Assembly (NCBI GenBank): GCA_019326865.1
Contig: GCA_019326865.1_4101.1
Reading direction: 5' to 3' (one strand)
Length of the DNA stretch: 64,000 nt
Source of the DNA: a phage
A program made the translations under genes and the position numbers. Below, in pieces: positions 1 through 64,000 of the stretch. Under the pieces are notes generated by a model. The model did not search any database. It had not been told where the DNA came from and saw only the letters and a program-made list of their open reading frames with translations. How positions within the stretch are numbered: position 1 is the stretch's first letter; each line of letters starts with the position of its first letter.

Positions 1-1
1 T

Positions 2-2353
2 ACTAATCGTGCGTATGTGATTCGTGCTGATATTGATCTAGCACAACTAGCACCAAGTGCACAAGCCCCAACAGGTCCAGTATCTAATGGCACGTTGTGG
101 TTGGATACAGCACAATCACAAGTTGAGGCATATGTAGCTAAGAAAGACAACCCTAGTAGTTTTTATGATTGGCAACTTAAACCAGTTACTATTGTAAGTG
201 CAGAAGAAATTGAGGATGTAAGTTTAGTAGGTTTGAATGTTGATGATTTGGTTCTACGTTATAAACCAAGTAATGGTCAGATGCTAATGTATAAACGTTC
301 TGCTTCTGGTTTGGTGCAAATGGAAACTTACCTATCACCAATCAACAAAGTTCCAGTAGGCTCCACTGTGGAGAAAGGTAACATTTGGATTCGTGATGGA
401 TATACCCAAAATGGCTCAAACTATTTTGGTACTCGTTTTGTTATTAAACGTTATGCATCTTTAACTCAAGTTTGGAATATTGTACCAGCATTTACTGGTA
501 ATTCATTCCAAGAAATTGAAGCGAAAAGTGGTGTTCTAAACAATAGTTATATCGCATCTCGCTTTGATGATGATAGCAAAAGTTTCACTTTTTATATTCA
601 AAGTGCAAAACTATCAACAATTAGTGCTCCTGCTTTGCCATTAGGTGAAACCATTATTGAACAAGCAGGTGATGATAGTTATATGATTTTTACTTATTTG
701 AACAAATCTGTTAAAGTTCTAGCAGTACCGAACGGTGGTGTTATCAATACACAAACTATCATCAATAATCTAAATTCCAATGCTGAAGTAATTAACGATG
801 GTTTTAAATTCAAACGTGAAACTAATGGTGGTTTGGTTATTACCAACACTAAAGGGTACAGTTTCAAAATTACCCAAAGTGGTGATGATATTTTTGCAGC
901 AGATGAGCTACAAAAACTAACTGTAAACAGTAACAACTACTCCCAAATCAATCTTAAAAACTTCCGTGTTAGTTATGAAGTACCACGTAATATCGCAAAA
1001 GATGGTACATTATGGTATAATTTTGGAAACTCTGATAATTTAAATGTTACTTTGTATGTAGCTGATGTAGCAAACGACAAATGGGAACTTGTTCAAGACG
1101 AAAACAAATATGTACAAGTCGATGAGCCAGCAGCAGATCGTACAATTTGGGTATGCCCTCTTTCACAAGGTATCGATGGATACGAATTCTATCGTAATGT
1201 CGATGGTGAATGGGTTAAACTTGACAATACAGATCAAAGCACATTAAATGGTATGGTTTTCCATGACTTTAATACTCCATCAAAAGTTCCCGCTGCTGCA
1301 TTGTATCAAAATGGTATGTTGGCAGTAGACTTAGGCAATACTGAAGGTGTTGTTAAGAAAATGGTTAATGGAAAATGGGAAGTTGTTAGTGGTGTAAGTA
1401 TTGATGGTGCTGGTTTGTTTGGTCGTGCTGCACAACGTCAACTTGTCGTCGAAGCACTGGCAGCAGTTATTGTTGGTAATGATGAAATTCGTTCCGAATT
1501 TATTGATTTCAATCTAATTTGTGTACCTGGTTATGTTGAAACTCTAGCTGAATGTGTAACTTTAAATACAGATCGTAAAGAAACTGCATTTATCGTAACT
1601 GACGTTCCTGCACGATTGGACCCAACTGGTAATGGTAGTGCTGTTCAGAAATGGGCTACTAATGCTAATAATGCACCAAGTAATGGCCCAGTTGGTAGAA
1701 CAACTGCATATGATTATGCAGCCCAGTACATGGGGTGGTGTCTAAGTACAAACGTAGATGGTATGGAAGTTGCTGTACCAGGAAGCACTATTGCAATGCG
1801 TACTTATGCATATAGTGATAGCGTTAGTTATGTGTGGTATCCACCTGCTGGTACAACTCGTGGCGTTGTGACTAATGCTGCAAGTACTGGTTTCATTAAT
1901 AGTGAAGGTGAATATCAACCAGTTGTATACAATCAAGGCCAACGTGATGTTATGTATACAAACAACATTAACCCAATTGCAATGCGTCCGAATCGTGGTT
2001 TACTTGTGTATGGAGATAAAACGCTATCTGCTAATCAAACATCAGCACTAAGCCGCGTTAACGTCGCACGTTTAGTTGTTTATATTCGTCGTCAACTTGA
2101 AATTATTTCTGAACCATTCCTATTCCGTTTGAATACCCCAAGTACTCGTCAGGAATTCAGTGGTGTAGTTAATAGTTTCTTGGCAGAAATTGTTCAACAA
2201 CAAGGTCTATATAATTTCGCAGTAGTTTGTGACGAAAGTAACAACACTTCTGAACGTATTGACCGTAATGAACTTTGGATGGATATTGCAATCCAACCAA
2301 CCAAGTCTATTAACTTCATATACGTACCAATTCGTATTGAAAAGACTCAATAA
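2..2353 (+). CDS. tail sheath protein (5'-partial; frame open to window edge, listed ORF begins at 17)
   Basis: Long ORF; C-terminal region (INPIAMRPNRGLLVYGDKTL...LYNFAVVCDESNNT...RNELWMDIAIQP...FIYVPIRI) matches conserved contractile-sheath C-terminal domain as recalled from T4 gp18; followed by terminator and tube genes. Confidence 0.8.
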   Translation, partial: TNRAYVIRADIDLAQLAPSAQAPTGPVSNGTLWLDTAQSQVEAYVAKKDNPSSFYDWQLKPVTIVSAEEIEDVSLVGLNVDDLVLRYKPSNGQMLMYKRSASGLVQMETYLSPINKVPVGSTVEKGNIWIRDGYTQNGSNYFGTRFVIKRYASLTQVWNIVPAFTGNSFQEIEAKSGVLNNSYIASRFDDDSKSFTFYIQSAKLSTISAPALPLGETIIEQAGDDSYMIFTYLNKSVKVLAVPNGGVINTQTIINNLNSNAEVINDGFKFKRETNGGLVITNTKGYSFKITQSGDDIFAADELQKLTVNSNNYSQINLKNFRVSYEVPRNIAKDGTLWYNFGNSDNLNVTLYVADVANDKWELVQDENKYVQVDEPAADRTIWVCPLSQGIDGYEFYRNVDGEWVKLDNTDQSTLNGMVFHDFNTPSKVPAAALYQNGMLAVDLGNTEGVVKKMVNGKWEVVSGVSIDGAGLFGRAAQRQLVVEALAAVIVGNDEIRSEFIDFNLICVPGYVETLAECVTLNTDRKETAFIVTDVPARLDPTGNGSAVQKWATNANNAPSNGPVGRTTAYDYAAQYMGWCLSTNVDGMEVAVPGSTIAMRTYAYSDSVSYVWYPPAGTTRGVVTNAASTGFINSEGEYQPVVYNQGQRDVMYTNNINPIAMRPNRGLLVYGDKTLSANQTSALSRVNVARLVVYIRRQLEIISEPFLFRLNTPSTRQEFSGVVNSFLAEIVQQQGLYNFAVVCDESNNTSERIDRNELWMDIAIQPTKSINFIYVPIRIEKTQ

Positions 2354-2361
2354 AACACAAA

Positions 2362-2386
2362 GGGAACCTCGTGGTTCCCTTTTTTA
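2362..2386 (+). terminator. intrinsic terminator (gggaacc-tcgt-ggttccc + T-run)
   Basis: Perfect 7-bp stem, 4-nt loop, followed by tttttt immediately after sheath stop. Confidence 0.75.
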
Positions 2387-2741
2387 TTATTTAAAATTAA
2401 ATATATTATCTATTAATCACACTTTTTGGATATATTATGGAAGAAATACTCAAAAAAACATTACAAGAAGTTAGTAACACCGTATCAACACAGGCTGAAT
2501 CATTATTAATATTAAAAGCATTTATGGAGAATTTAGAACATTGTCGGTATTATTTGTGGTTATACTGTATACACAAATGGTAAATGGTCTATTGGAATAA
2601 ATTATATAGATTATAAACAAACTAAAAAATACTTGTATTGTGTTAATATAGATTGGTTCCCATGTTAATGACATACTTGAATAAAAGTATAAGTAATCGA
2701 TAAATAAAATAAAGATGTCATTCCATGATAGGAGAATATAA

Positions 2742-3428
2742 ATGGCTACAATGCTTGATCGATATGGCGTGCCGCTGGCAGGTGGTGGTCGTATCTCTAT
2801 GAAACAACCGAAGGCAAAATATAAATTTCGTGTCATTTTCTTTGGTTTCGGTACTAATGATGATGGTAATATGATTACACTAGACACTAATACCGTAGGT
2901 GCAGTATCGGTATCACATGAAAACGTTACTGTTCATAGTTATAACAGTTCTGCACACTATAAAGGTAAGTACACATGGGATACTATTGAAATTGCTTTCC
3001 GTGATTCAGTTGGTAATGCTTCTGCTAAAGCACTATATAACCAAATGCGTAAAGAATTTAACTATTATAGTCAAGAATCACGTATGACCGATTCTCAATT
3101 CAAGTTCGAAATGTGGATTCAAGAACTTGATGGCTCTAATAGTGAAAATACGTCAAACCTGTTTGAAGGTACATTAAGTACTTGGGTATGTCAAGGTTGC
3201 TTTATTGAATCTAGTAACTTTGGTGATTGGGACTATTCTTCAAGTGATGCACAAGTCATTTCTATGACAGTACAACCTGATGGGTGTGCCAAGTTGGGTC
3301 CAAACGGTGAAGCATTTGGTGATGAAGTTAGTGGTTTCGGTAATCCATCAACAGCTACTTCTATTTCTGGTGCACAAACTAATATTAGTAGCACTACACT
3401 ACCAGATAGTAATTTCTATGAAAAATAA
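2742..3428 (+). CDS. tail tube family protein (gp19-like), paralog 1
   Basis: Position directly after sheath; N-terminus KAKYKFRVIFFGFGT shared with next ORF; segment DTIEIAFRDSVGNASAKAL resembles tube-protein core; RBS aggag upstream. Confidence 0.55.
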   Translation: MATMLDRYGVPLAGGGRISMKQPKAKYKFRVIFFGFGTNDDGNMITLDTNTVGAVSVSHENVTVHSYNSSAHYKGKYTWDTIEIAFRDSVGNASAKALYNQMRKEFNYYSQESRMTDSQFKFEMWIQELDGSNSENTSNLFEGTLSTWVCQGCFIESSNFGDWDYSSSDAQVISMTVQPDGCAKLGPNGEAFGDEVSGFGNPSTATSISGAQTNISSTTLPDSNFYEK

Positions 3429-3448
3429 TTTCATTTAAACTTAATATA

Positions 3449-3476
3449 GCCTCGAATCATTTCGAGGCTTTTTTTA
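3449..3476 (+). terminator. intrinsic terminator (gcctcgaa-tcat-ttcgaggc + T-run)
   Basis: 8-bp perfect stem followed by ttttttt. Confidence 0.75.
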
Positions 3477-3520
3477 TGCTAAATAAAGTATAATACCTTA
3501 TAAAATAAAAAGAGGTTGCT

Positions 3521-4297
3521 ATGGCAAATAACATGATTAATAAATATGGGGTTCCTTTACCATCAGGGCGTAATAGATCTATGCTACAACCAAAAGCAAA
3601 ATACAAGTTTCGTGTTATTGTATATAATTTCGGTACTGAAATAAATGAACGAGATCACATTGCACTTGATGTGGATAAAATAGATAGACCTACTGTCACA
3701 TTTAGTACACATAAACTGTATCAATTTACTACAAATACATCATATATTGGCAGTTATGATTGGGAACCAATCACATTATCGATCCGTGATTCGGTTGGTA
3801 ACGCTTCTGCAAAAGCATTATCTAGACAGTTACAAAAACAACTTGACTTTCAACGTAGAATAACATCAAGAAGAGTTCATGACTATGGTTCATATAAATT
3901 TGGATTAGTTATACAAATGCTTAGTGGACGTAACTCTGATGATACATTAGATAATTTGGGTAGAGATACATTAGTTGATGCATCCACCGCAGCAACAAAT
4001 AATACTGGATTGGTTAATGCTGTCGATCAATTTATAGGTGGTTCGTCTTATAATAGTGCTGGTGTCATGGAATACTTTGTTTTAACGGGATGTGTTATAC
4101 AAAACATAACATATGACTCTCTTGATTATAGTTCAAGTTCACCAGTTGAAATGGTAGTAACAATAAAACCAGATAACTGTATACAATTTGATAACATTGA
4201 AGAAATGTATAGTACCAGAATAAATTCTCTTTTACCTGAAAATGTCAATCAAGGATTAGATATCATTGATCGTGTTTTTGGTAATGTTGGATTTTAA
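3521..4297 (+). CDS. tail tube family protein, paralog 2
   Basis: N-terminal 40 aa near-identical in pattern to 2742..3428 (YGVPL..G..RSM.QPKAKYKFRVI), shared PITLSIRDSVGNASAKAL block. Confidence 0.5.
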   Translation: MANNMINKYGVPLPSGRNRSMLQPKAKYKFRVIVYNFGTEINERDHIALDVDKIDRPTVTFSTHKLYQFTTNTSYIGSYDWEPITLSIRDSVGNASAKALSRQLQKQLDFQRRITSRRVHDYGSYKFGLVIQMLSGRNSDDTLDNLGRDTLVDASTAATNNTGLVNAVDQFIGGSSYNSAGVMEYFVLTGCVIQNITYDSLDYSSSSPVEMVVTIKPDNCIQFDNIEEMYSTRINSLLPENVNQGLDIIDRVFGNVGF

Positions 4298-4308
4298 GGA
4301 GATGATGG

Positions 4309-5403
4309 ATGAGTGATTTTTTTGATTCATTTGTCAGTACTGGCACAAGTATTGTAAATGGGGTTGTTGATAATATAGAAATAGTAAAAGACCCTGCATT
4401 CAAAAACTATAATGCTGCTCAACGTGTTTTTGGAACAGCAGGTGAAATGGGTTTTTCATTTTATAATTTACCTAAATTTAAAAATAGTTTTATAATTGAA
4501 TTTGTGTTAACTCCTTTTGCAAAAAACTTTATTAAAACTCAATTACCAGACACACATACTGGTTTTGACGTTAATAATGTATCATGTTTTGTTAAAGATG
4601 TTACATTACCAAGCTTTTCATTTAATATTGAAACAGTCAATCAATATAATAAAAAACGATTAGTTACTGGAGACATAGTTTATAAACCAAGTAATGTGGT
4701 TTTTTATGATACTGTTGATGGTGCTGGGTACTTATTATTGGATGCATATAGAAAGTTTTATTATGGTGATTTCTTTGATAAAAATCCCCAATCGTACCGT
4801 AATGATGTTCTAAGTACACCTGATAACTTTAATGGTTTGGGGGGTAACTGGGGTCGTTCCGTTATGAACAACGGTAATTATGATAACCAATACTTTTTTA
4901 AATCAATTAATATATATGAAATTGATAATGAAACATACACAGTACATAATATGATAAACGTATTCATCGAAGATGTACAGTTAGAAACTAAATCTATGGA
5001 AAGTGAAGCAGAACCGTCTGTTATTTCTTTAACTATGAGATACGAAGCATGTAACAACTTTGGACCTGATGGATATTTGAGTATTAGTGTACCTTCAATG
5101 GAGATTGCACATTTGATTACAAACACAGAAGGACTTGGTGTTAGTGGTTTCTTCAAATATTTTGGTGAATTGGATGATAAAACAACAGGAATAGAGACAG
5201 TTGGCAAAATTATCCGAGCAGGTACGTCAGTTAGTGATATAATCAGTAGTGTTGATGATATATTGCGTGGGGACACTACACCTGACACTATTAGAAACAT
5301 CGGGGCGGCTGTAACCAGAGGTTCTAATGCTATTGGATTTGGTAGTGTTGTGTCTGAAGCAAGTTCTAAATTTGGACTTGGTAATATACTAGGAGATTTC
5401 TAA
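4309..5403 (+). CDS. tail tube/tube-initiator family protein (gp19/gp54-like), paralog 3
   Basis: Segment KDVTLPSFSFNIETVNQYNKKRLVTGDIVYKPSNVVFYDTVDGAGYLLLDAYRKF parallels the T4 gp19 core pattern as recalled; adjacent to tube genes. Confidence 0.45.
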   Translation: MSDFFDSFVSTGTSIVNGVVDNIEIVKDPAFKNYNAAQRVFGTAGEMGFSFYNLPKFKNSFIIEFVLTPFAKNFIKTQLPDTHTGFDVNNVSCFVKDVTLPSFSFNIETVNQYNKKRLVTGDIVYKPSNVVFYDTVDGAGYLLLDAYRKFYYGDFFDKNPQSYRNDVLSTPDNFNGLGGNWGRSVMNNGNYDNQYFFKSINIYEIDNETYTVHNMINVFIEDVQLETKSMESEAEPSVISLTMRYEACNNFGPDGYLSISVPSMEIAHLITNTEGLGVSGFFKYFGELDDKTTGIETVGKIIRAGTSVSDIISSVDDILRGDTTPDTIRNIGAAVTRGSNAIGFGSVVSEASSKFGLGNILGDF

Positions 5404-5475
5404 CACACATTTCGTGGAATATTGAAATGTTTAGAATTAAATATTGTTAAATTAATAAAATCAAAAGGTATATAA

Positions 5476-6486
<1,011 letters not shown>

Positions 6487-6515
6487 CTAAAACATCTATT
6501 TAATGGAGTTATTAA

Positions 6516-7052
6516 ATGAACAAGCTACAACAAATTCTAACACAAAATAAGCCTGTATATGAATATCGTGTCAAATTTGCATTTGAGCCTAGTGCTGAAC
6601 AATTGAGTAAAGTAACGCAACGTCTTGTTGATCGTTATGATGCTTTTGAAGTTGGGGCGTTAAAGAAAACAATTTTTATGGAAAAACCACTAGATTTTTA
6701 TGAACTTGATTGTGGTGAAATTTGGATGTTTGATTTTAAATGCAATCGTGGTGTACAGTCTAATGTACTAATGTATGAAATTGGAAATCTTCTATCTGTC
6801 ACCGAAGCACTTATTCGTGTTCGTAATAAAGATGAACCTCGTCAAATTGAAATGACTGATTTGGAAGATGATATTGATTTTGATGATATCGATGAACCAA
6901 TTATCGGGGTGGATTTTGGGAAACCAGAAGACAGTTATGATTTAGCAGGACAAGAACGTGCTGATACAGCAGTTTCTGATGCAATTGATGCATTTACAAA
7001 AGACAATAAATACTCTCAATATATGAGTGCTGGTTTTGGTAAAAAGGATTAA
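6516..7052 (+). CDS. hypothetical protein
   Basis: ORF in operon, stop/start coupling with next gene. Confidence 0.5.
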   Translation: MNKLQQILTQNKPVYEYRVKFAFEPSAEQLSKVTQRLVDRYDAFEVGALKKTIFMEKPLDFYELDCGEIWMFDFKCNRGVQSNVLMYEIGNLLSVTEALIRVRNKDEPRQIEMTDLEDDIDFDDIDEPIIGVDFGKPEDSYDLAGQERADTAVSDAIDAFTKDNKYSQYMSAGFGKKD

Positions 7053-7055
7053 CAC

Positions 7056-7607
7056 ATGAGTATACTTAATGAAATGTTAGACTATGATGACAAAGAGTTA
7101 AACGAGGCTCGCCCATATAGTCGTTCACAAAGTGCTATTGATAGTGCTAAAGGTAAAGTGAAAGGTTTTTTTGGTAGTGGGCAAATTGAACAAGGTGCAC
7201 AAGAAGTTGGTGCTGAAGCGAACAAGTTGTGGGCTGAGTTTAAACGATATGTAGGCCGCAAATATGGAAAAGCACAGCCAACAGTACCTTACGCTGATGT
7301 TGCACAGTTTTTTAAAGGGAACAATCTTGATATTAAATACTTGGGTAATAATACACGTCGTTCTTTTACACCAAAAGATGTAGGTACTGCTTTATTAAAC
7401 GCTGCTCGTGATCTAATGAATGACTATCGTGACCAACAAGGCGAGGAAGAACGTTCTGAACCACAACAGTCACAGCGTACTGCACCAGAACAGCAAGAAC
7501 AGCCAGCACAACAAGAACAACCAAAAGCACAAGGTTCCAGTATCCCTGATGCTCTACAAAAATTAAGTCCAGAGCAACGCGACCAACTGTTACGTATGCT
7601 TTCTTAA
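7056..7607 (+). CDS. hypothetical protein (Q/E-rich C-terminal tail)
   Basis: ORF in operon; low-complexity QQEQPAQQEQP segment. Confidence 0.5.
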   Translation: MSILNEMLDYDDKELNEARPYSRSQSAIDSAKGKVKGFFGSGQIEQGAQEVGAEANKLWAEFKRYVGRKYGKAQPTVPYADVAQFFKGNNLDIKYLGNNTRRSFTPKDVGTALLNAARDLMNDYRDQQGEEERSEPQQSQRTAPEQQEQPAQQEQPKAQGSSIPDALQKLSPEQRDQLLRMLS

Positions 7608-7620
7608 GGAGAATCAACGC

Positions 7621-9126
7621 ATGGATAATTTTTTCAGTACTGAAACTGTCACCGTTCCTAATGGTTATGTATATACGTCACATACTGGTGCAAAATATGT
7701 ATTTCTTGAAGGATTCTGGTTTAATGACAGCAACATGTTAATGGTAGACCCTAGAAAATACCCATCCATGTACGCAAGTGCTCGTCAACAAATTGTCGAG
7801 CATAATCTAGCCTCAAATGAATATAAGATTGGTAAAAAATATATTGTTGAAGGTAAAGAGTGTACATTTATTGGTGAAAACCGTTTCAAAACAAAAGATG
7901 GAATTCTGCTGTCTGAAAATGAAATCATCACAGAATTAATGGCAGATGATCATCGTGTATATAACGTTTCAAAAGAAACACTCCAAAAAGAATGGAATGC
8001 ATTAAAATTTTACATTCTTCCTCCCTATGCTGATGATATATCAATTCCAGCAGGTATGGAAATTAGTGGTTTTAAGTTTGTTCCAAAGAATCACCGTTTT
8101 GTCGATATGAAATCAGGCAGACCAGTTGATCCAGCAATGACCCGCAAGCTATCCGATGAAGGCATACGTATTGCTCGTCAGTTAGCTTCAAAAAACAAAC
8201 TAATTCCAATCAAATCAACTTTAGTTCAAGGTAATACACGTTGTGAGTGGAATGGTAAAGACTTTTGCGATAACGATGGTAATGTGGTAATTCCAGAACA
8301 AAATGCACATGCAATTATTAAGGCATATCAGCAATTTGTTAATGATAACCCAAGTGATTTTCCTACATTGACGGGCGAACAAGACCACAGTGAACAACGT
8401 TTTGGTTCAGGTGAAAAGCCACAACAATCAACACAACCTGTTAAACAGCCTGTATTTGCAACCAAAGAATCAATCAATGAAGCAGACGAAGAAATTGAAG
8501 AATTTGAAAGTATTACAGTACCTGATGGTTATAGAATGACTTCTTCTAAAGGAAAAACATACACTAAGAAAAACAACTTGTGGTATGATATTGACAGCAA
8601 AAAGCAACTTAACACTAGTGCTTCTAAAAGTGTTGAAAGAGCAGCCCAACGTGATATTTTCCGTCATAACAACTCTGGTGCTATGAAAATTGGAACAAAA
8701 GTTAAATCCAAACAAGGTAAAGAATATTCTTATGTTGGTGGTGACCGATTCATTAGTGCTGATGGTAAATTTATTCCGAAAGCAACCGCAGCTAAATTAC
8801 TTGCTAAGTACAATGACGAGAAAGAAGATGTAAAACCAGATAATTCTAGTACTGATCAAATTCAATCAAAAGAAGAACCTAGGAAAGAACCAGAATCTGA
8901 ACAAAAACCAGACGAAGTTTCTGGTTCAGAAACTAAATCTGAAACAATTGCTGGTGATGACGTACAATCATTAGCTTCTAAAATCAAAGAGTCACCTTAT
9001 GCTAAAAAAATCACAGTTCTTTTAACTCGTGGTGATGAGGTTTCTCTACTTGCTGCTGATATTCTACTTTCAGGCAAAAAGGATGAAACAGTGCAAATTT
9101 TAAAATCATTAAATAATAATGATTGA
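7621..9126 (+). CDS. hypothetical protein with internal duplicated domain
   Basis: Two copies of motif (T)VPxGYxxTSxxGxxY at N-terminus and mid-protein; ORF length. Confidence 0.5.
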   Translation: MDNFFSTETVTVPNGYVYTSHTGAKYVFLEGFWFNDSNMLMVDPRKYPSMYASARQQIVEHNLASNEYKIGKKYIVEGKECTFIGENRFKTKDGILLSENEIITELMADDHRVYNVSKETLQKEWNALKFYILPPYADDISIPAGMEISGFKFVPKNHRFVDMKSGRPVDPAMTRKLSDEGIRIARQLASKNKLIPIKSTLVQGNTRCEWNGKDFCDNDGNVVIPEQNAHAIIKAYQQFVNDNPSDFPTLTGEQDHSEQRFGSGEKPQQSTQPVKQPVFATKESINEADEEIEEFESITVPDGYRMTSSKGKTYTKKNNLWYDIDSKKQLNTSASKSVERAAQRDIFRHNNSGAMKIGTKVKSKQGKEYSYVGGDRFISADGKFIPKATAAKLLAKYNDEKEDVKPDNSSTDQIQSKEEPRKEPESEQKPDEVSGSETKSETIAGDDVQSLASKIKESPYAKKITVLLTRGDEVSLLAADILLSGKKDETVQILKSLNNND

Positions 9127-9148
9127 TAACTAAAAGGATTTATTTAAA

Positions 9149-10129
9149 ATGGCTAAAAAAATTAATGAAGCACAAGTTAAAATCGATATCGCAGGTTTAG
9201 AATCTGATGATTTGGAAACACTATCCCGTATGTTAGCTCTTGCTGGTCAAGCTGAACGTCAAGACCCTGTGGTTGCTGCTCCAGTATCATCTATTGGGTC
9301 TATGGCTCCATCTCTACCACCTATTGCACCACTAGATCTTGATTCTATTAGTGCCGAAAAAGAAATTGGTGGAATTGAAACTTCAGTTGAAGATCCATTG
9401 GCAGCAGCAGTTGATGGTCTTTCCGCTGATGATGGTGATTTTGGTGCTGACACCGATGAAGTTGGTATTGATGCTGAATTTTCAGAACCAGGCGTAGAAG
9501 GTGAAGAAGATTTTTCTCTTGACCTTAGTGGTCAACCTCAACTAGAATCAGTTGAAGAAGACGACGATGAGGAAGAAGAAATCATCGAAGAAGAATTCGA
9601 TTTTAGTCGTATGCTATCTCTTGCTGGTATTAACGAAGAAGAAGACGACGATTTTTCCGTAGAGGGTAATACTGCTACTGATAGAGAAATGAAAGATACT
9701 CAATTTCTACCAGATCTAAGTATCTCTGAAGATGAAGAACCATCTGACAGTACTGATTATGGTCCATATAATACTGAAGTTGATGCAGTTCGTGATGGTC
9801 AACTTAAGACTAATGGTGTTGAAGGTGATCATTTTGTTGTAATTGCGAAAGGGAACCAGTTTTATTGGAGACGTGTTGTAGATGAAGATGTTGACAATCG
9901 TCCAGAACCAGAGTATTATGACAATGAAGGAAACGAAAATCGCGTTCATAAATTTGAACCAAAATCTCCAGGTACTGCATTAGGAGATAACCCACTCAAT
10001 GTTAATGAAAGTGAAGAAGATGATTCACCAGAAGGTAACACTGACTTGGAAGATGACTCTGATGAAGAAGTAGAAGATATTTTCGAAAGTCTCCAAGAAA
10101 AATATAAAAAATTTTTAGGAGACAAATAA
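9149..10129 (+). CDS. highly acidic hypothetical protein (D/E-rich)
   Basis: Long runs of D/E (EEDDDEEEEIIEEEFDF, SEEDDSPEGNTDLEDDSDEEVEDIFE). Confidence 0.5.
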   Translation: MAKKINEAQVKIDIAGLESDDLETLSRMLALAGQAERQDPVVAAPVSSIGSMAPSLPPIAPLDLDSISAEKEIGGIETSVEDPLAAAVDGLSADDGDFGADTDEVGIDAEFSEPGVEGEEDFSLDLSGQPQLESVEEDDDEEEEIIEEEFDFSRMLSLAGINEEEDDDFSVEGNTATDREMKDTQFLPDLSISEDEEPSDSTDYGPYNTEVDAVRDGQLKTNGVEGDHFVVIAKGNQFYWRRVVDEDVDNRPEPEYYDNEGNENRVHKFEPKSPGTALGDNPLNVNESEEDDSPEGNTDLEDDSDEEVEDIFESLQEKYKKFLGDK

Positions 10130-10130
10130 T

Positions 10131-10526
10131 ATGCAATATAATTATCGTGAACTAGTTGAAGCGTTGGACGAAATCACCGGACGAGATGAAGAAGGAAGTT
10201 TTTCCGTTGAAGTTGATTCCGATGTTGTAGCAATTGATGTTCTTAAAGATATTACCAAATGTCTCGTTGATATTGTTGATAAGATTAAATCTGGTGAAGA
10301 TCAAAAAGAAATCGTTGATAAACTACAAAAAGCATGTGACATTTTGTCTGACATTCGATATAATGATGAAAGTACTGAAGTCGATGATGATGAAGTGATG
10401 GAAGCTATTGCTGGATGTTTTGGAACTGAAGGTATGGGTCCAACGATTGACAAAGATGGCGTACAGCACTATAATGAACCAGATGCACCATCTTATGCTG
10501 CACGCCAAGGTTATGTTGGAGACTAA
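10131..10526 (+). CDS. acidic hypothetical protein
   Basis: ORF overlapping previous stop (ATAATATG); D/E-rich. Confidence 0.45.
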   Translation: MQYNYRELVEALDEITGRDEEGSFSVEVDSDVVAIDVLKDITKCLVDIVDKIKSGEDQKEIVDKLQKACDILSDIRYNDESTEVDDDEVMEAIAGCFGTEGMGPTIDKDGVQHYNEPDAPSYAARQGYVGD

Positions 10527-10531
10527 AATAT

Positions 10532-10912
10532 ATGTTTCCTGTACCATCACATAACAGTACTGAATATCAAAATGATGTACTTTCCAAAGTTAGGGAAGTA
10601 CATGAATCAGATTCAGAAATAACAGACCGTATGCTTCTGATGTCAATTTTTGAAAATTTCAGAACTGGCGGTGGTTTACGTCTTAGCAAGTTTGGGTATG
10701 GAATTTGTAAAGAAAATAATCTTTATGAATTTACAAAAATCCCCTTGCAAAGAGAATTTAAAAGTTCTATAATGTTTACATCACTTGACAGAATATGTAC
10801 TTCACCTTATTATGTTGAAGGTCAGTACATATATCTGACAGATGCAATGATAATAACTGAATTAACATTGTGTTGTGATGATTTTAAACAATTATTTTCT
10901 ATTCATATGTAA
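10532..10912 (+). CDS. hypothetical protein
   Basis: ORF in operon. Confidence 0.4.
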   Translation: MFPVPSHNSTEYQNDVLSKVREVHESDSEITDRMLLMSIFENFRTGGGLRLSKFGYGICKENNLYEFTKIPLQREFKSSIMFTSLDRICTSPYYVEGQYIYLTDAMIITELTLCCDDFKQLFSIHM

Positions 10913-10924
10913 GAAAAATAAATG

Positions 10925-10952
10925 TTGACAAGATAGAATGATGTGATATAAT
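10925..10952 (+). promoter_or_regulatory. sigma70-type promoter P1 (TTGACA-N16-TGaTATAAT)
   Basis: Consensus -35 TTGACA at 10925-10930, extended -10 TGATATAAT at 10944-10952. Confidence 0.65.
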
Positions 10953-11017
10953 AAGCATCAGACATAAAGTTTTCAAGCGACACAAGATGTGAGTTTGAAA
11001 AAAATAAAAAAAAGTGA

Positions 11018-11045
11018 TTGACAAGTTGAAACGATGTGATATAAT
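11018..11045 (+). promoter_or_regulatory. sigma70-type promoter P2 (TTGACA-N16-TGaTATAAT), tandem copy of P1
   Basis: TTGACA at 11018-11023, TGATATAAT at 11037-11045; same gATGTGATATAAT core as P1. Confidence 0.65.
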
Positions 11046-11145
11046 GTTCACATCAAGGCAGCAAAGAGATTTACCTTTTTAAACACACGGATGATTCATG
11101 AAGTAATAAAGGAACTGATAAGTTAAATTATTTTAACACAGTTCC

Positions 11146-11174
11146 TTTACTTTTGCCCACGGATTGGCTATAAT
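11146..11174 (+). promoter_or_regulatory. promoter-like element P3 (TTTACT-N17-TATAAT)
   Basis: TATAAT at 11169-11174 with TTTACT 17 nt upstream; 42 nt before the AAA+ gene start. Confidence 0.4.
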
Positions 11175-11215
11175 AGAAACTTAAACGATTTTATCCAACA
11201 AAAGGAAATATATAC

Positions 11216-12541
11216 ATGACTACTCAAAACGATATCCTGAATGTTAAACTGACTCCAAAGAAAGCTAAAGAAGCAATGGCACTAGCTGACATGATTCAAG
11301 ATAGCCTGATGATTTGGGGTAGCCCAGGTATCGGTAAGTCTGCAATTGCTCGTCAATACGCTGATGAAAATTACCCTCTGCGTAAAGATAACGAAGCTAA
11401 AATCGAGTTCATGAAACAACAAATTGAAGCTGACCCTGAAAATGCTGATCAGCTACGCCGTGAACTGGCTGCATTTGAAGCTAAACTAATCGACCAAGAT
11501 ACTAACTTCATCGATTTCCGTTTGTCTCAAATTGAACCAAGTGACCTCCGTGGTATCCCTGTACCAGAGAAGCTTTTCCGTAAAACTGACGGTTCTCTTC
11601 TCAAAGAATCTGAGCTTGCTGAAGCAAAAGATTATGTTGCTGAAACTGCTGTAGTTTGGGCTGCACCTAAAGTGCTGAAATTGCCAGAAGATTGGAAAGG
11701 GGTTATTCTGTTTGACGAAATTAACTCTGCAATGCCAATTGTTCAGGCAGCGTCTTATCAGCTAATCCTCGACCGTTGTGTTGGTGAGATGAAGCTACCT
11801 AAAACTGCACTGATTCTTGCAGCAGGTAACCGTGAAACTGATGGCGGTGTAACGTTCTCACTGGCTACACCACTACGTGACCGTATGACACACATTGAGA
11901 TGATTCCTTATCATCAAGATTGGATTAACGATTATGCAATTGGTAAACGTTTGAACCCAGCAACTGTTGCGTTCATCAACAACACAGGTTCTAAGTACTT
12001 TAACACTCTTAGCCCACAAGATCCTTCTCACAGTGGTGGTACTTCTCCACGTTCATGGGAAGCTGTAGCACGCTACGAAGATCTCAAGAAAACTAAGACA
12101 ATTGATAAAGAAGTGTTCCGTGCAATGATTGCTGGGCGTGTAGGTGAAGGTGTAGCAACTGAATACATTGAGTACGTTGATAACGTTGCTAAACTACCAG
12201 ATACTATGTCTATTCTGTCTGGTGAAATCAAAGATATCGATGCAACTCTTGATATTTCTGCGAATTATTTTATTACTTTGAACTTGGTTTATAAAATTAT
12301 CGACCTGTTCAATGAGAAGCAAGAACAACGTCTACCAGTGGAAGAATGGGGTAAACTGTGCAACAACTTCATTACCTTCCTTGACCATAACTTCTCTGCA
12401 ACTCAAGCAGAACTGGCAGTTCTGGCAATTCGCACCATTACGCTTCATAAGGTTGCGATTTCCATTAAAGATGTACCAGCGTTTAAAGATTTTATCGCTA
12501 AGTACTCTGAACTAGTTCGTAAAGCACGCTCTCTTGGGTAA
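11216..12541 (+). CDS. MoxR-family AAA+ ATPase (single AAA module)
   Basis: Walker A GSPGIGKS, Walker B VILFDEIN, sensor-1-like ILAAGNRETD; RBS aaaggaaat; own terminator. Confidence 0.8.
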   Translation: MTTQNDILNVKLTPKKAKEAMALADMIQDSLMIWGSPGIGKSAIARQYADENYPLRKDNEAKIEFMKQQIEADPENADQLRRELAAFEAKLIDQDTNFIDFRLSQIEPSDLRGIPVPEKLFRKTDGSLLKESELAEAKDYVAETAVVWAAPKVLKLPEDWKGVILFDEINSAMPIVQAASYQLILDRCVGEMKLPKTALILAAGNRETDGGVTFSLATPLRDRMTHIEMIPYHQDWINDYAIGKRLNPATVAFINNTGSKYFNTLSPQDPSHSGGTSPRSWEAVARYEDLKKTKTIDKEVFRAMIAGRVGEGVATEYIEYVDNVAKLPDTMSILSGEIKDIDATLDISANYFITLNLVYKIIDLFNEKQEQRLPVEEWGKLCNNFITFLDHNFSATQAELAVLAIRTITLHKVAISIKDVPAFKDFIAKYSELVRKARSLG

Positions 12542-12560
12542 TTAACAAAGAGTGGTTGAC

Positions 12561-12596
12561 AAGAAGGATACGATATAGTATCCTTCTTTTATCTTA
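12561..12596 (+). terminator. intrinsic terminator (aagaaggata / tatccttctt stem + T-rich tail)
   Basis: 10-bp perfect inverted repeat with 8-nt loop right after AAA+ gene stop. Confidence 0.65.
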
Positions 12597-12615
12597 ACTA
12601 AACGAGGAAATATAC

Positions 12616-14040
12616 ATGTCGGATAACAAATCTTCATCTAAGTTTAATGAAGTATCACCAGAACTCCAAAAGGAATGTCAAGATCGATTGGTTCTGGCTC
12701 GTACATCTTTGATGTTAACTGCTCCGTTCTTTGGTGTTTTGGCTTCGCGTTTACGTCCTGTTCCTAATAATACATGGTGTCGTACACTAGCAGTTGATGG
12801 GAAACATTTATTCTACAATGTAGAATTTGTTATGGGCATCCAAGATCAATCTAAAAAGAAAGAGTACGAAGATGCTATTCGTGAAAAACATCCAGAGGTT
12901 ACTGATGAACAATTAAAAGAAATGACAGAAGGTCTGACAGATGAAAACCTCATTGCAGTGATTTGTCATGAAATTTTGCATTGTGCTTACGACCACTTCC
13001 TTCGTCGTGGAATGCGTGATCCACAACGATACAATCGTGCAGCAGATTATGCAATTAACCAAATTATTGTCCGTGAGAAAATTGGAAAAATCCAAAGCTC
13101 ATGGTTATATGATAAAAAATATGAAGGAATGACCGCTGAAGAGATTTATATTCTTCTGGAAGATGAAGAACAAAAAGAAGAAGGTGAAGGGAACGGTCAA
13201 CCACAAAGCGGTGGTGGTGAAGGTGAAGGTAAAAATCGCGGAACTTTTGGTGATATCAAAGATGGTAAGGGTAAACCAAAAGGTACAACAATTGACCAAC
13301 ATGACGTTCCACAAGAAGGCCAAGACGGTGGTTCAAGTGAACAGCAAAAACGCGATTATATGGATGATTTCAAAACAGCAATGATGAATGCTGCACGTGC
13401 TGGTGGCACACCAGCAGAAATCGCTCGTATGATTAATAACTTCAAAGAACCAAAGATTGATTGGCGTTCTAAACTTCAACGCACTCTTCGTAGCTGGTTG
13501 AAGTCTGATGCAACTTATCAAAATCCAGCACGTCGTTCATGGGGTGCAGGTTTTGGTTCTAATGGTTCATTTTATGGTAATCCAATTTATCCAGGGATGA
13601 AACCAGATGATGATATTGATATTGCAATTGCACTCGATGCTTCTGGTTCTATTTCCGAAGACATGCTTCGTGATTTTATTAGTGAAGTTCTTGGTATCAC
13701 TAAACAATTTAAACAGTTTAAAATTCGTATCATGACATTTGATACTGAAGTTTATACTGTAAAAGATTACAAAACTGGTGAAGAACGTAAGATTCTGGAA
13801 TATCCAGTAAAAGGTGGTGGTGGTACTGACTTTGAAGCAGTATGGGTTCATATGAAGAATGACAACTATAAGCCTAAACAGCTTGTAATGTTTACTGATG
13901 GTGAACCGTGGCAGTCATGGGGTGATCCTAACTACTGTAAAACACTGTTTGTGATTCACAGTAACCCAAATAAAGTTGCACCATTTGGTGAAACAGTACA
14001 CTACGAGTATGAAGCAGACAAAAAACGTCAACGTAGTTAA
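12616..14040 (+). CDS. VWA-domain protein with N-terminal HExxH metallopeptidase-like domain
   Basis: HEILHCAYDH (HExxH) in N-terminal half; MIDAS motif IALDASGSIS plus downstream GGGGTDF in C-terminal half; glycine/lysine-rich linker. Confidence 0.75.
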   Translation: MSDNKSSSKFNEVSPELQKECQDRLVLARTSLMLTAPFFGVLASRLRPVPNNTWCRTLAVDGKHLFYNVEFVMGIQDQSKKKEYEDAIREKHPEVTDEQLKEMTEGLTDENLIAVICHEILHCAYDHFLRRGMRDPQRYNRAADYAINQIIVREKIGKIQSSWLYDKKYEGMTAEEIYILLEDEEQKEEGEGNGQPQSGGGEGEGKNRGTFGDIKDGKGKPKGTTIDQHDVPQEGQDGGSSEQQKRDYMDDFKTAMMNAARAGGTPAEIARMINNFKEPKIDWRSKLQRTLRSWLKSDATYQNPARRSWGAGFGSNGSFYGNPIYPGMKPDDDIDIAIALDASGSISEDMLRDFISEVLGITKQFKQFKIRIMTFDTEVYTVKDYKTGEERKILEYPVKGGGGTDFEAVWVHMKNDNYKPKQLVMFTDGEPWQSWGDPNYCKTLFVIHSNPNKVAPFGETVHYEYEADKKRQRS

Positions 14041-14052
14041 GTACTAAATAAT

Positions 14053-14084
14053 GAGAACGGAAATTTTCCGTTCTCTTCTTTTAT
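14053..14084 (+). terminator. intrinsic terminator (gagaacgga-aattt-tccgttctc + T-run)
   Basis: 9-bp perfect stem followed by ttcttttat. Confidence 0.75.
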
Positions 14085-14086
14085 AA

Positions 14087-14116
14087 GTGAGACAACTCAC
14101 AAAAATATGATATAAT
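14087..14116 (+). promoter_or_regulatory. promoter (GTGAGACAAC-N11-TGaTATAAT class)
   Basis: Extended -10 TGATATAAT at 14108-14116; upstream GTGAGACAAC box recurs with identical spacing at 63017. Confidence 0.55.
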
Positions 14117-14151
14117 AGTTATTGTACCAATATACATGGAGAGTATTAAAA

Positions 14152-14397
14152 ATGGAACAAGAAAATAATCAAATTCAACTAACCCTTCTAGACCTAATCA
14201 ATGCAGCAAAAATCATGGAAGCTGCTGTTGCCCGAAATACATTTAAAGTTGAAGAACTCGTGGATGTTTCCCCAGTTGTCGCCAAATTTGTTTCTTTTGC
14301 AAATGAAGCACTTGAAGATATTAAAGCTCAAGAAGACGCTGCTAAAGAAGAATCTGAATCACAAGATATTAAAGCTCAAGAAGATAAAGGAGAATAA
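14152..14397 (+). CDS. small acidic hypothetical protein
   Basis: ATG with RBS ggagag 9 nt upstream (listed ORF begins at 14122); C-terminal DIKAQED repeats. Confidence 0.5.
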   Translation: MEQENNQIQLTLLDLINAAKIMEAAVARNTFKVEELVDVSPVVAKFVSFANEALEDIKAQEDAAKEESESQDIKAQEDKGE

Positions 14398-14399
14398 TT

Positions 14400-15056
14400 A
14401 TGGCAGCTATTCGTCATGTTGGTGTAATGCGTAATACAGGTTCACGTGTTTTTGTTGTTTGGCGTTCACTACCAGATGATCCTGACCACTGCCTTATTGT
14501 TTATCGTGATTCCTTACCAGAAGCATATGTTCATGCAGTAACTGATATTGTGATGGGTCATGGTCAATCAAACATTGATTTGTGGGAAGTAATGCATAAA
14601 ATTGGTTACCTGGATGGTCGTAAAATGCTAGATGTACTACACAATATGCAACATTTACGTCGAGTTCGCACTTGTGATATTGATATGCATACTGGTGGTA
14701 ATAATAAAATTTCTCTTGATGTTCTAAACAAAGCATTAGATGAAAATCAAGCGAAAGTACAAGAAGATGGTAAAGTAAAAGACTTTAACCCATTTAACCC
14801 ACAAGAAGTAGACACAAAAGTGGAAGAAGCAACTATTGTTGAACAACTTATCTCTGACGCTAAAAAATATGAAAAACTTGCCCAAGAGCACTATGAACGT
14901 GCATACAATTTAGAGCCAAGTTTGCGTCCACAGACACAAGTTGTTGAGCAACCGAAAGACAGTAAGACCATTTATCTAGAAATTCCAGAAGGTATTTCAC
15001 AGACTAAAGCTATTGAGAAAGTAAAACAACTATTTGCAGAACGTAAAGCAAAATAA
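14400..15056 (+). CDS. hypothetical protein
   Basis: ORF coupled to neighbours. Confidence 0.5.
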   Translation: MAAIRHVGVMRNTGSRVFVVWRSLPDDPDHCLIVYRDSLPEAYVHAVTDIVMGHGQSNIDLWEVMHKIGYLDGRKMLDVLHNMQHLRRVRTCDIDMHTGGNNKISLDVLNKALDENQAKVQEDGKVKDFNPFNPQEVDTKVEEATIVEQLISDAKKYEKLAQEHYERAYNLEPSLRPQTQVVEQPKDSKTIYLEIPEGISQTKAIEKVKQLFAERKAK

Positions 15057-15059
15057 AAT

Positions 15060-15653
15060 ATGACAAAGAATGAATTAGATGAAGCAATTAAAGGTTTATC
15101 TAATGTATGTTTTAGTGGCGGGGCAGCAGGTGCTGACCGCCTTTTTTCTATCTATGCAAAAAATAATGGATTTGAAGTTATTAATTTTTCATTCAAAGGT
15201 CATGTGCATAGTGTAGATGAAAGTACTATATTAGAAATACCACCCAATATTCTATCTGATATTTCTATATTAAATCAACTAAATATTGCATGTTACTCGT
15301 TACAGCGAAAAGTTCCAAAGCCTGGCTCCTATGTTTATAATTTACTTGCAAGGAATAGTTATCAGATACTTAATACAGAAAGAATATATTGTATTGCAAA
15401 TATCACATCACCAACTAAGGTAAGTGGTGGTACTGCATGGGCAGTACAGATGTATATGGATTCAGTTGAAAATCCTGAAATTTATTGTTATGATATGAAT
15501 TCACGTTCTGTGTTTTACTTCGACACAGTTCTGAAAGAGTTCAAACAATCATTAGTGGTTCCACCACCACATGGTAACTGGACTGGTATTGGTTCACGCA
15601 ATGCCACAGAAAAACATATGCAACATTTTATTACATTTTTCAAGGAAGTATAA
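15060..15653 (+). CDS. hypothetical protein with glycine-rich FSGGAAGADRLF motif
   Basis: ORF; motif reminiscent of Rossmann-type nucleotide-binding loops; stop overlaps thyA start (TAATG). Confidence 0.45.
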   Translation: MTKNELDEAIKGLSNVCFSGGAAGADRLFSIYAKNNGFEVINFSFKGHVHSVDESTILEIPPNILSDISILNQLNIACYSLQRKVPKPGSYVYNLLARNSYQILNTERIYCIANITSPTKVSGGTAWAVQMYMDSVENPEIYCYDMNSRSVFYFDTVLKEFKQSLVVPPPHGNWTGIGSRNATEKHMQHFITFFKEV

Positions 15654-16582
15654 TGAAACAACTACAAGAACTATATCAAAAAATTCTAGATGAAGGCGTA
15701 GAAAGCGTTGACCGTACTGGTGTTGGAACAATTAAACTTATTGGTCAACAAATGCGTTTTGACCTTAAAGATGGTTTCCCAGCCGTGACGACAAAACGTC
15801 TAGCTTGGAAAGCAATGACTTCAGAATTACTATGGTTTATTGAAGGTTCCCATGATGAACGTCGCCTTTGTGAAATTTTGCATGGAACTCGTGATACAAA
15901 AAAGAAAACTATTTGGACAGATAATTATCTAAATCAAGGTGTTGCTCTTGGTTATACTGATGGTGAGTTGGGTCCAGTGTATGGTAAGCAATGGCGTGAA
16001 TGGGAAGATTATAAATTTAGTTCCAGAACTGAAGAAATTCAAGAATTAAAAGATAAAGGATACAAAGTTATCGATTATACTGGTTCACATGGTGTTGTTA
16101 TGAAACGTACAACTGACCAATTACAGGAACTAATCAAAGGTATAAAGTCCGATCCATATGGTCGTCGCCACATTCTAAGTGCATGGAACGTTGGTGAGCT
16201 TGATGATATGACGTTACCACCTTGTCATAGCTTTGTGCAATTTTGTGTAGTACAAGGGAAACTAAGCTGCATTCTACATCAACGCTCCGCTGATCTTTTT
16301 TTGGGAGTTCCATTTAATATCAGTAGTTACTCACTACTAACTCATATGATTGCACAAATTACTGGTTTAGATGTTGGTGAATTTATTTGGAATGGTGGTG
16401 ATTGTCACATTTATAAAAACCACGTTGAACAAGTAAAAGAACAACTACTGCGAGAACCCCGTGAATTACCTGAATTGTGGCTTGATCCTACAATTACTAA
16501 TATTGAAGATTTCACAATGGATTCTTTCAAATTAGTGAATTACAACCCAATGCCAACAATTAAAGCACCGATGGCTGTATAA
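15653..16582 (+). CDS. thyA: thymidylate synthase (T4 td-like)
   Basis: Active-site LPPCH, DRTGVGT, ELLWF, RRHILSAWN, QRSADLFLGVPFNI, C-terminal PMAV; close to T4 td as recalled. Confidence 0.95.
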   Translation: MKQLQELYQKILDEGVESVDRTGVGTIKLIGQQMRFDLKDGFPAVTTKRLAWKAMTSELLWFIEGSHDERRLCEILHGTRDTKKKTIWTDNYLNQGVALGYTDGELGPVYGKQWREWEDYKFSSRTEEIQELKDKGYKVIDYTGSHGVVMKRTTDQLQELIKGIKSDPYGRRHILSAWNVGELDDMTLPPCHSFVQFCVVQGKLSCILHQRSADLFLGVPFNISSYSLLTHMIAQITGLDVGEFIWNGGDCHIYKNHVEQVKEQLLREPRELPELWLDPTITNIEDFTMDSFKLVNYNPMPTIKAPMAV

Positions 16583-16589
16583 ACGAAAA

Positions 16590-16615
16590 GGGAGAACATC
16601 AGTTCTCCCTTTTTA
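16590..16615. terminator. bidirectional intrinsic terminator (gggagaac-atca-gttctccc, A-run / T-run flanks)
   Basis: Perfect 8-bp stem between convergent genes (thyA + strand, fibre - strand). Confidence 0.75.
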
Positions 16616-18886
16616 TTATCTAATTGTTACCAATGTTCTTCCGTCGAAACGTACATCAGGAGTTGAAGGTATACTGAACACTACGTTAGTGCCGTTAAAC
16701 GTCACGCTATCGACCTCAACACGAGTATAGACCCCAGGACTAACCTGTTCCTGTATCTCTGCTGTGACGATGTTTGAGGCTGTTACAGTAAGGGTGTAGT
16801 AATTACCACTTAATACCCAAGATGAAATGGTAAATGCATCGGTTCTTACTGAACCTGAACCAATTGGAACCCATTGACCTTGAACTTTTTGCATTGAAGT
16901 ACGCTCGGTATTGGAGTATGCAATCATACCATCAACACCGACAGAGTTATCAATAGTAGCTAGTACTGGTAATTGAATACCATATCTATTGAAACGTGTT
17001 CTAATAGTTCCATTATCATAGATACTTACATCAGCATAATCACCCATTGAAAGTTTCAAATCTGAATCAACTAATTGCATTGTACTTTGATTAGTAGGGC
17101 TTTCTAACGTAATTATTCCATTTGCCAATAAGCTTAAGTTTTTAAATTTATTCGAAACACCATTAAATGTCGTATTAGCATTGAAAGTACTCGTGCCATT
17201 AACTACTATTGTGTTTTCTGCGGCTGCACCTAATATAGTATTACTTTGAACAATCAAATTACCACTTGTAGTAATATTAGTAGCTGTAGTATCACCATTT
17301 AATTTTGTATTAGCATTGAAAGTACTAGTACTATTAACTACTAATGTGTTTGTAGCGTTGTCACCTAATATAGTATCACTTTGAACATTCAAATTACCAC
17401 TTGCAGTAATATTAGTTGCTGTAGTATCACCATTTAATCTACTTGTACCATCAACTACAATATTACTATTAAATTTTGTATTAGCTTTAAAAGTACTAGT
17501 ACTATTAACTACTAACGTGTTTGCTGCGGTGTCACCTAATATTGTATTGCTTTGAACATTCAAATTACCACTTGCAGTAATGTTACTAGCTGAAGTATCA
17601 CCAATTAATCTACTTGTACCATCAACTACGATATTACCATGAAAATCGCTTTCACCGTTTTTAAATTCAACTTGTACTGAATACATAGAACTAAATGAAA
17701 TTATATTACTACTTGCACTTATACCAACATTAGTATTAGTTGGATTATCGAAGTGTAATATTGGAGTTAATGCTGGTGTTGTTGTTGTTTGATAGAGTGT
17801 TAGTGATGAGTTGTTAATTCTCACACGTTCATTTCCAGCAGTACTAAATCCAATAGCATCATCAGCAGGATGAAAAATACCAGTATTAGTATCAGACCAT
17901 TTATCAGGATCATTTCCAGGATTACTTGTTGGGTCGAATGGCTTATTATTAAATGCAATCGCTGGGGCAGAAGCACTCCCATATATAACACCAAAACGCC
18001 CAGACCCTATTGTACCGTCATCGTACATTGAATCGCCTGTTCTACGTAAACATTCAATTACAACATTATCTATGGAAGTTTGAACTGTACCAGCATTAGT
18101 TCTGAATTGGCGATTATTTGCAATCATAATAGTGTTATCATATAACACAGAAGCTGCTGAAATACTTGTTCTAGATTGGCGAAGGCGTATGTTTTTATCT
18201 TCAGTAATAATAATCCAGTCACCATCAGATAGTGCTGTTTGATTCATTGGTACACCGGAAGCAAACGGCTTAGTTAAATCATCATCAGTTACCAAATTAA
18301 CAAGTCCACTATGTCCCTCACTAGGGATAGAAGTTGAAATAATTCTCGCAAAAGCGTATGTTACTAGCTTTTCACCCGATATATTTGGGTTAGAATCAAC
18401 ATAATATAAAATTTCAACCCAATTCCCTTGCCCAGTTGGGTTGGTTGGAGTAAATGTAACAGGGCTTGTTTTTGGTTTATTCGCTTCAAAATGTGCTTGG
18501 GCGGCATCCATAATACCACGCACAACATAATAATCACCACTAAGTGATGATGATGGTGCAGGTAGTGGGCTTTGGGCTAACGGTGGGTCAATATCATCTG
18601 GAATTGGATTATATGTACCAACAAACTGTAAACCGCTAGTTACTGAGTCTGGTAATTGAGATGTGAGAAGTTTACCATTTGCATCTAAGTTAGCGAAACG
18701 CCTATATGCCATTGAACCATCTTCAAAATCCAGAACGCCCTCAAACGATTTCCATTCTTTATTGTATCTAATCATCCCTGATCTTATTACATCAGCGGTT
18801 TCTTTTGATGGTGCTTTTGGTAATTCTAAAAAAGATTTACTATCAATAATTACACCACCATCACCTCTAATTCGATTTATACTCAT
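16616..18886 (-). CDS. tail fibre protein with three tandem ~57-aa repeats
   Basis: 756-aa ORF; repeat NIVVDGTSRLxGDTxAxNITASGNLNVQSxTILGD...VVNSTSTFxANTK x3; S/T/N-rich. Confidence 0.65.
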   Translation of the reverse strand: MSINRIRGDGGVIIDSKSFLELPKAPSKETADVIRSGMIRYNKEWKSFEGVLDFEDGSMAYRRFANLDANGKLLTSQLPDSVTSGLQFVGTYNPIPDDIDPPLAQSPLPAPSSSLSGDYYVVRGIMDAAQAHFEANKPKTSPVTFTPTNPTGQGNWVEILYYVDSNPNISGEKLVTYAFARIISTSIPSEGHSGLVNLVTDDDLTKPFASGVPMNQTALSDGDWIIITEDKNIRLRQSRTSISAASVLYDNTIMIANNRQFRTNAGTVQTSIDNVVIECLRRTGDSMYDDGTIGSGRFGVIYGSASAPAIAFNNKPFDPTSNPGNDPDKWSDTNTGIFHPADDAIGFSTAGNERVRINNSSLTLYQTTTTPALTPILHFDNPTNTNVGISASSNIISFSSMYSVQVEFKNGESDFHGNIVVDGTSRLIGDTSASNITASGNLNVQSNTILGDTAANTLVVNSTSTFKANTKFNSNIVVDGTSRLNGDTTATNITASGNLNVQSDTILGDNATNTLVVNSTSTFNANTKLNGDTTATNITTSGNLIVQSNTILGAAAENTIVVNGTSTFNANTTFNGVSNKFKNLSLLANGIITLESPTNQSTMQLVDSDLKLSMGDYADVSIYDNGTIRTRFNRYGIQLPVLATIDNSVGVDGMIAYSNTERTSMQKVQGQWVPIGSGSVRTDAFTISSWVLSGNYYTLTVTASNIVTAEIQEQVSPGVYTRVEVDSVTFNGTNVVFSIPSTPDVRFDGRTLVTIR
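17150..17660 (-). repeat. in-frame tandem repeat (~171 bp x3) inside fibre gene
   Basis: Near-identical DNA units visible by eye; approximate boundaries. Confidence 0.6.
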
Positions 18887-18929
18887 TTAAATATTTCCTC
18901 AGAATAGATTATATATGATGTATTTATTT

Positions 18930-18965
18930 TAGATAAAAGAAAAGGCCAAGTATAAACTTGACCTT
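18930..18965 (-). terminator. intrinsic terminator for 18971..19750 (imperfect hairpin + T-run on minus strand)
   Basis: aaggccaag-tataaa-cttgacctt with one mismatch; minus-strand T-rich tail. Confidence 0.4.
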
Positions 18966-18970
18966 GAAAA

Positions 18971-19750
18971 TTATTTAGTACGTTCAGGTATATCAATATC
19001 TTCATATACCCAACTCGCAGCTTGTTGTGCTTTATAAATTGCGTTAGGGTCAGAATCATCAACTGCATCAATTGCTTCACATTGTTTATCACAATCAGAA
19101 AATAGTTTTTCAACCATTGCAAGTGATTCAGTATATAGTTGTGTCATTTCTTCCGCTGTTAGTTTTACTATAGCATCATCAAGAATAATAGTAACATTTT
19201 CAGCACCAGATACAACTTGTGTATAATAATTAAGAAGCATTTGGCGACCCGCAAGATCTGTATTATAACGATGTTCTTTGAATACATAACCAGCATTAAT
19301 TCGATTAGTACGTTCTGATAAAGTTCGTTCTTTCAAATCTTTTTTCACATCGGAAATTGGTACATCGACATAATTGTATGTTTTAAGTACAGTCAATGCT
19401 TTGTATTCACCAGTTGCATCTTCTAAAAATTCAACGACTGGTTGTTTTTCATCTTTTAATCTAATATATTCCAATGGTTGACCATTCTTGTTTATATTGC
19501 CTACATTTTTATACTCTAACCACCAAAAACCTTCTTCTTTTCTCACCTCATCATTTGGTTCCACTGGAGAACCATCATAACTGGAAATACCATACAAAGT
19601 TCTAATATCGCTATAAAGATAACGATAGGTCTGTGAATCATCTGGAATTGCACCAGGGCGTTCTTTAAGACCTTTAACACCGATTGGGTTTGAGATGATA
19701 CTACCCAATTCATAGTTTTCCTTTGAATTACCTTTCACATATGTGAACAT
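18971..19750 (-). CDS. hypothetical protein (between fibre genes)
   Basis: ORF. Confidence 0.5.
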   Translation of the reverse strand: MFTYVKGNSKENYELGSIISNPIGVKGLKERPGAIPDDSQTYRYLYSDIRTLYGISSYDGSPVEPNDEVRKEEGFWWLEYKNVGNINKNGQPLEYIRLKDEKQPVVEFLEDATGEYKALTVLKTYNYVDVPISDVKKDLKERTLSERTNRINAGYVFKEHRYNTDLAGRQMLLNYYTQVVSGAENVTIILDDAIVKLTAEEMTQLYTESLAMVEKLFSDCDKQCEAIDAVDDSDPNAIYKAQQAASWVYEDIDIPERTK

Positions 19751-19815
19751 ATAACTACCTCACTTGTTACGATGGTGTCACCCAAGTAAGGTGACACCTT
19801 TTATTTTAATTATTA

Positions 19816-22800
19816 TTAAGCAGTACGTTGAGCAATAAACATATCTGCTACTGAACTTACACCATCATAAATTACCTGATAGATAGTTACAGAGTTTGCA
19901 GTTTTGTTAAGTGTTCCATCAACTACAGCATATGTACCATCGGTAGTAAAGTTTCTATTACCAGTTGCATCTTGTTTAACATAAATGTATACTGACGATG
20001 CTTTACCACCACCAATTAGACCAGTAATAGGTGCTAGTGTTGTATCTTGATCAAGTGTGATAAAGTATACGTTGCTAGTCCCGTCAGGTGTCCAAGTACC
20101 AGATGGTGCAATAACAGAAGAAGTTACTTGATTTGGGATAACATCATATTTTTTGGTAGTTACTTTTGTCGTAGTGAAGTCTGCGTTGGTTGTAGATAAA
20201 TGTCCTGTTACAGTTACACCTTTGTCAAATACCGCATTTTCTTTGAAAGAAGATGTTGCATTAACAGTTAATGTATCAGAATCAGCATCACCTAACACAA
20301 CACTGCCATTTGCTGTCATTAAACCAGTAACAGTTAGCGTACCACCGATTGTTGCTTCACCAATTACAGATGCACTAGCAAGTGTAGCTGCACTAGATGT
20401 TGTAATAGTGGTAACAGTAGCGTCTTCAAGTGTGATGTTTGATGCTGTTAATTTACCATCAACCGTTAGGCTACCAGTAACATTTGCACCCGCTGACATG
20501 GTTACTGCTCCACCAAATGAACCTGTGGTAGTAACTTCAAGTGTATTACCTTTAAGTAATTTAGTTGCAGTTATATTTTCACCAGCAGTAATACTAGTAC
20601 CAGCAGCAACACCATTGGTTGCAGTTAGGGATTTAACGGATACATCAGAGTTTGATTGGTTAAGTGTAGCGTTTAGAGTGCCTGTTACAGTGAAGTCACC
20701 GTTGTTAACTACGTTACCGTTGATTGTTAAGTTATTATTTTTAGAACCAACATCACCGATGGTTGCAGATTTAGAAATCAATTCTGCACCAGATGTAATG
20801 TTACCTGCGGCACTAATGGTGTTAGCTGCATTAACTGCATAAGGTTCAATAGTTTGTCCACTAACATCGATATCAGCATTAATACCACCATCTACACGCA
20901 AAGAACCAGCAATGTAAGTGTTAGGGAAAATTTGAACAGTTTCTGTGTGTTCACCAACCTGTGTACCAATAATAACATTTGATCCAGTTTTTACTAAACC
21001 TTCAGATGTTATTGCACCCACAGTTGTTGTACCAGTAACGTCTAGTCTGCCACCAACTGTAGCGTTATTAGTTACTTTTAACGCAACATCTTCACCATTG
21101 ATAGTCATTGATGGTACAGATGCGTTTCCAGTAACATCTAGTGTTCCACCAATAGTTGCATTACCATCAGAATGTAAAGTTTTTGTAACAGAAAGACTGT
21201 TTGCAATTACATCCGCACCAGTCAAATCCAATGCACCTGGTGTTAATGTACCAGTAATGTTAACATTATTATCAAAGGTTGCTGCACCAGTAACATCTAG
21301 GGTAGAGCTAAATGTACCAGAAGTTGCAGAGATTGCACCAGATTCAAGTGAACCAACAGTGGTTTTTCCAGTTACACCTAGTGTACCGCCAACTGTTCCA
21401 TTTGTTGTAACTTCTAGTGTTCCAGTACTTAGATCTTTTGCTGTCACTTTGCCAGATGCGTTAATGGTTGTTGTTGTAACACCACCACTTAGAGTGCTTG
21501 CCCCAGTAACACTGAGTGTTTTTGCTGCACTAACGCTGTTTACAGTAAGATCAGCACCTGATAGGTCTAATCCACCTTCAGGAATAAAATTACCCTTAAC
21601 TGTTAGCTGTTGAACAGTACTGTCACCAGTGACATCTAGTGTAGAAGCAGTTAGACCACCATTCAGACTTGTTTCCCCAGTAACATCTAGTGTAGTTGTT
21701 ACAGTTGCACTGTTAAGAGTGGAGATACCGGAAATATTAGCACTTTGTGCAGTGATTGAGCCTTTATCAACTTGTACATCACCAGAAACAACTTTAATAC
21801 CACCAGCACTAACTGTTAGTTTTTCAGCAGTGTTCAAAGTACTTGAAATTGTTGTTGCACCAGTTAAGGTTGTAGTTCCAGCTACACTCATGTTTCCAGA
21901 GATAGATGGATTGCCTGTAATGTCACCAGTAGTGAGAACCAATTCAGTACCTACAGTAGTAGAACCAGTACTTTCTAATGTTACACCGACAATATTTGCA
22001 GATTTAAGGTCAATGGAGCCATCAACAGTCAAGTTGCCATGTACTGTTGCATCACCGAGTGAATTTAATGATTTCACAGAAACATCAGTTTTACTAAGGT
22101 CAATTACACCAGCAGTAAGTGTTCCAGATACTGCCAAATCACCAGTAATTGCTGTATTTTTCGTAATAGATACAGTTTCTGTTCCTGACGTAATTGAGCC
22201 AACAGTAAGTACACCACCAATGGTTGCATTGTTAGTTACAGTTAACGCTGTTTCTTCACCAGATAGTGTTAAAGAAATACCATTCATTTCACCAGTAATA
22301 TTTGCAGATGCCGCAGATATATCGCCAGCAACTACCGCATTTGTTGCGTTTAGAGTTGTTGTAGCAATTTCAGTACTTTTCACTTTAGGAAGTGCGTTGA
22401 TACCATCTTTACTATTAACTGTAATAATACCAGAACTTGTTAGAGATTTAACAGAAACATCTGCACCACTTAAGTTTACTGTTCCAGAAACAACTAGATC
22501 GCCACCAATATTAGCACCTTCTGTTGTAGTGATTGATTTTGCATTAACTTCAGTTTGGCTCAAATCAATTGTACCAGGTGATACAGTTCCAGAAACAGTA
22601 AGATTACCAGTAATGGTGGTATCATTAGAAATAGATACACCATCATCATTGCTAATTGTTGGGGTTTCAATAGTAACAGCTTTAACTTTACCTGAAGAAG
22701 TCATATCAGCAACAGTTGATGTACCAGTAACCTTTAGATTAGTAATATTTGCAGTAGTTGAACCAAGTGTAGTAATCGTACCATCAGTACTTTCTAGTTT

Positions 22801-25317
22801 AGGAAGAACACTGGCAATAGAAGATTCATTACTAACAATTGCACCAGTACTGGTTAGCGATTTTGCAGTTACATCAGCATTAGTAAGATCAACAGTTCCA
22901 TTAACGGTTAGATCTCCCCCGACTGTTGCACCAGCAGTAGTAGTAATTGAATTAGCATTAACATCTGCTTTAGTTAGATCGATTGAACCTGGAGTGATAG
23001 AGCCACTTACTGTTAGATCGCCAGTTACTTTTGTATTATTAGCAATTGTAATTCCATTTTCATTGGAAATATTAGGAGTCACCAATGAAGGTGTAGTAGT
23101 TTCGCCAGATACAGTTAATGTTGTACCAACTAATACACTTGAGCTTGTGTAAACACTTGATAGATTAGATGGTCCAGTTACGTGAAGTTCATCTGCATTA
23201 GCAGTTGTTACAGTTGCAGTTGTACTTTTAAGTACTGGTAGTACGTTTTCGGACACACTATCATTACTTTTAATAACACCAGAAGTAGTAAGTGATTTAA
23301 CATTAAGTTCGGCTTCTGATAAATCAAAAGAACCTTTAACTACTAGGTCACCACCAACTGTTGCACCAGCAGTAGTAGTAATTGAATTAGCATTAAGGTC
23401 GGCAGCACTTAAATCTAGTGAACCAACAGTTAAGCTACCAGTGATATCAACATTTTCTGTAAAGTTTGTATTACCACTAATAGTTGGGGCAGTTAAACTC
23501 GTTGCAGTGATATTAGTACCTTTGATTGTTTCACCACTTAATGTACCACTAGCAGTGATAGTTGGTGCGGTAACTTCGGTAGATGCACTAATTGTTGGTG
23601 CGGAAACCGAAGTTGTACCAGTAATAACACCAGAACTTACTGAACCAGCGGATAATGCACCAGAAAGAGTTGCAGTTGTTCCAGTAATATCACCAGTAAC
23701 AGTTAGTGCTCCACCAACAGTAGTATCACCTGTACTTTCCAAAGTTGCACCTTTGACATGTTCGGCTGCCACAACTGATTTTGGTGTTAAATCTTGTCCA
23801 CTAACGTCAACGGTTAAACCAGTTACTTTACCAGTGAAATCAACATCATTAAGAATTGCCTTACCACCAACTTGTAGGAATGGTGTACTTGGGTCTTGTG
23901 TTTCGTTACCTGTAATTGTTAGATAATCTAATTTGTTTAGACCATTACCAGTAATACCATATGTTGATAGTGATGCATTGCCAAATGTTGCAGTTTTAAG
24001 AACTTTCAATGTAGCTGGAGAAACCAACTCAGATTGAACTTCATTCGGTAAAATAACAGTTGGTCGTTGTTCTGGTGTAGTATATGCAAAACCGAGTTTA
24101 ACCGCTGGGTCTTGACTATTTTTACCTAAACTGATAGATTTGAAAGTTGCAGTACCGTTTAAACCAGTAATATTAGAACCTAGTGTAACACCACCCACCA
24201 ATGAAGTAGTTCCTGATACATTCAATGTGGTTGCATTAATATCATCCAACTGGAATTCGCCACCAAGAAGACCAGAAACATTAATGTTATTAAAATTAGC
24301 TGTGCCAGTACTTTCAATATTTGGGATAGTTGCAGTACCAGTAACTTCAAAATCAGCAACTTTAGTTTTACCTTTTTTTACTTCTAGAAGTGGTGTGTCT
24401 GGTGATTGAGTATCGTTACCAGAAACAGTTAGATAATCTAATTTGTTTAGACCATTACCAGTAATGCCATAGGTTGGCAATGATGCATTACCAAATGTTG
24501 CAGATGTCAAAACAGTCAATTTTGCTGGTGACATTAGTTCAGATTGAATTTCGTTTTGTAGAATTACAGTAGGACGCTTATCAGGAGCACTATAAGGGAA
24601 ACTTAGTCTAAAGGTTTGTGATTCAGAGTTAGATCCAATACGTATGTCTTTAAATGTAGCAGTGCTATTAATACCAGTTACATTAGCACCAAAAGTTACA
24701 GAACCTTTTTGGTTAGATGCACCAGTAACGTTCAATGTTTCAGCATTCAAATCAGAAAGATTAAACTCACCGCCCAGTGTACCATTAATGTTTACATCGT
24801 TGAATTCAGCAGTACCAGTACTAGTAATATCAGTTGCAGACACAGTTGTGATTTCTGCGGAATTAGCAGTAATTTTATCAAAAGCAGCAGTTGTGCCAAC
24901 ATCAGCAGTTAAGTTACCTTTAAGTGTTGTTACTCCATCAACTTCTAAGCTTTTTACTTTAGTTTCTTGTAGTGCTGTTGAACCCGCAGTTTGTGTCAAA
25001 TTACCACCAACTGACATAGTACCGTTGAATGTAGCATTTGCATTGATTGTTGCTGTATCAGAATCACCATCTGCACTACCGATAGTAGTGTTACCTTTAA
25101 CATCAAGACCACCACTTAATGTTGCTTTTCCAGCAACATCTAATGTGGATGTAATATTGGCAGTTTCGGTTTCAATGGCAGTAAAAGTTGCATTTGTGAA
25201 AGATATACTCCCATTTACAGTTAGGTTATTCTTGAATACAGCATTCCCTTTGACTAAAAGATCCTTACCAACCGTACCAGTACCAGTAATATCCAAGTCA
25301 GTTTTTATTGAGTACAT
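19816..25317 (-). CDS. giant fibrous tail fibre/adhesin protein (1833 aa, T/S/G/N-rich, internally duplicated)
   Basis: Low-complexity beta-rich composition; ~170-aa segment duplicated near N-terminus. Confidence 0.65.
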   Translation of the reverse strand: MYSIKTDLDITGTGTVGKDLLVKGNAVFKNNLTVNGSISFTNATFTAIETETANITSTLDVAGKATLSGGLDVKGNTTIGSADGDSDTATINANATFNGTMSVGGNLTQTAGSTALQETKVKSLEVDGVTTLKGNLTADVGTTAAFDKITANSAEITTVSATDITSTGTAEFNDVNINGTLGGEFNLSDLNAETLNVTGASNQKGSVTFGANVTGINSTATFKDIRIGSNSESQTFRLSFPYSAPDKRPTVILQNEIQSELMSPAKLTVLTSATFGNASLPTYGITGNGLNKLDYLTVSGNDTQSPDTPLLEVKKGKTKVADFEVTGTATIPNIESTGTANFNNINVSGLLGGEFQLDDINATTLNVSGTTSLVGGVTLGSNITGLNGTATFKSISLGKNSQDPAVKLGFAYTTPEQRPTVILPNEVQSELVSPATLKVLKTATFGNASLSTYGITGNGLNKLDYLTITGNETQDPSTPFLQVGGKAILNDVDFTGKVTGLTVDVSGQDLTPKSVVAAEHVKGATLESTGDTTVGGALTVTGDITGTTATLSGALSAGSVSSGVITGTTSVSAPTISASTEVTAPTITASGTLSGETIKGTNITATSLTAPTISGNTNFTENVDITGSLTVGSLDLSAADLNANSITTTAGATVGGDLVVKGSFDLSEAELNVKSLTTSGVIKSNDSVSENVLPVLKSTTATVTTANADELHVTGPSNLSSVYTSSSVLVGTTLTVSGETTTPSLVTPNISNENGITIANNTKVTGDLTVSGSITPGSIDLTKADVNANSITTTAGATVGGDLTVNGTVDLTNADVTAKSLTSTGAIVSNESSIASVLPKLESTDGTITTLGSTTANITNLKVTGTSTVADMTSSGKVKAVTIETPTISNDDGVSISNDTTITGNLTVSGTVSPGTIDLSQTEVNAKSITTTEGANIGGDLVVSGTVNLSGADVSVKSLTSSGIITVNSKDGINALPKVKSTEIATTTLNATNAVVAGDISAASANITGEMNGISLTLSGEETALTVTNNATIGGVLTVGSITSGTETVSITKNTAITGDLAVSGTLTAGVIDLSKTDVSVKSLNSLGDATVHGNLTVDGSIDLKSANIVGVTLESTGSTTVGTELVLTTGDITGNPSISGNMSVAGTTTLTGATTISSTLNTAEKLTVSAGGIKVVSGDVQVDKGSITAQSANISGISTLNSATVTTTLDVTGETSLNGGLTASTLDVTGDSTVQQLTVKGNFIPEGGLDLSGADLTVNSVSAAKTLSVTGASTLSGGVTTTTINASGKVTAKDLSTGTLEVTTNGTVGGTLGVTGKTTVGSLESGAISATSGTFSSTLDVTGAATFDNNVNITGTLTPGALDLTGADVIANSLSVTKTLHSDGNATIGGTLDVTGNASVPSMTINGEDVALKVTNNATVGGRLDVTGTTTVGAITSEGLVKTGSNVIIGTQVGEHTETVQIFPNTYIAGSLRVDGGINADIDVSGQTIEPYAVNAANTISAAGNITSGAELISKSATIGDVGSKNNNLTINGNVVNNGDFTVTGTLNATLNQSNSDVSVKSLTATNGVAAGTSITAGENITATKLLKGNTLEVTTTGSFGGAVTMSAGANVTGSLTVDGKLTASNITLEDATVTTITTSSAATLASASVIGEATIGGTLTVTGLMTANGSVVLGDADSDTLTVNATSSFKENAVFDKGVTVTGHLSTTNADFTTTKVTTKKYDVIPNQVTSSVIAPSGTWTPDGTSNVYFITLDQDTTLAPITGLIGGGKASSVYIYVKQDATGNRNFTTDGTYAVVDGTLNKTANSVTIYQVIYDGVSSVADMFIAQRTA
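23890..24910 (-). repeat. tandem duplication (~510 bp x2) within giant fibre gene
   Basis: e.g. agataatctaatttgtttagaccattaccagtaat at ~23921 and ~24431; approximate boundaries. Confidence 0.6.
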
Positions 25318-25389
25318 TTATACCCTCCATTATAACCTTGTTAATATGTATATATTTAGTTTTATTCGTTTGTTAACTAATAATTTGTC

Positions 25390-25431
25390 AAAATAAAAAA
25401 CTGGGCTTATTTAGAATAAGCCCAGTTTCAT
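25390..25431 (-). terminator. intrinsic terminator (ctgggcttat / ataagcccag hairpin, A/T runs)
   Basis: 10-bp stem; on minus strand followed by T-run; downstream of 25435..26334 stop. Confidence 0.6.
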
Positions 25432-25434
25432 TTT

Positions 25435-26334
25435 TCACTTACCAGAGATAACAATCTTCCCGCTGAATGTAACATCAGAAGTAAAGATCACATCACCAGC
25501 ATTGCTAATTTGTGTACCTGTTATCACCAATTCAAATGGTGATGACGAAACACTACCAGGTATCTTATTTGCATAAATCGAAACATACAAATTTTCTGGT
25601 GATTGTTTATGTTCAGATGCTGGAATTGTGATGGTGAACTCATCTTTATTAGAAATCCAATCAGCTTGGTTTACCAATTTACTATAAGGTGCTGTCATTG
25701 TTGTTGCTCCTATAATGTTTACTATAACATTTTCATAATCCGTAATTTTTCCAATTACATCGATTGTAATATCACCAGTACCGCTTACTACTACAGAGGT
25801 TTGAAATACGGAATCCAATGTTATACTACCAGGAGGATCACCCTGTAGTTGTACCATGATATCAGGCCCACGCCCATGTACAGATGCTGGAAGGGTGTAT
25901 GTGTAATGGTCGGTAGTATCTGAAACTAATGTAAATGAAGATACTGGTATAGTTTCAGTTGTTACATATGGACTATCAGTTTCATGTGAACTACCTTTGA
26001 ATGATTTCCAAATACCAAGATCTTTAATATAAATTTGAAGAACATTAGTTTCATCAACTAAAAAATACACATCACCATCTAACCCAATAGTTTCATCCGG
26101 TGCACTGGTTCCACGCAAAATACCAGAACTCCCACCACCACTATATGCGTTTAGATATCCTAACGTAACCAGGTGTGTGTTAGCGGTCGGTTCACCTGCT
26201 GAAATTGGAAGAAGTTTTGTTCCTGAGTAGTTTTGTATTTGCACAACACTACCATTTGTGGTAATCTGTGCACCATTCTTCCCAAGAATGAAGGACTTCT
26301 TCATGGTTCCTTCTAAATTAGAAAAAACTGCCAT
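25435..26334 (-). CDS. tail fibre/tailspike protein with shared N-terminal anchor domain
   Basis: N-terminus MAVFSNLEGTMK...ILGKNGA homologous to next gene; divergent C-terminus. Confidence 0.6.
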   Translation of the reverse strand: MAVFSNLEGTMKKSFILGKNGAQITTNGSVVQIQNYSGTKLLPISAGEPTANTHLVTLGYLNAYSGGGSSGILRGTSAPDETIGLDGDVYFLVDETNVLQIYIKDLGIWKSFKGSSHETDSPYVTTETIPVSSFTLVSDTTDHYTYTLPASVHGRGPDIMVQLQGDPPGSITLDSVFQTSVVVSGTGDITIDVIGKITDYENVIVNIIGATTMTAPYSKLVNQADWISNKDEFTITIPASEHKQSPENLYVSIYANKIPGSVSSSPFELVITGTQISNAGDVIFTSDVTFSGKIVISGK

Positions 26335-26350
26335 TTTAATTTAATCTCCT

Positions 26351-28492
26351 TTATGGTAGGGTTATGTACGTTACTGGTTGGGCGGCTTTTAATGATGCAC
26401 CAGCGGCAGTTGCTGTTATGATGGGATCTGCAATATCAATTCTATATACGTTATTAACAACATATACTGCACGAGTTATATACGTTTTCAAATCATCACC
26501 ATTTTCTCCAGCACCAGATATGATGATCTCAGTTCCCGCCGCTTTTGCATATTGGTTATCACCCCATGACACACCCAATGCTTCTATGTACGTTTGTCCT
26601 ACTACCGTTTGTCTAATTGTGTCATATTTTCCAAAAAATGAACCACCCACTGTTACAATATATTTTCCACCTGATTTTTTATGTATAATCGTTCCTTCTG
26701 GGAAGTATCTTCCACCAGGGAAAGTATCATATGGAATATAATATTGTTCAACTACAGGTATTAGTACTGGGCCACGATGACCAGTACCGTCAATAGCAGT
26801 TGTTACTTTAAAATTATTAGATGATTGGTCGATTCTATCTACATACATTTTAGAAAAACTATATTTTGAAACATTACAATCATCTTGAACAACACAGTTA
26901 GTCCAATTAGTATAAGTATATTTAGAGCGAGTATACATTCCCCCACCCTCACCTTCAGTGGAAAGGTGTTGTCCTATTACATCTAATTCTTTTGTTCTGA
27001 TATCACTAAACTTAGATGAAGATGGTAGACCACGCCAAAGAATTTTAGAACAAGTGATATTACTTAATTCTGTACTATTCAGCCAATTATCAGAACCAGA
27101 AGTATAAACGAATACGGAAGACTCTGGTATATAGAGATTGGAAATTTTAAAGTTTCTAGGTGGTCCAGCAAATCGACCAGCAGTTACCCCCCAGTTAATA
27201 GATACCATACGGTTTGTGATTGTAGGATCATTAAGTAAATGTCCGGTTAAACCATCAATTACAAACTCTTTTGAGCCATAAGTTATCACACCAGCAGTTG
27301 TTAATCCTGTACCAACAGAAATTAAAGATGATGGGTACACCTCATTGTCAAGTATTTTGAAATCCATCCCCAATTCGACATGGATGCATTGTCTAACATT
27401 ATAAAGTCTATTATTCTTAATAACAAAGTTTCTAACATATTGAGTATCAGGGGCATCCAAATCATAAGGACCAGAACCAGCTACACCGATACCAATACCC
27501 CAGTTTGAAAGCGGGATTGGTGCATCAGAGCCATCAACATTTTCAATTATATTACCTTCGATCACAAAACCATCAGGATAATGTGAGTTAATAACGTTCA
27601 ATTCAATTGCATCCCCGTAGATATCATGAATGTGGTTATATGAATAACGACCAACTTTCATTTTCTCACCAGTACCCTGTTGGAGAACGCCATATTTGCA
27701 TTTAGTCATTTCATTAAAGCAAAAATCAATTGTACCTGGTTGAGTCATACCTTGCATCAAAAACGCAGCAGTACTGGTAATGTTTATAAATTTATTAAAA
27801 TAAAATTTACCATCCCCACCAAAGAATTTCAAATAACATCCAGTAAGTGTGGTGAATTGAATTTGTGAATTAATAACGGATATCATAGTACCACCATTAC
27901 CAGTAATAGTGCCACCAAACCAAGTTACATCTTCCAAATATACTGCTTTTTTGATACGATAATTACCACCTGCTTGAATTTGTATTTTATTTTCTTTGGC
28001 ATAAGTTGCACACAAATTTACAGCTTCAGTGTCATCGGTTTCCCCATCTCCTTTCGCACCAAATTCTTCTGGTGTTATATAGAACTGTGCTTGTTGAACT
28101 GTGCCACCAGTAATAAGGCCAATGAAATCACCACCATTTTTACTTGATAGTACTTTTTTATTAATGTATAGTGATTTAATCCATGTGCCATTTGTTTTTA
28201 CGAAAATATCAACAATACCATCTTCATCAATTTGAAAATAAGTGTTATTGTTTTTTCCAATATCGCCAGACGGTGGTTGAACGCCAAATAAGGCATTTGG
28301 ATTATCTTCAAGGTATCTAACATTAACTGCTGAATCTTGGTCTGATGGTGTTCCTATCTTTAGTGGTAGGAACTTTTCACCGAGATAATCTTTTATCGAT
28401 ACGGAATCATTGACGAAATTTATCGAAGCACCATTTTTACCCAATATCATTTTTGGTTTCATGGTTCCTTCAAAATTAGAAAATACTGCCAT
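26351..28492 (-). CDS. tailspike protein with pectate-lyase-like beta-helix (putative depolymerase)
   Basis: Motif EEFGAKGDGETDDTEAVN typical of pectate_lyase_3-type tailspike domains; shared N-terminal anchor with 25435..26334. Confidence 0.7.
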   Translation of the reverse strand: MAVFSNFEGTMKPKMILGKNGASINFVNDSVSIKDYLGEKFLPLKIGTPSDQDSAVNVRYLEDNPNALFGVQPPSGDIGKNNNTYFQIDEDGIVDIFVKTNGTWIKSLYINKKVLSSKNGGDFIGLITGGTVQQAQFYITPEEFGAKGDGETDDTEAVNLCATYAKENKIQIQAGGNYRIKKAVYLEDVTWFGGTITGNGGTMISVINSQIQFTTLTGCYLKFFGGDGKFYFNKFINITSTAAFLMQGMTQPGTIDFCFNEMTKCKYGVLQQGTGEKMKVGRYSYNHIHDIYGDAIELNVINSHYPDGFVIEGNIIENVDGSDAPIPLSNWGIGIGVAGSGPYDLDAPDTQYVRNFVIKNNRLYNVRQCIHVELGMDFKILDNEVYPSSLISVGTGLTTAGVITYGSKEFVIDGLTGHLLNDPTITNRMVSINWGVTAGRFAGPPRNFKISNLYIPESSVFVYTSGSDNWLNSTELSNITCSKILWRGLPSSSKFSDIRTKELDVIGQHLSTEGEGGGMYTRSKYTYTNWTNCVVQDDCNVSKYSFSKMYVDRIDQSSNNFKVTTAIDGTGHRGPVLIPVVEQYYIPYDTFPGGRYFPEGTIIHKKSGGKYIVTVGGSFFGKYDTIRQTVVGQTYIEALGVSWGDNQYAKAAGTEIIISGAGENGDDLKTYITRAVYVVNNVYRIDIADPIITATAAGASLKAAQPVTYITLP

Positions 28493-28504
28493 TGTGACAC
28501 CCCC

Positions 28505-29632
28505 TTAAATATTATCTTGAATAGGTTGGACCGGAGCTTGCCACGAAAGAGTACAAATAATTTCCATTTTACCATAAGGACTGTTATTTACTGAATCATT
28601 GAATACACATGAAATAATTTCATCTACATCTGAAACTTCATGATTTGTTTCATTAACGATAAAACGCATCTGGTGATTAATATCAAAGTAGGATGTTGGT
28701 GCAATGACTGTACCACCAATATTTTCGTTGGCTTCACCACCAAAACGAACAAACATATCGGTCACAGGAAGGGAGTAAGGTTGAAGAATATTTACATCAA
28801 TATTTGAAACCACATAACCCGCCGGACAAGTTCCTATAACTAATAGTGCGTTTGTCCATGAACGGTCAATAATATTTCTTATAGAAATTGTATCTTTACC
28901 TGGTGCACCCGGTTCACCTTGCTTACCTTGAATACCTTGTGGACCTTCTTTACCACGGAATAAAATACCACTACTCCATTCTTTTGATGGTGGGGTGGTA
29001 GTTGTTACTTCATCCACATAATAAAGCTTACCATCAGTGTTGTTATAGAAACAATAATCAATTGGGAGGTTTTCAATACTTGGAAATTGATCACCACTAC
29101 CATCAATATGAAAACGACCACGTGGACCTTGCTCACCACGGAAAGGAATACCATCACTCCATGTAGCTGTTACTTTTTGATAAAAATATAGTTTACCATC
29201 TTGTGTATTGTAAAATGTATAGTTATCAAAAAGACCAGAACTTGGAAAAGTAGTCCCTGCACTATCGATATGAAAAGGCTTACCAGCTTCACCAGTATCA
29301 CCTTTACCAAATTCTACACTAATCCATGTACTGGTTTGTTCTTGTGCATCATTTGATTTAAAATACAAAGTACTTGTGTTATTTGCCAAACTAAGGTAGC
29401 ACCAACCAAGTTGTTCACCAACTTTAAATTTGTCAGATGGTACTTCAAAACCAATCTCATTTGGATAAAAGTTCTTACCATTCTCACCATTCTGTCCGAC
29501 CACAAGACCCAAATCTTGAATTGTATTATCTGTATAGGTTACAATTAAATGACCAGCAGCATTAATAACTAGACTTTTGATGCCGGAGTTATTACATGAA
29601 CCACTGGACCCATTGTTAAATGTAATTGTCAT
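28505..29632 (-). CDS. tail fibre protein with collagen-like Gly-X-Y repeats
   Basis: GKEGPQGIQGKQGEPGAPGKD and GEQGPRGRF; duplicated DGKLY(F/Y)...FRG motif. Confidence 0.65.
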   Translation of the reverse strand: MTITFNNGSSGSCNNSGIKSLVINAAGHLIVTYTDNTIQDLGLVVGQNGENGKNFYPNEIGFEVPSDKFKVGEQLGWCYLSLANNTSTLYFKSNDAQEQTSTWISVEFGKGDTGEAGKPFHIDSAGTTFPSSGLFDNYTFYNTQDGKLYFYQKVTATWSDGIPFRGEQGPRGRFHIDGSGDQFPSIENLPIDYCFYNNTDGKLYYVDEVTTTTPPSKEWSSGILFRGKEGPQGIQGKQGEPGAPGKDTISIRNIIDRSWTNALLVIGTCPAGYVVSNIDVNILQPYSLPVTDMFVRFGGEANENIGGTVIAPTSYFDINHQMRFIVNETNHEVSDVDEIISCVFNDSVNNSPYGKMEIICTLSWQAPVQPIQDNI

Positions 29633-29741
29633 ATTATTTCCCTTTTATGAGTTAATGTCATATACCAATATTTATCAGTACAAAATACATTTCGCCGCCA
29701 TTAATAAATAAATGAAAGTTCACTACTAAAAGGGCTTAACA

Positions 29742-30239
29742 ATGGCATTAAGATCAAAAAACTTTCTTTTTAAAAGAAAAACAAAAGATGGTTCATGGCA
29801 AGATTTTCCTGAATCCGATAGTTGGTATCCAGCTAATCTGGATTATCTTTGGAATGAACAAACATTACCACTGGCAAGTGGTGGCTACTATGGTAGCACT
29901 ACTGGGTTGCATACCATTTCATTTACACTACGTAATTTTATTGGTAGAATTTATGTATTAGCAACATTAGCTAGTAATCCAACAGACGATGATTGGTTCC
30001 CAATTAAATTCACTGAAAGTTGTAAATATTATCTTGAATTTACTGATATGGTTATTTTAAATCCAAACGGTGGTGATTTAATTAGACAACAAGGAACTAC
30101 TGGAACATTTGCTGAAACAGTAATAGGCAACTTTACATATATTAAAGTTGGTATTGATCGTGATTATATTAGTAAGTACCCGTCTGATGTACAAAAAAGT
30201 TTAGCGGGTAAGTTAGAACAAATTTTAATTAACTACTAA
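29742..30239 (+). CDS. hypothetical protein
   Basis: ORF. Confidence 0.45.
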   Translation: MALRSKNFLFKRKTKDGSWQDFPESDSWYPANLDYLWNEQTLPLASGGYYGSTTGLHTISFTLRNFIGRIYVLATLASNPTDDDWFPIKFTESCKYYLEFTDMVILNPNGGDLIRQQGTTGTFAETVIGNFTYIKVGIDRDYISKYPSDVQKSLAGKLEQILINY

Positions 30240-30248
30240 GGATTAGAA

Positions 30249-30857
30249 ATGAAATTAGAAGCAGAACAACCAAAACTATTTGTTAAAGGTCATGTCCTAA
30301 TTACCGACGTTACTGATCCATCAAATCAAAAGGTCGTTTTAGATAAATCTAACGCTATTCACCCAGAAAATATGAGTACTGCGATTGCTAATTCTTTAGC
30401 ATATAATCAAGATAGTACCAGTATTCCTATTGGTTCAATTAGCGAGATGCGTTTTGGTAATGGTGGTACTGTAGTGTTAAGTACTGGGCGTGTCACTTAC
30501 AAAAAACCACGTGTAACTTCATTTGGTGGTTTGTATTCACAAACATATTTAAAAAAAATTAACCCTAGAATCACTGCTGGTATTGATTCACAATATAATA
30601 ATATAACAACGGTACATATCCCAGGACAATCATATACTGACATTGTGTGCATTTGTACTCTTGGTTTAGGTGAACCATCAGATCAAGGCGTAAGTTCAGG
30701 TACAAGTATGGATGGTACTTATGTGTTTGATGAATTGGGTCTATATACTGATGGTGATAGCGGTATTCCGTTAACACATATCATTTTTCACCCAGTTGAG
30801 AAAAGTGCAAACCGTGTGTTGCAAATTAAATACACAGTTCGTGTACAACTACAATAA
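30249..30857 (+). CDS. hypothetical protein
   Basis: ORF. Confidence 0.45.
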   Translation: MKLEAEQPKLFVKGHVLITDVTDPSNQKVVLDKSNAIHPENMSTAIANSLAYNQDSTSIPIGSISEMRFGNGGTVVLSTGRVTYKKPRVTSFGGLYSQTYLKKINPRITAGIDSQYNNITTVHIPGQSYTDIVCICTLGLGEPSDQGVSSGTSMDGTYVFDELGLYTDGDSGIPLTHIIFHPVEKSANRVLQIKYTVRVQLQ

Positions 30858-30869
30858 TGGGGTCAAATA

Positions 30870-31970
30870 ATGAGTATAAGTTATACAATTTATAGAAGTA
30901 ATGGTAGTGTTTATGCTACTATTCCAAATAATGTTATTCTGGGGCCAAACCAACCAGGAAGTAATCCAGTTCCGTTAAATTTCGTTGGCAGGAATAAAGT
31001 AAGTTACGGGCAAGCATGGAATGAAAACTTTTTACATTTAGTTGAGAACTTCAGTTCAGCTTCTGCCCCACGCGGGAACGTTAAAGGACAACTTTGGTAC
31101 AAAAATGCTGGCAGTACTGGTGAATTGTTGATATCATTAGTAGATAATGCCAGACAACCAGTAGATGTTGCAAGTGAAGCTGAGTGGGCTTCTATTCCCA
31201 TGATTACAGTGTTCAATACCGTACCGGATGGTGAAAATAGCGTCATGGGTCGCATGGTATTAACTAGTAATGGTGACTCACTTCGTGTATTAATGAAAAA
31301 CAAAGAATGGCGTGAAATCCAAACATCACGACCAGAGAACAAAGAATATTCATCATTATTGGATATTAATTATGATAATGGAAAAAAATACATCGAGTTC
31401 ACACAAAATGATAGTACCAAGCCCATTGCATATTTTAACTTAGGCGGCACTTCTCAAGTAGATACTAACAACTGGACAACCTTAACTAATGGTACTGGTG
31501 TATTTGAATTCGGTAGTAACTATTTTTATGAATTAAAAATTATGATTAGAGAGGTAAATGATTCATCTGGTGAAATTGTCTCAATTCCATACAACTCCAA
31601 AACATTTTTTATTAAAGGACAATTTTATGTAGATAATCAAGGAACTTTTGTTCCTGGTTCAGTTGGGGCAAGTCAAATGCCAGATCCACGTAGAATTACA
31701 CAGTTAGAATCAATTAAGGACGTTATCACCAGTACTCGCCCGAACTGGGACGTGAATATTGTTATTAATGGGGTTGATCCATCTCTACCTAATCCTAATG
31801 GTACATCCAAAGCAGACTATGAAAGCTGGGTTATCAACTCACTAAACTCAAATAAAAACTTAGGTTTTAGAGTAGATGGAAGTATTGGTAATCTTGCTCC
31901 AGGTGAATCTGTGAAGCTTCAAGCATCAGTTCTATTAAATATTACAGGTATTCCAATTATTGGTGTGTAA
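30870..31970 (+). CDS. hypothetical protein (possible tail/fibre-associated)
   Basis: ORF followed by bidirectional terminator. Confidence 0.45.
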   Translation: MSISYTIYRSNGSVYATIPNNVILGPNQPGSNPVPLNFVGRNKVSYGQAWNENFLHLVENFSSASAPRGNVKGQLWYKNAGSTGELLISLVDNARQPVDVASEAEWASIPMITVFNTVPDGENSVMGRMVLTSNGDSLRVLMKNKEWREIQTSRPENKEYSSLLDINYDNGKKYIEFTQNDSTKPIAYFNLGGTSQVDTNNWTTLTNGTGVFEFGSNYFYELKIMIREVNDSSGEIVSIPYNSKTFFIKGQFYVDNQGTFVPGSVGASQMPDPRRITQLESIKDVITSTRPNWDVNIVINGVDPSLPNPNGTSKADYESWVINSLNSNKNLGFRVDGSIGNLAPGESVKLQASVLLNITGIPIIGV

Positions 31971-31976
31971 AAAAAA

Positions 31977-31998
31977 GGAGCCACTTGGCTCCTTTTTT
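31977..31998. terminator. bidirectional intrinsic terminator (ggagcc-actt-ggctcc)
   Basis: Perfect 6-bp stem flanked by A8 and T6 between convergent genes. Confidence 0.7.
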
Positions 31999-32461
31999 AA
32001 TATCTATATGGTAAACTATTGACAAACTGAGTACCTTCACGTATACTTTCCCATAATGAGTAAAAATCTTTCATTAAGTTGGTGTTAAGTAAAGTGTTTT
32101 TAGCACCTGGGTGTAATGGTTTAGGCCACGAACCAATTTTAACCCATGCGTAGCCAGAGCTTTCATGATTTAAAATTGGGATAAATTCATTTTCAACTAC
32201 AATAACAAATGAATAATATTTGAATTTTCCATTTTTTGTACAAAATACATCAAATGGAATAATATCAATTATATCTGGTATTGAGTCACCCAACTCTTCT
32301 TTAATTTCTCTCATCAAACCTTGCAATGGTGTTTCGTTATGTTCAAGCTTTCCACCAACAAATGCCCAGTTGTTAGAATAGGTACTTCTTTCAGAACGCA
32401 AGTTTAACATCATATGTCCAGTACTTTTTGATAAAAAAATAGCACCAACCGCTTCATTCAT
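31997..32461 (-). CDS. Nudix hydrolase
   Basis: Complete Nudix box GGKLEHNETPLQGLMREIKEELG (Gx5Ex7REUxEExGU). Confidence 0.85.
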   Translation of the reverse strand: MNEAVGAIFLSKSTGHMMLNLRSERSTYSNNWAFVGGKLEHNETPLQGLMREIKEELGDSIPDIIDIIPFDVFCTKNGKFKYYSFVIVVENEFIPILNHESSGYAWVKIGSWPKPLHPGAKNTLLNTNLMKDFYSLWESIREGTQFVNSLPYRY

Positions 32462-32473
32462 AACAACACCTCC

Positions 32474-33817
32474 TTATTTGTCAGTGAAAGTTATTTTCCA
32501 ATATCCTTGTCGATAAACAGACATAATACTTTTATGCCATTTAAATTTGTCATTATACCTATAATAACCATTATCTTCTTTATTATAAATGTAATTACGT
32601 ACAGATGATGGGTCAATTAATTCAACACCATCGTTTGTAATTTTAAACATATAATTTGAAGGAATTTCGGTTTCTTTATAAATGATGTTATGTATACTAT
32701 TATTTACATAATATTGTTCCGGTATGGCATCGAAAAGAACTGAACCTTTCTGTACAAAACCATGTATTGTATAATCAACAGTATAGTTACTATTATCAAG
32801 CTGCACAATAATTTTGTTAGCATCTTCATTTTCACCATATGAAGATATATAACCTTTAAGTGGATTGTCTTCTTCGATTGACTGTTGGAATTTAATACCT
32901 ACTTTTTTGTCATCAAAATTTGGTTCTAAATATTTAAGATACTTTTCCCATGAATATATACCACCATTAGGTGAAACATCAGATAATGACTGACTGACTA
33001 AAGTTAACTGATATGTATCTGGTAAATTATATAAAGAATTAGTAATTTCTTCAACTTTAATACATAAATTTTTGGGCGTAAAAACATCAGTAATAATATC
33101 AGAATAGTCACCCATTTCAATATCAAATTCGTCACGAGCACCTTTAATGTTAGTAGTAATTTGATGAATTAGTTTTGGCTTTTCAACAATAGCTGGTAAA
33201 GAAAACCAAATTGTTGTTTCAAATGTTAATACCATTATATCCAAATCTTGATCAGTGCCTTGTGGAAAACCACGCGTAGTGAACTGACAATCAACTAATT
33301 CAACATCACTAAGTGATGTCCAGTCTAATGGATTATCTGATAATTGAAGCTGTATGCTTGGTGCAAATAAAGTAGAAATTTGCTCGAATAATTCCATTTT
33401 TGTTTGAATTTGAGTTACCCAAATATTCAAATCAAATGTAAAAGTCCAAGGTACTGGGTTGTGTCTTACAATTTTATACTGTGTGTCAAGTTCCTTTTTA
33501 TATTCATTAATAGCAGGAGACTTGTTTGTCCCCATCACTAAAGTTTCATTTGCATTAGAACGTATACTCTTACGATCCAACTTGAGTTGGTTAACACTTA
33601 TTGTCATAATAGGTGCTGATGGCAAAACGTTTTCACTATTACCATTAATAATTGCTGCTGCCATTCTTGAAATATCAGCATAACGACATGGAACTTTTTT
33701 ATATTTTGGGTTTCCATCAGCATCAACACCATTTTGTACTTGAAATTCACCAAAAACTCTGATAAGATGTTTCAGTACTCTGCGAAATTGACCGTCATAA
33801 TAATAATCTATCTTCAT
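32474..33817 (-). CDS. hypothetical protein
   Basis: ORF. Confidence 0.5.
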   Translation of the reverse strand: MKIDYYYDGQFRRVLKHLIRVFGEFQVQNGVDADGNPKYKKVPCRYADISRMAAAIINGNSENVLPSAPIMTISVNQLKLDRKSIRSNANETLVMGTNKSPAINEYKKELDTQYKIVRHNPVPWTFTFDLNIWVTQIQTKMELFEQISTLFAPSIQLQLSDNPLDWTSLSDVELVDCQFTTRGFPQGTDQDLDIMVLTFETTIWFSLPAIVEKPKLIHQITTNIKGARDEFDIEMGDYSDIITDVFTPKNLCIKVEEITNSLYNLPDTYQLTLVSQSLSDVSPNGGIYSWEKYLKYLEPNFDDKKVGIKFQQSIEEDNPLKGYISSYGENEDANKIIVQLDNSNYTVDYTIHGFVQKGSVLFDAIPEQYYVNNSIHNIIYKETEIPSNYMFKITNDGVELIDPSSVRNYIYNKEDNGYYRYNDKFKWHKSIMSVYRQGYWKITFTDK

Positions 33818-35319
33818 TCTGTATCCTTATGTATACGATATGCAGTATTTGGTTTAACTGCGTCATGTAATGGGACTTTATTATCACTATTTACGAACTT
33901 AGTAAGTGCCAAGTCTGCACCTTCCCATGGTTTTCTACCACCATAATCAAAAATAACCCATGAATTCTTTGTTGCATTGAATTCCCATAACGTAACTGGT
34001 GTATAATCGGTGCGATAAAAATAATCCCCATCAACAGCATCAGTAGGGAACATATTTCCTTCTGGAACAGTTCCTCTAGCGGGTGGAATTTTCGGTCGAT
34101 AATCCTGTTGGGCATCAATATTTCCATATACACTATTTGATGAGAATGGTTCATTAACATAGGTTACTTTTGGCTCGCCCCATTTATCATCATTGTACTG
34201 AAAAATGTGTGGTTCTTTATAAAAAATACAAAAATCTTCAATATTTTGCGGTGGGATATCACTTGTAGTATATTCTACATCACAATTTAACCATTTTTTA
34301 GCACTTTTGTCGTACTGATACAACGTATACCCAGTCACATCTGCATCATTTTCTTTAAAGAAAAAATCCCCATCCATTGGTTTTTTTGGAAAAACTGTTC
34401 CACGCTTGACTTCCAGTGAAATCCATGTATCATTGTCATACTCTTTGAGAACTGGGTACGTTTTTTTCAAAAAATACATACCATTAGCAGGTTCTTCTGG
34501 AAAATCATAACCGTTGAGCATATATTTAGATAAATCCACAGTATCGCGGCGGTCATCATACAAATGCTCGTTTGTATAATGGATATAAGGTACTTCATCA
34601 TCAGCTTGCATAATAATACGGTTCATAATATCCATTTCATTACTATAATTACTGTTTTCGGACGTACCATCGGTTGTGTTTCCATTACCATTATTTGGAT
34701 CATTTGGGTTATCTGGGTAATTATTGTTCCCCAGTAAGTCAGAGTACTCAGGTGAGTCAGTTAGTGGTTTTACTCTAAGTTTGTAAATGTGGTGTTGCCA
34801 CGTTACAGAGTAACCTTCGGCTGTACGAAATGCATCTTGTACCACATAGAAGCGATTTAGACCAGAATCTTTACCAAGTACATCATAATCACGCAAATTT
34901 GGCAATTCTATTACATCACCAGGCATGATTTTCCTGCCTAATCGTTGCATCATGGTATTGTAATGAATTGTGATGTCCATTGTGTTAAAATTAAAGAACA
35001 ACCCTGGGATTTTCAAGTCAGGGGTTGCTTCTTGGACTTGATAAACACAACTAAGTGTGATTGCTTCAAGGTTATAGCTTCGATTTGGTGTGTCTCCAAA
35101 AATTAAATCACCAATACTTGACACAACCGTACCGGAAGATGTATAATCACCGCCATATGATAAGTCATTGCTATCCGCAACTTGTTTTGGACCAACATAA
35201 GCGTAAAGCCACATGTCCACTCCACCTATGTTGTATTGTTCAGCAATTGCAGAGTCAATGAACTTGTAATCATTTGTTCTACCTTTTTTCCACATTCTAT
35301 ATGTCATATTTGTCTCCAA
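33814..35319 (-). CDS. hypothetical protein
   Basis: ORF overlapping downstream gene by 4 nt. Confidence 0.5.
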   Translation of the reverse strand: METNMTYRMWKKGRTNDYKFIDSAIAEQYNIGGVDMWLYAYVGPKQVADSNDLSYGGDYTSSGTVVSSIGDLIFGDTPNRSYNLEAITLSCVYQVQEATPDLKIPGLFFNFNTMDITIHYNTMMQRLGRKIMPGDVIELPNLRDYDVLGKDSGLNRFYVVQDAFRTAEGYSVTWQHHIYKLRVKPLTDSPEYSDLLGNNNYPDNPNDPNNGNGNTTDGTSENSNYSNEMDIMNRIIMQADDEVPYIHYTNEHLYDDRRDTVDLSKYMLNGYDFPEEPANGMYFLKKTYPVLKEYDNDTWISLEVKRGTVFPKKPMDGDFFFKENDADVTGYTLYQYDKSAKKWLNCDVEYTTSDIPPQNIEDFCIFYKEPHIFQYNDDKWGEPKVTYVNEPFSSNSVYGNIDAQQDYRPKIPPARGTVPEGNMFPTDAVDGDYFYRTDYTPVTLWEFNATKNSWVIFDYGGRKPWEGADLALTKFVNSDNKVPLHDAVKPNTAYRIHKDTE

Positions 35320-35351
35320 AATAATTCGGGTATATCTTTATTTACCATGTA

Positions 35352-35377
35352 GACAAACCATAAGAATGTGATATAAT
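35352..35377 (+). promoter_or_regulatory. promoter with extended -10 (aaTGTGATATAAT) upstream of ClpA-like gene
   Basis: TGATATAAT at 35369-35377, same core as P1/P2; -35 region weak (TAGACA, short spacer). Confidence 0.45.
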
Positions 35378-35417
35378 GGTTATTAATTAGAGTGACGTGA
35401 ATCACATAGGAGAATAC

Positions 35418-37706
35418 ATGAATCTTACTCAATTGTTCAAAAAAAGCGACGAACTGGCAACATCTCTCGGTCATACATTCTTGACTATTGACCATGTAAG
35501 TGCTACAGTACTAACCATTGATAGCATCAAGAATGTGTTTGAAGATATGAATATTGATGCAGACAAATTACATAATCGCTTAATGGACTATCTTAAAAAT
35601 ACATCGATTCCACATGCTCCAAAAAGTACCCAAGATGAAGATGCCAATCGTACTTCACTACTAGTGAATCGTGTCGTACATGAGCTTTCAAAAAAATCTG
35701 TCATTGAACAACTAAAAACGGATGATTTTTCAATTGATGCATATTTTGTGTTATTTGAATGCTTGTCTTTCCCAAACACTGCACTCGAAGCTGCGTTGAA
35801 AGAAGAAGGTGTTAGTTGTACTGAGGCTGCTCGTGCACTACAGAAACATGTTGAGACACTTAATAAGGGTATCAACCTACAAAGCATTAATGATGAACCT
35901 ACTGGAGATAAAAAAGTGGCTCAACCACAACAATCATCTAAACAAAAAGGTTTGGAAGACTACACAACAAATCTAACCGCTCTTGCAAAAGAAGGAAAAT
36001 TAGATCCGATGATTGGTCGCCAAAAAGAACTGTGTGCACTGATTGAGACACTAGCTCGTAAAACTAAAAAGAATGCAATTCTTACTGGTGAAGCTGGTGT
36101 AGGTAAAACACAAATCATTGACGGACTAGCACAAGCCATCGCTGATGGTAATGTACCTGAACATCTGAAAAATGTTGAAATTCTTTCACTAAATGTTGGT
36201 GCATTGACTGCTGGTACAAAGTACCGTGGTGAGTTTGAAGAACGCATCGATAATTTACTAAAAGAACTAAAGAAACGTGAAAATACTATTGTTTTCATTG
36301 ATGAAATTCATATTATGGTTGGTGCAGGTTCTGCAAGTAATGGCTCGATGGATATGAGCAATATGTTAAAACCAGCACTGTCACGTGGTGAGATTCGTGT
36401 GATTGGTGCAACAACATACGAAGAATATCGCAAAAATATCGAGAAAGATAGTGCACTAACACGTCGTTTTATGAAAATTGACGTAGTTGAGCCGACAATT
36501 GATGAAACTCGTACAATTGTTAATGGGTTAAAGTCAACTTATGAAAAATTCCATAATGTTGAGTTTACCGCCGATGCCATGGATGCTGTAATTTCTCTCA
36601 GCGATAAGTTCCTGAAGAATAAACACTTCCCTGATAAAGCAATTGACCTAATGGATGCTGCTGCGGCTAAAGTTCGTTCACGTGACAATAATAGTAAGCT
36701 TATTACTGCAAGTTTGGTTCAAGAAGTGGTTGCTGGTATTGCAAACTTAGATATCAATGTGGTTGCATGTACCGAAAGTGAACGTATGCGTAATCTTCCA
36801 GATGCACTTCGTTCACGTGTATATGGTCAAGATGAGGCTATTCAAAAATTAGTTGATAACGTAATGGTTGCTCGTGCGGGTTTGCGTGATAAATCAAGTG
36901 TTCAGGGTGCATTTATGTTTGTTGGTCCATCTGGAACTGGTAAAACTGAAATCACCAAAGCATTAGCTGACGCAACTGGTTCTGAACTTATTCGTTTTGA
37001 TATGTCAGAGTTTTCACAAGAACATACAGTATCTAAACTTATCGGTTCACCTCCAGGGTATGTTGGTCATGATTCTGGTAACGGATTACTGCTAGATAAG
37101 ATTGAACAGTTCCCTAATGCAGTTCTGTTACTTGATGAAATCGAAAAAGCAGATCGCAAAGTACTACTAACCTTTCTACAGGTTCTGGATGAAGGTCGTT
37201 TGACTGGTTCACAAGGAAAAACTGTATATTTTAATAACGTAACTGTTATTATGACTACAAACCTTGGTGCAGCAGATTCAACTAAACGTAGTATTGGTAT
37301 GAGTGGCAGTGAAACTGCACAAGATAAAGCAATCAAAGCATTTTTACCACCTGAATTCATTAACCGTATTGATAGTATCGTTACGTTTAATGAACTAAGC
37401 CGTGAAGCAATTGATAGTATCATTGACAAATTTATTGGAAGCTTAAATGACCAAGTAAAAAGCCGTAATGTAAAAGTTACTCTCACAAAAGCAGCACGTG
37501 AATGGTTGGCACAAAATGGTGTTCAAGCTGGCATGGGGGCACGACCTATGAAGCGTACAATTGAACAAAACATTCGTGTTCCACTAGCGAAAGAAATGTT
37601 GTGTGGAACGCTAGTGAATGGTGGTAACATCACATTTGATGTTATTAATGGTAAAATTGGCATCAAGCCAAAACGCACCAGAACAGTTGAAAAATCACTA
37701 GCCTAA
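35418..37706 (+). CDS. ClpA-like Hsp100 AAA+ unfoldase (two nucleotide-binding domains)
   Basis: D1 Walker [10 protein letters not shown], Walker B VFIDEIH; D2 Walker [31 protein letters not shown]; Clp-N-like N-terminus; ATG at 35418 has RBS aggag (listed ORF begins at GTG 35397). Confidence 0.85.
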
Positions 37707-37725
37707 AAAGAAAAAGGAGAGCACA

Positions 37726-37750
37726 ATGCTCTCCTTTTTTATTATTTAAC
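37726..37750. terminator. bidirectional intrinsic terminator (ggagagca-caa-tgctctcc)
   Basis: 8-bp perfect stem flanked by A-run and T-run between convergent genes. Confidence 0.75.
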
Positions 37751-40700
37751 TAACAATATATTCTTAATATCACTCCCACTTATTCGTAGGCTATTGGTAT
37801 ACATTGAAAGGTCTATTGTGTAACCATTATGAGTATAATGTTTAAATTTATCATAACTACCCAAATTAATACCATTAAAAGAATATGTAGTATTAAGTTT
37901 AAAGTCATGCTCAGCACTATACATTACTCCACGGAGCAAATTATTTGCATTTCTGACTTCAACTTTTTCATACCCAATCGATATAATGTCATTCCTGTTA
38001 GCAGAAGAACCTAATAACACATTATTTCTAATATTATAAGGACTTACTGATATAGGTTGAGCAACATACGTTGTATTTTCTTCACTGATAGTTGTTATGT
38101 TAGTGATAGTACCACCGACAACACCAATATATATATTGTCAACCATTGGATATTCATAACCCCATATACCTTCATTATTTTTGAATGGTTTGATATCATT
38201 CGCATCATATTCAATTACGTTAATTTCTAAACAATCAGGCATTTTAGTTCTTACCAATTCACTAAGAACACCATCCCCAGTAATTGGTAGGTTATACCCG
38301 TTATCTATAGTAATTCCATCGTCATTAAATATTTCGTTCGATACAATCCAAACATCAATATCATCAGGTGTTACACCGTCATTATACTTACCACCATTTA
38401 AAGTAGTATCATAAAAAACGTCATAATTAATCACATCAATAGTGTAATTTCGGTTTTGTTCATATAATTTAATACCATCTTTGACAAATTCTGAGTCAGT
38501 AAATGTTCTAACACGAACAATGTTCAAGGCAAGAGGCTGTACTGGCTCATTTTGTTGTGCAAGTGTGATATTATCATAACGAAGAACAGCACCAGAAGTA
38601 TCAACTAATTCAATCGTTTCCTTACCAGTAGTTCTTACTGTGAAAAGGATAGGAGTTGTATTATGTTTGATATTAGATACACGCAATATGGTTTCCCATT
38701 TATGGTTTTGATATCTTATAAAGTCTTCACCATCAGGAGTGAAAATCATCACCTTATCACCATCAGATAAGTCATTGTCAACAATTTCCGCTTCAGTCAA
38801 GCTATTAATAGATCTCACACGATAAAAATATTTTTCATCAAACGGTGCTGATTTTTTATTAATATCATTTTCAACCTTAGCATATGAAGGAATACTAACA
38901 ATTGCTTCTGTGTGTTTATATGGATTTATAATTGCCATACCTTCAGTTTGATATCTACTATTATTACGTAATTGCACTAGTGACACGTTGTCAAACCCAT
39001 ACCCATCAACAGTAAATCTAATATGCCCAACATCACGACCAGATGGATTTATATCAGATATGTCAATAATATAAGGATCAACTTCGTCGTCTTTAACTTC
39101 CCATTTTATGGTAGAAGTTTGTGATTCTAATGCAAGGTTATCAAATGCATTCATATCATTAAAGTACTTAGCTTCAGAAATACTATCAAGTATAAATTGA
39201 TAGTCTGAATACATTGGGTTATTTGTATCTTGTGGTAAATCGTCAAGATTTATTTCCGCAAGTTCAACCATTTCACCATTTGTAATAAAATAATCTTCCA
39301 TGAAATCATCAATACTTCTGTTATCTGGTATACTTTGGTTTACACCGTTAACATTTAAATATACATATTTCCTTGGCATCATAGTAATAGCATAGATATC
39401 AATTGGTGTTTTTGAAAGAATTTCTTCCGCTTTTTCGTACTTGTCGGTAGCATCTTTGTCAAACAACCCTCTCATACCTGCTAATACATGAACTGCATCT
39501 GAATAGAAACGAGTATCTCCACCAACCTCATCATAACGATAAACGTATACACCATATTCAACTTCTAGTTTTACTTTAATATCATAGTCTGATGCATCAG
39601 GATGTTTATCTTTAATTAAAGAAATATATTTTTCATATAATTCTTTACTTATTTCAAAATACCCATAGTTATAATCATTACTAGAAGAAAAGCCTAATGG
39701 AAGTCTTGTGCTCGGATTATCATTATAAGTCAATCCACTGAACCCACAACCAACTTCATCATGAATTTTATCATCACTGATATCTTTATAAAGTTTCAAG
39801 CGGTTGGCTAATGTGTTATACTGTACATATTGTCTAAGGTCAGTAAACATTTCATTATGCGTTGATTCTTTATAAACTCGTTCCAAAGTAGCAGTAAATT
39901 TATCAGTGGCTTCTAAATCATCTGCATGATCTTTATACCATTGGTTCACACCATGTGCAGTTCCAAGTGTTACATCCAATTCTGGATAATAGATTTGCAT
40001 TAGATACGCATTAACAAGGTCAAACGATTTTTCATTATATTCTGGGAAAGAATATATATAACGTTGTAATTCATAGTTATTAACAGAATCTTTTTCATTT
40101 GTTTGATATTTTTTATTAACACTAACTAAATCATTAATGTTTGCCAAATCTTCGTTTGGTTTACATTGAATGTTATCATAATGCATAATAATATCAATTT
40201 CTTGGAATCTTCTATTTGGGGTAATAAAATCACTAGGTAATGCACCAACTTGTTCCCATTTTTTAGTAACTTCATTATATTGTGCGTACTCGTAATCCCA
40301 AATATCTTTTTCAGTTTTAATCCAAGAACCATCAACGAAAATATACCCATTAGGATCTAAATCGTTACAAAGACCTTTTATTAAATCATCATCAGATGTT
40401 TTTTGTTCTATTTGTGAACGAATTTTAGTTCTATAAGGTTTAACCTCTTCAAAGTACTCAACAATTTGATTAATCAAATTATCATTTGAGTAATTTTGAA
40501 CTAAAGATTGTTCCAACCCAACAATATAGATATAGGAAGTTTTAAATACCCAATCTACAACACTTTGTTCGACGTGAACATATTTTACCATATCAAACAC
40601 AATTTCGCTTTGATGTAAATCGAAAGAATGTTTAAGTAATGCTAGTGCTTTACGAACATTTATTTCACGATTACTAAGGGAACCATCATCATTGTAAACA

Positions 40701-43700
40701 CTATAGTCTGTATAAAGTATATCATTAAGTTCAATAGTACTATTTTGACGACCAATAGCTTTCCAATAAATTGAATCACGTGATTGAGATTTGATATACA
40801 ACGTCCAAATATTTTCACTATCTGTAACTCTGATGATATCACCGACTTGATAGTTTTTAGTATTTGCTTCTTCTAAACTTGTCTCTTGAATATAAGCTGT
40901 TTTACTATCATACCCAACGTCATACCAATCAGCATATGACCAGTAATGAGTCATATCTAATGATGTTCCAAGTGATTCAACATAATCACTTTGCTTAATC
41001 ATTTTATGTTGTCCCTCACCTTTATTTTCTAAAGTTATAGTAACAATATTTCCTGTATTGGCCGGGCTGTTCATTAACTGAATATATCCATTTTCATCAA
41101 AGTGAATGAAATAAACTGCACTGGTGGATAAAGGATTTGGTAGATAACCGCTGGAACTTAAAATAACAGCGTCATTTTCTTTAAATTTATCCTTTTCGAC
41201 TGCAATCACCAATTCATTATTATAAGACAATACACGGAAAGAAACCTCATTTGGGTTAACTTCTGTTGTTTTGACATTAAACACATCTTCCATAACAACA
41301 CTATTAGTGGTTATGTTTTGTGATCTATAATAATTATTAGCACTTTCTACAAAGTTTCTACGTGCTTCAATTACATTCTGGAACCAGGTTTTATTGGAGC
41401 CGATTCCATTATCAACATCTGGATATAATAAATTTATCACTGAACCTGACTTGGTAGTTTCTTGTCCTATTAGTGAGTTCCACATTGAATCCCAAATTAA
41501 TGGATTGAAGTTATAACTTTCTCCCTCTTTACACAGTTGGTACTGATCATGTTTAACAACTTCAGTGCTGTCCATATAGTAAGAAATAGTCAAAATACTG
41601 GTGTCATCATTGACTTTAAACTGCATATTACTAAGGATAAAAGAGTTTTCATTAATTGGTGCAAACCAAGGAATGTTTAACTGTGATGGATCTTTAATAA
41701 TACGTGCAATATCAGTACATGATTTAGTTCTGGTATGTAGTGGTGGTACATAAATTGTATCACGTACCCAGAAATAGTATTTTGTCACATAACTGTCAGT
41801 TGAGCTATCATATTCCAAAAATGTACTATAATTATCTTCAAGTGCAGTTCCGCTTGGAAGATACATATTATTATTTTTGTTTTTCTTAGCAACATCTTTA
41901 CAGTACTTATCCCAGTTATATGGTTCTACTGGTGAACATACCCACTCTAATACATCAATTGTGCTATGTGGCAACAAACGCCCCCAGTTGTATCGTTTGT
42001 ATTCATTAGTTGCGTCAATATCAACATTACCATCTGCGTCATAAATGGCACGAGTATAATCCAAATAAAATGCAGTGCTTGTGTTCCACCATACTTGACC
42101 TACTTTATCTGCACCCCAAGCTTGAACTAATTCGCCATTACTATTATATTGTGCAGGGTCAATTGGTGAAGTATATGTCACGTTTTGCATAGCTGCACCT
42201 GGAATAACACCATTAATTGGGTCAAAAACGTTTAGATATAATGCAGTAATATTTGTGCGTTCATCATACGTTGTTGGTCGTTCAAATAAAGTGCTCTGTG
42301 GTGCTTTAAAGCTATATTTTTTGTCAATATATTCTTGACGTTTATCAGCACTAGAAAAACGTGAAACATAACGATACAAACGTGGACGAGTAGCCGGATC
42401 AGTAAATTCAATATTAATTGAAGTATCAAATGGAACTACCATAACTTTAGAATCTTCACCAGCAGTATAATATTGACTTTCTACTGTTAATGTATCTGGC
42501 ATAAAGTTTGTTTCATCAACAAAATAATAATAATCACCATCTTCAAGTGGGATTTTATCAGTCAATGTTACTTTACAGAATTGTTCAGCGTAAATATCGG
42601 TATTTTCTATTGGTGTTATAGAAACCATTTGTACATTAGTGTCAACTAATTCAAAAATGTTCCACAAACCATTACCATCTTTAAACATCCAAACTGATTC
42701 TGGATTTTCACCTTTACCGTTAACATAAGAAATTCTGTCGTTATATGCAGTACTGAAATCTTTAGTAGTGTAAGATACTTCATCTAATGTCACTGGACCA
42801 ATGTCAGGAAGTTGGATATGTTCACTTCTCCCACTACGCATTGGAAATGAAAATTTTCCATTCGGGCGTGTAATCCAACGTGGGTCTTTACCTTGATCAC
42901 CAAAATATACAACATTATTACCATTGCCATTTGAAGTTGCGTTTTCATCAAATGACACCATTTGTGGTTGTTGTTTAAATTGGTCATTAATTAATTTAAA
43001 TTGGAGATTTTTCTTACCATCAATATTACCATATGTACCAATTTTAAATGCCCATTCTTGTAATGCTTTATACTCATCTGTGTCATATGATTTAGAAACA
43101 CGTAAAACACGTTCTAAAACTTGGTTAGTGCCTTTGTCATGAATAAATCCTTTATAAAAATCAACACGACTAACATCGCTACTAATCATACGTTGTAGAT
43201 AATCACGTGATTGGTAACCAATTAAATGACTAGATAATTCTTGTAATTGTACATCGCTTACAGGGTTTTCATTATCATAGTAATGTTGAAAATCAGTTAC
43301 TAATGTTTCAAATGAAGGAATTGTACCAGATTCTAATATAATAAAACCAGGTGCTTGTAATCTACCCGTCCATGAACCAGTAATATAACCGTACATTTTG
43401 ATTAGTTCCTGAATAGAACCATATGTTGGTTGATAGATGTAATCACCAAAAATAGTTTTATCATCAAATATAACCGCATGTTCATATGAACACAAACTTA
43501 AACGAAGTAATGCAATACGTTTATTAGAATCTAATGTTCTAACAGTGAAAATATTACCAATACGAGAAGTTTCGATTTCATATTGACGAATTCCTTGGTT
43601 ATTATCATCAAGTAATGACCATACTCCACCATTATTTTGTGCAATAGACTGAACTGAGCCAAAATCTGAACCAAATTTTGCATTTGTTGCACTTGGTGTA

Positions 43701-46700
43701 CAAGATATAAATTCCCCAGTTACAAGAGAATTCTGGCTCCACATCACAAAATCTTTAGCAATAGTGTTCCAATCTTGCTGAACGCCGCCATCATTTACAT
43801 CTTCGAAGATCCAGCCATGTTCTTTAAGATACTCACCATAACCACAAATAAAAGTATAGACTTCTTGGTAACTGTTAAAAACCGTTCCATATTCAATAGA
43901 AGCCTCAGACTTCCATTCATTGTAATGGACAACATTACGGTTTTCTAATTTAATAGTTACTTTTCGACCATTTTTCACTGGGAGTTTATATTTAAATTTA
44001 GCACCAACCAAATCATATCCATCGATTTGATATGCACTGCCATTCCATGTAATTTTGATTGCACTCATCTGTTCATCACGAATATTATTCGAACGTACAA
44101 GTCCAATTGTTTGGTTTTCTTGAGAAATCAACCCAAATGATTTAGCATTGAATGTTAGTTGGTCTGCTTTAGTAAAGCCTCCAATTTTATGTCCTACATT
44201 TACATAAGAAGAACGAACAATATCACCATATTTTGTAGTAATGTTTTTATTTTGATACATCAAATAATCACTAACGAACATTTGATACCCAATTGTTCTT
44301 GTGTTATTTTCACCATGAACAGTGGTTTTTTTATCAAAATTAACACGATTACGGGTATCCCCATAAAGAAATTGTTCACCACCAGTGAATATTTCTTTTA
44401 AATTATCATTTCGGGTGTCCCAAAAATAGTTTGCGAATTGTGCTGGTTTAGCTTTATACAATAGCATCATTTGGTCATATGCAAATAATGTGGTATTCAT
44501 GTAAGTGAATTCCATGTCACCCATATCACCATATGCCCAAGGTTCTGCTCTGTGATTTAAAGAACCAGATACTAAACCTAAAATCTCAGGGGCAATATAC
44601 TCAACAACACAAATATCCACACCAGATGATGTTTTATTTCCAGTTTTTGTAATTTTAAATGGTTGTACACCAAATCTTCTATATTTGTTATACTGACCAC
44701 GACGTTCACCAGATAAAATTGTACCAGTGCTACTATCCCCAATAGTATCATTAATATTCCAAAGACCGCTAGGAACTAAATCACCTTGTTCATCTGTGAC
44801 AAGTGCTTCATATACATATACAACATCACTATCACGTTCACCAACTTGAACAGCAGTTGGTTCATATTCTTGGTTCCACCAAGTAGGACGTTGTGTAAAT
44901 CCAAACATTTCCCATGGATGTGTTGCTGGACGATATGTACCATATTGGTCAGTATAGATTGCACGCCACGAACCACGAGCAGGAATTTCAGTACTTTTAC
45001 CATCAACCATATAATAGGTTCCAGTGTAGTTCCATGTTCTCCAGTTACTTGGGTCATAATCATGTGTACTATTACTAATACCATTGGATGCTGTAAAATT
45101 AATATAACCACGTAATAAAAGTGTTTGTTTTTCTTCTGCACTATATTCAGTTTTTGTAAAATATGGAGTAGGGAAAAGGTCATCACTATTCAATACTGGA
45201 ACATAATCAACATCTTTGAATTTATTATCAATACTATTAAAAATTCTATTTTCCAACTCATAAACAACATCATCCATTTTATCAACACCATTAATTACGC
45301 GATATGCTTTTGAAATGATACCAGTATGGCTAATGTTATAAAAGCTTGGTTTACTACCAGCAGTTAGAAATGTAGCTTTCTCAGGAACATATGCTTGTAG
45401 AATACCCAAAAACTGTGGTGTTGGTGGTATAAATGCACGAATAAGTCCAGATGTGCTTCCTACATTATCATAATAGAACGGGAATGAGCTATCACGTCCC
45501 ATATTGATAGTAGTTAAAATAGAATCAACAATACTTGCTGCACTATTTTGTAAAAAGTTTGATGGATTTTCATTATACATACGAAGCATTTGAGTATTAA
45601 ATTTATTAATGAATCTGAAATATTCAGATTGCATAAACATAGTTGCTTCAAATAAATCAATATCTTCATTTGCAGTATGAGCCATCAATGGGAGCATAGA
45701 AGCTTCATTTTGAATAATTTTAGTTCCTACTCCATTATTCACTAATCCCTTAGCTAAACGTTCTTCATAATCGTTGAAGTCATCAGCATAACCACTAGTG
45801 ATATTCTGTTGAATAATATCCTGAAAATGAAGAGTATAGTCTCCTTGATTAATATATATAATATTGGAGTTATATGGGTTATTTTGTAAGTTAATTGGAA
45901 CTTCATATGCACCTAATTCTTTATCAGGTGTTACAGTTCTACTATAAGTTCTAATTTGGATAACAGAATCATCATCTAAATCTATCGAACTATCAAGTGT
46001 GATGCTTTGTACTTGACCTTTTGATACATTCTTTGTATATTTTGATACATTAACACCATCGACATTAACTTCAATAATATCAGAATCATTATCTAAAACT
46101 TTTTGAGCTAATTCAAACGTATGATTATATTTTAAAATCTGAATACCATCACCACTAATCTGATGCCAGTCCAAATAAGTTTCACGTTCTGCTTTATAGT
46201 ACTGATATGTTCTATCAACTTCAATAACATATGCATACATACCATCAACAGGTTCTTTGAACACTTCCATGTCATAAACAGTACTGAACACTCGATACAT
46301 GTCAGTACGTTGGACCTGTGGAGTTTGTTTTACATATTGTTTAGAGTATTCTTTTGAACGAACCCAATCAGTTTTTAGATTCATTTTATTAGTTTCATCA
46401 ATAATGTTATAATAATACAATCCACCAATTTCAACTTCAACACCAAGATGGTCATATGTATAACGTTGTGATTGCAAAAAGTTTTCATATGTGTAATAGT
46501 TGTAATCACCAAGTTCAATGTTATACCCATATACGCTATCAGTAGCGTAATTGTAATTTATTTTAAAACCAAATAATTGTGAACCTTTAAAGTTACTGGA
46601 TGGGTATGTTGTACTATTATCTAGTTTAATCCCATTGCGATCATAAAGTTGGAACTGTGGGAAGACGTTAACACTAGGTTTAGACTGTGCACGAACCCAC

Positions 46701-47737
46701 AAAGTACCATTCCAAAACATAGAACTATTACCATATTCATTACCTTTGGTAATTAAAACAACATCTCCATCCTGTGGTTCACCACTTGGACGAGATTCTG
46801 ATTCTTCATCGGGGTCTAGTGCTAAGCCATAAACACGTGTACCATCTTGCATTTTTTTAACATATATTTTATAAATTCTATTGTTTTCGCCATCGTTACC
46901 AATACTAGTGAATAGAATACGCATACCATCTTGTGGAATAATACCATCAATGCGAATACCACTATTGACATCTTTTTGGATAATATCTTCAGGTTTAATA
47001 TTATCAGAAAAAAGTTCAACTGTGCCACGGAATTTTGTACCATAGTTAATTAGCTCAATATTTTTATTATATTCAATAATTGGTGCACGAGCACGAATAA
47101 AACGAGCATCTTGCATTAATTCTTCGGTCAAGATAGAACCATCTTCCAGTGTTTCACCTAAAGTATACCAAAAGTTTTGTAATGACCAAGTATTACCATT
47201 ACGTGCACCACGTTCCATGACAATGTAGTCAGGGGTAGTAATATTATAAGAGTTTTTTGTATCCCAAAGATATGAGCTAAAATTATTCATTTTATTTGGG
47301 TTGATAGCAGGTGTCCATGCATAAAACTTACCGTTAAATAAGCGGCTTTCATTATCGGTTAGTGCTCCGTAATGACTCATGTACCCAACCAGATCATCAT
47401 AAAATTGAATTGAACGAATAGTCGAATCATCATTTTTAGAGACGTAAGCAGTGGACAACTGATAAAGTTGTCGAGCAACAGTACTTTCGTGTAAAAAGAT
47501 ATTACCAGCAGCGGCTGGAGAACCCATATCACCAATATAACCGTCAACTAATTCGTTTTCAGCCGGATTAAACCATTGTTGAATAACATCATCACTGACT
47601 TTCTGAATATCTTCTAAGCCTTGCATCCACTCAGGCAATCTTTTAATAAAAAGCTTTTTCTGTACTGCTTCAGCCATCTGTGTAGGTTGAAACTTAAAAT
47701 TATTAGTCATTTTCTGGACTCCATATAATTCGTTCAT
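37742..47737 (-). CDS. giant virion structural protein (3331 aa; baseplate wedge/fibre-network candidate)
   Basis: Uninterrupted 10-kb ORF in AT-rich DNA; immediately downstream of gp6-like baseplate gene. Confidence 0.6.
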   Translation of the reverse strand: MNELYGVQKMTNNFKFQPTQMAEAVQKKLFIKRLPEWMQGLEDIQKVSDDVIQQWFNPAENELVDGYIGDMGSPAAAGNIFLHESTVARQLYQLSTAYVSKNDDSTIRSIQFYDDLVGYMSHYGALTDNESRLFNGKFYAWTPAINPNKMNNFSSYLWDTKNSYNITTPDYIVMERGARNGNTWSLQNFWYTLGETLEDGSILTEELMQDARFIRARAPIIEYNKNIELINYGTKFRGTVELFSDNIKPEDIIQKDVNSGIRIDGIIPQDGMRILFTSIGNDGENNRIYKIYVKKMQDGTRVYGLALDPDEESESRPSGEPQDGDVVLITKGNEYGNSSMFWNGTLWVRAQSKPSVNVFPQFQLYDRNGIKLDNSTTYPSSNFKGSQLFGFKINYNYATDSVYGYNIELGDYNYYTYENFLQSQRYTYDHLGVEVEIGGLYYYNIIDETNKMNLKTDWVRSKEYSKQYVKQTPQVQRTDMYRVFSTVYDMEVFKEPVDGMYAYVIEVDRTYQYYKAERETYLDWHQISGDGIQILKYNHTFELAQKVLDNDSDIIEVNVDGVNVSKYTKNVSKGQVQSITLDSSIDLDDDSVIQIRTYSRTVTPDKELGAYEVPINLQNNPYNSNIIYINQGDYTLHFQDIIQQNITSGYADDFNDYEERLAKGLVNNGVGTKIIQNEASMLPLMAHTANEDIDLFEATMFMQSEYFRFINKFNTQMLRMYNENPSNFLQNSAASIVDSILTTINMGRDSSFPFYYDNVGSTSGLIRAFIPPTPQFLGILQAYVPEKATFLTAGSKPSFYNISHTGIISKAYRVINGVDKMDDVVYELENRIFNSIDNKFKDVDYVPVLNSDDLFPTPYFTKTEYSAEEKQTLLLRGYINFTASNGISNSTHDYDPSNWRTWNYTGTYYMVDGKSTEIPARGSWRAIYTDQYGTYRPATHPWEMFGFTQRPTWWNQEYEPTAVQVGERDSDVVYVYEALVTDEQGDLVPSGLWNINDTIGDSSTGTILSGERRGQYNKYRRFGVQPFKITKTGNKTSSGVDICVVEYIAPEILGLVSGSLNHRAEPWAYGDMGDMEFTYMNTTLFAYDQMMLLYKAKPAQFANYFWDTRNDNLKEIFTGGEQFLYGDTRNRVNFDKKTTVHGENNTRTIGYQMFVSDYLMYQNKNITTKYGDIVRSSYVNVGHKIGGFTKADQLTFNAKSFGLISQENQTIGLVRSNNIRDEQMSAIKITWNGSAYQIDGYDLVGAKFKYKLPVKNGRKVTIKLENRNVVHYNEWKSEASIEYGTVFNSYQEVYTFICGYGEYLKEHGWIFEDVNDGGVQQDWNTIAKDFVMWSQNSLVTGEFISCTPSATNAKFGSDFGSVQSIAQNNGGVWSLLDDNNQGIRQYEIETSRIGNIFTVRTLDSNKRIALLRLSLCSYEHAVIFDDKTIFGDYIYQPTYGSIQELIKMYGYITGSWTGRLQAPGFIILESGTIPSFETLVTDFQHYYDNENPVSDVQLQELSSHLIGYQSRDYLQRMISSDVSRVDFYKGFIHDKGTNQVLERVLRVSKSYDTDEYKALQEWAFKIGTYGNIDGKKNLQFKLINDQFKQQPQMVSFDENATSNGNGNNVVYFGDQGKDPRWITRPNGKFSFPMRSGRSEHIQLPDIGPVTLDEVSYTTKDFSTAYNDRISYVNGKGENPESVWMFKDGNGLWNIFELVDTNVQMVSITPIENTDIYAEQFCKVTLTDKIPLEDGDYYYFVDETNFMPDTLTVESQYYTAGEDSKVMVVPFDTSINIEFTDPATRPRLYRYVSRFSSADKRQEYIDKKYSFKAPQSTLFERPTTYDERTNITALYLNVFDPINGVIPGAAMQNVTYTSPIDPAQYNSNGELVQAWGADKVGQVWWNTSTAFYLDYTRAIYDADGNVDIDATNEYKRYNWGRLLPHSTIDVLEWVCSPVEPYNWDKYCKDVAKKNKNNNMYLPSGTALEDNYSTFLEYDSSTDSYVTKYYFWVRDTIYVPPLHTRTKSCTDIARIIKDPSQLNIPWFAPINENSFILSNMQFKVNDDTSILTISYYMDSTEVVKHDQYQLCKEGESYNFNPLIWDSMWNSLIGQETTKSGSVINLLYPDVDNGIGSNKTWFQNVIEARRNFVESANNYYRSQNITTNSVVMEDVFNVKTTEVNPNEVSFRVLSYNNELVIAVEKDKFKENDAVILSSSGYLPNPLSTSAVYFIHFDENGYIQLMNSPANTGNIVTITLENKGEGQHKMIKQSDYVESLGTSLDMTHYWSYADWYDVGYDSKTAYIQETSLEEANTKNYQVGDIIRVTDSENIWTLYIKSQSRDSIYWKAIGRQNSTIELNDILYTDYSVYNDDGSLSNREINVRKALALLKHSFDLHQSEIVFDMVKYVHVEQSVVDWVFKTSYIYIVGLEQSLVQNYSNDNLINQIVEYFEEVKPYRTKIRSQIEQKTSDDDLIKGLCNDLDPNGYIFVDGSWIKTEKDIWDYEYAQYNEVTKKWEQVGALPSDFITPNRRFQEIDIIMHYDNIQCKPNEDLANINDLVSVNKKYQTNEKDSVNNYELQRYIYSFPEYNEKSFDLVNAYLMQIYYPELDVTLGTAHGVNQWYKDHADDLEATDKFTATLERVYKESTHNEMFTDLRQYVQYNTLANRLKLYKDISDDKIHDEVGCGFSGLTYNDNPSTRLPLGFSSSNDYNYGYFEISKELYEKYISLIKDKHPDASDYDIKVKLEVEYGVYVYRYDEVGGDTRFYSDAVHVLAGMRGLFDKDATDKYEKAEEILSKTPIDIYAITMMPRKYVYLNVNGVNQSIPDNRSIDDFMEDYFITNGEMVELAEINLDDLPQDTNNPMYSDYQFILDSISEAKYFNDMNAFDNLALESQTSTIKWEVKDDEVDPYIIDISDINPSGRDVGHIRFTVDGYGFDNVSLVQLRNNSRYQTEGMAIINPYKHTEAIVSIPSYAKVENDINKKSAPFDEKYFYRVRSINSLTEAEIVDNDLSDGDKVMIFTPDGEDFIRYQNHKWETILRVSNIKHNTTPILFTVRTTGKETIELVDTSGAVLRYDNITLAQQNEPVQPLALNIVRVRTFTDSEFVKDGIKLYEQNRNYTIDVINYDVFYDTTLNGGKYNDGVTPDDIDVWIVSNEIFNDDGITIDNGYNLPITGDGVLSELVRTKMPDCLEINVIEYDANDIKPFKNNEGIWGYEYPMVDNIYIGVVGGTITNITTISEENTTYVAQPISVSPYNIRNNVLLGSSANRNDIISIGYEKVEVRNANNLLRGVMYSAEHDFKLNTTYSFNGINLGSYDKFKHYTHNGYTIDLSMYTNSLRISGSDIKNILLVK

Positions 47738-47757
47738 TCATTTATTTTATTTATTAG

Positions 47758-47783
47758 ATAAAAAAGGCGTTCCGAAGAACGCC
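47758..47783 (-). terminator. intrinsic terminator (ggcgttc-cgaa-gaacgcc; T-run on minus strand)
   Basis: Perfect 7-bp stem 10 nt after stop of 47793..51254. Confidence 0.6.
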
Positions 47784-47792
47784 AGTGTAACA

Positions 47793-50700
47793 TTAAGAAC
47801 CAATATTTATATTGCTTTTAGCTAATGAGTTAACTATTTGAACATTTTCTACAGATGCAGTACTCAAAAATATTTGGTCAGAACGTGATGGAATTTCAAA
47901 TAGAGAACCAAATTTTGAATTTGGATTTTGTGCAACTATCACAATTGTACTAATATGTCTACCCAATTGGGAATGTATATAAGTACACAAATCAGTGTAA
48001 TAGAAACTTTCACCAAAATCCCAGTTATCGACATTAAAATATTCATTTGTTAATGCAATAACATTTTGACGAATTTCATCATCACTCATAGTGCTATTTG
48101 GTAATTTAACAACTTTAAAATCAGCTTTATAGTCTTCAGCAGCACTATTACCAAACAATGGTAGATACTCTGCACTATGCCAAATAATACTGTCACTGAT
48201 GACAGTTTTTTGTTCAACATCTTTGAACATATTTTTCAATTCAACTGATGTAGGTGGTTTTGGGATACTTCCAACTGCATTATTTTTCAACCACACATCA
48301 ACTTCGGTTTTATATGAGTTAGTTAGAACATACATATCAATTAAGTTTGTTCTACTTGGATCAATGCGATTATCATCAGGTGCATAATGCTTCCAATGGA
48401 AATCAATACTTGTACGAGCATTTGTTTTAACTGTGTATTGTGCAGTGACATCTTTATAACCATAGTAATCCAATTTCTGATTCTCATCTGAAATAGTACC
48501 CATATTGTTAATTGTACGATAAAATGCGAGTTCTGGAGTAACAGTGATGGTGTCATCTGAATATGTCAAATTACTAATTAATTGGCCCAAACGATCATTG
48601 TTGTTACCAACGGTCTGTTCGATGAAATAATATTTACCATCATATTTAAAACACACCAAGAATCCAGAACCTTTACTGTACAATCCACTCAATGAGTTAG
48701 AACGAATTGCATTATTTCGTACAAATTCAGTTCTTTTATATGTATTAGGTTCAGCTAATGCTTGTTCCATAGTATAAGACCAAGATGAATCTAGAAGCGT
48801 GAATGTATCATTTGGTAAAGATAGAACTGAAATAGTAAAATCATTATTTTCTTTGAATATCAAAATACCACCATATTTTAATGCATCAGAACCTGACCAT
48901 TCTGGGACAATTTCTTTAAATTGATTTGGCTCTAATGGTATACCATTACTATCTACTTTTCTAGATGTGACTATAATACGAGAGCCATCAAGATATCCAT
49001 TTTCTTGCTGTATTGTATCATAAATTTGAAAATCAATATTACTCGTTAGTCCAGAATTGTTAGTACTTGTGGTGTTCGAAGATAAAATTTCAATCTTATC
49101 ACTTTGAACCGTACCAGTACTAATATCAGTTATTTTTTTGGATGAAACAAAGTAAAATTTCACTTTATCTCCACCGACGAATATATATTCAATACCATTA
49201 GCGTCAAATTCCCAGGTTTCTGCTGTATATCTGACATTTATAACAACCAAAACTTCATGACCATTATACACAATAGTATCATCATTCGTACTTACTTCTA
49301 CAGGAACCCATGCAGTTGTTTCTTTGTCATGAACGATGACAAAATCAGTTTTCTTATCCAACATTGCAGAAATAGATTGAACTTCAACGGAATCAAATCT
49401 AGTTCTATATGGTAATATATAATCAATTGCTTGCATTCTACTTGGCACAGATGTACTTAATACATAAAACCCATTATCTAAGACACTAACAACGCTTGCC
49501 CATACTGTAGATGTAGAGTTAGAAAATTTAATCAAAGTACCTACCTGATACGAGCCATATACGGTTCCAGATGAACCCAAAATTCTACCATATGTATTTG
49601 TAGTATAATTTGAATTATATACAGGCGTCCATGATTGTTGGATTTCAATGCCAATCGTATTGGAAGGGTAAGCTTGATAGCGTTGTATTACTGCATTTTC
49701 ACCAATCAATGGTTGAATATTATCAATAACAATACTGGCATTAGTTTTTGTTGTTGGTAGTAGTAATGATTTATTAAATTTAGTATTTTCTTGATATAAT
49801 GCTCCGTCATCACTAAAAACATCAGTGTTTTGGTATTTCCCAGTAGGATCATTGATGTCAATAAATCGAGACTGACCACTATAAATTCTATTAATAGCTT
49901 TCGACTTAAGTACTGTATTTCCTAAGCTAAGAGGTGCTATATTATAATCTTCGCCATTAACAAAACGGTTTTGTGTATAGTACATTTGTGGTGCACGTGC
50001 TTTAATCTGCTCAATCGTCTCAGCACTTTGTGCACGGTCGGATTCATATTGTAATGAAAAACGCACATCCAACGTACTAGATTCATAGCTTGATTGGGTT
50101 TTAGTTCGATATGTATACTTTACACTTTTATTTTGAATTTCTGATGTTTTAATGTTATACGTTTTACCATTGCTGACGCGATACCACACGCGAAATGTTC
50201 CACGCGGAACAACACCACTTCTAGAATCTGGATATTTAATTGTTATTTGGTCTTTGTCACGAGTTGAAACAGCAAAAATTGTTTTTAATTGACGGTTAAC
50301 CGTATTATATGCAATACTTTCCATAGATGGAACTTTTGTCCATTTCGCACGCACAATGCCGTCTTCATTAATTTCTTGAACCCAAACATCAGTTTCGTTT
50401 ATATTATCAACGTTTACATCTTGTATTCTATTTTCTTCACGAATGTTATATTGATAATCTTGATATGTCAACGTCCCTTGTATAAAATATACAAAAAAAC
50501 CAGTATTTGGTGAACTGAATCCATTACCATCATTTTGATATACAATATATTTTTGTTCTTGTGGTTCTGGGTGACGTTCCTCAACACCAACGGATGTAAT
50601 GTCAGGGTTTACCACTTCAAATGTCATAGATTCACCATTTACTGTTGCAACAAATGGTATACTTGGTGCAGTCATTGGAATCGTATTCATTCTATACAAT

Positions 50701-51254
50701 TGTCGTGATACACCATTAACATCAATACGTTTAACTGGGTTCCCAAATTGATTAGTACTAACAAATGAACTATTCATAACAAGAATGAAGTTTTCATACC
50801 AATTTGCATCCATCGGGTCATTCCAACGAATAATTTTATCTTTGAGTGATTCATTGAAACTATTACGAACATCTTGGTTAGTTTTAATTTCAGTTAATTT
50901 TGCAACTGCACGTCCAGGATAAGAGCGACGTGGTGTATAAGAAATCATTTTAGCTAGTTTTAGAACTGATGCACGACGTGTTGCAGTATCTAAAAAGTTT
51001 TCACGCGTGTTCAAATCCATACGAAATGCCAAGTTCTGCCCTAGCATAGAAATTGTATCCAGAATAAAAATGAATTGGTCATTTTCAATCCAGTCATTGA
51101 ATGAATCAGGATATGTTTGACGCAAATAATCAATCATACTCTGGCGAATAGTATCAAAATCATATGCAGTAAGGTTGATTTTATAAAAACTTTCATAAAC
51201 TTGAGTCCAATCTTCACCACTATATAAATTCGATTGCCTTTTTTGTTGTGACAT
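47793..51254 (-). CDS. baseplate wedge protein (gp6 / Baseplate-J-like)
   Basis: N-terminal block FLDTATRRASVLKLAKMISYTPRRSYPGRA parallels T4 gp6 pattern as recalled; gene-order context. Confidence 0.55.
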   Translation of the reverse strand: MSQQKRQSNLYSGEDWTQVYESFYKINLTAYDFDTIRQSMIDYLRQTYPDSFNDWIENDQFIFILDTISMLGQNLAFRMDLNTRENFLDTATRRASVLKLAKMISYTPRRSYPGRAVAKLTEIKTNQDVRNSFNESLKDKIIRWNDPMDANWYENFILVMNSSFVSTNQFGNPVKRIDVNGVSRQLYRMNTIPMTAPSIPFVATVNGESMTFEVVNPDITSVGVEERHPEPQEQKYIVYQNDGNGFSSPNTGFFVYFIQGTLTYQDYQYNIREENRIQDVNVDNINETDVWVQEINEDGIVRAKWTKVPSMESIAYNTVNRQLKTIFAVSTRDKDQITIKYPDSRSGVVPRGTFRVWYRVSNGKTYNIKTSEIQNKSVKYTYRTKTQSSYESSTLDVRFSLQYESDRAQSAETIEQIKARAPQMYYTQNRFVNGEDYNIAPLSLGNTVLKSKAINRIYSGQSRFIDINDPTGKYQNTDVFSDDGALYQENTKFNKSLLLPTTKTNASIVIDNIQPLIGENAVIQRYQAYPSNTIGIEIQQSWTPVYNSNYTTNTYGRILGSSGTVYGSYQVGTLIKFSNSTSTVWASVVSVLDNGFYVLSTSVPSRMQAIDYILPYRTRFDSVEVQSISAMLDKKTDFVIVHDKETTAWVPVEVSTNDDTIVYNGHEVLVVINVRYTAETWEFDANGIEYIFVGGDKVKFYFVSSKKITDISTGTVQSDKIEILSSNTTSTNNSGLTSNIDFQIYDTIQQENGYLDGSRIIVTSRKVDSNGIPLEPNQFKEIVPEWSGSDALKYGGILIFKENNDFTISVLSLPNDTFTLLDSSWSYTMEQALAEPNTYKRTEFVRNNAIRSNSLSGLYSKGSGFLVCFKYDGKYYFIEQTVGNNNDRLGQLISNLTYSDDTITVTPELAFYRTINNMGTISDENQKLDYYGYKDVTAQYTVKTNARTSIDFHWKHYAPDDNRIDPSRTNLIDMYVLTNSYKTEVDVWLKNNAVGSIPKPPTSVELKNMFKDVEQKTVISDSIIWHSAEYLPLFGNSAAEDYKADFKVVKLPNSTMSDDEIRQNVIALTNEYFNVDNWDFGESFYYTDLCTYIHSQLGRHISTIVIVAQNPNSKFGSLFEIPSRSDQIFLSTASVENVQIVNSLAKSNINIGS

Positions 51255-51317
51255 AATTTATTCCTTTAAATCAGTAAAGTACTAGTTCAGTACTGGGAAT
51301 TATATAGAAATATTTAT

Positions 51318-51346
51318 TCAAAAAGAAAAGCACTCAGAAGAGTGCT
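51318..51346 (-). terminator. intrinsic terminator (agcactc-agaa-gagtgct)
   Basis: Perfect 7-bp stem with flanking A/T runs after stop of 51356..51751. Confidence 0.55.
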
Positions 51347-51355
51347 TTTTCTTAA

Positions 51356-51751
51356 TTATAAAGACGATACTGAATAAGTTGCCATTCTATTATTACTTCT
51401 TGCATCAAAGACTATAGAAAGTTCTTCTACTGTATTCAATACAACGTATTGTAATACGATATTCATTTGGTATCCATATTCAATTCTTGAAATTTGTATG
51501 TTTTTAAGATTTAATCGTGGATCTAAGCTAATAATCCTACGTGCATCGGCTTCTAAAAGGTTAATAGTATTATATCCTTCCAATTCAAACAACAAATCCC
51601 ATGCAATAAACCCATAGTCTGCATCAAATGCTCTTTCGCCTTTTTTTGTATTAAAATGATTCATCAAATCCTGTCGAACCAATTCATTATCATACAATGT
51701 TTCAGTTCTACCCACAACTGGTGTAGAGAAACCTTTGAAAACAACTGCCAT
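51356..51751 (-). CDS. baseplate wedge protein (gp25 / GPW-like)
   Basis: ~130 aa; pattern KKGERAFDADYGFIAWDLLFE...PRL parallels gp25 family as recalled. Confidence 0.55.
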   Translation of the reverse strand: MAVVFKGFSTPVVGRTETLYDNELVRQDLMNHFNTKKGERAFDADYGFIAWDLLFELEGYNTINLLEADARRIISLDPRLNLKNIQISRIEYGYQMNIVLQYVVLNTVEELSIVFDARSNNRMATYSVSSL

Positions 51752-51764
51752 TGTCTATTTCCTT

Positions 51765-52253
51765 TTATACGGATTCGACGATACGTGCCATCTTTTCCGC
51801 TCTAGAAGTGGTTTGTTTATACCATGCACTATCACGCAATTCTTTACCAGCAGTTTTATAATCAGCTTTGCCTAATGCGGTCATTGCTTTTTTGAATTTC
51901 AAAACTTTGGTTTTACCCATTTGGAATACCATCATCCACAATACACGCTGTACCTGTACTGGTGCGGTCATACCAAATTGTTCATAAATGGATTTTGCGT
52001 CATTGTACGCGGTTTGAGCATCTTTAATAAGAAGTTGGTCTGCTTGTTCTTCAGTTAAACCATTTTTGAAGTTCTCATTGGGTAGAACTAAATGACCATA
52101 ACCAATAGTATCAAGACCAAGGCTATCTTTATATACCCAAAACTTATCATTTTTAAAATATCCAAGTTTTTTTTGATAAGAAATTGTACCTTCAAACTCT
52201 TTAATTTCTTTAAAAAACTGCTCATCTGTATTTTTAATTTCCCATTTACTCAT
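51765..52253 (-). CDS. T4-type lysozyme (GH24; endolysin candidate)
   Basis: EGTISYQ...DTIGYGHL catalytic region, MVFQMGKT, SAWYKQTTSRAEKMARIVE; matches T4 gene e pattern as recalled. Confidence 0.85.
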   Translation of the reverse strand: MSKWEIKNTDEQFFKEIKEFEGTISYQKKLGYFKNDKFWVYKDSLGLDTIGYGHLVLPNENFKNGLTEEQADQLLIKDAQTAYNDAKSIYEQFGMTAPVQVQRVLWMMVFQMGKTKVLKFKKAMTALGKADYKTAGKELRDSAWYKQTTSRAEKMARIVESV

Positions 52254-52268
52254 AAAGACATCCTCATT

Positions 52269-52276
52269 TTATTTAT
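52269..52276 (-). promoter_or_regulatory. T4-late-type promoter motif TATAAATA (minus strand)
   Basis: Exact TATAAATA 16 nt upstream of lysozyme start. Confidence 0.45.
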
Positions 52277-52289
52277 AGTACTGAAATAT

Positions 52290-54953
52290 TTATTGACATG
52301 CCTCCAAACGTCGAGCCATTAACTCAGCACGGCGGGTCGTTTGACGATACCAAGCCGAATTACGGATTTGTGCTGCTGCTTGTTTATAATTTCCTTTCGC
52401 TAATTCAGATAACATTGTTTTAAATTTAAGAACTCCACCTTTGCCCATTTGAAATACCATTTGACATAGAACTTGTTGTGCCATATAAGGAGTTTTCATG
52501 TTATATGATGCATAAATTGATTTAGCATCATAAATTGCTTTACTACTATCACGAACAAGCATATCATTTGCTTGTTGTTCAGTTATCCCAGAAGAAAAGT
52601 TTTCACCATTCACAATTAAGTGACCGTAACCAATAGTTGGGAAGCCACGACTATCTAAATAACGCCAGAATTTACCATTTCGATAATACCCTTTTGCTTG
52701 CTGATATTGCATAGTACCCTCATATTCCTTTAATTCGGAAATAAATTGAGAATCGCCAGGTACAATTTTCCAATCTATTGCAGTTTTATCTACATTACCG
52801 ACATTATATGTTGGTTGCACAACTGGAGTAGATGATACACCACTTCTCTGTGTTCTTTTTTTACGAGGAACATGTCGGGAGCCACGTTGTGAATAACCAG
52901 TCCCAATTGTTTTAATTTTGGTAGTAACAACCAATTCATCACTATCAACGGATGGTTGCACTACTGCTTGTGGTGAAGATTGATTTGTTGCTTGACCTGC
53001 AATCAATGTTTTATTAGCTGCGTCTGCACCAATACCAGTTTGTGATGCATAAAACAATCCTGGGTCAACTGAACCACTAAAGCCGAGTACGTTAGCTGAC
53101 GTTACACGTATTTCAAATTGCATAACACCATTTGCTTTACCAATGACCTGTCCCTTTTGAACAACATCCTTGTTTAGTAAATTAGTTTGAATATTATAAA
53201 ATATAGATTTATAACCCGATTTATGTTGTATCAAAATTCCACCATTAGTAATTACAACAACACCCCCATCTGGTGCAACAACATCTCCTTTACATTGTAT
53301 TTCCCATCCAGAACGGTCAGTCTTTCCTCCATTTTGTGTTGGTACACCTTTTCCCCAATAACCATATTGACGAATGGTCCCACTACACGGCATATACATA
53401 TGCAAACCCTCATATGTAATGCTATACCCAGTCATTCCAGTATCAGATACCATTAAATCTTGTGTTTGTACTTGTTCAGTTTCGGATGTATAATTCACAA
53501 ATTGAATAGCTTCAGTTTCTTGAGCTTCAGGTATTTCAGGCGTAACATCATTTGCAGGCTGTGGTTGAACAGGTGATTCACTTGAAATCTTCCCCCCACC
53601 TTGTCTCGGTGGTTCAACATAACTACCATGGTTTTTCGCATCAACCCATGCAACAATATCATGAATGTGTTCATTAAGGCCAGTAGATGGTGTTTTAAAG
53701 TTCGGAGCAGTAAATTCCGCTGTTCCGCTGTTTCCTCCACTATTAACTGTCAATGTTTCTCCCCCACCACTAATGATTGCAGATGATGAACCAATTAAAT
53801 TTGCGGAAGTAGAAGCAGATATAGATGCATTCGAACCTGCTGTAATATCAGTACTGCTACCACTTTGCATACGCAAGGACGCAGCAGTGACTAATCGAAG
53901 ATCAGCACCTGAATTGACCACAACTTGTCCACCAACTTTTGCATCAAGAGTTCCAATTAAATCTAATTTAGTATTGGCTCCTACGCGTGCATTAAAATCT
54001 TGACCAGTTTCAATATTATATGAACGTCCAGCAGTGATATTAATATCTTGTCCTGCACGAATATTGATATTCTTATCACAGTGCATATCAATATCCCCTT
54101 CACCAGTAAATTTTATACGGGCGGTTCCATCACGATTAATCAAAAGTACATCCCCTGTTGCTTCTGATAATAATAGTTGTGCACCACTACGTGTTTTTAT
54201 TACAACTCCTTCATTTTTTCGAGAACCAACACGTGTGTCGTTTACTGGGTTATTGAATTGTGTATCTTGATATCCATCTGGGTCTTGATCCCATGTAGGT
54301 GCAGTTAATTCCTCTTCTGTATAACCATCATCAATAATGAAACTATTTCCACGTGGGGATGACATCCCATATACAGTACTCGTTGTTTGACGAGTACTAC
54401 TTCGGTTAGCAAGACCAGCTTCTTCATCATACAAAAGGTTTTGCTTTTTAAGACCAGCAATAATTGGAACGTTTGCATATTTGTCTTGCATATCAGTAGT
54501 GATTGTGTTACGATCATAGTCAGTAACAGGAAGAGGCATATCTGTGCCGCTATAACTACTAATCTCGGTTGCCATACCAGGGACCATAGTATTCATGCGG
54601 TGGTCATATACACAACCAATCCAATACGCTTGAAATGTACGTGCCTGTGCGAAAATCACAACAACAGTGCACCCAACATCAGGCGGCACAGCCCAGAATC
54701 CATATCCTTTAGGATATTGCCCATAAGCATCTGCACTTGGAATACCTGGAGTTTTACCAGCAAAAGGAGACATATAAGATGCCTCAATCCATGATTCTTT
54801 TGAATTTTTATCGCTTTGTGAACCTTGTATCCAAACTTTTAACTTTCCAGATTTAGTTGGATCTCTATTATCCATAACTGTTGCTAATTGTGGATAAGCT
54901 GGGTCAAAACGACCCAACTGTTGTTGTGCATACTTTTTACTTGTATCTGCCAT
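52290..54953 (-). CDS. baseplate central spike / hub protein with C-terminal lysozyme domain (gp5-like)
   Basis: C-terminal lysozyme domain paralogous to 51765..52253; central S/G/T-rich beta-helix-like repeats; M23-peptidase-like segment lacking His. Confidence 0.6.
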   Translation of the reverse strand: MADTSKKYAQQQLGRFDPAYPQLATVMDNRDPTKSGKLKVWIQGSQSDKNSKESWIEASYMSPFAGKTPGIPSADAYGQYPKGYGFWAVPPDVGCTVVVIFAQARTFQAYWIGCVYDHRMNTMVPGMATEISSYSGTDMPLPVTDYDRNTITTDMQDKYANVPIIAGLKKQNLLYDEEAGLANRSSTRQTTSTVYGMSSPRGNSFIIDDGYTEEELTAPTWDQDPDGYQDTQFNNPVNDTRVGSRKNEGVVIKTRSGAQLLLSEATGDVLLINRDGTARIKFTGEGDIDMHCDKNINIRAGQDINITAGRSYNIETGQDFNARVGANTKLDLIGTLDAKVGGQVVVNSGADLRLVTAASLRMQSGSSTDITAGSNASISASTSANLIGSSSAIISGGGETLTVNSGGNSGTAEFTAPNFKTPSTGLNEHIHDIVAWVDAKNHGSYVEPPRQGGGKISSESPVQPQPANDVTPEIPEAQETEAIQFVNYTSETEQVQTQDLMVSDTGMTGYSITYEGLHMYMPCSGTIRQYGYWGKGVPTQNGGKTDRSGWEIQCKGDVVAPDGGVVVITNGGILIQHKSGYKSIFYNIQTNLLNKDVVQKGQVIGKANGVMQFEIRVTSANVLGFSGSVDPGLFYASQTGIGADAANKTLIAGQATNQSSPQAVVQPSVDSDELVVTTKIKTIGTGYSQRGSRHVPRKKRTQRSGVSSTPVVQPTYNVGNVDKTAIDWKIVPGDSQFISELKEYEGTMQYQQAKGYYRNGKFWRYLDSRGFPTIGYGHLIVNGENFSSGITEQQANDMLVRDSSKAIYDAKSIYASYNMKTPYMAQQVLCQMVFQMGKGGVLKFKTMLSELAKGNYKQAAAQIRNSAWYRQTTRRAELMARRLEACQ

Positions 54954-54964
54954 ATTTTTATTCC

Positions 54965-57214
54965 TTAGTCAACTATACTATCGTGACGTTTAAGTGCACG
55001 GATTACTATTGCAGCTTGAATTTGTTGTGTAAAAGAACCACCTGCACCAAAATCATGAACGATTTTATTAACACGATAAATTGTTTGATTAAACGTAGTT
55101 GGTGTATTGATATCCAATACTCCAGTGTTATCATTAATTGATACTACTGGTTGTAATTTTAATAATAGATATGCTTCAGATGTTATGTAGTTTGCTACAT
55201 GATAATCATCTGGATTAATTTCCATATCTTCACCATTAATTACTTGCTCTAGATATTGTAAGTACGAGTAATCACTCCATCCTAACCAATATGGATCACC
55301 AACTACACGCATATCAAGTTTACACAAAAAAGGTCTATTGTAATAGTTGTCACGTATTTTACGTCTGTCCATTTCATATGTACTGCTGTTATCGTTTAAC
55401 GAAGCTGATAACGTCGTTTCATTATTAGTTGCTTCAGTAGGCATAGTAAATACTTCACCATAACGATGACCTACGCCATCTGTTCCTTCATCGTTTTCTT
55501 CATATGTAGTGACATAATCTTCAATATATTGTGGTAACACATTTACTTGATAATTATTATAACGGTCTTGTTCTTCGGCGTTACCGACCTGCATTTGGTT
55601 TTTAGCCAACGTATCAATTTCCGTCAATAAATCTTGTTGATCTTTTGTTAACATCCCACCCATATCACGTGTTACACGCAAATCACTTGTTTTTGCCCAT
55701 GCATCTGGTATACTATTATATTGCACACCTTGTATATTCAATTCTTGGGAGTTATGTGTACCAGAATGGTTTGCCACGTCTTGAATTGGTCCTGGATTAC
55801 GGGTTGTTGCTACGAAAAATTGTTGGTCAAATTTCAAATCCAAATCAATTATCTCACTATTAAGACCACTAAACTGATAATTGTAAGTTTTTATATTTAA
55901 TTTTGGTTTTTGATCGATAGGATCTACATATTTTTCCGCATTCTCAAAGAAATACTCAAATGTGAAATTTTCTGGTTGCAAATCAGATTCATGTACAATA
56001 TCACCTATCTTAAATTTAACTATATAAAAAATAACTTTATAAACTGAAGTGTTACGATAATTATCAAAACCTATATATTGTTTTATTGGTATAATATTAA
56101 CAAATTGTCGTACACTGGTGCTCTCATCTGCTTGTACTGTGCAAGTATCAATAACATCATCAATAATTCTGGATATAGGAGTACTGGGGTTCCATGAAAA
56201 GTTTTTAGAACCTTGAGTTCCACTTTTAGTAGTTCCGGCTTCTGCCATTTGTTTAGAATCATAATTTATAAACAAATCTTGTAAATCAGGAGCAACTTTA
56301 AATTCAAAAAATTTACCATCAGATAATTCGCCAAATTTATATCTAAGATATCCATATTGTTGGTCAGCCATCTGATTTAATTTATCTTCCAAATCAAAAC
56401 AGAAATCACCAAAGTTTTCAGCCGTACAATTAAATGGTTCTTTTAGTGTCCATTCAATATTATCAACCAATGCTGCTCTATTATGAACTAAACTCATAGA
56501 ATACATCATAGTGCTTCCACTTTGAGATGCACTTGCCGTTATACTATTAATTTTAACTGACCATCTTCGTGTTGTTTCTGGGATAATTTCAGGGATTCCA
56601 TTCTTATTAAAACCAATGAATTTTAATTCCAATATTAACGGTAAGTCCATGAATTTGTGAAATCTAAGTTTATTACTTAACGATATTAGTTCATCATATA
56701 GACTCATACTATTATTTTCAGACATATTAAGAACTGCCGTATTGAAACAATAGTTAGTTGTCATTCCAGGTGTGGATGGCCCAGCTTGCGTCATTTGTAC
56801 ACTTGTGATATTATATTTTCCACTAACACCACTTTCAGATATAACATGACGCTGTACGTCGGCATCTGGATAAAGCCAAAAATTTTTAAAATCATCCTTA
56901 TCTAACGCAAACAAACAAAAATGCCAAGTTGGATTATCATATTTTAATAGTTTGTTGTTGTATGGTATTACAAATTGACTTAAATCTAAATCTTCATAAA
57001 CTTGTTCCACACCAGCACTCTGTGATGGCAATGACTCAACATTACTAACATTTGCTTTATAGTTATTTTTTGTAATAGCTTTCACATCATTTTGTAATGT
57101 ATTAGCGGTAGCTTTCAAACTATCCAGTGAATTAGATGCAGTTGCTTTTGTCTTCTTATTAATACTTGAAATATCATTTTGAAAATTATCAACTGTACTT
57201 CGTAAATCTGCCAT
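54965..57214 (-). CDS. baseplate/tail structural protein (hub candidate)
   Basis: 749-aa ORF within baseplate operon. Confidence 0.45.
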   Translation of the reverse strand: MADLRSTVDNFQNDISSINKKTKATASNSLDSLKATANTLQNDVKAITKNNYKANVSNVESLPSQSAGVEQVYEDLDLSQFVIPYNNKLLKYDNPTWHFCLFALDKDDFKNFWLYPDADVQRHVISESGVSGKYNITSVQMTQAGPSTPGMTTNYCFNTAVLNMSENNSMSLYDELISLSNKLRFHKFMDLPLILELKFIGFNKNGIPEIIPETTRRWSVKINSITASASQSGSTMMYSMSLVHNRAALVDNIEWTLKEPFNCTAENFGDFCFDLEDKLNQMADQQYGYLRYKFGELSDGKFFEFKVAPDLQDLFINYDSKQMAEAGTTKSGTQGSKNFSWNPSTPISRIIDDVIDTCTVQADESTSVRQFVNIIPIKQYIGFDNYRNTSVYKVIFYIVKFKIGDIVHESDLQPENFTFEYFFENAEKYVDPIDQKPKLNIKTYNYQFSGLNSEIIDLDLKFDQQFFVATTRNPGPIQDVANHSGTHNSQELNIQGVQYNSIPDAWAKTSDLRVTRDMGGMLTKDQQDLLTEIDTLAKNQMQVGNAEEQDRYNNYQVNVLPQYIEDYVTTYEENDEGTDGVGHRYGEVFTMPTEATNNETTLSASLNDNSSTYEMDRRKIRDNYYNRPFLCKLDMRVVGDPYWLGWSDYSYLQYLEQVINGEDMEINPDDYHVANYITSEAYLLLKLQPVVSINDNTGVLDINTPTTFNQTIYRVNKIVHDFGAGGSFTQQIQAAIVIRALKRHDSIVD

Positions 57215-57225
57215 GTGTTACTCCA

Positions 57226-57540
57226 TTAGCCTATGTTTCGAGTACCATTAAGATAGTTTTGTACTCTTTGATTTGCTGGTATTCTAATTGTTACTCCACT
57301 TTTAAAATTATATATAGGATCTTCTCCTAATATATCTGGATTTAACAATGCAAAAATATAATATAAACGTTCATTGCCATACATCTCGTATGCTAAACGC
57401 CAAGGTTGATATTCATACTTCAATGGGATCTCATAAAAATCATCAGTATCAGCAGGAACTATATCTCGTGGTAAATTATAACCAAGATACCAAGATTGCT
57501 TCACCTTAGCATAAGGCGAATATTGACTATAGTTGGACAT
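57226..57540 (-). CDS. LysM-like small baseplate protein (tail protein X / gp53-like)
   Basis: Motif YQPWRLAYEMYGNERLYYIFALLNPDI resembles LysM; 1-nt overlap (TTAATG) with upstream gene. Confidence 0.4.
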   Translation of the reverse strand: MSNYSQYSPYAKVKQSWYLGYNLPRDIVPADTDDFYEIPLKYEYQPWRLAYEMYGNERLYYIFALLNPDILGEDPIYNFKSGVTIRIPANQRVQNYLNGTRNIG

Positions 57541-58271
57541 TAAATAAATCCTCCTTTGCGTAATAGTTCACCTCGTTTAAATGCATTGAGGTTGAACGTT
57601 TTAGTCATATAATCAGATGTCGGTTGTTCTTCAAGTTGTAACATAACTAATATTTTTTGAGGAACCCAAACTTCATCTTGTGGATTCATATATCCAGTAC
57701 TTCTAAGTTGTTCGAAGAATTTTCTACTATCCATGTCTGATAAATTAAAAGTACTGTCACTACTATCCAAAGGAACTTGAATATAAGAAACATCATTAGG
57801 ATATGTAAAATTATAAGATTTTAAAATTACAGGAATATCATTATATGTGTAACGACCATATCCACTCAAAAGTAAAATTGGTGGTGGTGCACCAGCAATT
57901 GCCAATTCGGGGTTATTAGCAGATGCTGCTTGTCTACCAAAATCCATCAATGAAACCGAACGTATAAAATGAACACATGCCAACGCATACATGGCTTCTG
58001 CTGCTGTATTGGCATAAAACTCACCCTGAATAGTGAAAACAGTATTGGTGGTGTTTTTGTAGTTGTTATAGTTACTGTTGGTATGTATAGGTGACTGTGT
58101 TTCATACTGAACTGACCTTTGTTCAGTAATTGTTGGTGTTACAGTCCAAACCAACCCATTAGTTGGACGCAGAAACGAAAGTAGAGTTGGTTCGGAGCTA
58201 TCCCCGAAATCACCATATACATAGTTAGCACCTGCGGCTTTAGGTCGTAATCGAATTCTACGATCAATCAT
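57540..58271 (-). CDS. hypothetical baseplate-module protein (start placed at internal ATG with RBS; listed ORF extends to 58328)
   Basis: RBS ggag 9 nt before ATG at 58271; TATAAATA motif lies inside the listed N-terminal extension. Confidence 0.45.
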   Translation of the reverse strand: MIDRRIRLRPKAAGANYVYGDFGDSSEPTLLSFLRPTNGLVWTVTPTITEQRSVQYETQSPIHTNSNYNNYKNTTNTVFTIQGEFYANTAAEAMYALACVHFIRSVSLMDFGRQAASANNPELAIAGAPPPILLLSGYGRYTYNDIPVILKSYNFTYPNDVSYIQVPLDSSDSTFNLSDMDSRKFFEQLRSTGYMNPQDEVWVPQKILVMLQLEEQPTSDYMTKTFNLNAFKRGELLRKGGFI

Positions 58272-58305
58272 CTTTTGATTCTCCATCATAAGGGAACATT
58301 TGATG

Positions 58306-58313
58306 TATTTATA
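58306..58313 (-). promoter_or_regulatory. T4-late-type promoter motif TATAAATA (minus strand)
   Basis: Exact TATAAATA ~35 nt upstream of proposed start 58271. Confidence 0.4.
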
Positions 58314-58401
58314 CGTGGGACAAATCACTTTTTAGTGCTATAATAACATTGATGGTACAAGGATTGTATCTATTGGATTTAAACATGGAGAGTTGAATAT
58401 A

Positions 58402-59241
58402 ATGACAAATAGACCAAAGCGTAAAAAGTATCTCAATAATGCTGATTTACTTCGTGAAATACAAAAAAGTAAGATTTCATATTGCTGGTTATTAGACAAA
58501 TCATATAGTATGTATGATTATATCGTTTTTCATGAGTCAGAAATTACTGCTGAGTTACTTGAAAAAGCAAAAGCAGCACGAATTAAACGACTTAATAATG
58601 AAATGCTTGATAGTATTCGTGCAAAGGAAAATATGAGTGCTAAAAAAGCGAAAGAATATGCAGAAGAAAATAATCTCGTTATTACTGATGTTCCAATTGA
58701 TGAAGTAGTTATTCGTGTTATAACAGATGAACACATCCCACCAGATACTAGAGTTAATTTTGAACCTTTCAAACATTACATTGTAGATAGTGAAGGTATT
58801 CTTTATGAAGTATGTCGTTCTCATTGGAAAGGTGATCTTGAATCTGGGGAATTTAGTGCTGTTCATGGTAAAATTACAAATGAACTAGGGAAAATGTTCA
58901 TTAAACTTGCAGAGGAAATCTCACATAAATCTAATTATCGAAACTATACATACTTAGATGAAATGATGGGTGATGCAAGAATACAATTAGTTAAAAATGC
59001 ACTTCTCTTTAAAGAGAGCATTCTTTATAAAAAAGACAAACCCGCTGTACAACTAAATCCTTTCTCTTACTATACATCATTCGTAAACAATAGTTTTCGT
59101 TCAATTTTGAATAGTGAGAAAAATGTTCGAAATATACGTGATGATTTACTTGAAATGCATGGTTTTACTCCATCACATACACGTCAAATTGAAATTGAAT
59201 TGAACATGATTGAAAGGAAAAATGAAGATGGCACTGTTTGA
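58402..59241 (+). CDS. late-transcription sigma factor (gp55-like) with internal insertion
   Basis: N-terminus KKYLNNADLLREIQ and region HGKITNELGKMFIKLAEEIS resemble T4 gp55 as recalled; sits next to gp47/gp46-like genes as in T4; RBS ggag before ATG 58402. Confidence 0.5.
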   Translation: MTNRPKRKKYLNNADLLREIQKSKISYCWLLDKSYSMYDYIVFHESEITAELLEKAKAARIKRLNNEMLDSIRAKENMSAKKAKEYAEENNLVITDVPIDEVVIRVITDEHIPPDTRVNFEPFKHYIVDSEGILYEVCRSHWKGDLESGEFSAVHGKITNELGKMFIKLAEEISHKSNYRNYTYLDEMMGDARIQLVKNALLFKESILYKKDKPAVQLNPFSYYTSFVNNSFRSILNSEKNVRNIRDDLLEMHGFTPSHTRQIEIELNMIERKNEDGTV

Positions 59242-60259
59242 TAAAGCAATTACATTCACTGATATTCATTTAGGATTAAAGAATAACAGCAAGCAGCATA
59301 ATGAAGATTGTTTAAACTTCATTAAATTTATGATTGATGTAGCTAAAAAAAATAATATTAAAGTTTGTGTTTTTATGGGTGATTATTTTCACAATAGAAG
59401 TAATATAAATATCCAAACACTAAACTATGGTTTACAAATACTCCAATTACTAAATGATAATTTTGAAAAAGTTTATTTTCTCGTCGGGAACCATGATATG
59501 TATCACAAAAACAAACGTGATATAACAAGTATCAATATGGCCCAAGTTTATGAAAATATAGAATTCATTAACGAAATTACAACAATTGATGATTGTACTT
59601 TTATTCCTTTTATGATTGAAGATGAATATAAGTTATTACCACAACTAAAAAGTAAGTATGTTTTTGGACACCTAGAATTACCAGGTTACTTACTTAACAA
59701 AATGGTCGAAATGCCCGACCATGGTAAAGAAACAGAAGGTTCTTTTGGTGGTTGTGAGTATGTTTTTAGTGGGCATTTTCATAAGAGACAATCAAAAACA
59801 ACATCAAAGGGAACTCGTGTAGTTTATACTGGTAATTGTTTCCCACATAATTTTTCCGATACATGGGATGATGCAAGAGGTGTGATGATTTTAGAACATG
59901 GAAAAGAACCAATTTTCAATTCTTGGACAGAAGCACCAAAATATAGAACATTTACACTTTCAGAACTTTTGACTGACCCAAGTTATTATCTTCAAGAGAA
60001 TACAATTTCAAAGGTTCAAGTTGATATTGCGATAACTACAGATGAAATTAGTTTTATTCGTGATACTTTTACTAAACTTTATAACATACGTGAATTTAAC
60101 GTAGTTACTAGTAAACAAAGTATATCAGAATTGATTGAAGATGGTAAAAGCTTTGAAAGTACTGAGTCAGTTGATGAGATTGTTTTACAACAAATTATGG
60201 AAATTGATTCACCAATGTTCGATAAAAATCTTCTAATCCAAATTTACAGATCGCTATAA
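59222..60259 (+). CDS. Mre11/SbcD-like nuclease (gp47-like)
   Basis: Phosphoesterase motifs DIHLG, GDYFH, GNHDM, GHLE, SGHFH; RBS aagga; overlaps upstream gene. Confidence 0.85.
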   Translation: MKMALFDKAITFTDIHLGLKNNSKQHNEDCLNFIKFMIDVAKKNNIKVCVFMGDYFHNRSNINIQTLNYGLQILQLLNDNFEKVYFLVGNHDMYHKNKRDITSINMAQVYENIEFINEITTIDDCTFIPFMIEDEYKLLPQLKSKYVFGHLELPGYLLNKMVEMPDHGKETEGSFGGCEYVFSGHFHKRQSKTTSKGTRVVYTGNCFPHNFSDTWDDARGVMILEHGKEPIFNSWTEAPKYRTFTLSELLTDPSYYLQENTISKVQVDIAITTDEISFIRDTFTKLYNIREFNVVTSKQSISELIEDGKSFESTESVDEIVLQQIMEIDSPMFDKNLLIQIYRSL

Positions 60260-60267
60260 GGGAATAT

Positions 60268-62415
60268 ATGCTAAACATTACACGTATATCAATGAGGAAC
60301 TTCTTTTCATTTGGGAACGCACCACAATCAATAGAATTGAATAGTTCTGATATTTCATTAGTTCTTGGGCAAAATAATGATGCAGTTATTGAAGGTGGTG
60401 ATAGCACTGGACGACGAAATGGAGTAGGGAAAAGTGCTATTATTCAAGGATTAGTTTTTGGCTTATTTGGGAAAAGTATTGGTAATGATATTAAAATTCC
60501 CAACCTAGTCAACAAAACTAATGGCAAAAATTGTGAAGTAGTTATAGAGTTTGAAAAAGATGGTGTGCAATATATAGTTGAGCGTGGGAGAAGTCCTACG
60601 TATTTCAATTTTATAACATTAGGAAAAGATAATAAGATTGAAGATGAATCGAGAGGTGAAAAAAAAGACACACAAGAAGATTTGAATGAAATTCTTGGAA
60701 TATCTCAATTATTATTTGAACATATTGTAGTTCTTAATGCGAACGTAGAACCGTTTTTGGCTTTATCATCTCAAAAACAACGTGATATGATAGAAGAACT
60801 TCTTGGAATAACACAGTTGACTGAAAAAGCTGAAATTCTAAAGGAGATGTACAAGGATACTAAACGTTTAGCCGAACAAGAAAAGTTCAAAAATGAAACT
60901 GTGGCTGCAAGCAATGAACGCATTCAAAAAAGTATTGAAGTACTTCAAGAACAGGCTAACCAATTTGAGATTGATAAAAGTAATAGAGTATCTAAGCTAA
61001 ATGAAGAGTTGAATATATATAAAACTTTAGATTTCAATGATCTCTACCAAGCTGCTGAAGAGAAAGAGAAAGCTCTTATTCATAACGCAAAGCGTGGTGA
61101 AATTGAACGCCGTGTACAAGAGTTGGCTTTAAAATATGATGCTTATGAACGTGAACTTGAAACGTCCAAACGAGTGTTAAATCTAAGCATTGATAATTTA
61201 AAAACGATTGATATTAGTTCGGAATTGGAAAATCACAAGGAGTTGGAAATATGGAAACAGTTAGAGGCTATTCTTAAAGAGAATAATAATCAAAAACGTT
61301 TCAAAGAACAAAAGCTCAACTCACTAAAAGTTGCGTTGAATGGATATAAATGTTCAATTAATACTGAAATCGATAAATTATCAACAGTTGAAAGCAGTAA
61401 ATGTCCACTTTGTATGTCTGATTTGGAACATAACGAACATACATCTTCAATTAAAGACAAAATTCAAAGTTCTATTAGTGATCTTCAAACCAAAATTGAT
61501 AGTTCTTCTTCAGAAATTGAAACATTACTTAAAGAAATTGAGAGTATTGAGATTTTTGATATGCCACCTAAACCAGTGACATACTATAATACACTTTCAG
61601 AAGCACAAATGCATGAACATAAGCTTCAAGAACTGATTAAAAAGAGCGAAGAAGAACCAATAAACATCTATGCTAACGAACTTATGTCATCATATGATGA
61701 ACTTAACTCATATGAACTAATGGAAGTACCAGATACATTAAACAAGTACGAAGTTAAAGAGATAGAAATGACCGTAAGCTCGTTATCACAGCAATTAGAA
61801 CGTGAATTGAAGACTACTAACACTTTTATTAGCCAAATTAACACCCTTAAGACAGATTCTTTAGTTACAATAGACTATAGTGACTATAATAATCTTGATA
61901 AAATGTCAAATCACCAAGATTTTTTGGTTAAATTACTATTGAACAAGGATTCTTATGTCCGTAAGCGTATTATTGAGCAAAATATCTCATATTTGAATAC
62001 ACGACTTCAGTATTATATCGATATGTGCGGTTCTGAGCACAATGTTGTGTTTTTGAATGATTTGAGTGTTGAAATTGAGAAAAGTGGGCAGTACTTTGAC
62101 TATAAACAGCTTAGTAGGGGTGAGCGTACAAGGGTAAACATCGCATTATCTTGTGCTTTCCGTGATACATATGAGTCATTATACCAAAGTATTAATATTC
62201 TTATCATTGATGAGATGATTGACCAAGGTCTTGACTCAAGTGGTGTTCTACGTGTGTGGTCTATCTTCCAAGATATGGCTGCTGTACGTGGTAAGAATGT
62301 TTATGCTATTTCCCACAGAGAAGAGTTACTTTCTAAGACTGAAAAAATCCTCAAAGTTGTTAAAGAGGACGGATTCAGTACTGTTGAATATGCAACTCTT
62401 GATGATGTTTTCTAA
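60268..62415 (+). CDS. Rad50/SbcC-like ATPase (gp46-like)
   Basis: Walker A GRRNGVGKSAI, zinc hook CPLC, long coiled-coil middle, signature LSRGERTRV, Walker B LIIDEMIDQGLD. Confidence 0.85.
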   Translation: MLNITRISMRNFFSFGNAPQSIELNSSDISLVLGQNNDAVIEGGDSTGRRNGVGKSAIIQGLVFGLFGKSIGNDIKIPNLVNKTNGKNCEVVIEFEKDGVQYIVERGRSPTYFNFITLGKDNKIEDESRGEKKDTQEDLNEILGISQLLFEHIVVLNANVEPFLALSSQKQRDMIEELLGITQLTEKAEILKEMYKDTKRLAEQEKFKNETVAASNERIQKSIEVLQEQANQFEIDKSNRVSKLNEELNIYKTLDFNDLYQAAEEKEKALIHNAKRGEIERRVQELALKYDAYERELETSKRVLNLSIDNLKTIDISSELENHKELEIWKQLEAILKENNNQKRFKEQKLNSLKVALNGYKCSINTEIDKLSTVESSKCPLCMSDLEHNEHTSSIKDKIQSSISDLQTKIDSSSSEIETLLKEIESIEIFDMPPKPVTYYNTLSEAQMHEHKLQELIKKSEEEPINIYANELMSSYDELNSYELMEVPDTLNKYEVKEIEMTVSSLSQQLERELKTTNTFISQINTLKTDSLVTIDYSDYNNLDKMSNHQDFLVKLLLNKDSYVRKRIIEQNISYLNTRLQYYIDMCGSEHNVVFLNDLSVEIEKSGQYFDYKQLSRGERTRVNIALSCAFRDTYESLYQSINILIIDEMIDQGLDSSGVLRVWSIFQDMAAVRGKNVYAISHREELLSKTEKILKVVKEDGFSTVEYATLDDVF

Positions 62416-62427
62416 TTAAAAGATAAA

Positions 62428-62450
62428 GGGAGCCTTAGCTCCCTTTTTTT
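62428..62450. terminator. bidirectional intrinsic terminator (gggagc-ctta-gctccc + T7)
   Basis: Perfect 6-bp stem between convergent genes; stop codon of minus gene lies in loop. Confidence 0.75.
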
Positions 62451-62926
62451 ACATCAACCATATTTAATTTACCGTCCTTAATCAGCTTTCTAGCTTGTTT
62501 TGCACGAGTAGAAGTGTTACTGCCAGGGACAACTCCGAACCCTTCCAGAATCTCGTTTTGCTGCGTTGCTGGGAGCCTTTTAAATTTATTAGTATCCACT
62601 GTTAGTGCCGTGTGATGTATAACTTGCTCTTCTGGTGGAATATTATTGTTCTTTTCAAGGTAGTCAGCAAGGTTGCGTAGTACTTCATGTAATGGCTTAT
62701 CTGTTAAATGACTAAGACAGCGTTTAAATGAATTTGCAACCCTTCCTTCCCATCCATTCACCTCATTTTGAAGAACCTGTCTACAATGTTGATTTCCACC
62801 ATGATAGTGATCCAGTACTGGTTTAGTTATTTTTATGCCTATGATGGGGTCAATGCCATTTTGTTTCTTTAGCAATTCATTTCGATAGTTTGCAGCATCC
62901 TTACTATCTTTTAATCTTTTTTTCAT
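62435..62926 (-). CDS. endonuclease VII-like / His-Me finger nuclease (gp49-like)
   Basis: Motif LDHYHGGNQHC...NEVNG resembles T4 endo VII LDHDHELNG region as recalled; length ~160 aa. Confidence 0.4.
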   Translation of the reverse strand: MKKRLKDSKDAANYRNELLKKQNGIDPIIGIKITKPVLDHYHGGNQHCRQVLQNEVNGWEGRVANSFKRCLSHLTDKPLHEVLRNLADYLEKNNNIPPEEQVIHHTALTVDTNKFKRLPATQQNEILEGFGVVPGSNTSTRAKQARKLIKDGKLNMVDVKKGS

Positions 62927-62956
62927 AATTCCTCACCAAACTATTTGTCATCACAA

Positions 62957-62964
62957 TATTTATA
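62957..62964 (-). promoter_or_regulatory. T4-late-type promoter motif TATAAATA (minus strand)
   Basis: Exact TATAAATA ~30 nt upstream of start of 62435..62926, followed by RBS gaggaa. Confidence 0.45.
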
Positions 62965-63016
62965 GATTAGTTATTTGCAATATTTTAAGTACTTAATTAA
63001 TATTTTATAAAAAAAT

Positions 63017-63046
63017 GTGAGACAACTTTAAAGTTTGTGCTATAAT
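63017..63046 (+). promoter_or_regulatory. promoter (GTGAGACAAC-N11-TGcTATAAT class)
   Basis: Same upstream box and spacing as promoter at 14087; extended -10 TGCTATAAT at 63038-63046. Confidence 0.55.
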
Positions 63047-63052
63047 ATTTGT

Positions 63053-63525
63053 TGTAGTAATGACAATCCTGTTGAATGCAGAAATGCATATAAATTAGAA
63101 CCTGATCCTATCGAAAATGTAGATGGCAGATGAGCAGTTCAACAGTGCGATGAGCAAAAGAAACCCGTTAGATGTGGGCATAGTTTGAACCCCTCACGGC
63201 AATGCGGCTCAATAAAGAACTCCGATAAGCATACAGAGAGTTCCTAGATAGACATATAAGGATCGCACCTTACCAGATTTGCTAAGGGAGTTTATTAAGT
63301 GATTTTTAATAAACAGCCTGAAGTTTGATTGTATAGACTTTCAGGTGAGTGTCAGGATGATTAAGACTGACGACCGTTGCATATGACCGTGATAGGGAGA
63401 AACCGAGCAACCCGCTTCCGTTTGCGATTGATCTTTTTACAATATAGATCCGTCCAAAATTCACGATACAATAAATGCTGAAACCATCAGCGTCAAGAAA
63501 TAGAGACTTCATTGTCTCTTTTTTA
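63053..63525 (+). ncRNA. candidate structured non-coding RNA (~470 nt), class unassigned
   Basis: Promoter at 63017-63046, intrinsic terminator agagac-ttcatt-gtctct + T6 at 63502-63525; GC-richer than surroundings by eye; no plausible plus-strand ORF. Confidence 0.45.
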
Positions 63526-63740
63526 TTGTCTTCATTCCCCTGCGGGGGGATGAAAATGTCCTCAACAAATCCCGTCAAGTATTAAATCTTTTAAAGTTCT
63601 TTATAATTAATTTAATGAAATGAATATGAGTTACGTAGTAACGAATATTCTTCAGCTAACGAATGAAATGAGTTAGATGAATCCAATAATATTAAAATTA
63701 ATTCTTCCATAATTCAAATAATTCTGTAATTTAATGAAAA

Positions 63741-63766
63741 AAAACCAGCAACAATGTGCTGGTTAT
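63741..63766 (-). terminator. intrinsic terminator (ccagca-acaatg-tgctgg; T8 on minus strand)
   Basis: Perfect 6-bp stem; minus-strand T-run; just downstream of 63773..63982 stop. Confidence 0.65.
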
Positions 63767-63772
63767 ATGGGA

Positions 63773-63982
63773 TTAGTGCTTCTCGTTTTGTTTTTTAATT
63801 TTTTTATTAAAAGACTTAACTAACAAGTCTCTATCTATTAATGGCATATTAAGAAGTGTTCCGTAATCAATATTATCCATATATACAGAACACTCCATCA
63901 GTGCATTTTTGATTTCGGACTTATTCAGTTCTATCTCCTTTAAAACTTCTTGTATTTCTTCAGGAGATGACTGGAGAAGCAT
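63773..63982 (-). CDS. small hypothetical protein
   Basis: 69-aa ORF with in-frame upstream stop; own terminator. Confidence 0.4.
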   Translation of the reverse strand: MLLQSSPEEIQEVLKEIELNKSEIKNALMECSVYMDNIDYGTLLNMPLIDRDLLVKSFNKKIKKQNEKH

Positions 63983-64000
63983 TACTCGAAAAAATGACTA

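Follow-up and report, generated by a model that had tools for sequence, protein, structure and literature searches.

Two T4-type lysozymes and a degenerate LytM domain at the central spike locus of a RaK2/121Q-type jumbo phage

Spike-borne lysozymes and the layout of the locus

In the myovirus T4 a GH24 lysozyme is built into gp5, the trimeric OB-fold/beta-helix spike found in the virion, and a paralogous free lysozyme is encoded by gene e. The jumbo myoviruses of the RaK2/121Q type share this pairing. For RaK2, the presence of three lysozymes and the unusual build of the spike were described in 2013 (PMC3622015), and the 2017 paper on CBB reported a match to M23 peptidases within the spike and did not confirm the free lysozyme as structural (PMC5259590). 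More recently (2025), the free lysozyme of UE-S1, LysUE1, was purified and found to be muralytic in vitro, to lyse permeabilised E. coli and to reduce CFU (PMC12805682). A lysozyme-like domain and an M23 domain also occur together in gp13 of phi29, a podovirus of Gram-positive hosts, but this is a tail-knob protein without a spike platform, and its M23 domain is catalytically active, as a D,D-endopeptidase (PMC9662197). In T6SS, 'evolved' VgrG proteins likewise carry enzymatic cargo behind the helix. One of these, VgrG-3 of V. cholerae, bears a peptidoglycan-degrading domain.

The window that we analysed, a stretch of 64,000 nucleotides (contig GCA_019326865.1_4101.1 of GenBank assembly GCA_019326865.1), is part of a RaK2/121Q-type jumbo myovirus, a coliphage of the genus Asteriusvirus whose nearest relative is UE-S1 (96% identity to the window). 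Orthologs of its spike and free lysozyme are 96-99% identical in UE-S1, about 95% identical in 121Q and 59-76% identical in other genera. The published counterparts are gp078, gp073 and gp029 of RaK2, CBB_240, CBB_239 and CBB_187, and LysUE1 of UE-S1; these are the same genes as those of the window, with no biological difference. The spike and lysozyme layout is real but already described for these phages, and with the three lysozymes, the spike architecture, the M23 match and the lytic free enzyme all known, the finding as such matters little. What we add is that the M23 domain is dead across the whole family yet conserved, that the duplication behind the lysozymes can be dated and losses of the free gene mapped, and that an HxH motif past the beta-helix is invariant. 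On each of these points (family-wide loss of M23 residues, age of the duplication, losses of the free gene and the invariant HxH) the RaK2, CBB and UE-S1 papers are silent. An earlier note on this DNA had reported a pair of lysozymes, one free-standing and one fused to the spike; that observation is confirmed here, and the interpretation it placed on the pair is partly supported. The genes and intergenic elements concerned are:

52290..54953, minus strand: baseplate central spike gene, 887 aa (open reading frame; four Pfam domains; 87 full-length homolog clusters)
52254..52289, minus strand: spike/free-lysozyme intergenic region, with TATAAATA (52270-52277) and a GAGGA ribosome-binding site (sequence, motif positions)
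51765..52253, minus strand: free-standing GH24 lysozyme, 162 aa (open reading frame; PF00959)
51356..51751, minus strand: gp25-like baseplate wedge gene, conserved as the next gene downstream (Pfam GPW_gp25, 35.5 bits, GA 27.2; PHROG 43)
51325..51350, both strands: G+C hairpin followed by a T-run, terminator-like in either direction (10-11 bp stem; by consensus match only)

The order spike, free lysozyme, gp25 is common to Asteriusvirus, Alcyoneusvirus, Mimasvirus, Eneladusvirus and the Munch-like phages, and it recurs in metagenomic lineages with only 37-43% spike identity; the gp25-like gene holds an identical position in all relatives examined. A tblastn search of the window with the free and spike lysozyme domains found no copy beyond those two.

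The spike and its degenerate LytM domain

The 887-aa protein is the trimeric central spike of the baseplate, and its N-terminal half is VgrG/gp5-like. Its parts follow one another in the order OB fold, beta-helix, HxH, linker, dead LytM, linker and GH24 lysozyme:

54606..54887, minus strand: gp5/VgrG-type OB-fold domain, residues 23-116 (Pfam Phage_base_V, PF04717, 29.8 bits, GA 23.8)
53709..54206, minus strand: triple beta-helix region, residues about 250-415 (Pfam DUF2345, PF10106, 34.6 bits, GA 30.7, residues 278-329)
53661..53669, minus strand: H429-I-H431 (HxH), directly after the beta-helix (translation checked)
53424..53621, minus strand: linker 1, residues 445-510, low complexity, Pro/Glu/Gln-rich (sequence; AF2)
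52974..53423, minus strand: degenerate, non-catalytic LytM/M23-fold domain, residues 511-660 (motif residues lost; LytM beta-sheet fold)
52773..52973, minus strand: linker 2, residues 661-727, with the motif IGTGYSQRGS and then the basic run RHVPRKKRTQR (alignment; AF2)
52293..52772, minus strand: C-terminal GH24 T4-type lysozyme domain, residues 728-887 (PF00959)

An OB fold followed by a beta-helix, a baseplate setting (the neighbouring genes are gp53-like, gp25-like and gp6-like) and the detection of orthologs in virions by published mass spectrometry (CBB_240, PMC5259590; phAPEC6 gp241, PMC7247149) mark this protein as a central spike of the gp5/VgrG type. The OB-fold domain finds the T6SS VgrG 9jg8_G by phmmer (E 3.9e-6), and the beta-helix matches VgrG1 (4uhv, E 4.8e-4) and is modelled with AF2 pLDDT values of 80-94. 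Although the best PDB matches of the N-terminal half are thus VgrG proteins, the spike differs from these in its gp25/gp6/gp53 phage baseplate context and in having no fused gp27-like N-terminal module. It also differs from T4 gp5, in which the order is OB, lysozyme, beta-helix; here the order is OB, beta-helix, LytM, lysozyme, as noted before (PMC3622015, PMC5259590), such that the lysozyme lies C-terminal of both the beta-helix and the LytM domain. T4 further has neither the dead LytM domain, nor a free paralog beside the spike gene in the baseplate operon, nor a third paralog with TM and LysM segments. In distant homologs of the spike the platform is kept and the cargo exchanged, either for a GH19-like domain or for a trypsin together with an intact M23.

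Every spike and lysozyme domain is under purifying selection (omega 0.01-0.05), the OB fold having a dN/dS of 0.009 (vs 121Q). Linker 1 (dN/dS 0.13) is, jointly with the apex region, the least constrained part, and at its end AF2 pLDDT falls below 50 (residues 498-511). H429 and H431 are themselves invariant among 71 aligned spikes that are 37-91% identical, and no Pfam profile matches residues 380-480 at E<=10. We infer that these two histidines are a candidate metal-binding apex of the spike, a reading suggested by the spikes P2 gpV and phi92 gp138. In linker 2 pLDDT again falls below 50 (residues 699-717). V675 and G691 of this linker are invariant and I683, S692 and P696 are more than 90% conserved; one might speculate that its motif serves as a cleavage or docking site.

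The segment between the linkers has the M23/LytM beta-sheet fold. The Peptidase_M23 profile scores below its GA of 28.7 (20.2 bits with the whole protein, 24.6 bits with the isolated segment), and the match ends at position 73 of 96, ahead of the HxH region. The H(x)nD zinc motif (as defined in PMC9662197) is replaced by GWEIQ, with Trp550, invariant in 71 orthologs, at the position of the histidine and, in the window, Gln where the Asp is expected. Where HxHFE would be expected the sequence reads VMQFEIR, and YNIQ replaces Y-x-H-L, which holds the upstream catalytic histidine (the equivalent of LytM His260). The earlier note was therefore right that zinc-binding histidines are missing, with MQFEIR at the HxH position, and the upstream catalytic histidine is gone as well. 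None of the orthologs has a histidine at the HxH or upstream catalytic positions, PHLHLE being found in the distant P0096. Despite the lost catalytic residues the domain has a dN/dS of 0.048. Judged from these residues, the LytM domain is, unlike the M23 domain of phi29 gp13, catalytically dead in every ortholog, yet it is strongly conserved.

Such a domain would probably be a peptidoglycan- or protein-binding module. The degenerate LytM factors EnvC, NlpD and DipM, which are likewise M23 folds that lack catalysis and which regulate peptidoglycan hydrolases, belong to the bacterial divisome, whereas this domain belongs to a phage virion protein. By analogy with them, the LytM domain, kept in about 87 homolog clusters (omega about 0.05), might gate the spike's own lysozyme until penetration, or might dock onto and de-repress host periplasmic amidases at the site of entry. 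We offer this as an outside chance. In a fold search active M23 enzymes score nearly as high (StM23 13.7, Csd3 13.1), and the activator subgroup is not singled out. If the amidase-docking version were true, the phage would use host autolysins to open the wall. We also considered the free lysozyme as an obligate partner of the LytM domain and rejected this, because lineages without the free gene still have the LytM domain. Our literature search turned up no solved RaK2-like baseplate or spike, and no account of a phage spike with a dead LytM domain.

Paralogy and age of the two lysozymes

Both lysozymes have the T4-lysozyme fold and match PF00959 (free copy 37.8 bits, spike 45.1 bits; GA 22.3). 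The catalytic residues Glu11, Asp20 and Thr26 of T4 lysozyme, whose reference sequence we validated against wild-type PDB entries, correspond to E21, D43 and T49 in the free copy and to E745, D767 and T773 in the spike. Neither the catalytic Glu nor the catalytic Asp varies across an alignment of 20 sequences from all three paralog classes. The Glu/Asp/Thr set and the fold are shared with T4 lysozyme, from which the two lysozymes differ by about 14 extra residues inserted between the Glu and the Asp. The free protein has no hydrophobic segment (max KD19 0.79), a pI of 9.19 and a dN/dS of 0.048, and is 98.8% identical to LysUE1. It is predicted to be a soluble, basic and catalytically competent muramidase.

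The two domains are clear paralogs, as the earlier note had proposed: they are about 52-53% identical (E 5e-59), as against 34% identity to the phage's third lysozyme and about 29% to T4 lysozyme, and each is the other's closest paralog in the genome. The note had further read them as the product of a recent tandem duplication in this phage, by which the tail lysozyme gave rise to a soluble endolysin or vice versa. Adjacent genes that are 53% identical and closest paralogs would be expected on such a reading. Nevertheless, we regard it as highly improbable, and 'recent' does not survive comparison with the relatives. The pair and its position before gp25 are kept across at least five genera and in the lineages at 37-43% spike identity, and the copies have diverged by 47% at the amino-acid level, compared with 4% between the window and its 121Q orthologs. 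In neighbour-joining trees (about 150 columns, deeper nodes unsupported) the spike lysozymes form a clade (90% bootstrap) and the free copies a separate clade that mirrors the phage tree, with the free and spike copies of one genome sisters in none. Identity between free copies of different lineages exceeds that between free and spike copies within a genome: the free copies of two distant lineages are 43% and 49% identical to the free copy of the window, and 39% and 40% identical to their own spike domains. There is no sign of gene conversion having erased within-genome similarity. Since free copies cluster with one another and in no case with the spike of the same genome, the duplication is older than the sampled family as a whole.

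Alternatively, the spike domain and the free gene could each have been acquired on its own from among related free-standing endolysins of phages or prophages. Enterobacterial prophage endolysins of 147-150 aa are 46-52% identical to the free copy, which is about as close as the spike domain, and they too carry the insertion between Glu and Asp. In a 42-sequence tree, however, these endolysins form a clade of their own (88%) as an outgroup, and the free and spike copies group together, at a moderate 46-69% bootstrap. By this comparison the two domains are closer to each other than to the 150-aa prophage endolysins, their nearest relatives from outside, and the outcome that the earlier note had named as fatal to its reading does not arise. 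Moreover, a tandem event predicts that the genes lie side by side, which two captures would produce only by chance. A larger tree that included spike domains from deep lineages lost all backbone support and gave no direction of duplication; the poor backbone leaves some room for separate capture, which we nevertheless consider unlikely. A single duplication is the best account of the pair, as far as the alignments and trees go.

Presence and absence of the free gene were therefore mapped onto a lineage tree of the N-terminal part of the spike. Both branches of the deepest split in this tree include the free copy, and its absences are nested inside lineages that have it; the ancestor shared by all sampled spikes with this architecture therefore already had a free lysozyme. 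With free and fused forms on both sides of the deepest split, the direction, from free to fused or the reverse, cannot be read. The free gene has been lost in at least two lineages that retain the rest of the baseplate module.

The role of the free lysozyme

In calling the free copy a soluble endolysin, the earlier note was right as to solubility, and the ortholog is muralytic (PMC12805682); it is the word endolysin that is in doubt. The predicted endolysin of the group (PMC5259590) is another lysozyme, the third paralog, which combines a TM segment, LysM and a lysozyme domain; in 121Q it is gp532, located upstream of the window and near a spanin. The free gene sits between the spike gene and gp25 in the baseplate operon rather than in a lysis cassette. 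No holin or spanin gene, for which the earlier note had suggested looking, adjoins it; in record coordinates the Rz-like spanin (gp511) and the LysM-lysozyme of 121Q are about 60-70 kb from the free lysozyme, upstream of the start of the window.

The hairpin past gp25 is likely to be a terminator closing a transcription unit of spike, lysozyme and gp25. Within the intergenic region (C)AATAAATA overlaps the spike stop codon and is conserved across genera, and the free lysozyme of RaK2, which is displaced, has its own TATAAATA. This positional pattern and the conservation across genera are suggestive of a late promoter, although the window has no excess of TATAAATA (5 occurrences vs 10.4 expected); sigma-70-like sites in the window are at chance level.

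One possibility, which we hold to be real although the less probable one, is that the free lysozyme serves as an enzyme present in few copies in the virion or baseplate, or as a baseplate assembly factor, made with the hub proteins and aiding wall penetration at infection rather than lysis. It occupies an invariant slot between spike and gp25 across deep divergence, would be co-transcribed with structural genes up to the terminator, and has no holin or spanin neighbour, while a separate dedicated endolysin candidate exists (PMC5259590). Deep conservation in a baseplate operon, away from holin and spanin, would be more in keeping with a part in structure or assembly than with lysis. It is also the case that lysis by a SAR endolysin and a pinholin would leave little use for a cytoplasmic lysozyme, which counts against a lysis role. 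On the other side, the virion proteomes of CBB (PMC5259590) and phAPEC6 (PMC7247149) contain the three-copy spike and not the free lysozyme, and in the Rak2-like phages only the gp25-like and spike proteins have been confirmed as structural (PMC5259590). For an 18-kDa protein such absence is weak negative evidence, and gp25 is likewise missing from the phAPEC6 list. In RaK2 four ORFs separate the spike gene from that of the free lysozyme. Finally, the free gene has been lost where the baseplate module stays, and it is therefore dispensable for baseplate assembly; at least two losses point to an accessory rather than a core function.

We therefore favour, with a probability of roughly 0.6, an account in which the central spike carries a dead LytM domain and a tethered lysozyme of the active type, and the ancient free paralog is an accessory lysis enzyme, with all of the in vivo roles inferred. 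Upon tail contraction the spike would cross the outer membrane, as in T4 gp5, and its cargo, sitting past the helix on two flexible linkers, would allow the tethered lysozyme to cut peptidoglycan locally. The free lysozyme would be expressed late, together with the baseplate genes and perhaps from a late promoter of its own, and is apparently absent from virions. It would most likely be an accessory cytoplasmic enzyme that reaches the wall after the membrane is breached and works alongside the separate TM and LysM lysozyme, the predicted primary endolysin. For this family of phages, the free lysozymes form an ortholog group of ancient origin that is tied to the slot between spike and gp25, and the LytM domain, dead but conserved, raises the testable question of what role a non-enzymatic LytM domain plays on a phage spike.

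The spike-lysozyme locus and its two paralogs

We find that the minus strand encodes, side by side, a baseplate central spike and a free-standing GH24 lysozyme, just as the earlier note described the pair:

52290-54953, minus strand: spike ORF, 887 aa
51765-52253, minus strand: free lysozyme ORF, 162 aa

The nearest relative of the region is Escherichia phage UE-S1 (96% identity); identity to 121Q and PBECO4 (genus Asteriusvirus) is 88%, and Klebsiella and Salmonella jumbo phages match more weakly. The window's first base falls within the tail-sheath gene, and the minus-strand order around the pair is 262-aa virion protein, gp53-like, 749-aa virion protein, spike, free lysozyme, gp25-like, probable hairpin terminator and gp6-like. 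The spike and lysozyme genes are already annotated in dozens of GenBank records; at this locus the Salmonella phage SD-1_S14 annotation gives a truncated, 132-aa version. We note that accessory or mobile insertions vary among relatives at two places: 121Q carries an HNH endonuclease gene (gene 584; locus L001, 11221-11985) that separates the gp6-like gene from the gp25-like one, which in the window are just 100 nt apart with a bidirectional hairpin in the interval (51255-51355), and in RaK2 four small ORFs (locus L002, 3391-4884) separate spike from free lysozyme.

The free protein aligns without gaps to spike residues 728-886 at 53% identity (BLASTP, E 5e-59), both proteins carry the three motif pairs previously quoted for them, and Pfam Phage_lysozyme scores above threshold in each; these are the only lysozyme copies within the window. 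The window's free copy is 59-96% identical to free orthologs, 52% to its own spike domain, 34% to a third paralog encoded elsewhere in these genomes and 29% to T4 lysozyme (T4L). Chromosomal lysozymes of 147-150 aa from Pantoea, Erwinia, Serratia and Yersinia form one clade (88% support), show 46-52% identity with the free copy and carry the same insert as the phage lysozymes, which separates catalytic Glu from catalytic Asp. Relative to this clade the free and spike copies cluster together (46-69% support), so the outcome that the earlier note named as refuting a duplication, two domains no closer to each other than to unrelated GH24 lysozymes, did not arise. One chromosomal relative lies in a siphovirus-type prophage, where a tail-tip gene and then an ORF of 84 aa directly precede it, an arrangement that puts it in an endolysin position; the ancestral state of the subfamily was therefore probably a free-standing endolysin.

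An ancestral free gene, lost more than once

The earlier note had read the pair as a recent tandem duplication that produced a soluble endolysin from the tail lysozyme, or the reverse. Spike, free lysozyme and gp25 follow one another in 121Q, EJP2, Munch, XbC2, CBB, GAP32 and Yersinia fHe-Yen9-03, and RaK2 shows this order too, past the ORFs inserted after its spike. In bootstrapped neighbour-joining trees the free copies and the spike domains form separate groups, each paralleling the phage phylogeny (90% support for the spike-domain clade), and in no genome of these trees are its own two copies sisters. Even metagenomic lineages with spikes just 37-43% identical to that of the window encode a lysozyme of 160-170 aa at this position, and such free copies share more identity with the window's free copy (43%, 49%) than with the spike domain of their own genome (39%, 40%). 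Three lineages have gp25 directly after the spike, without a free lysozyme. When presence and absence were mapped on a lineage tree of the spike N-terminal part, the free gene fell on either side of the deepest split and the absences were nested: the spike homolog P0076 branches with P0077 as its sister (79%), and P0080 and P0082 lie within the clade containing P0086 (93-97%). The free gene is therefore ancestral and has been lost at least twice, which, together with the separate clades and the closer resemblance of free copies across lineages, refutes a recent date. Presence and absence give no direction for the duplication, nor does the deep lysozyme tree, whose backbone lacks support.

The 36-nt gap 5' of the free gene holds TATAAATA, the T4 late-promoter consensus, and a GAGGA ribosome-binding site. 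A related (C)AATAAATA that overlaps the stop codon of the spike is kept in every genus, and in RaK2, where the free gene is displaced, that gene comes with a separate TATAAATA. Three of the five window copies lie just 5' of minus-strand structural-gene starts:

47804-47811, minus strand: TATAAATA
52270-52277, minus strand: TATAAATA
58306-58313, minus strand: TATAAATA

Since the window as a whole holds fewer copies of TATAAATA than expected (5 against 10.4), the motif's reading as a late promoter of the free gene is only suggestive. A gp55-like late sigma factor is encoded in the phage group (121Q gp591), and the probable hairpin terminator lies 3' of the gp25 gene.

A VgrG-like spike with a degenerate LytM domain

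The spike carries the following features:

Residues 23-116: Phage_base_V, OB fold (Pfam above threshold)
Residues 278-329: DUF2345, beta-helix (Pfam above threshold)
Residues 429-431 (53661-53669, minus strand): H429-I-H431 (HxH), just past the beta-helix
Residues 683-705 (52839-52907, minus strand): linker motif IGTGYSQRGS, then basic run RHVPRKKRTQR

Its N-terminal half matches T6SS VgrG in PDB (9jg8_G, E 3.9e-6; 4uhv, E 4.8e-4). Across 71 spikes of 37-91% identity H429 and H431 never vary, unlike the residues around them, and no Pfam model matched the region. The P2 gpV and phi92 gp138 spikes have an iron-binding HxH apex, and by analogy H429-x-H431 may be a metal-binding spike tip.

Pfam Peptidase_M23 falls below its threshold of 28.7 bits on spike residues 549-608, both in the whole protein (20.2 bits) and with the segment alone (24.6 bits). 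Both family-defining motifs, H(x)nD and HxH (PMC9662197), are absent from the segment, bearing out the suggestion that it is M23-like without the zinc-binding histidines. It contains GWEIQ, whose W550 does not vary among 71 orthologs, and VMQFEIR; YNIQ stands at the mid-domain catalytic-histidine position, and at the position of the second histidine orthologs differ freely in residue. The distant homolog P0096 retains HWGID...PHLHLE. The segment is a degenerate LytM fold, with an omega of 0.048. Fold-search matches include StM23 (13.7), V. cholerae EnvC (13.5), Csd3 (13.1) and DipM (13.1) and, lower in the list, LytM, lysostaphin, SpoIIQ (12.0) and phi29 gp13 (10.5); because active M23 enzymes score nearly as high as EnvC, the fold search alone does not assign the domain to the activator subgroup. 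Degenerate LytM folds usually act via protein-protein interactions, EnvC and NlpD activating amidases (PMC9662197). The domain is retained in lineages that lost the free lysozyme gene, which rules out the free lysozyme as its obligate partner.

The LytM domain lies between two linkers of low prediction confidence. The motif in the second is conserved as IG(S/T)GY(S/A)QRGS, the rest of the LytM-lysozyme linker being disordered, and with its basic run may serve for maturation cleavage or for docking; cleavage during assembly is known from T4 gp5. Homologs below about 35% identity (P0088-P0115) have just the OB-fold and beta-helix platform in common with the spike; their C-terminal cargo is different, namely GH19 chitinase-like (P0106), trypsin-like with an intact M23 (P0096) and PF22178. 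The spike thus looks, like an evolved VgrG, to be a modular cargo platform with exchangeable C-terminal domains.

Proposed roles of the three lysozymes

Against a validated T4L reference, E11, D20 and T26 align with E21, D43 and T49 of the free copy and with E745, D767 and T773 of the spike; the catalytic Glu and Asp are invariant in all three paralog classes. Omega against 121Q (0.048 and 0.052 for the two lysozymes) indicates strong purifying selection. The free copy is 98.8% identical to its UE-S1 ortholog, and the cloning primer for the latter, LysUE1, matches the first 21 nt of the window's gene. Purified LysUE1 lysed permeabilised E. coli; killing reached 2 log with the enzyme by itself and 4 log when EDTA was present (PMC12805682). 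Elsewhere in the group Asp replaces the T26-equivalent Thr in the spike domains of P0026 (Munch-like) and P0038, Ile replaces it in P0077 and P0079, and the P0087 domain appears degenerate. The free lysozyme adjoins the spike in 2/2 such lineages with examined loci (P0026, as Munch itself, and P0077; P0038, P0079 and P0087 are outside the count). There are hints of a division of labour between the copies where the spike domain is altered.

Each genome of the group has three lysozyme-matching places. The third paralog in 121Q, gp532 (308 aa; locus L010, 9192-10118), comprises a hydrophobic N-terminus (residues 13-31, KD19 1.86), LysM and a GH24 lysozyme, and lies ~8 kb upstream of the window start and ~9 kb from the Rz-like spanin gp511 (L010, 339-713), the two together spanning 8-18 kb upstream; no holin is annotated between them in 121Q. 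Its homolog CBB_187 is a predicted endolysin, toxic when induced (CBB paper, 2017). No hydrophobic segment was found in the free lysozyme.

We favour, with a probability of about 0.6, a joint reading in which the spike would bring a tethered, active GH24 lysozyme to peptidoglycan during penetration, sharing this function with T4 gp5 but differing in its VgrG-like C-terminal cargo; the dead LytM domain would be a binding or regulatory module, and the free paralog a late, soluble, non-virion muramidase, accessory in lysis to the TM and LysM endolysin. The main rival, in which the free enzyme acts in the baseplate at low copy number, would account for the conserved operon position of its gene, but the gene has been lost repeatedly and virion proteomics is negative for its product: among CBB_238/239/240 just the gp25-like protein and the spike are confirmed virion components in Rak2-like phages (CBB paper), and in phAPEC6 virion mass spectrometry the list passes from the 95.9-kDa spike gp241 straight to gp244, gp242 being absent. 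We consider such a role less likely.

The RaK2 (2013) and CBB (2017) papers already reported the lysozyme pair and its third paralog, as well as the M23 hit and the unusual order of the spike's domains; the activity of the free enzyme was published with UE-S1 (2025; PMC12805682). Among the papers searched, none describes a solved RaK2-like spike or a dead LytM domain on a phage spike. New here are a LytM domain that is dead family-wide yet strongly constrained, and structurally most similar to EnvC; the dating of the free gene and the mapping of its losses; and the invariant HxH after the beta-helix. Taken together, this is an ordinary feature that earlier work had described, with one point of modest interest.

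Follow-up and report, generated by a model that had tools for sequence, protein, structure and literature searches.

What is encoded in the 846-bp intergenic gap (62927-63772) close to the end of the 64,000-nt stretch of phage DNA analysed here (from here: the window)? The gap is bordered by two genes on the minus strand, the endonuclease VII gene (62435-62926) and an ORF of 69 aa (63773-63982), as recognized in an earlier note on this DNA, which had put its size at 850 bp. In that note, a structured non-coding RNA of about 470 nt with its own plus-strand promoter and terminator was proposed for positions 63017-63525. All elements listed there are present, with small corrections, while the paralogues across a phage clade, the pseudoknots, the optional character of the terminator and a longer cassette could not be seen from the single sequence. 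The window originates from an Asteriusvirus, a Rak2-like jumbo myovirus, and its closest record is Escherichia phage UE-S1 with 97.8% identity across the gap. Here we report that the locus represents one paralogue within an apparently new RNA family, whose members are large, non-coding, rich in pseudoknots and specific to Rak2-like jumbo phages.

On the plus strand, the element begins with a phage promoter of the 'divergent RpoD-like' class at 63017-63046 (GTGAGACAAC-N-TGCTATAAT), composed of the promoter box TGAGACAA (63018-25) and the extended -10 element TGCTATAAT (63038-46). It agrees with sigma-70 promoters at 10 of 12 positions and possesses in addition the TG of an extended -10, which bears out the promoter originally proposed. 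Its likeness to a second promoter at 14087 was confirmed as well, because the class motif TG(A/G)GACAA-N13-TGNTATAAT occurs three times on the plus strand of the window (14088, 58316 and 63018) compared to an expectation of 0.41. By its sequence, this promoter matches the class published for the phages CBB and GAP32 as 'divergent RpoD-like promoter, -35 TGAAACG', a class enriched in front of DNA-synthesis genes (PMC5259590). Transcription is predicted to start near 63053. A promoter of this class is located upstream of all 38 homologues considered below.

The claim that this interval is GC-richer than the AT-rich genome holds clearly with respect to its flanks (39.7% GC in the RNA vs. 21-24% in the flanking intergenic DNA), but only moderately with respect to the genome (34.7% in the window), and 7.7% of equal-sized windows match or exceed the GC richness of the RNA.

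ORFs have been called in this region in several deposited genomes, with 'hypothetical proteins' (3-4) under the match in the GenBank records, and the window itself contains a minus-strand ORF of 90 aa and plus-strand ORFs of 32-36 aa. That the region encodes small proteins is nevertheless hardly conceivable. From one of the 38 homologues to the next, the longest stretches without a stop codon vary in strand, frame and location, and no reading frame is conserved, in agreement with the previous statement that no plausible plus-strand ORF exists. The 90-aa ORF is cut to 46 aa in the 92%-identical orthologue of EC22.5-2, indels are not multiples of three, and substitutions are compensatory rather than codon-like. 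The mini-ORF GGGGGGAUG, considered as a leader peptide, was rejected since its frame shifts or its AUG is lost between copies.

The element was found by blastn in 73 phage records at 314 places, with three to six copies per genome, all on the same strand. The records belong without exception to Rak2-like jumbo phages, namely the genera Asteriusvirus, Mimasvirus (GAP32, CBB, XbC2), Eneladusvirus (Serratia phage BF) and Alcyoneusvirus (RaK2), together with related Yersinia, Erwinia and Klebsiella phages and unclassified relatives such as Munch. Hence, the family spans no fewer than four named genera, in addition to unclassified relatives, of phages with 350-kb genomes infecting E. coli, Salmonella, Klebsiella, Yersinia, Erwinia, Pectobacterium and Xanthomonas. 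In the complete genome of EC22.5-2, four copies are located on one strand at distances of 50-110 kb, and copy sites are syntenic across genera. One copy class adjoins the endonuclease VII gene (the window, UE-S1 and GAP32), another one lies directly downstream of a phage sigma-factor gene (UE-S1 and RaK2). Within the window, no second copy was detected by blastn, a repeat finder or an nhmmer profile; only the promoter recurs.

A search with the core pattern yielded 49 loci in IMG/VR and 68 in metagenomes, many of them on contigs of 350-370 kb, and the copies of one contig were always on the same strand. Among 100,044 bacterial and archaeal species genomes there was a single match, in which a distance of about 300 bp separates the cassette from the gene of a large serine recombinase. 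On one distant contig, the element is the sole stretch that still aligns at the DNA level. This, together with the conservation across genera and the presence of three to six promoter-equipped copies, argues for an important role in jumbo phages. Searches of the literature, the supplementary catalogue of 10,006 phage csRNAs (PMC10690425) excepted, returned no description of the element, and it is not mentioned in the genome papers of CBB and UE-S1. The family has apparently not been described before.

Covariation across homologous loci, suggested earlier as a check, was analysed for 38 copies with less than 95% identity. The two halves were aligned separately by plain MAFFT without fitting to a structure; helices were derived by hand and by a pairwise covariation scan and then formally tested against shuffled and slid controls. 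In the 5′ domain (63062-63292 tested), 84% of the cells were paired compared to 68.5% after shuffling, and the covariation score was 0.384 vs. 0.137, a value reached by 0/500 shuffles, with slid controls at 0.05-0.11. In the 3′ domain (63314-63585 tested), the corresponding values were 87.4% vs. 71.8% paired cells and 0.443 vs. 0.161 for covariation (again 0/500; slid controls 0.06-0.12). More than 15 helices, some of them long-range, showed compensatory changes. The consensus obtained by RNAalifold from the full-length MAFFT alignment was poor, owing to the variable hairpins and pseudoknots.

Within the helices, G.U pairs outnumber A.C pairs by 195 to 59, and the folding z-score is -3.3 for the plus strand vs. 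-1.8 for the minus strand. These two results indicate that the constrained molecule is the RNA of the plus strand. The strong covariation over divergent copies, the plus-strand constraint and the lack of a conserved ORF thus substantiate the structured non-coding RNA that had been postulated. Judged by these sequence comparisons, the non-coding RNA is real, measures about 450-530 nt and contains five or more pseudoknot-type contacts. Nested helices with support are P1, P3, P4, P5/P5a, P6, P7, Px, Py, Pw, Pv, Pu and the terminator stem, and five crossing interactions are supported with 88-100% pairing (PKa, PKb, PKd, PKc and Pz with Pw/Pv).

The covariation-supported 5′ domain extends from 63069 to 63290 on the plus strand. 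P1 (63069-75/63139-45) was examined for each sequence individually because indels had misaligned it, and comprised on average 7.6 contiguous bp vs. 4.6 in shuffled sequences, in 17 helix versions. It is followed by the P2 hairpin (63076-89) with a GAAA loop, P3 (63102-12/63122-29) with the conserved loop GAAAAYGUA, P4 (63151-55/63207-11), P5 (63165-68/63196-99) with P5a, P6 (63217-22/63238-43) and P7 (63257-61/63268-72), and the domain closes with the invariant sequence CUAAGGGAG (63282-90). Three pseudoknots were assigned to it. PKa (GCA 63134-36 with UGC 63146-48) straddles the 3′ strand of P1 and is 100% paired, its middle pair occurring as UA17/AU11/CG9. PKb connects AUG 63202-04 inside P4 with CAU 63253-55 and is 98% paired (GC26/AU11). 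PKd, between AGC 63228-30 of the P6 loop and GCU 63281-83, is 88% paired, with GC21/UA5/AU4 and CG22/AU8/UG3 at two of its pairs.

The 3′ domain (63317-63472, plus strand), likewise supported by covariation, consists of Px (63317-26/63335-45), Py (63351-55/63367-71), Pz (63376-80/63407-11), Pw (63388-91/63462-65), Pv (63395-99/63415-19) and Pu (63421-24/63455-58). Pz crosses Pw and Pv; each of these three helices is 100% paired, with double changes. PKc joins the Px loop AUUGUA (63328-33) to UACAAU (63467-72) and is 99.6% paired, with 6/6 pairs changed on both sides. This pseudoknot or kissing contact could be intra- or intermolecular. A mini-hairpin insert at 63430-63454 is specific to the window. 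A candidate hairpin GCUGA/UCAGC in front of site 1 (see below), suggested by the register of the window, was rejected because it is not conserved (31.6% paired).

Between these helices, several junctions and loops show no or almost no variation (GAAAAYGUA, AUAAAG, GAUAGA, CUAAGGGAG, GACCGU, GAUAG.GAGAAAC and ACCCGCUU), as is typical of a defined tertiary core. Variation is peripheral: P5a exists in a short and a long form, and a mini-hairpin module (..UACAAKAWAG..CGUCCAAAAUU) is placed after CUAAGGGAG or in the Pu loop, or at both sites in one paralogue.

Does this RNA belong to a known family? The class had been considered not assignable, and the Rfam scan recommended at that time leaves it so. 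With Rfam 15 there were no matches at the gathering threshold in the whole window, nothing relevant at E<=10 in 62900-63800 and nothing relevant at E<=5 in five divergent homologues. Families without a match include GOLLD, ROOL, HEARO, OLE, raiA, group I/II introns, RNase P and tmRNA, as well as the 6S and riboswitch families. A scan of the window by ARAGORN detected neither tRNA nor tmRNA. A group I intron was rejected as the element is intergenic, has a promoter at 38/38 copies and no exons, and does not match the Intron_gpI model.

tmRNA and RNase P RNA are large pseudoknotted housekeeping RNAs that are sometimes carried by phages. They share with the present RNA a size of 350-450 nt, several pseudoknots and invariant junction sequences, and ACAGAGCAACCCGCUU superficially recalls CR-V of RNase P (ACAGAACCCGGCUUA). 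Differences are that ARAGORN reported no tmRNA, that the Rfam models were not matched and that the pairing AAUGCGG/CCGCUU (63201-07 with 63412-17), which resembles P4 of RNase P, lacks compensation. The invariant partner faces AUGCGG in some copies and AUACGG or ACACGG in others, and the column 63204 (G/A) covaries with 63253 in PKb, not with the P4-like partner. In the distant relative PA5oct, transcribed regions without ORFs (ncRNA002, ncRNA004) have been defined by RNA-seq (PMC7318152); homology to these was not detectable, the best E value of the family nhmmer profile being 0.52 and restricted to a C-rich/G-rich hairpin.

The closest known kind are the large ornate phage RNAs GOLLD and ROOL, although the present RNA is a member of neither. 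These two Rfam families, which often occur in phages and prophages, have been studied by cryo-EM (bioRxiv 10.1101/2024.12.08.627333). Common features are the length of several hundred nt, the lack of ORFs, the location on phages and the many covarying helices with loop-loop contacts; moreover, the 6-bp PKc could be an intermolecular kissing contact as in the multimers of GOLLD and ROOL. In contrast, there is no sequence or structure similarity and no Rfam match even at E<=10. The present RNA occurs in jumbo myoviruses of Enterobacterales rather than in Firmicutes or lake metagenomes, and each of its three to six paralogues in a genome is preceded by a separate promoter. No copy was seen next to a tRNA gene; in UE-S1, about 12 kb lie between a copy and the closest such gene.

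Directly behind the core, the predicted strong intrinsic terminator is present at 63502-63525 on the plus strand (AGAGAC-TTCATT-GTCTCT-T5). Its stem, helix 9 of the 3′ domain, is 98.5% paired and covaries in those homologues that have the terminator, and in the region 62400-64000 six terminator-like sites were counted vs. 0.8 expected. The terminator is an optional insert, found in 22/38 representatives, with gaps at its place in the other 16/38, and the copies lacking it retain the entire core. Hence, the assumption that the RNA ends at the terminator was correct in that the terminator is real, but only 22/38 copies have one and conservation runs on to about 63580.

All copies contain, downstream of this position, the module M2 (63530-63579, plus strand), which consists of a pyrimidine arm, a hairpin CCCC-UGC-GGGG (63537-47), the invariant GGGGGGAUGAAA, CUCAACAAAUC and a motif called site 2. 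In the hairpin, the 5′ arm alone is altered, by replacements of C by U that leave G.U pairs intact and fit a constraint on the plus-strand RNA. That M2 is constrained at the RNA level although located 3′ of the terminator implies that transcripts reading through the terminator matter.

Site 2 (AUCCCGUCAAG, 63569-63579), at the end of M2, has a counterpart in site 1 (AUCAGCGUCAAG, 63486-63497) at the 3′ edge of the core, directly before the terminator. The two plus-strand motifs (AYS..YKUCAR) thus flank the terminator and are identical at nine compared positions in 36/38 copies. Six versions exist among the copies, and these differ between paralogues of one genome, so the two sites evolve in concert within each copy. 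They also differ from each other by a conserved 1-nt indel and therefore are not simple target-site duplications. No shared internal partner for both sites was found in the RNA (best mean complementarity 0.75). A closing helix with site 2, GGAU/AUCC or GAUG/CGUC, was rejected since it is uncompensated in RaK2, in 121Q_D and in the ACC variants.

Sites that match within a copy and differ between copies resemble crossover sites, whose overlaps must match. One may thus regard the locus as a DNA-level element, a recombination or protein-binding site or the remnant of a mobile element, in which sites 1 and 2 are recombination cores flanking an excisable segment and the RNA structure is secondary. 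The lone copy in a bacterial assembly, near the gene of a large serine recombinase, would agree with this. We consider such an explanation very improbable, because the helices tolerate G.U but not A.C, the changes in the M2 arm are strand-asymmetric and more than 15 helices exhibit compensatory changes. In addition, no such recombinase was seen next to the copies in the lytic Rak2-like phages, and the two sites are not simple target-site duplications in view of the 1-nt indel.

Beyond M2 follow an AT-rich spacer and then the module M3 (63580-63700 together, plus strand). In M3, two hairpins were recognized by eye, GUUAC-GUA-GUAAC (63630-42) and CUAAC-GAAUGAAAUGA-GUUAG (63656-76). The loop motif RAACGAAGUGAR is common to other genera, and the stems, as judged by eye, differ complementarily between genera. 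M3 is present even when no plus-strand gene follows. Many copies have a TATAAAT-like sequence downstream of M2, which resembles the late-promoter motif reported for CBB (PMC5259590). A distal hairpin (AACCAGCA..UGCUGGUU, 63743-63764) scored as a terminator for the minus strand only. It terminates the convergent minus-strand gene and may also be the outer end of read-through transcripts of the plus strand. In GAP32, Munch and metagenomic copies, a homologous hairpin is likewise located behind the cassette. Consequently, the extent of 63017-63525 assigned to the locus was too short: it is a longer composite cassette, with the RNA reaching to about 63580 and the whole cassette to about 63700-63764.

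How, then, would this RNA act? In the mechanism that we propose, host RNA polymerase would start transcription near 63053. Part of the transcripts would stop at the intrinsic terminator after about 470 nt and the remaining ones would read through into M2 to about 63580, giving two forms of about 470 and 530 nt. The pseudoknotted core would form a binding pocket or an active site for a protein, a ligand or a nucleic acid during the replication phase, and the RNA would not be the leader of a particular gene. For an action in trans as a discrete folded molecule, which is the reading we prefer, we see an even chance. This preference is based on three observations: for the copy class of the window, there is no gene on the same strand that could be regulated, the core surpasses any known leader several-fold in size and is also more knotted, and the invariant junctions look like a tertiary core. 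The view of a trans-acting folded molecule resembles how GOLLD and ROOL are thought of. The terminator directly 3′ of the core, with its covarying stem, speaks for a stand-alone unit. Against an action in trans, most paralogues (the B, C and D types as well as the CBB, BF and XbC2 copies) precede same-strand genes, and in the 16/38 copies lacking the terminator the RNA would, without processing, form the 5′ portion of an mRNA. The constraint on M2 beyond the terminator also fits a cis-regulatory role.

These latter points lead to the alternative of a cis-acting leader cassette, in which the nascent RNA, formed where a transcription unit begins, controls read-through of the adjacent terminator and of later ones by processive antitermination or riboswitch-like attenuation, and M2 is a second, nut-like signal made of its hairpin plus CUCAACAAAUC. 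We regard this as a serious competitor but distinctly less probable than not. Every copy begins directly at a promoter, the core is immediately succeeded in 22/38 copies by a terminator and then by a module constrained as RNA, read-through into M2 is evidently under selection, and most copies precede plus-strand genes (for an ADP-ribosylglycohydrolase, a DNA methyltransferase and small ORFs). Moreover, many inter-genic terminators within co-oriented gene blocks appear in the UE-S1 annotation, and the M2 hairpin plus CUCAACAAAUC may loosely recall boxB/boxA. The HK022 put RNA and the EAR RNA, which act in cis in processive antitermination, are comparable: they are positioned directly 3′ of a promoter, occur more than once in a phage genome and are followed by terminators and long operons. 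However, the present RNA is about six times larger and pseudoknotted, one of its paralogue classes lacks a downstream operon, and we know of no sequence relation between the two. What weighs against a leader function is that the endonuclease-VII-adjacent copies, including that of the window, have no plus-strand gene downstream. In the window, there is none before the next hairpin, and in the GAP32 and Munch orthologues the downstream genes are likewise on the opposite strand. With about 400 nt and five pseudoknot contacts, the core is several times the size of any known antitermination RNA or riboswitch aptamer, it is kept as a whole in terminator-less copies, and site 2 and M2 are downstream of the terminator and cannot prevent its formation. 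A riboswitch or cis leader for one particular gene set was rejected, since the downstream genes vary by paralogue and the endonuclease-VII class has only opposite-strand genes.

Another alternative concerns the DNA that follows the terminator. The transcript from the middle-type promoter may be a structured primer RNA of a replication origin, like ColE1 RNA II or the T4 oriF/oriG transcripts. By forming a persistent hybrid with the DNA at the G6 run and in the AT-rich stretch (63580-63630), it would then prime leading-strand synthesis, and several origins would serve the 350-kb genome. The similarity comprises a promoter-driven, untranslated transcript of about 500 nt followed by a G-rich element and AT-rich DNA, here an invariant G-run and then DNA of 21-24% GC, a promoter of the replication-gene class, as concentrated upstream of DNA-synthesis genes in CBB, and several copies per genome, as for the T4 origins. 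Three to six same-strand copies are dispersed over each genome, the window copy adjoins recombination/replication genes for a gp46/47-like nuclease and endonuclease VII, and RNase H is encoded by these phages. Despite these parallels, we consider an origin improbable. The cumulative GC skew of EC22.5-2 has no inflection at the copies B, C and D (3/4), but it tracks gene orientation, as skew in such phages follows transcription, and says little about origins. T4-type origins do not need a structured RNA, and ColE1 RNA II lacks a pseudoknotted invariant core comparable to the strongly conserved one seen here. Furthermore, an intrinsic terminator that precedes the putative hybrid region would be counter-productive.

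Returning to the discrete trans-acting molecule, its core could have more specific functions. To our knowledge, few large RNAs combine many pseudoknots with invariant junctions, and nearly all solved ones that we know of are ribozymes, ribonucleoprotein cores or self-assembling cages. The present RNA might accordingly represent a new class of ribozyme or guide-dependent ribonucleoprotein, with the two co-evolving GUCAR motifs as its own processing or recognition sites, or an RNA-only multimer assembled via PKc; we offer both as a speculative and rather doubtful suggestion. In the former case, the core would cut, join or otherwise process RNA or DNA, each copy specifying the sites concerned; in the latter, PKc would serve as a kissing contact for assembly into a multimer like those of ROOL and GOLLD. 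If true, the RNA would be more than one further regulatory leader, namely a functional RNA machine of a new kind. The question is directly testable, as the hosts and several of the phages (121Q, PBECO4, phAPEC6 and RaK2) are easily cultured. For genome annotation, it follows that the 'hypothetical proteins' placed over the RNA gene in several GenBank records are spurious; in the UE-S1 record, part of the element is labelled only as 'repeat_region'.

Two direct motifs of the form AYS..YKUCAR mark the 3′ part of the RNA, site 1 at 63486-63497 and site 2 at 63569-63579, placed on either side of the terminator and the C4/G6 hairpin. Sites 1 and 2 are identical at nine compared positions in 36 of the 38 aligned copies; the motif exists in six versions among the copies, and paralogues within one genome differ. 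Comparison of these sequences indicates that the two sites evolve in concert inside each copy. When complementarity was sought inside the RNA, no pairing partner common to the two sites was found.

A mini-hairpin module of ~35 nt (..UUUUKUACAAKAWAG..CGUCCAAAAUU) is present at 63430-63454 and in copies B, C and D of the complete genome EC22.5-2 (L008, L007 and L012, respectively). The RNA has two insertion points for it, of which one or the other is occupied depending on the copy; in copy B the module sits at both. The module behaves like a movable peripheral element.

The conserved downstream module M3 (63580-63700) contains hairpins with the loop motif RAACGAAGUGAR and is retained with or without a plus-strand gene behind it. 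In other genera it has the hairpin GA-CAUUC-GAA-GAAUG-GC, overlapping a perfect TTGACA, and the stems there vary in a complementary manner (CAAUC/GAUUG, CAUAC/GUAUG). TATAAAT- or ATAAAT-like sequences directly 3′ of site 2 were observed in many homologues (e.g. L031, L037 and L022), that of the window copy being GTATTAAAT at 63580-63588. In CBB and GAP32 a similar sequence has been reported as a late-promoter motif of the T4 type, and a separate late transcript over M3 could start there.

Among 100,044 species genomes, the sole match to the family was a 185-kb contig of Silvania hatchlandensis (NZ_JAMGZK010000045.1; L070), with a complete cassette of promoter, core, M2 and M3 at ~7700-8400 on the minus strand. 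Within a 4-kb stretch, the cassette alone can be aligned with the DNA of known phages. A large serine recombinase gene (703 aa) is located ~300 bp upstream of the cassette, with a DNA invertase and an ADP-ribosylglycohydrolase also nearby.

The distantly related Pseudomonas phage PA5oct expresses the ORF-less ncRNA002 (L068), highly transcribed at ~5% of phage reads in early and mid-infection, and the likewise ORF-less ncRNA004 (L069), at <0.1% of reads (PMC7318152). Both loci were compared with the RNA family, and the similarity was not significant in either; the 3′ end of ncRNA004 forms a C-rich/G-rich hairpin, UUCCUUCCC-AAAC-GGGGAGGAAAU, comparable to that of the family. Several GenBank records (PP886230, PQ390715, PQ330092, OR699282, OR699181-88 and others) annotate two to four 'hypothetical proteins' over the RNA, ORF calls that are probably spurious, and the UE-S1 record labels 158 nt of it as 'repeat_region'.

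Two further promoters of the divergent RpoD-like class that precedes the RNA occur on the plus strand at 14088-14116 (TGAGACAAC..TGATATAAT), upstream of a protein-coding operon beginning at 14153, and at 58316-58344 (TGGGACAAA..TGCTATAAT), ~2 kb 5′ of a 715-aa recombination-nuclease ORF (60268-62415). Between the convergent recombination-nuclease and endonuclease VII genes lies a bidirectional intrinsic terminator, AAAGGGAGC-CTTA-GCTCCCTTT (62425-62446). Elsewhere in the window, a repeat finder detected tandem and dispersed direct repeats with 135-510 bp periodicity at 17155-17631 and 20243-25071.
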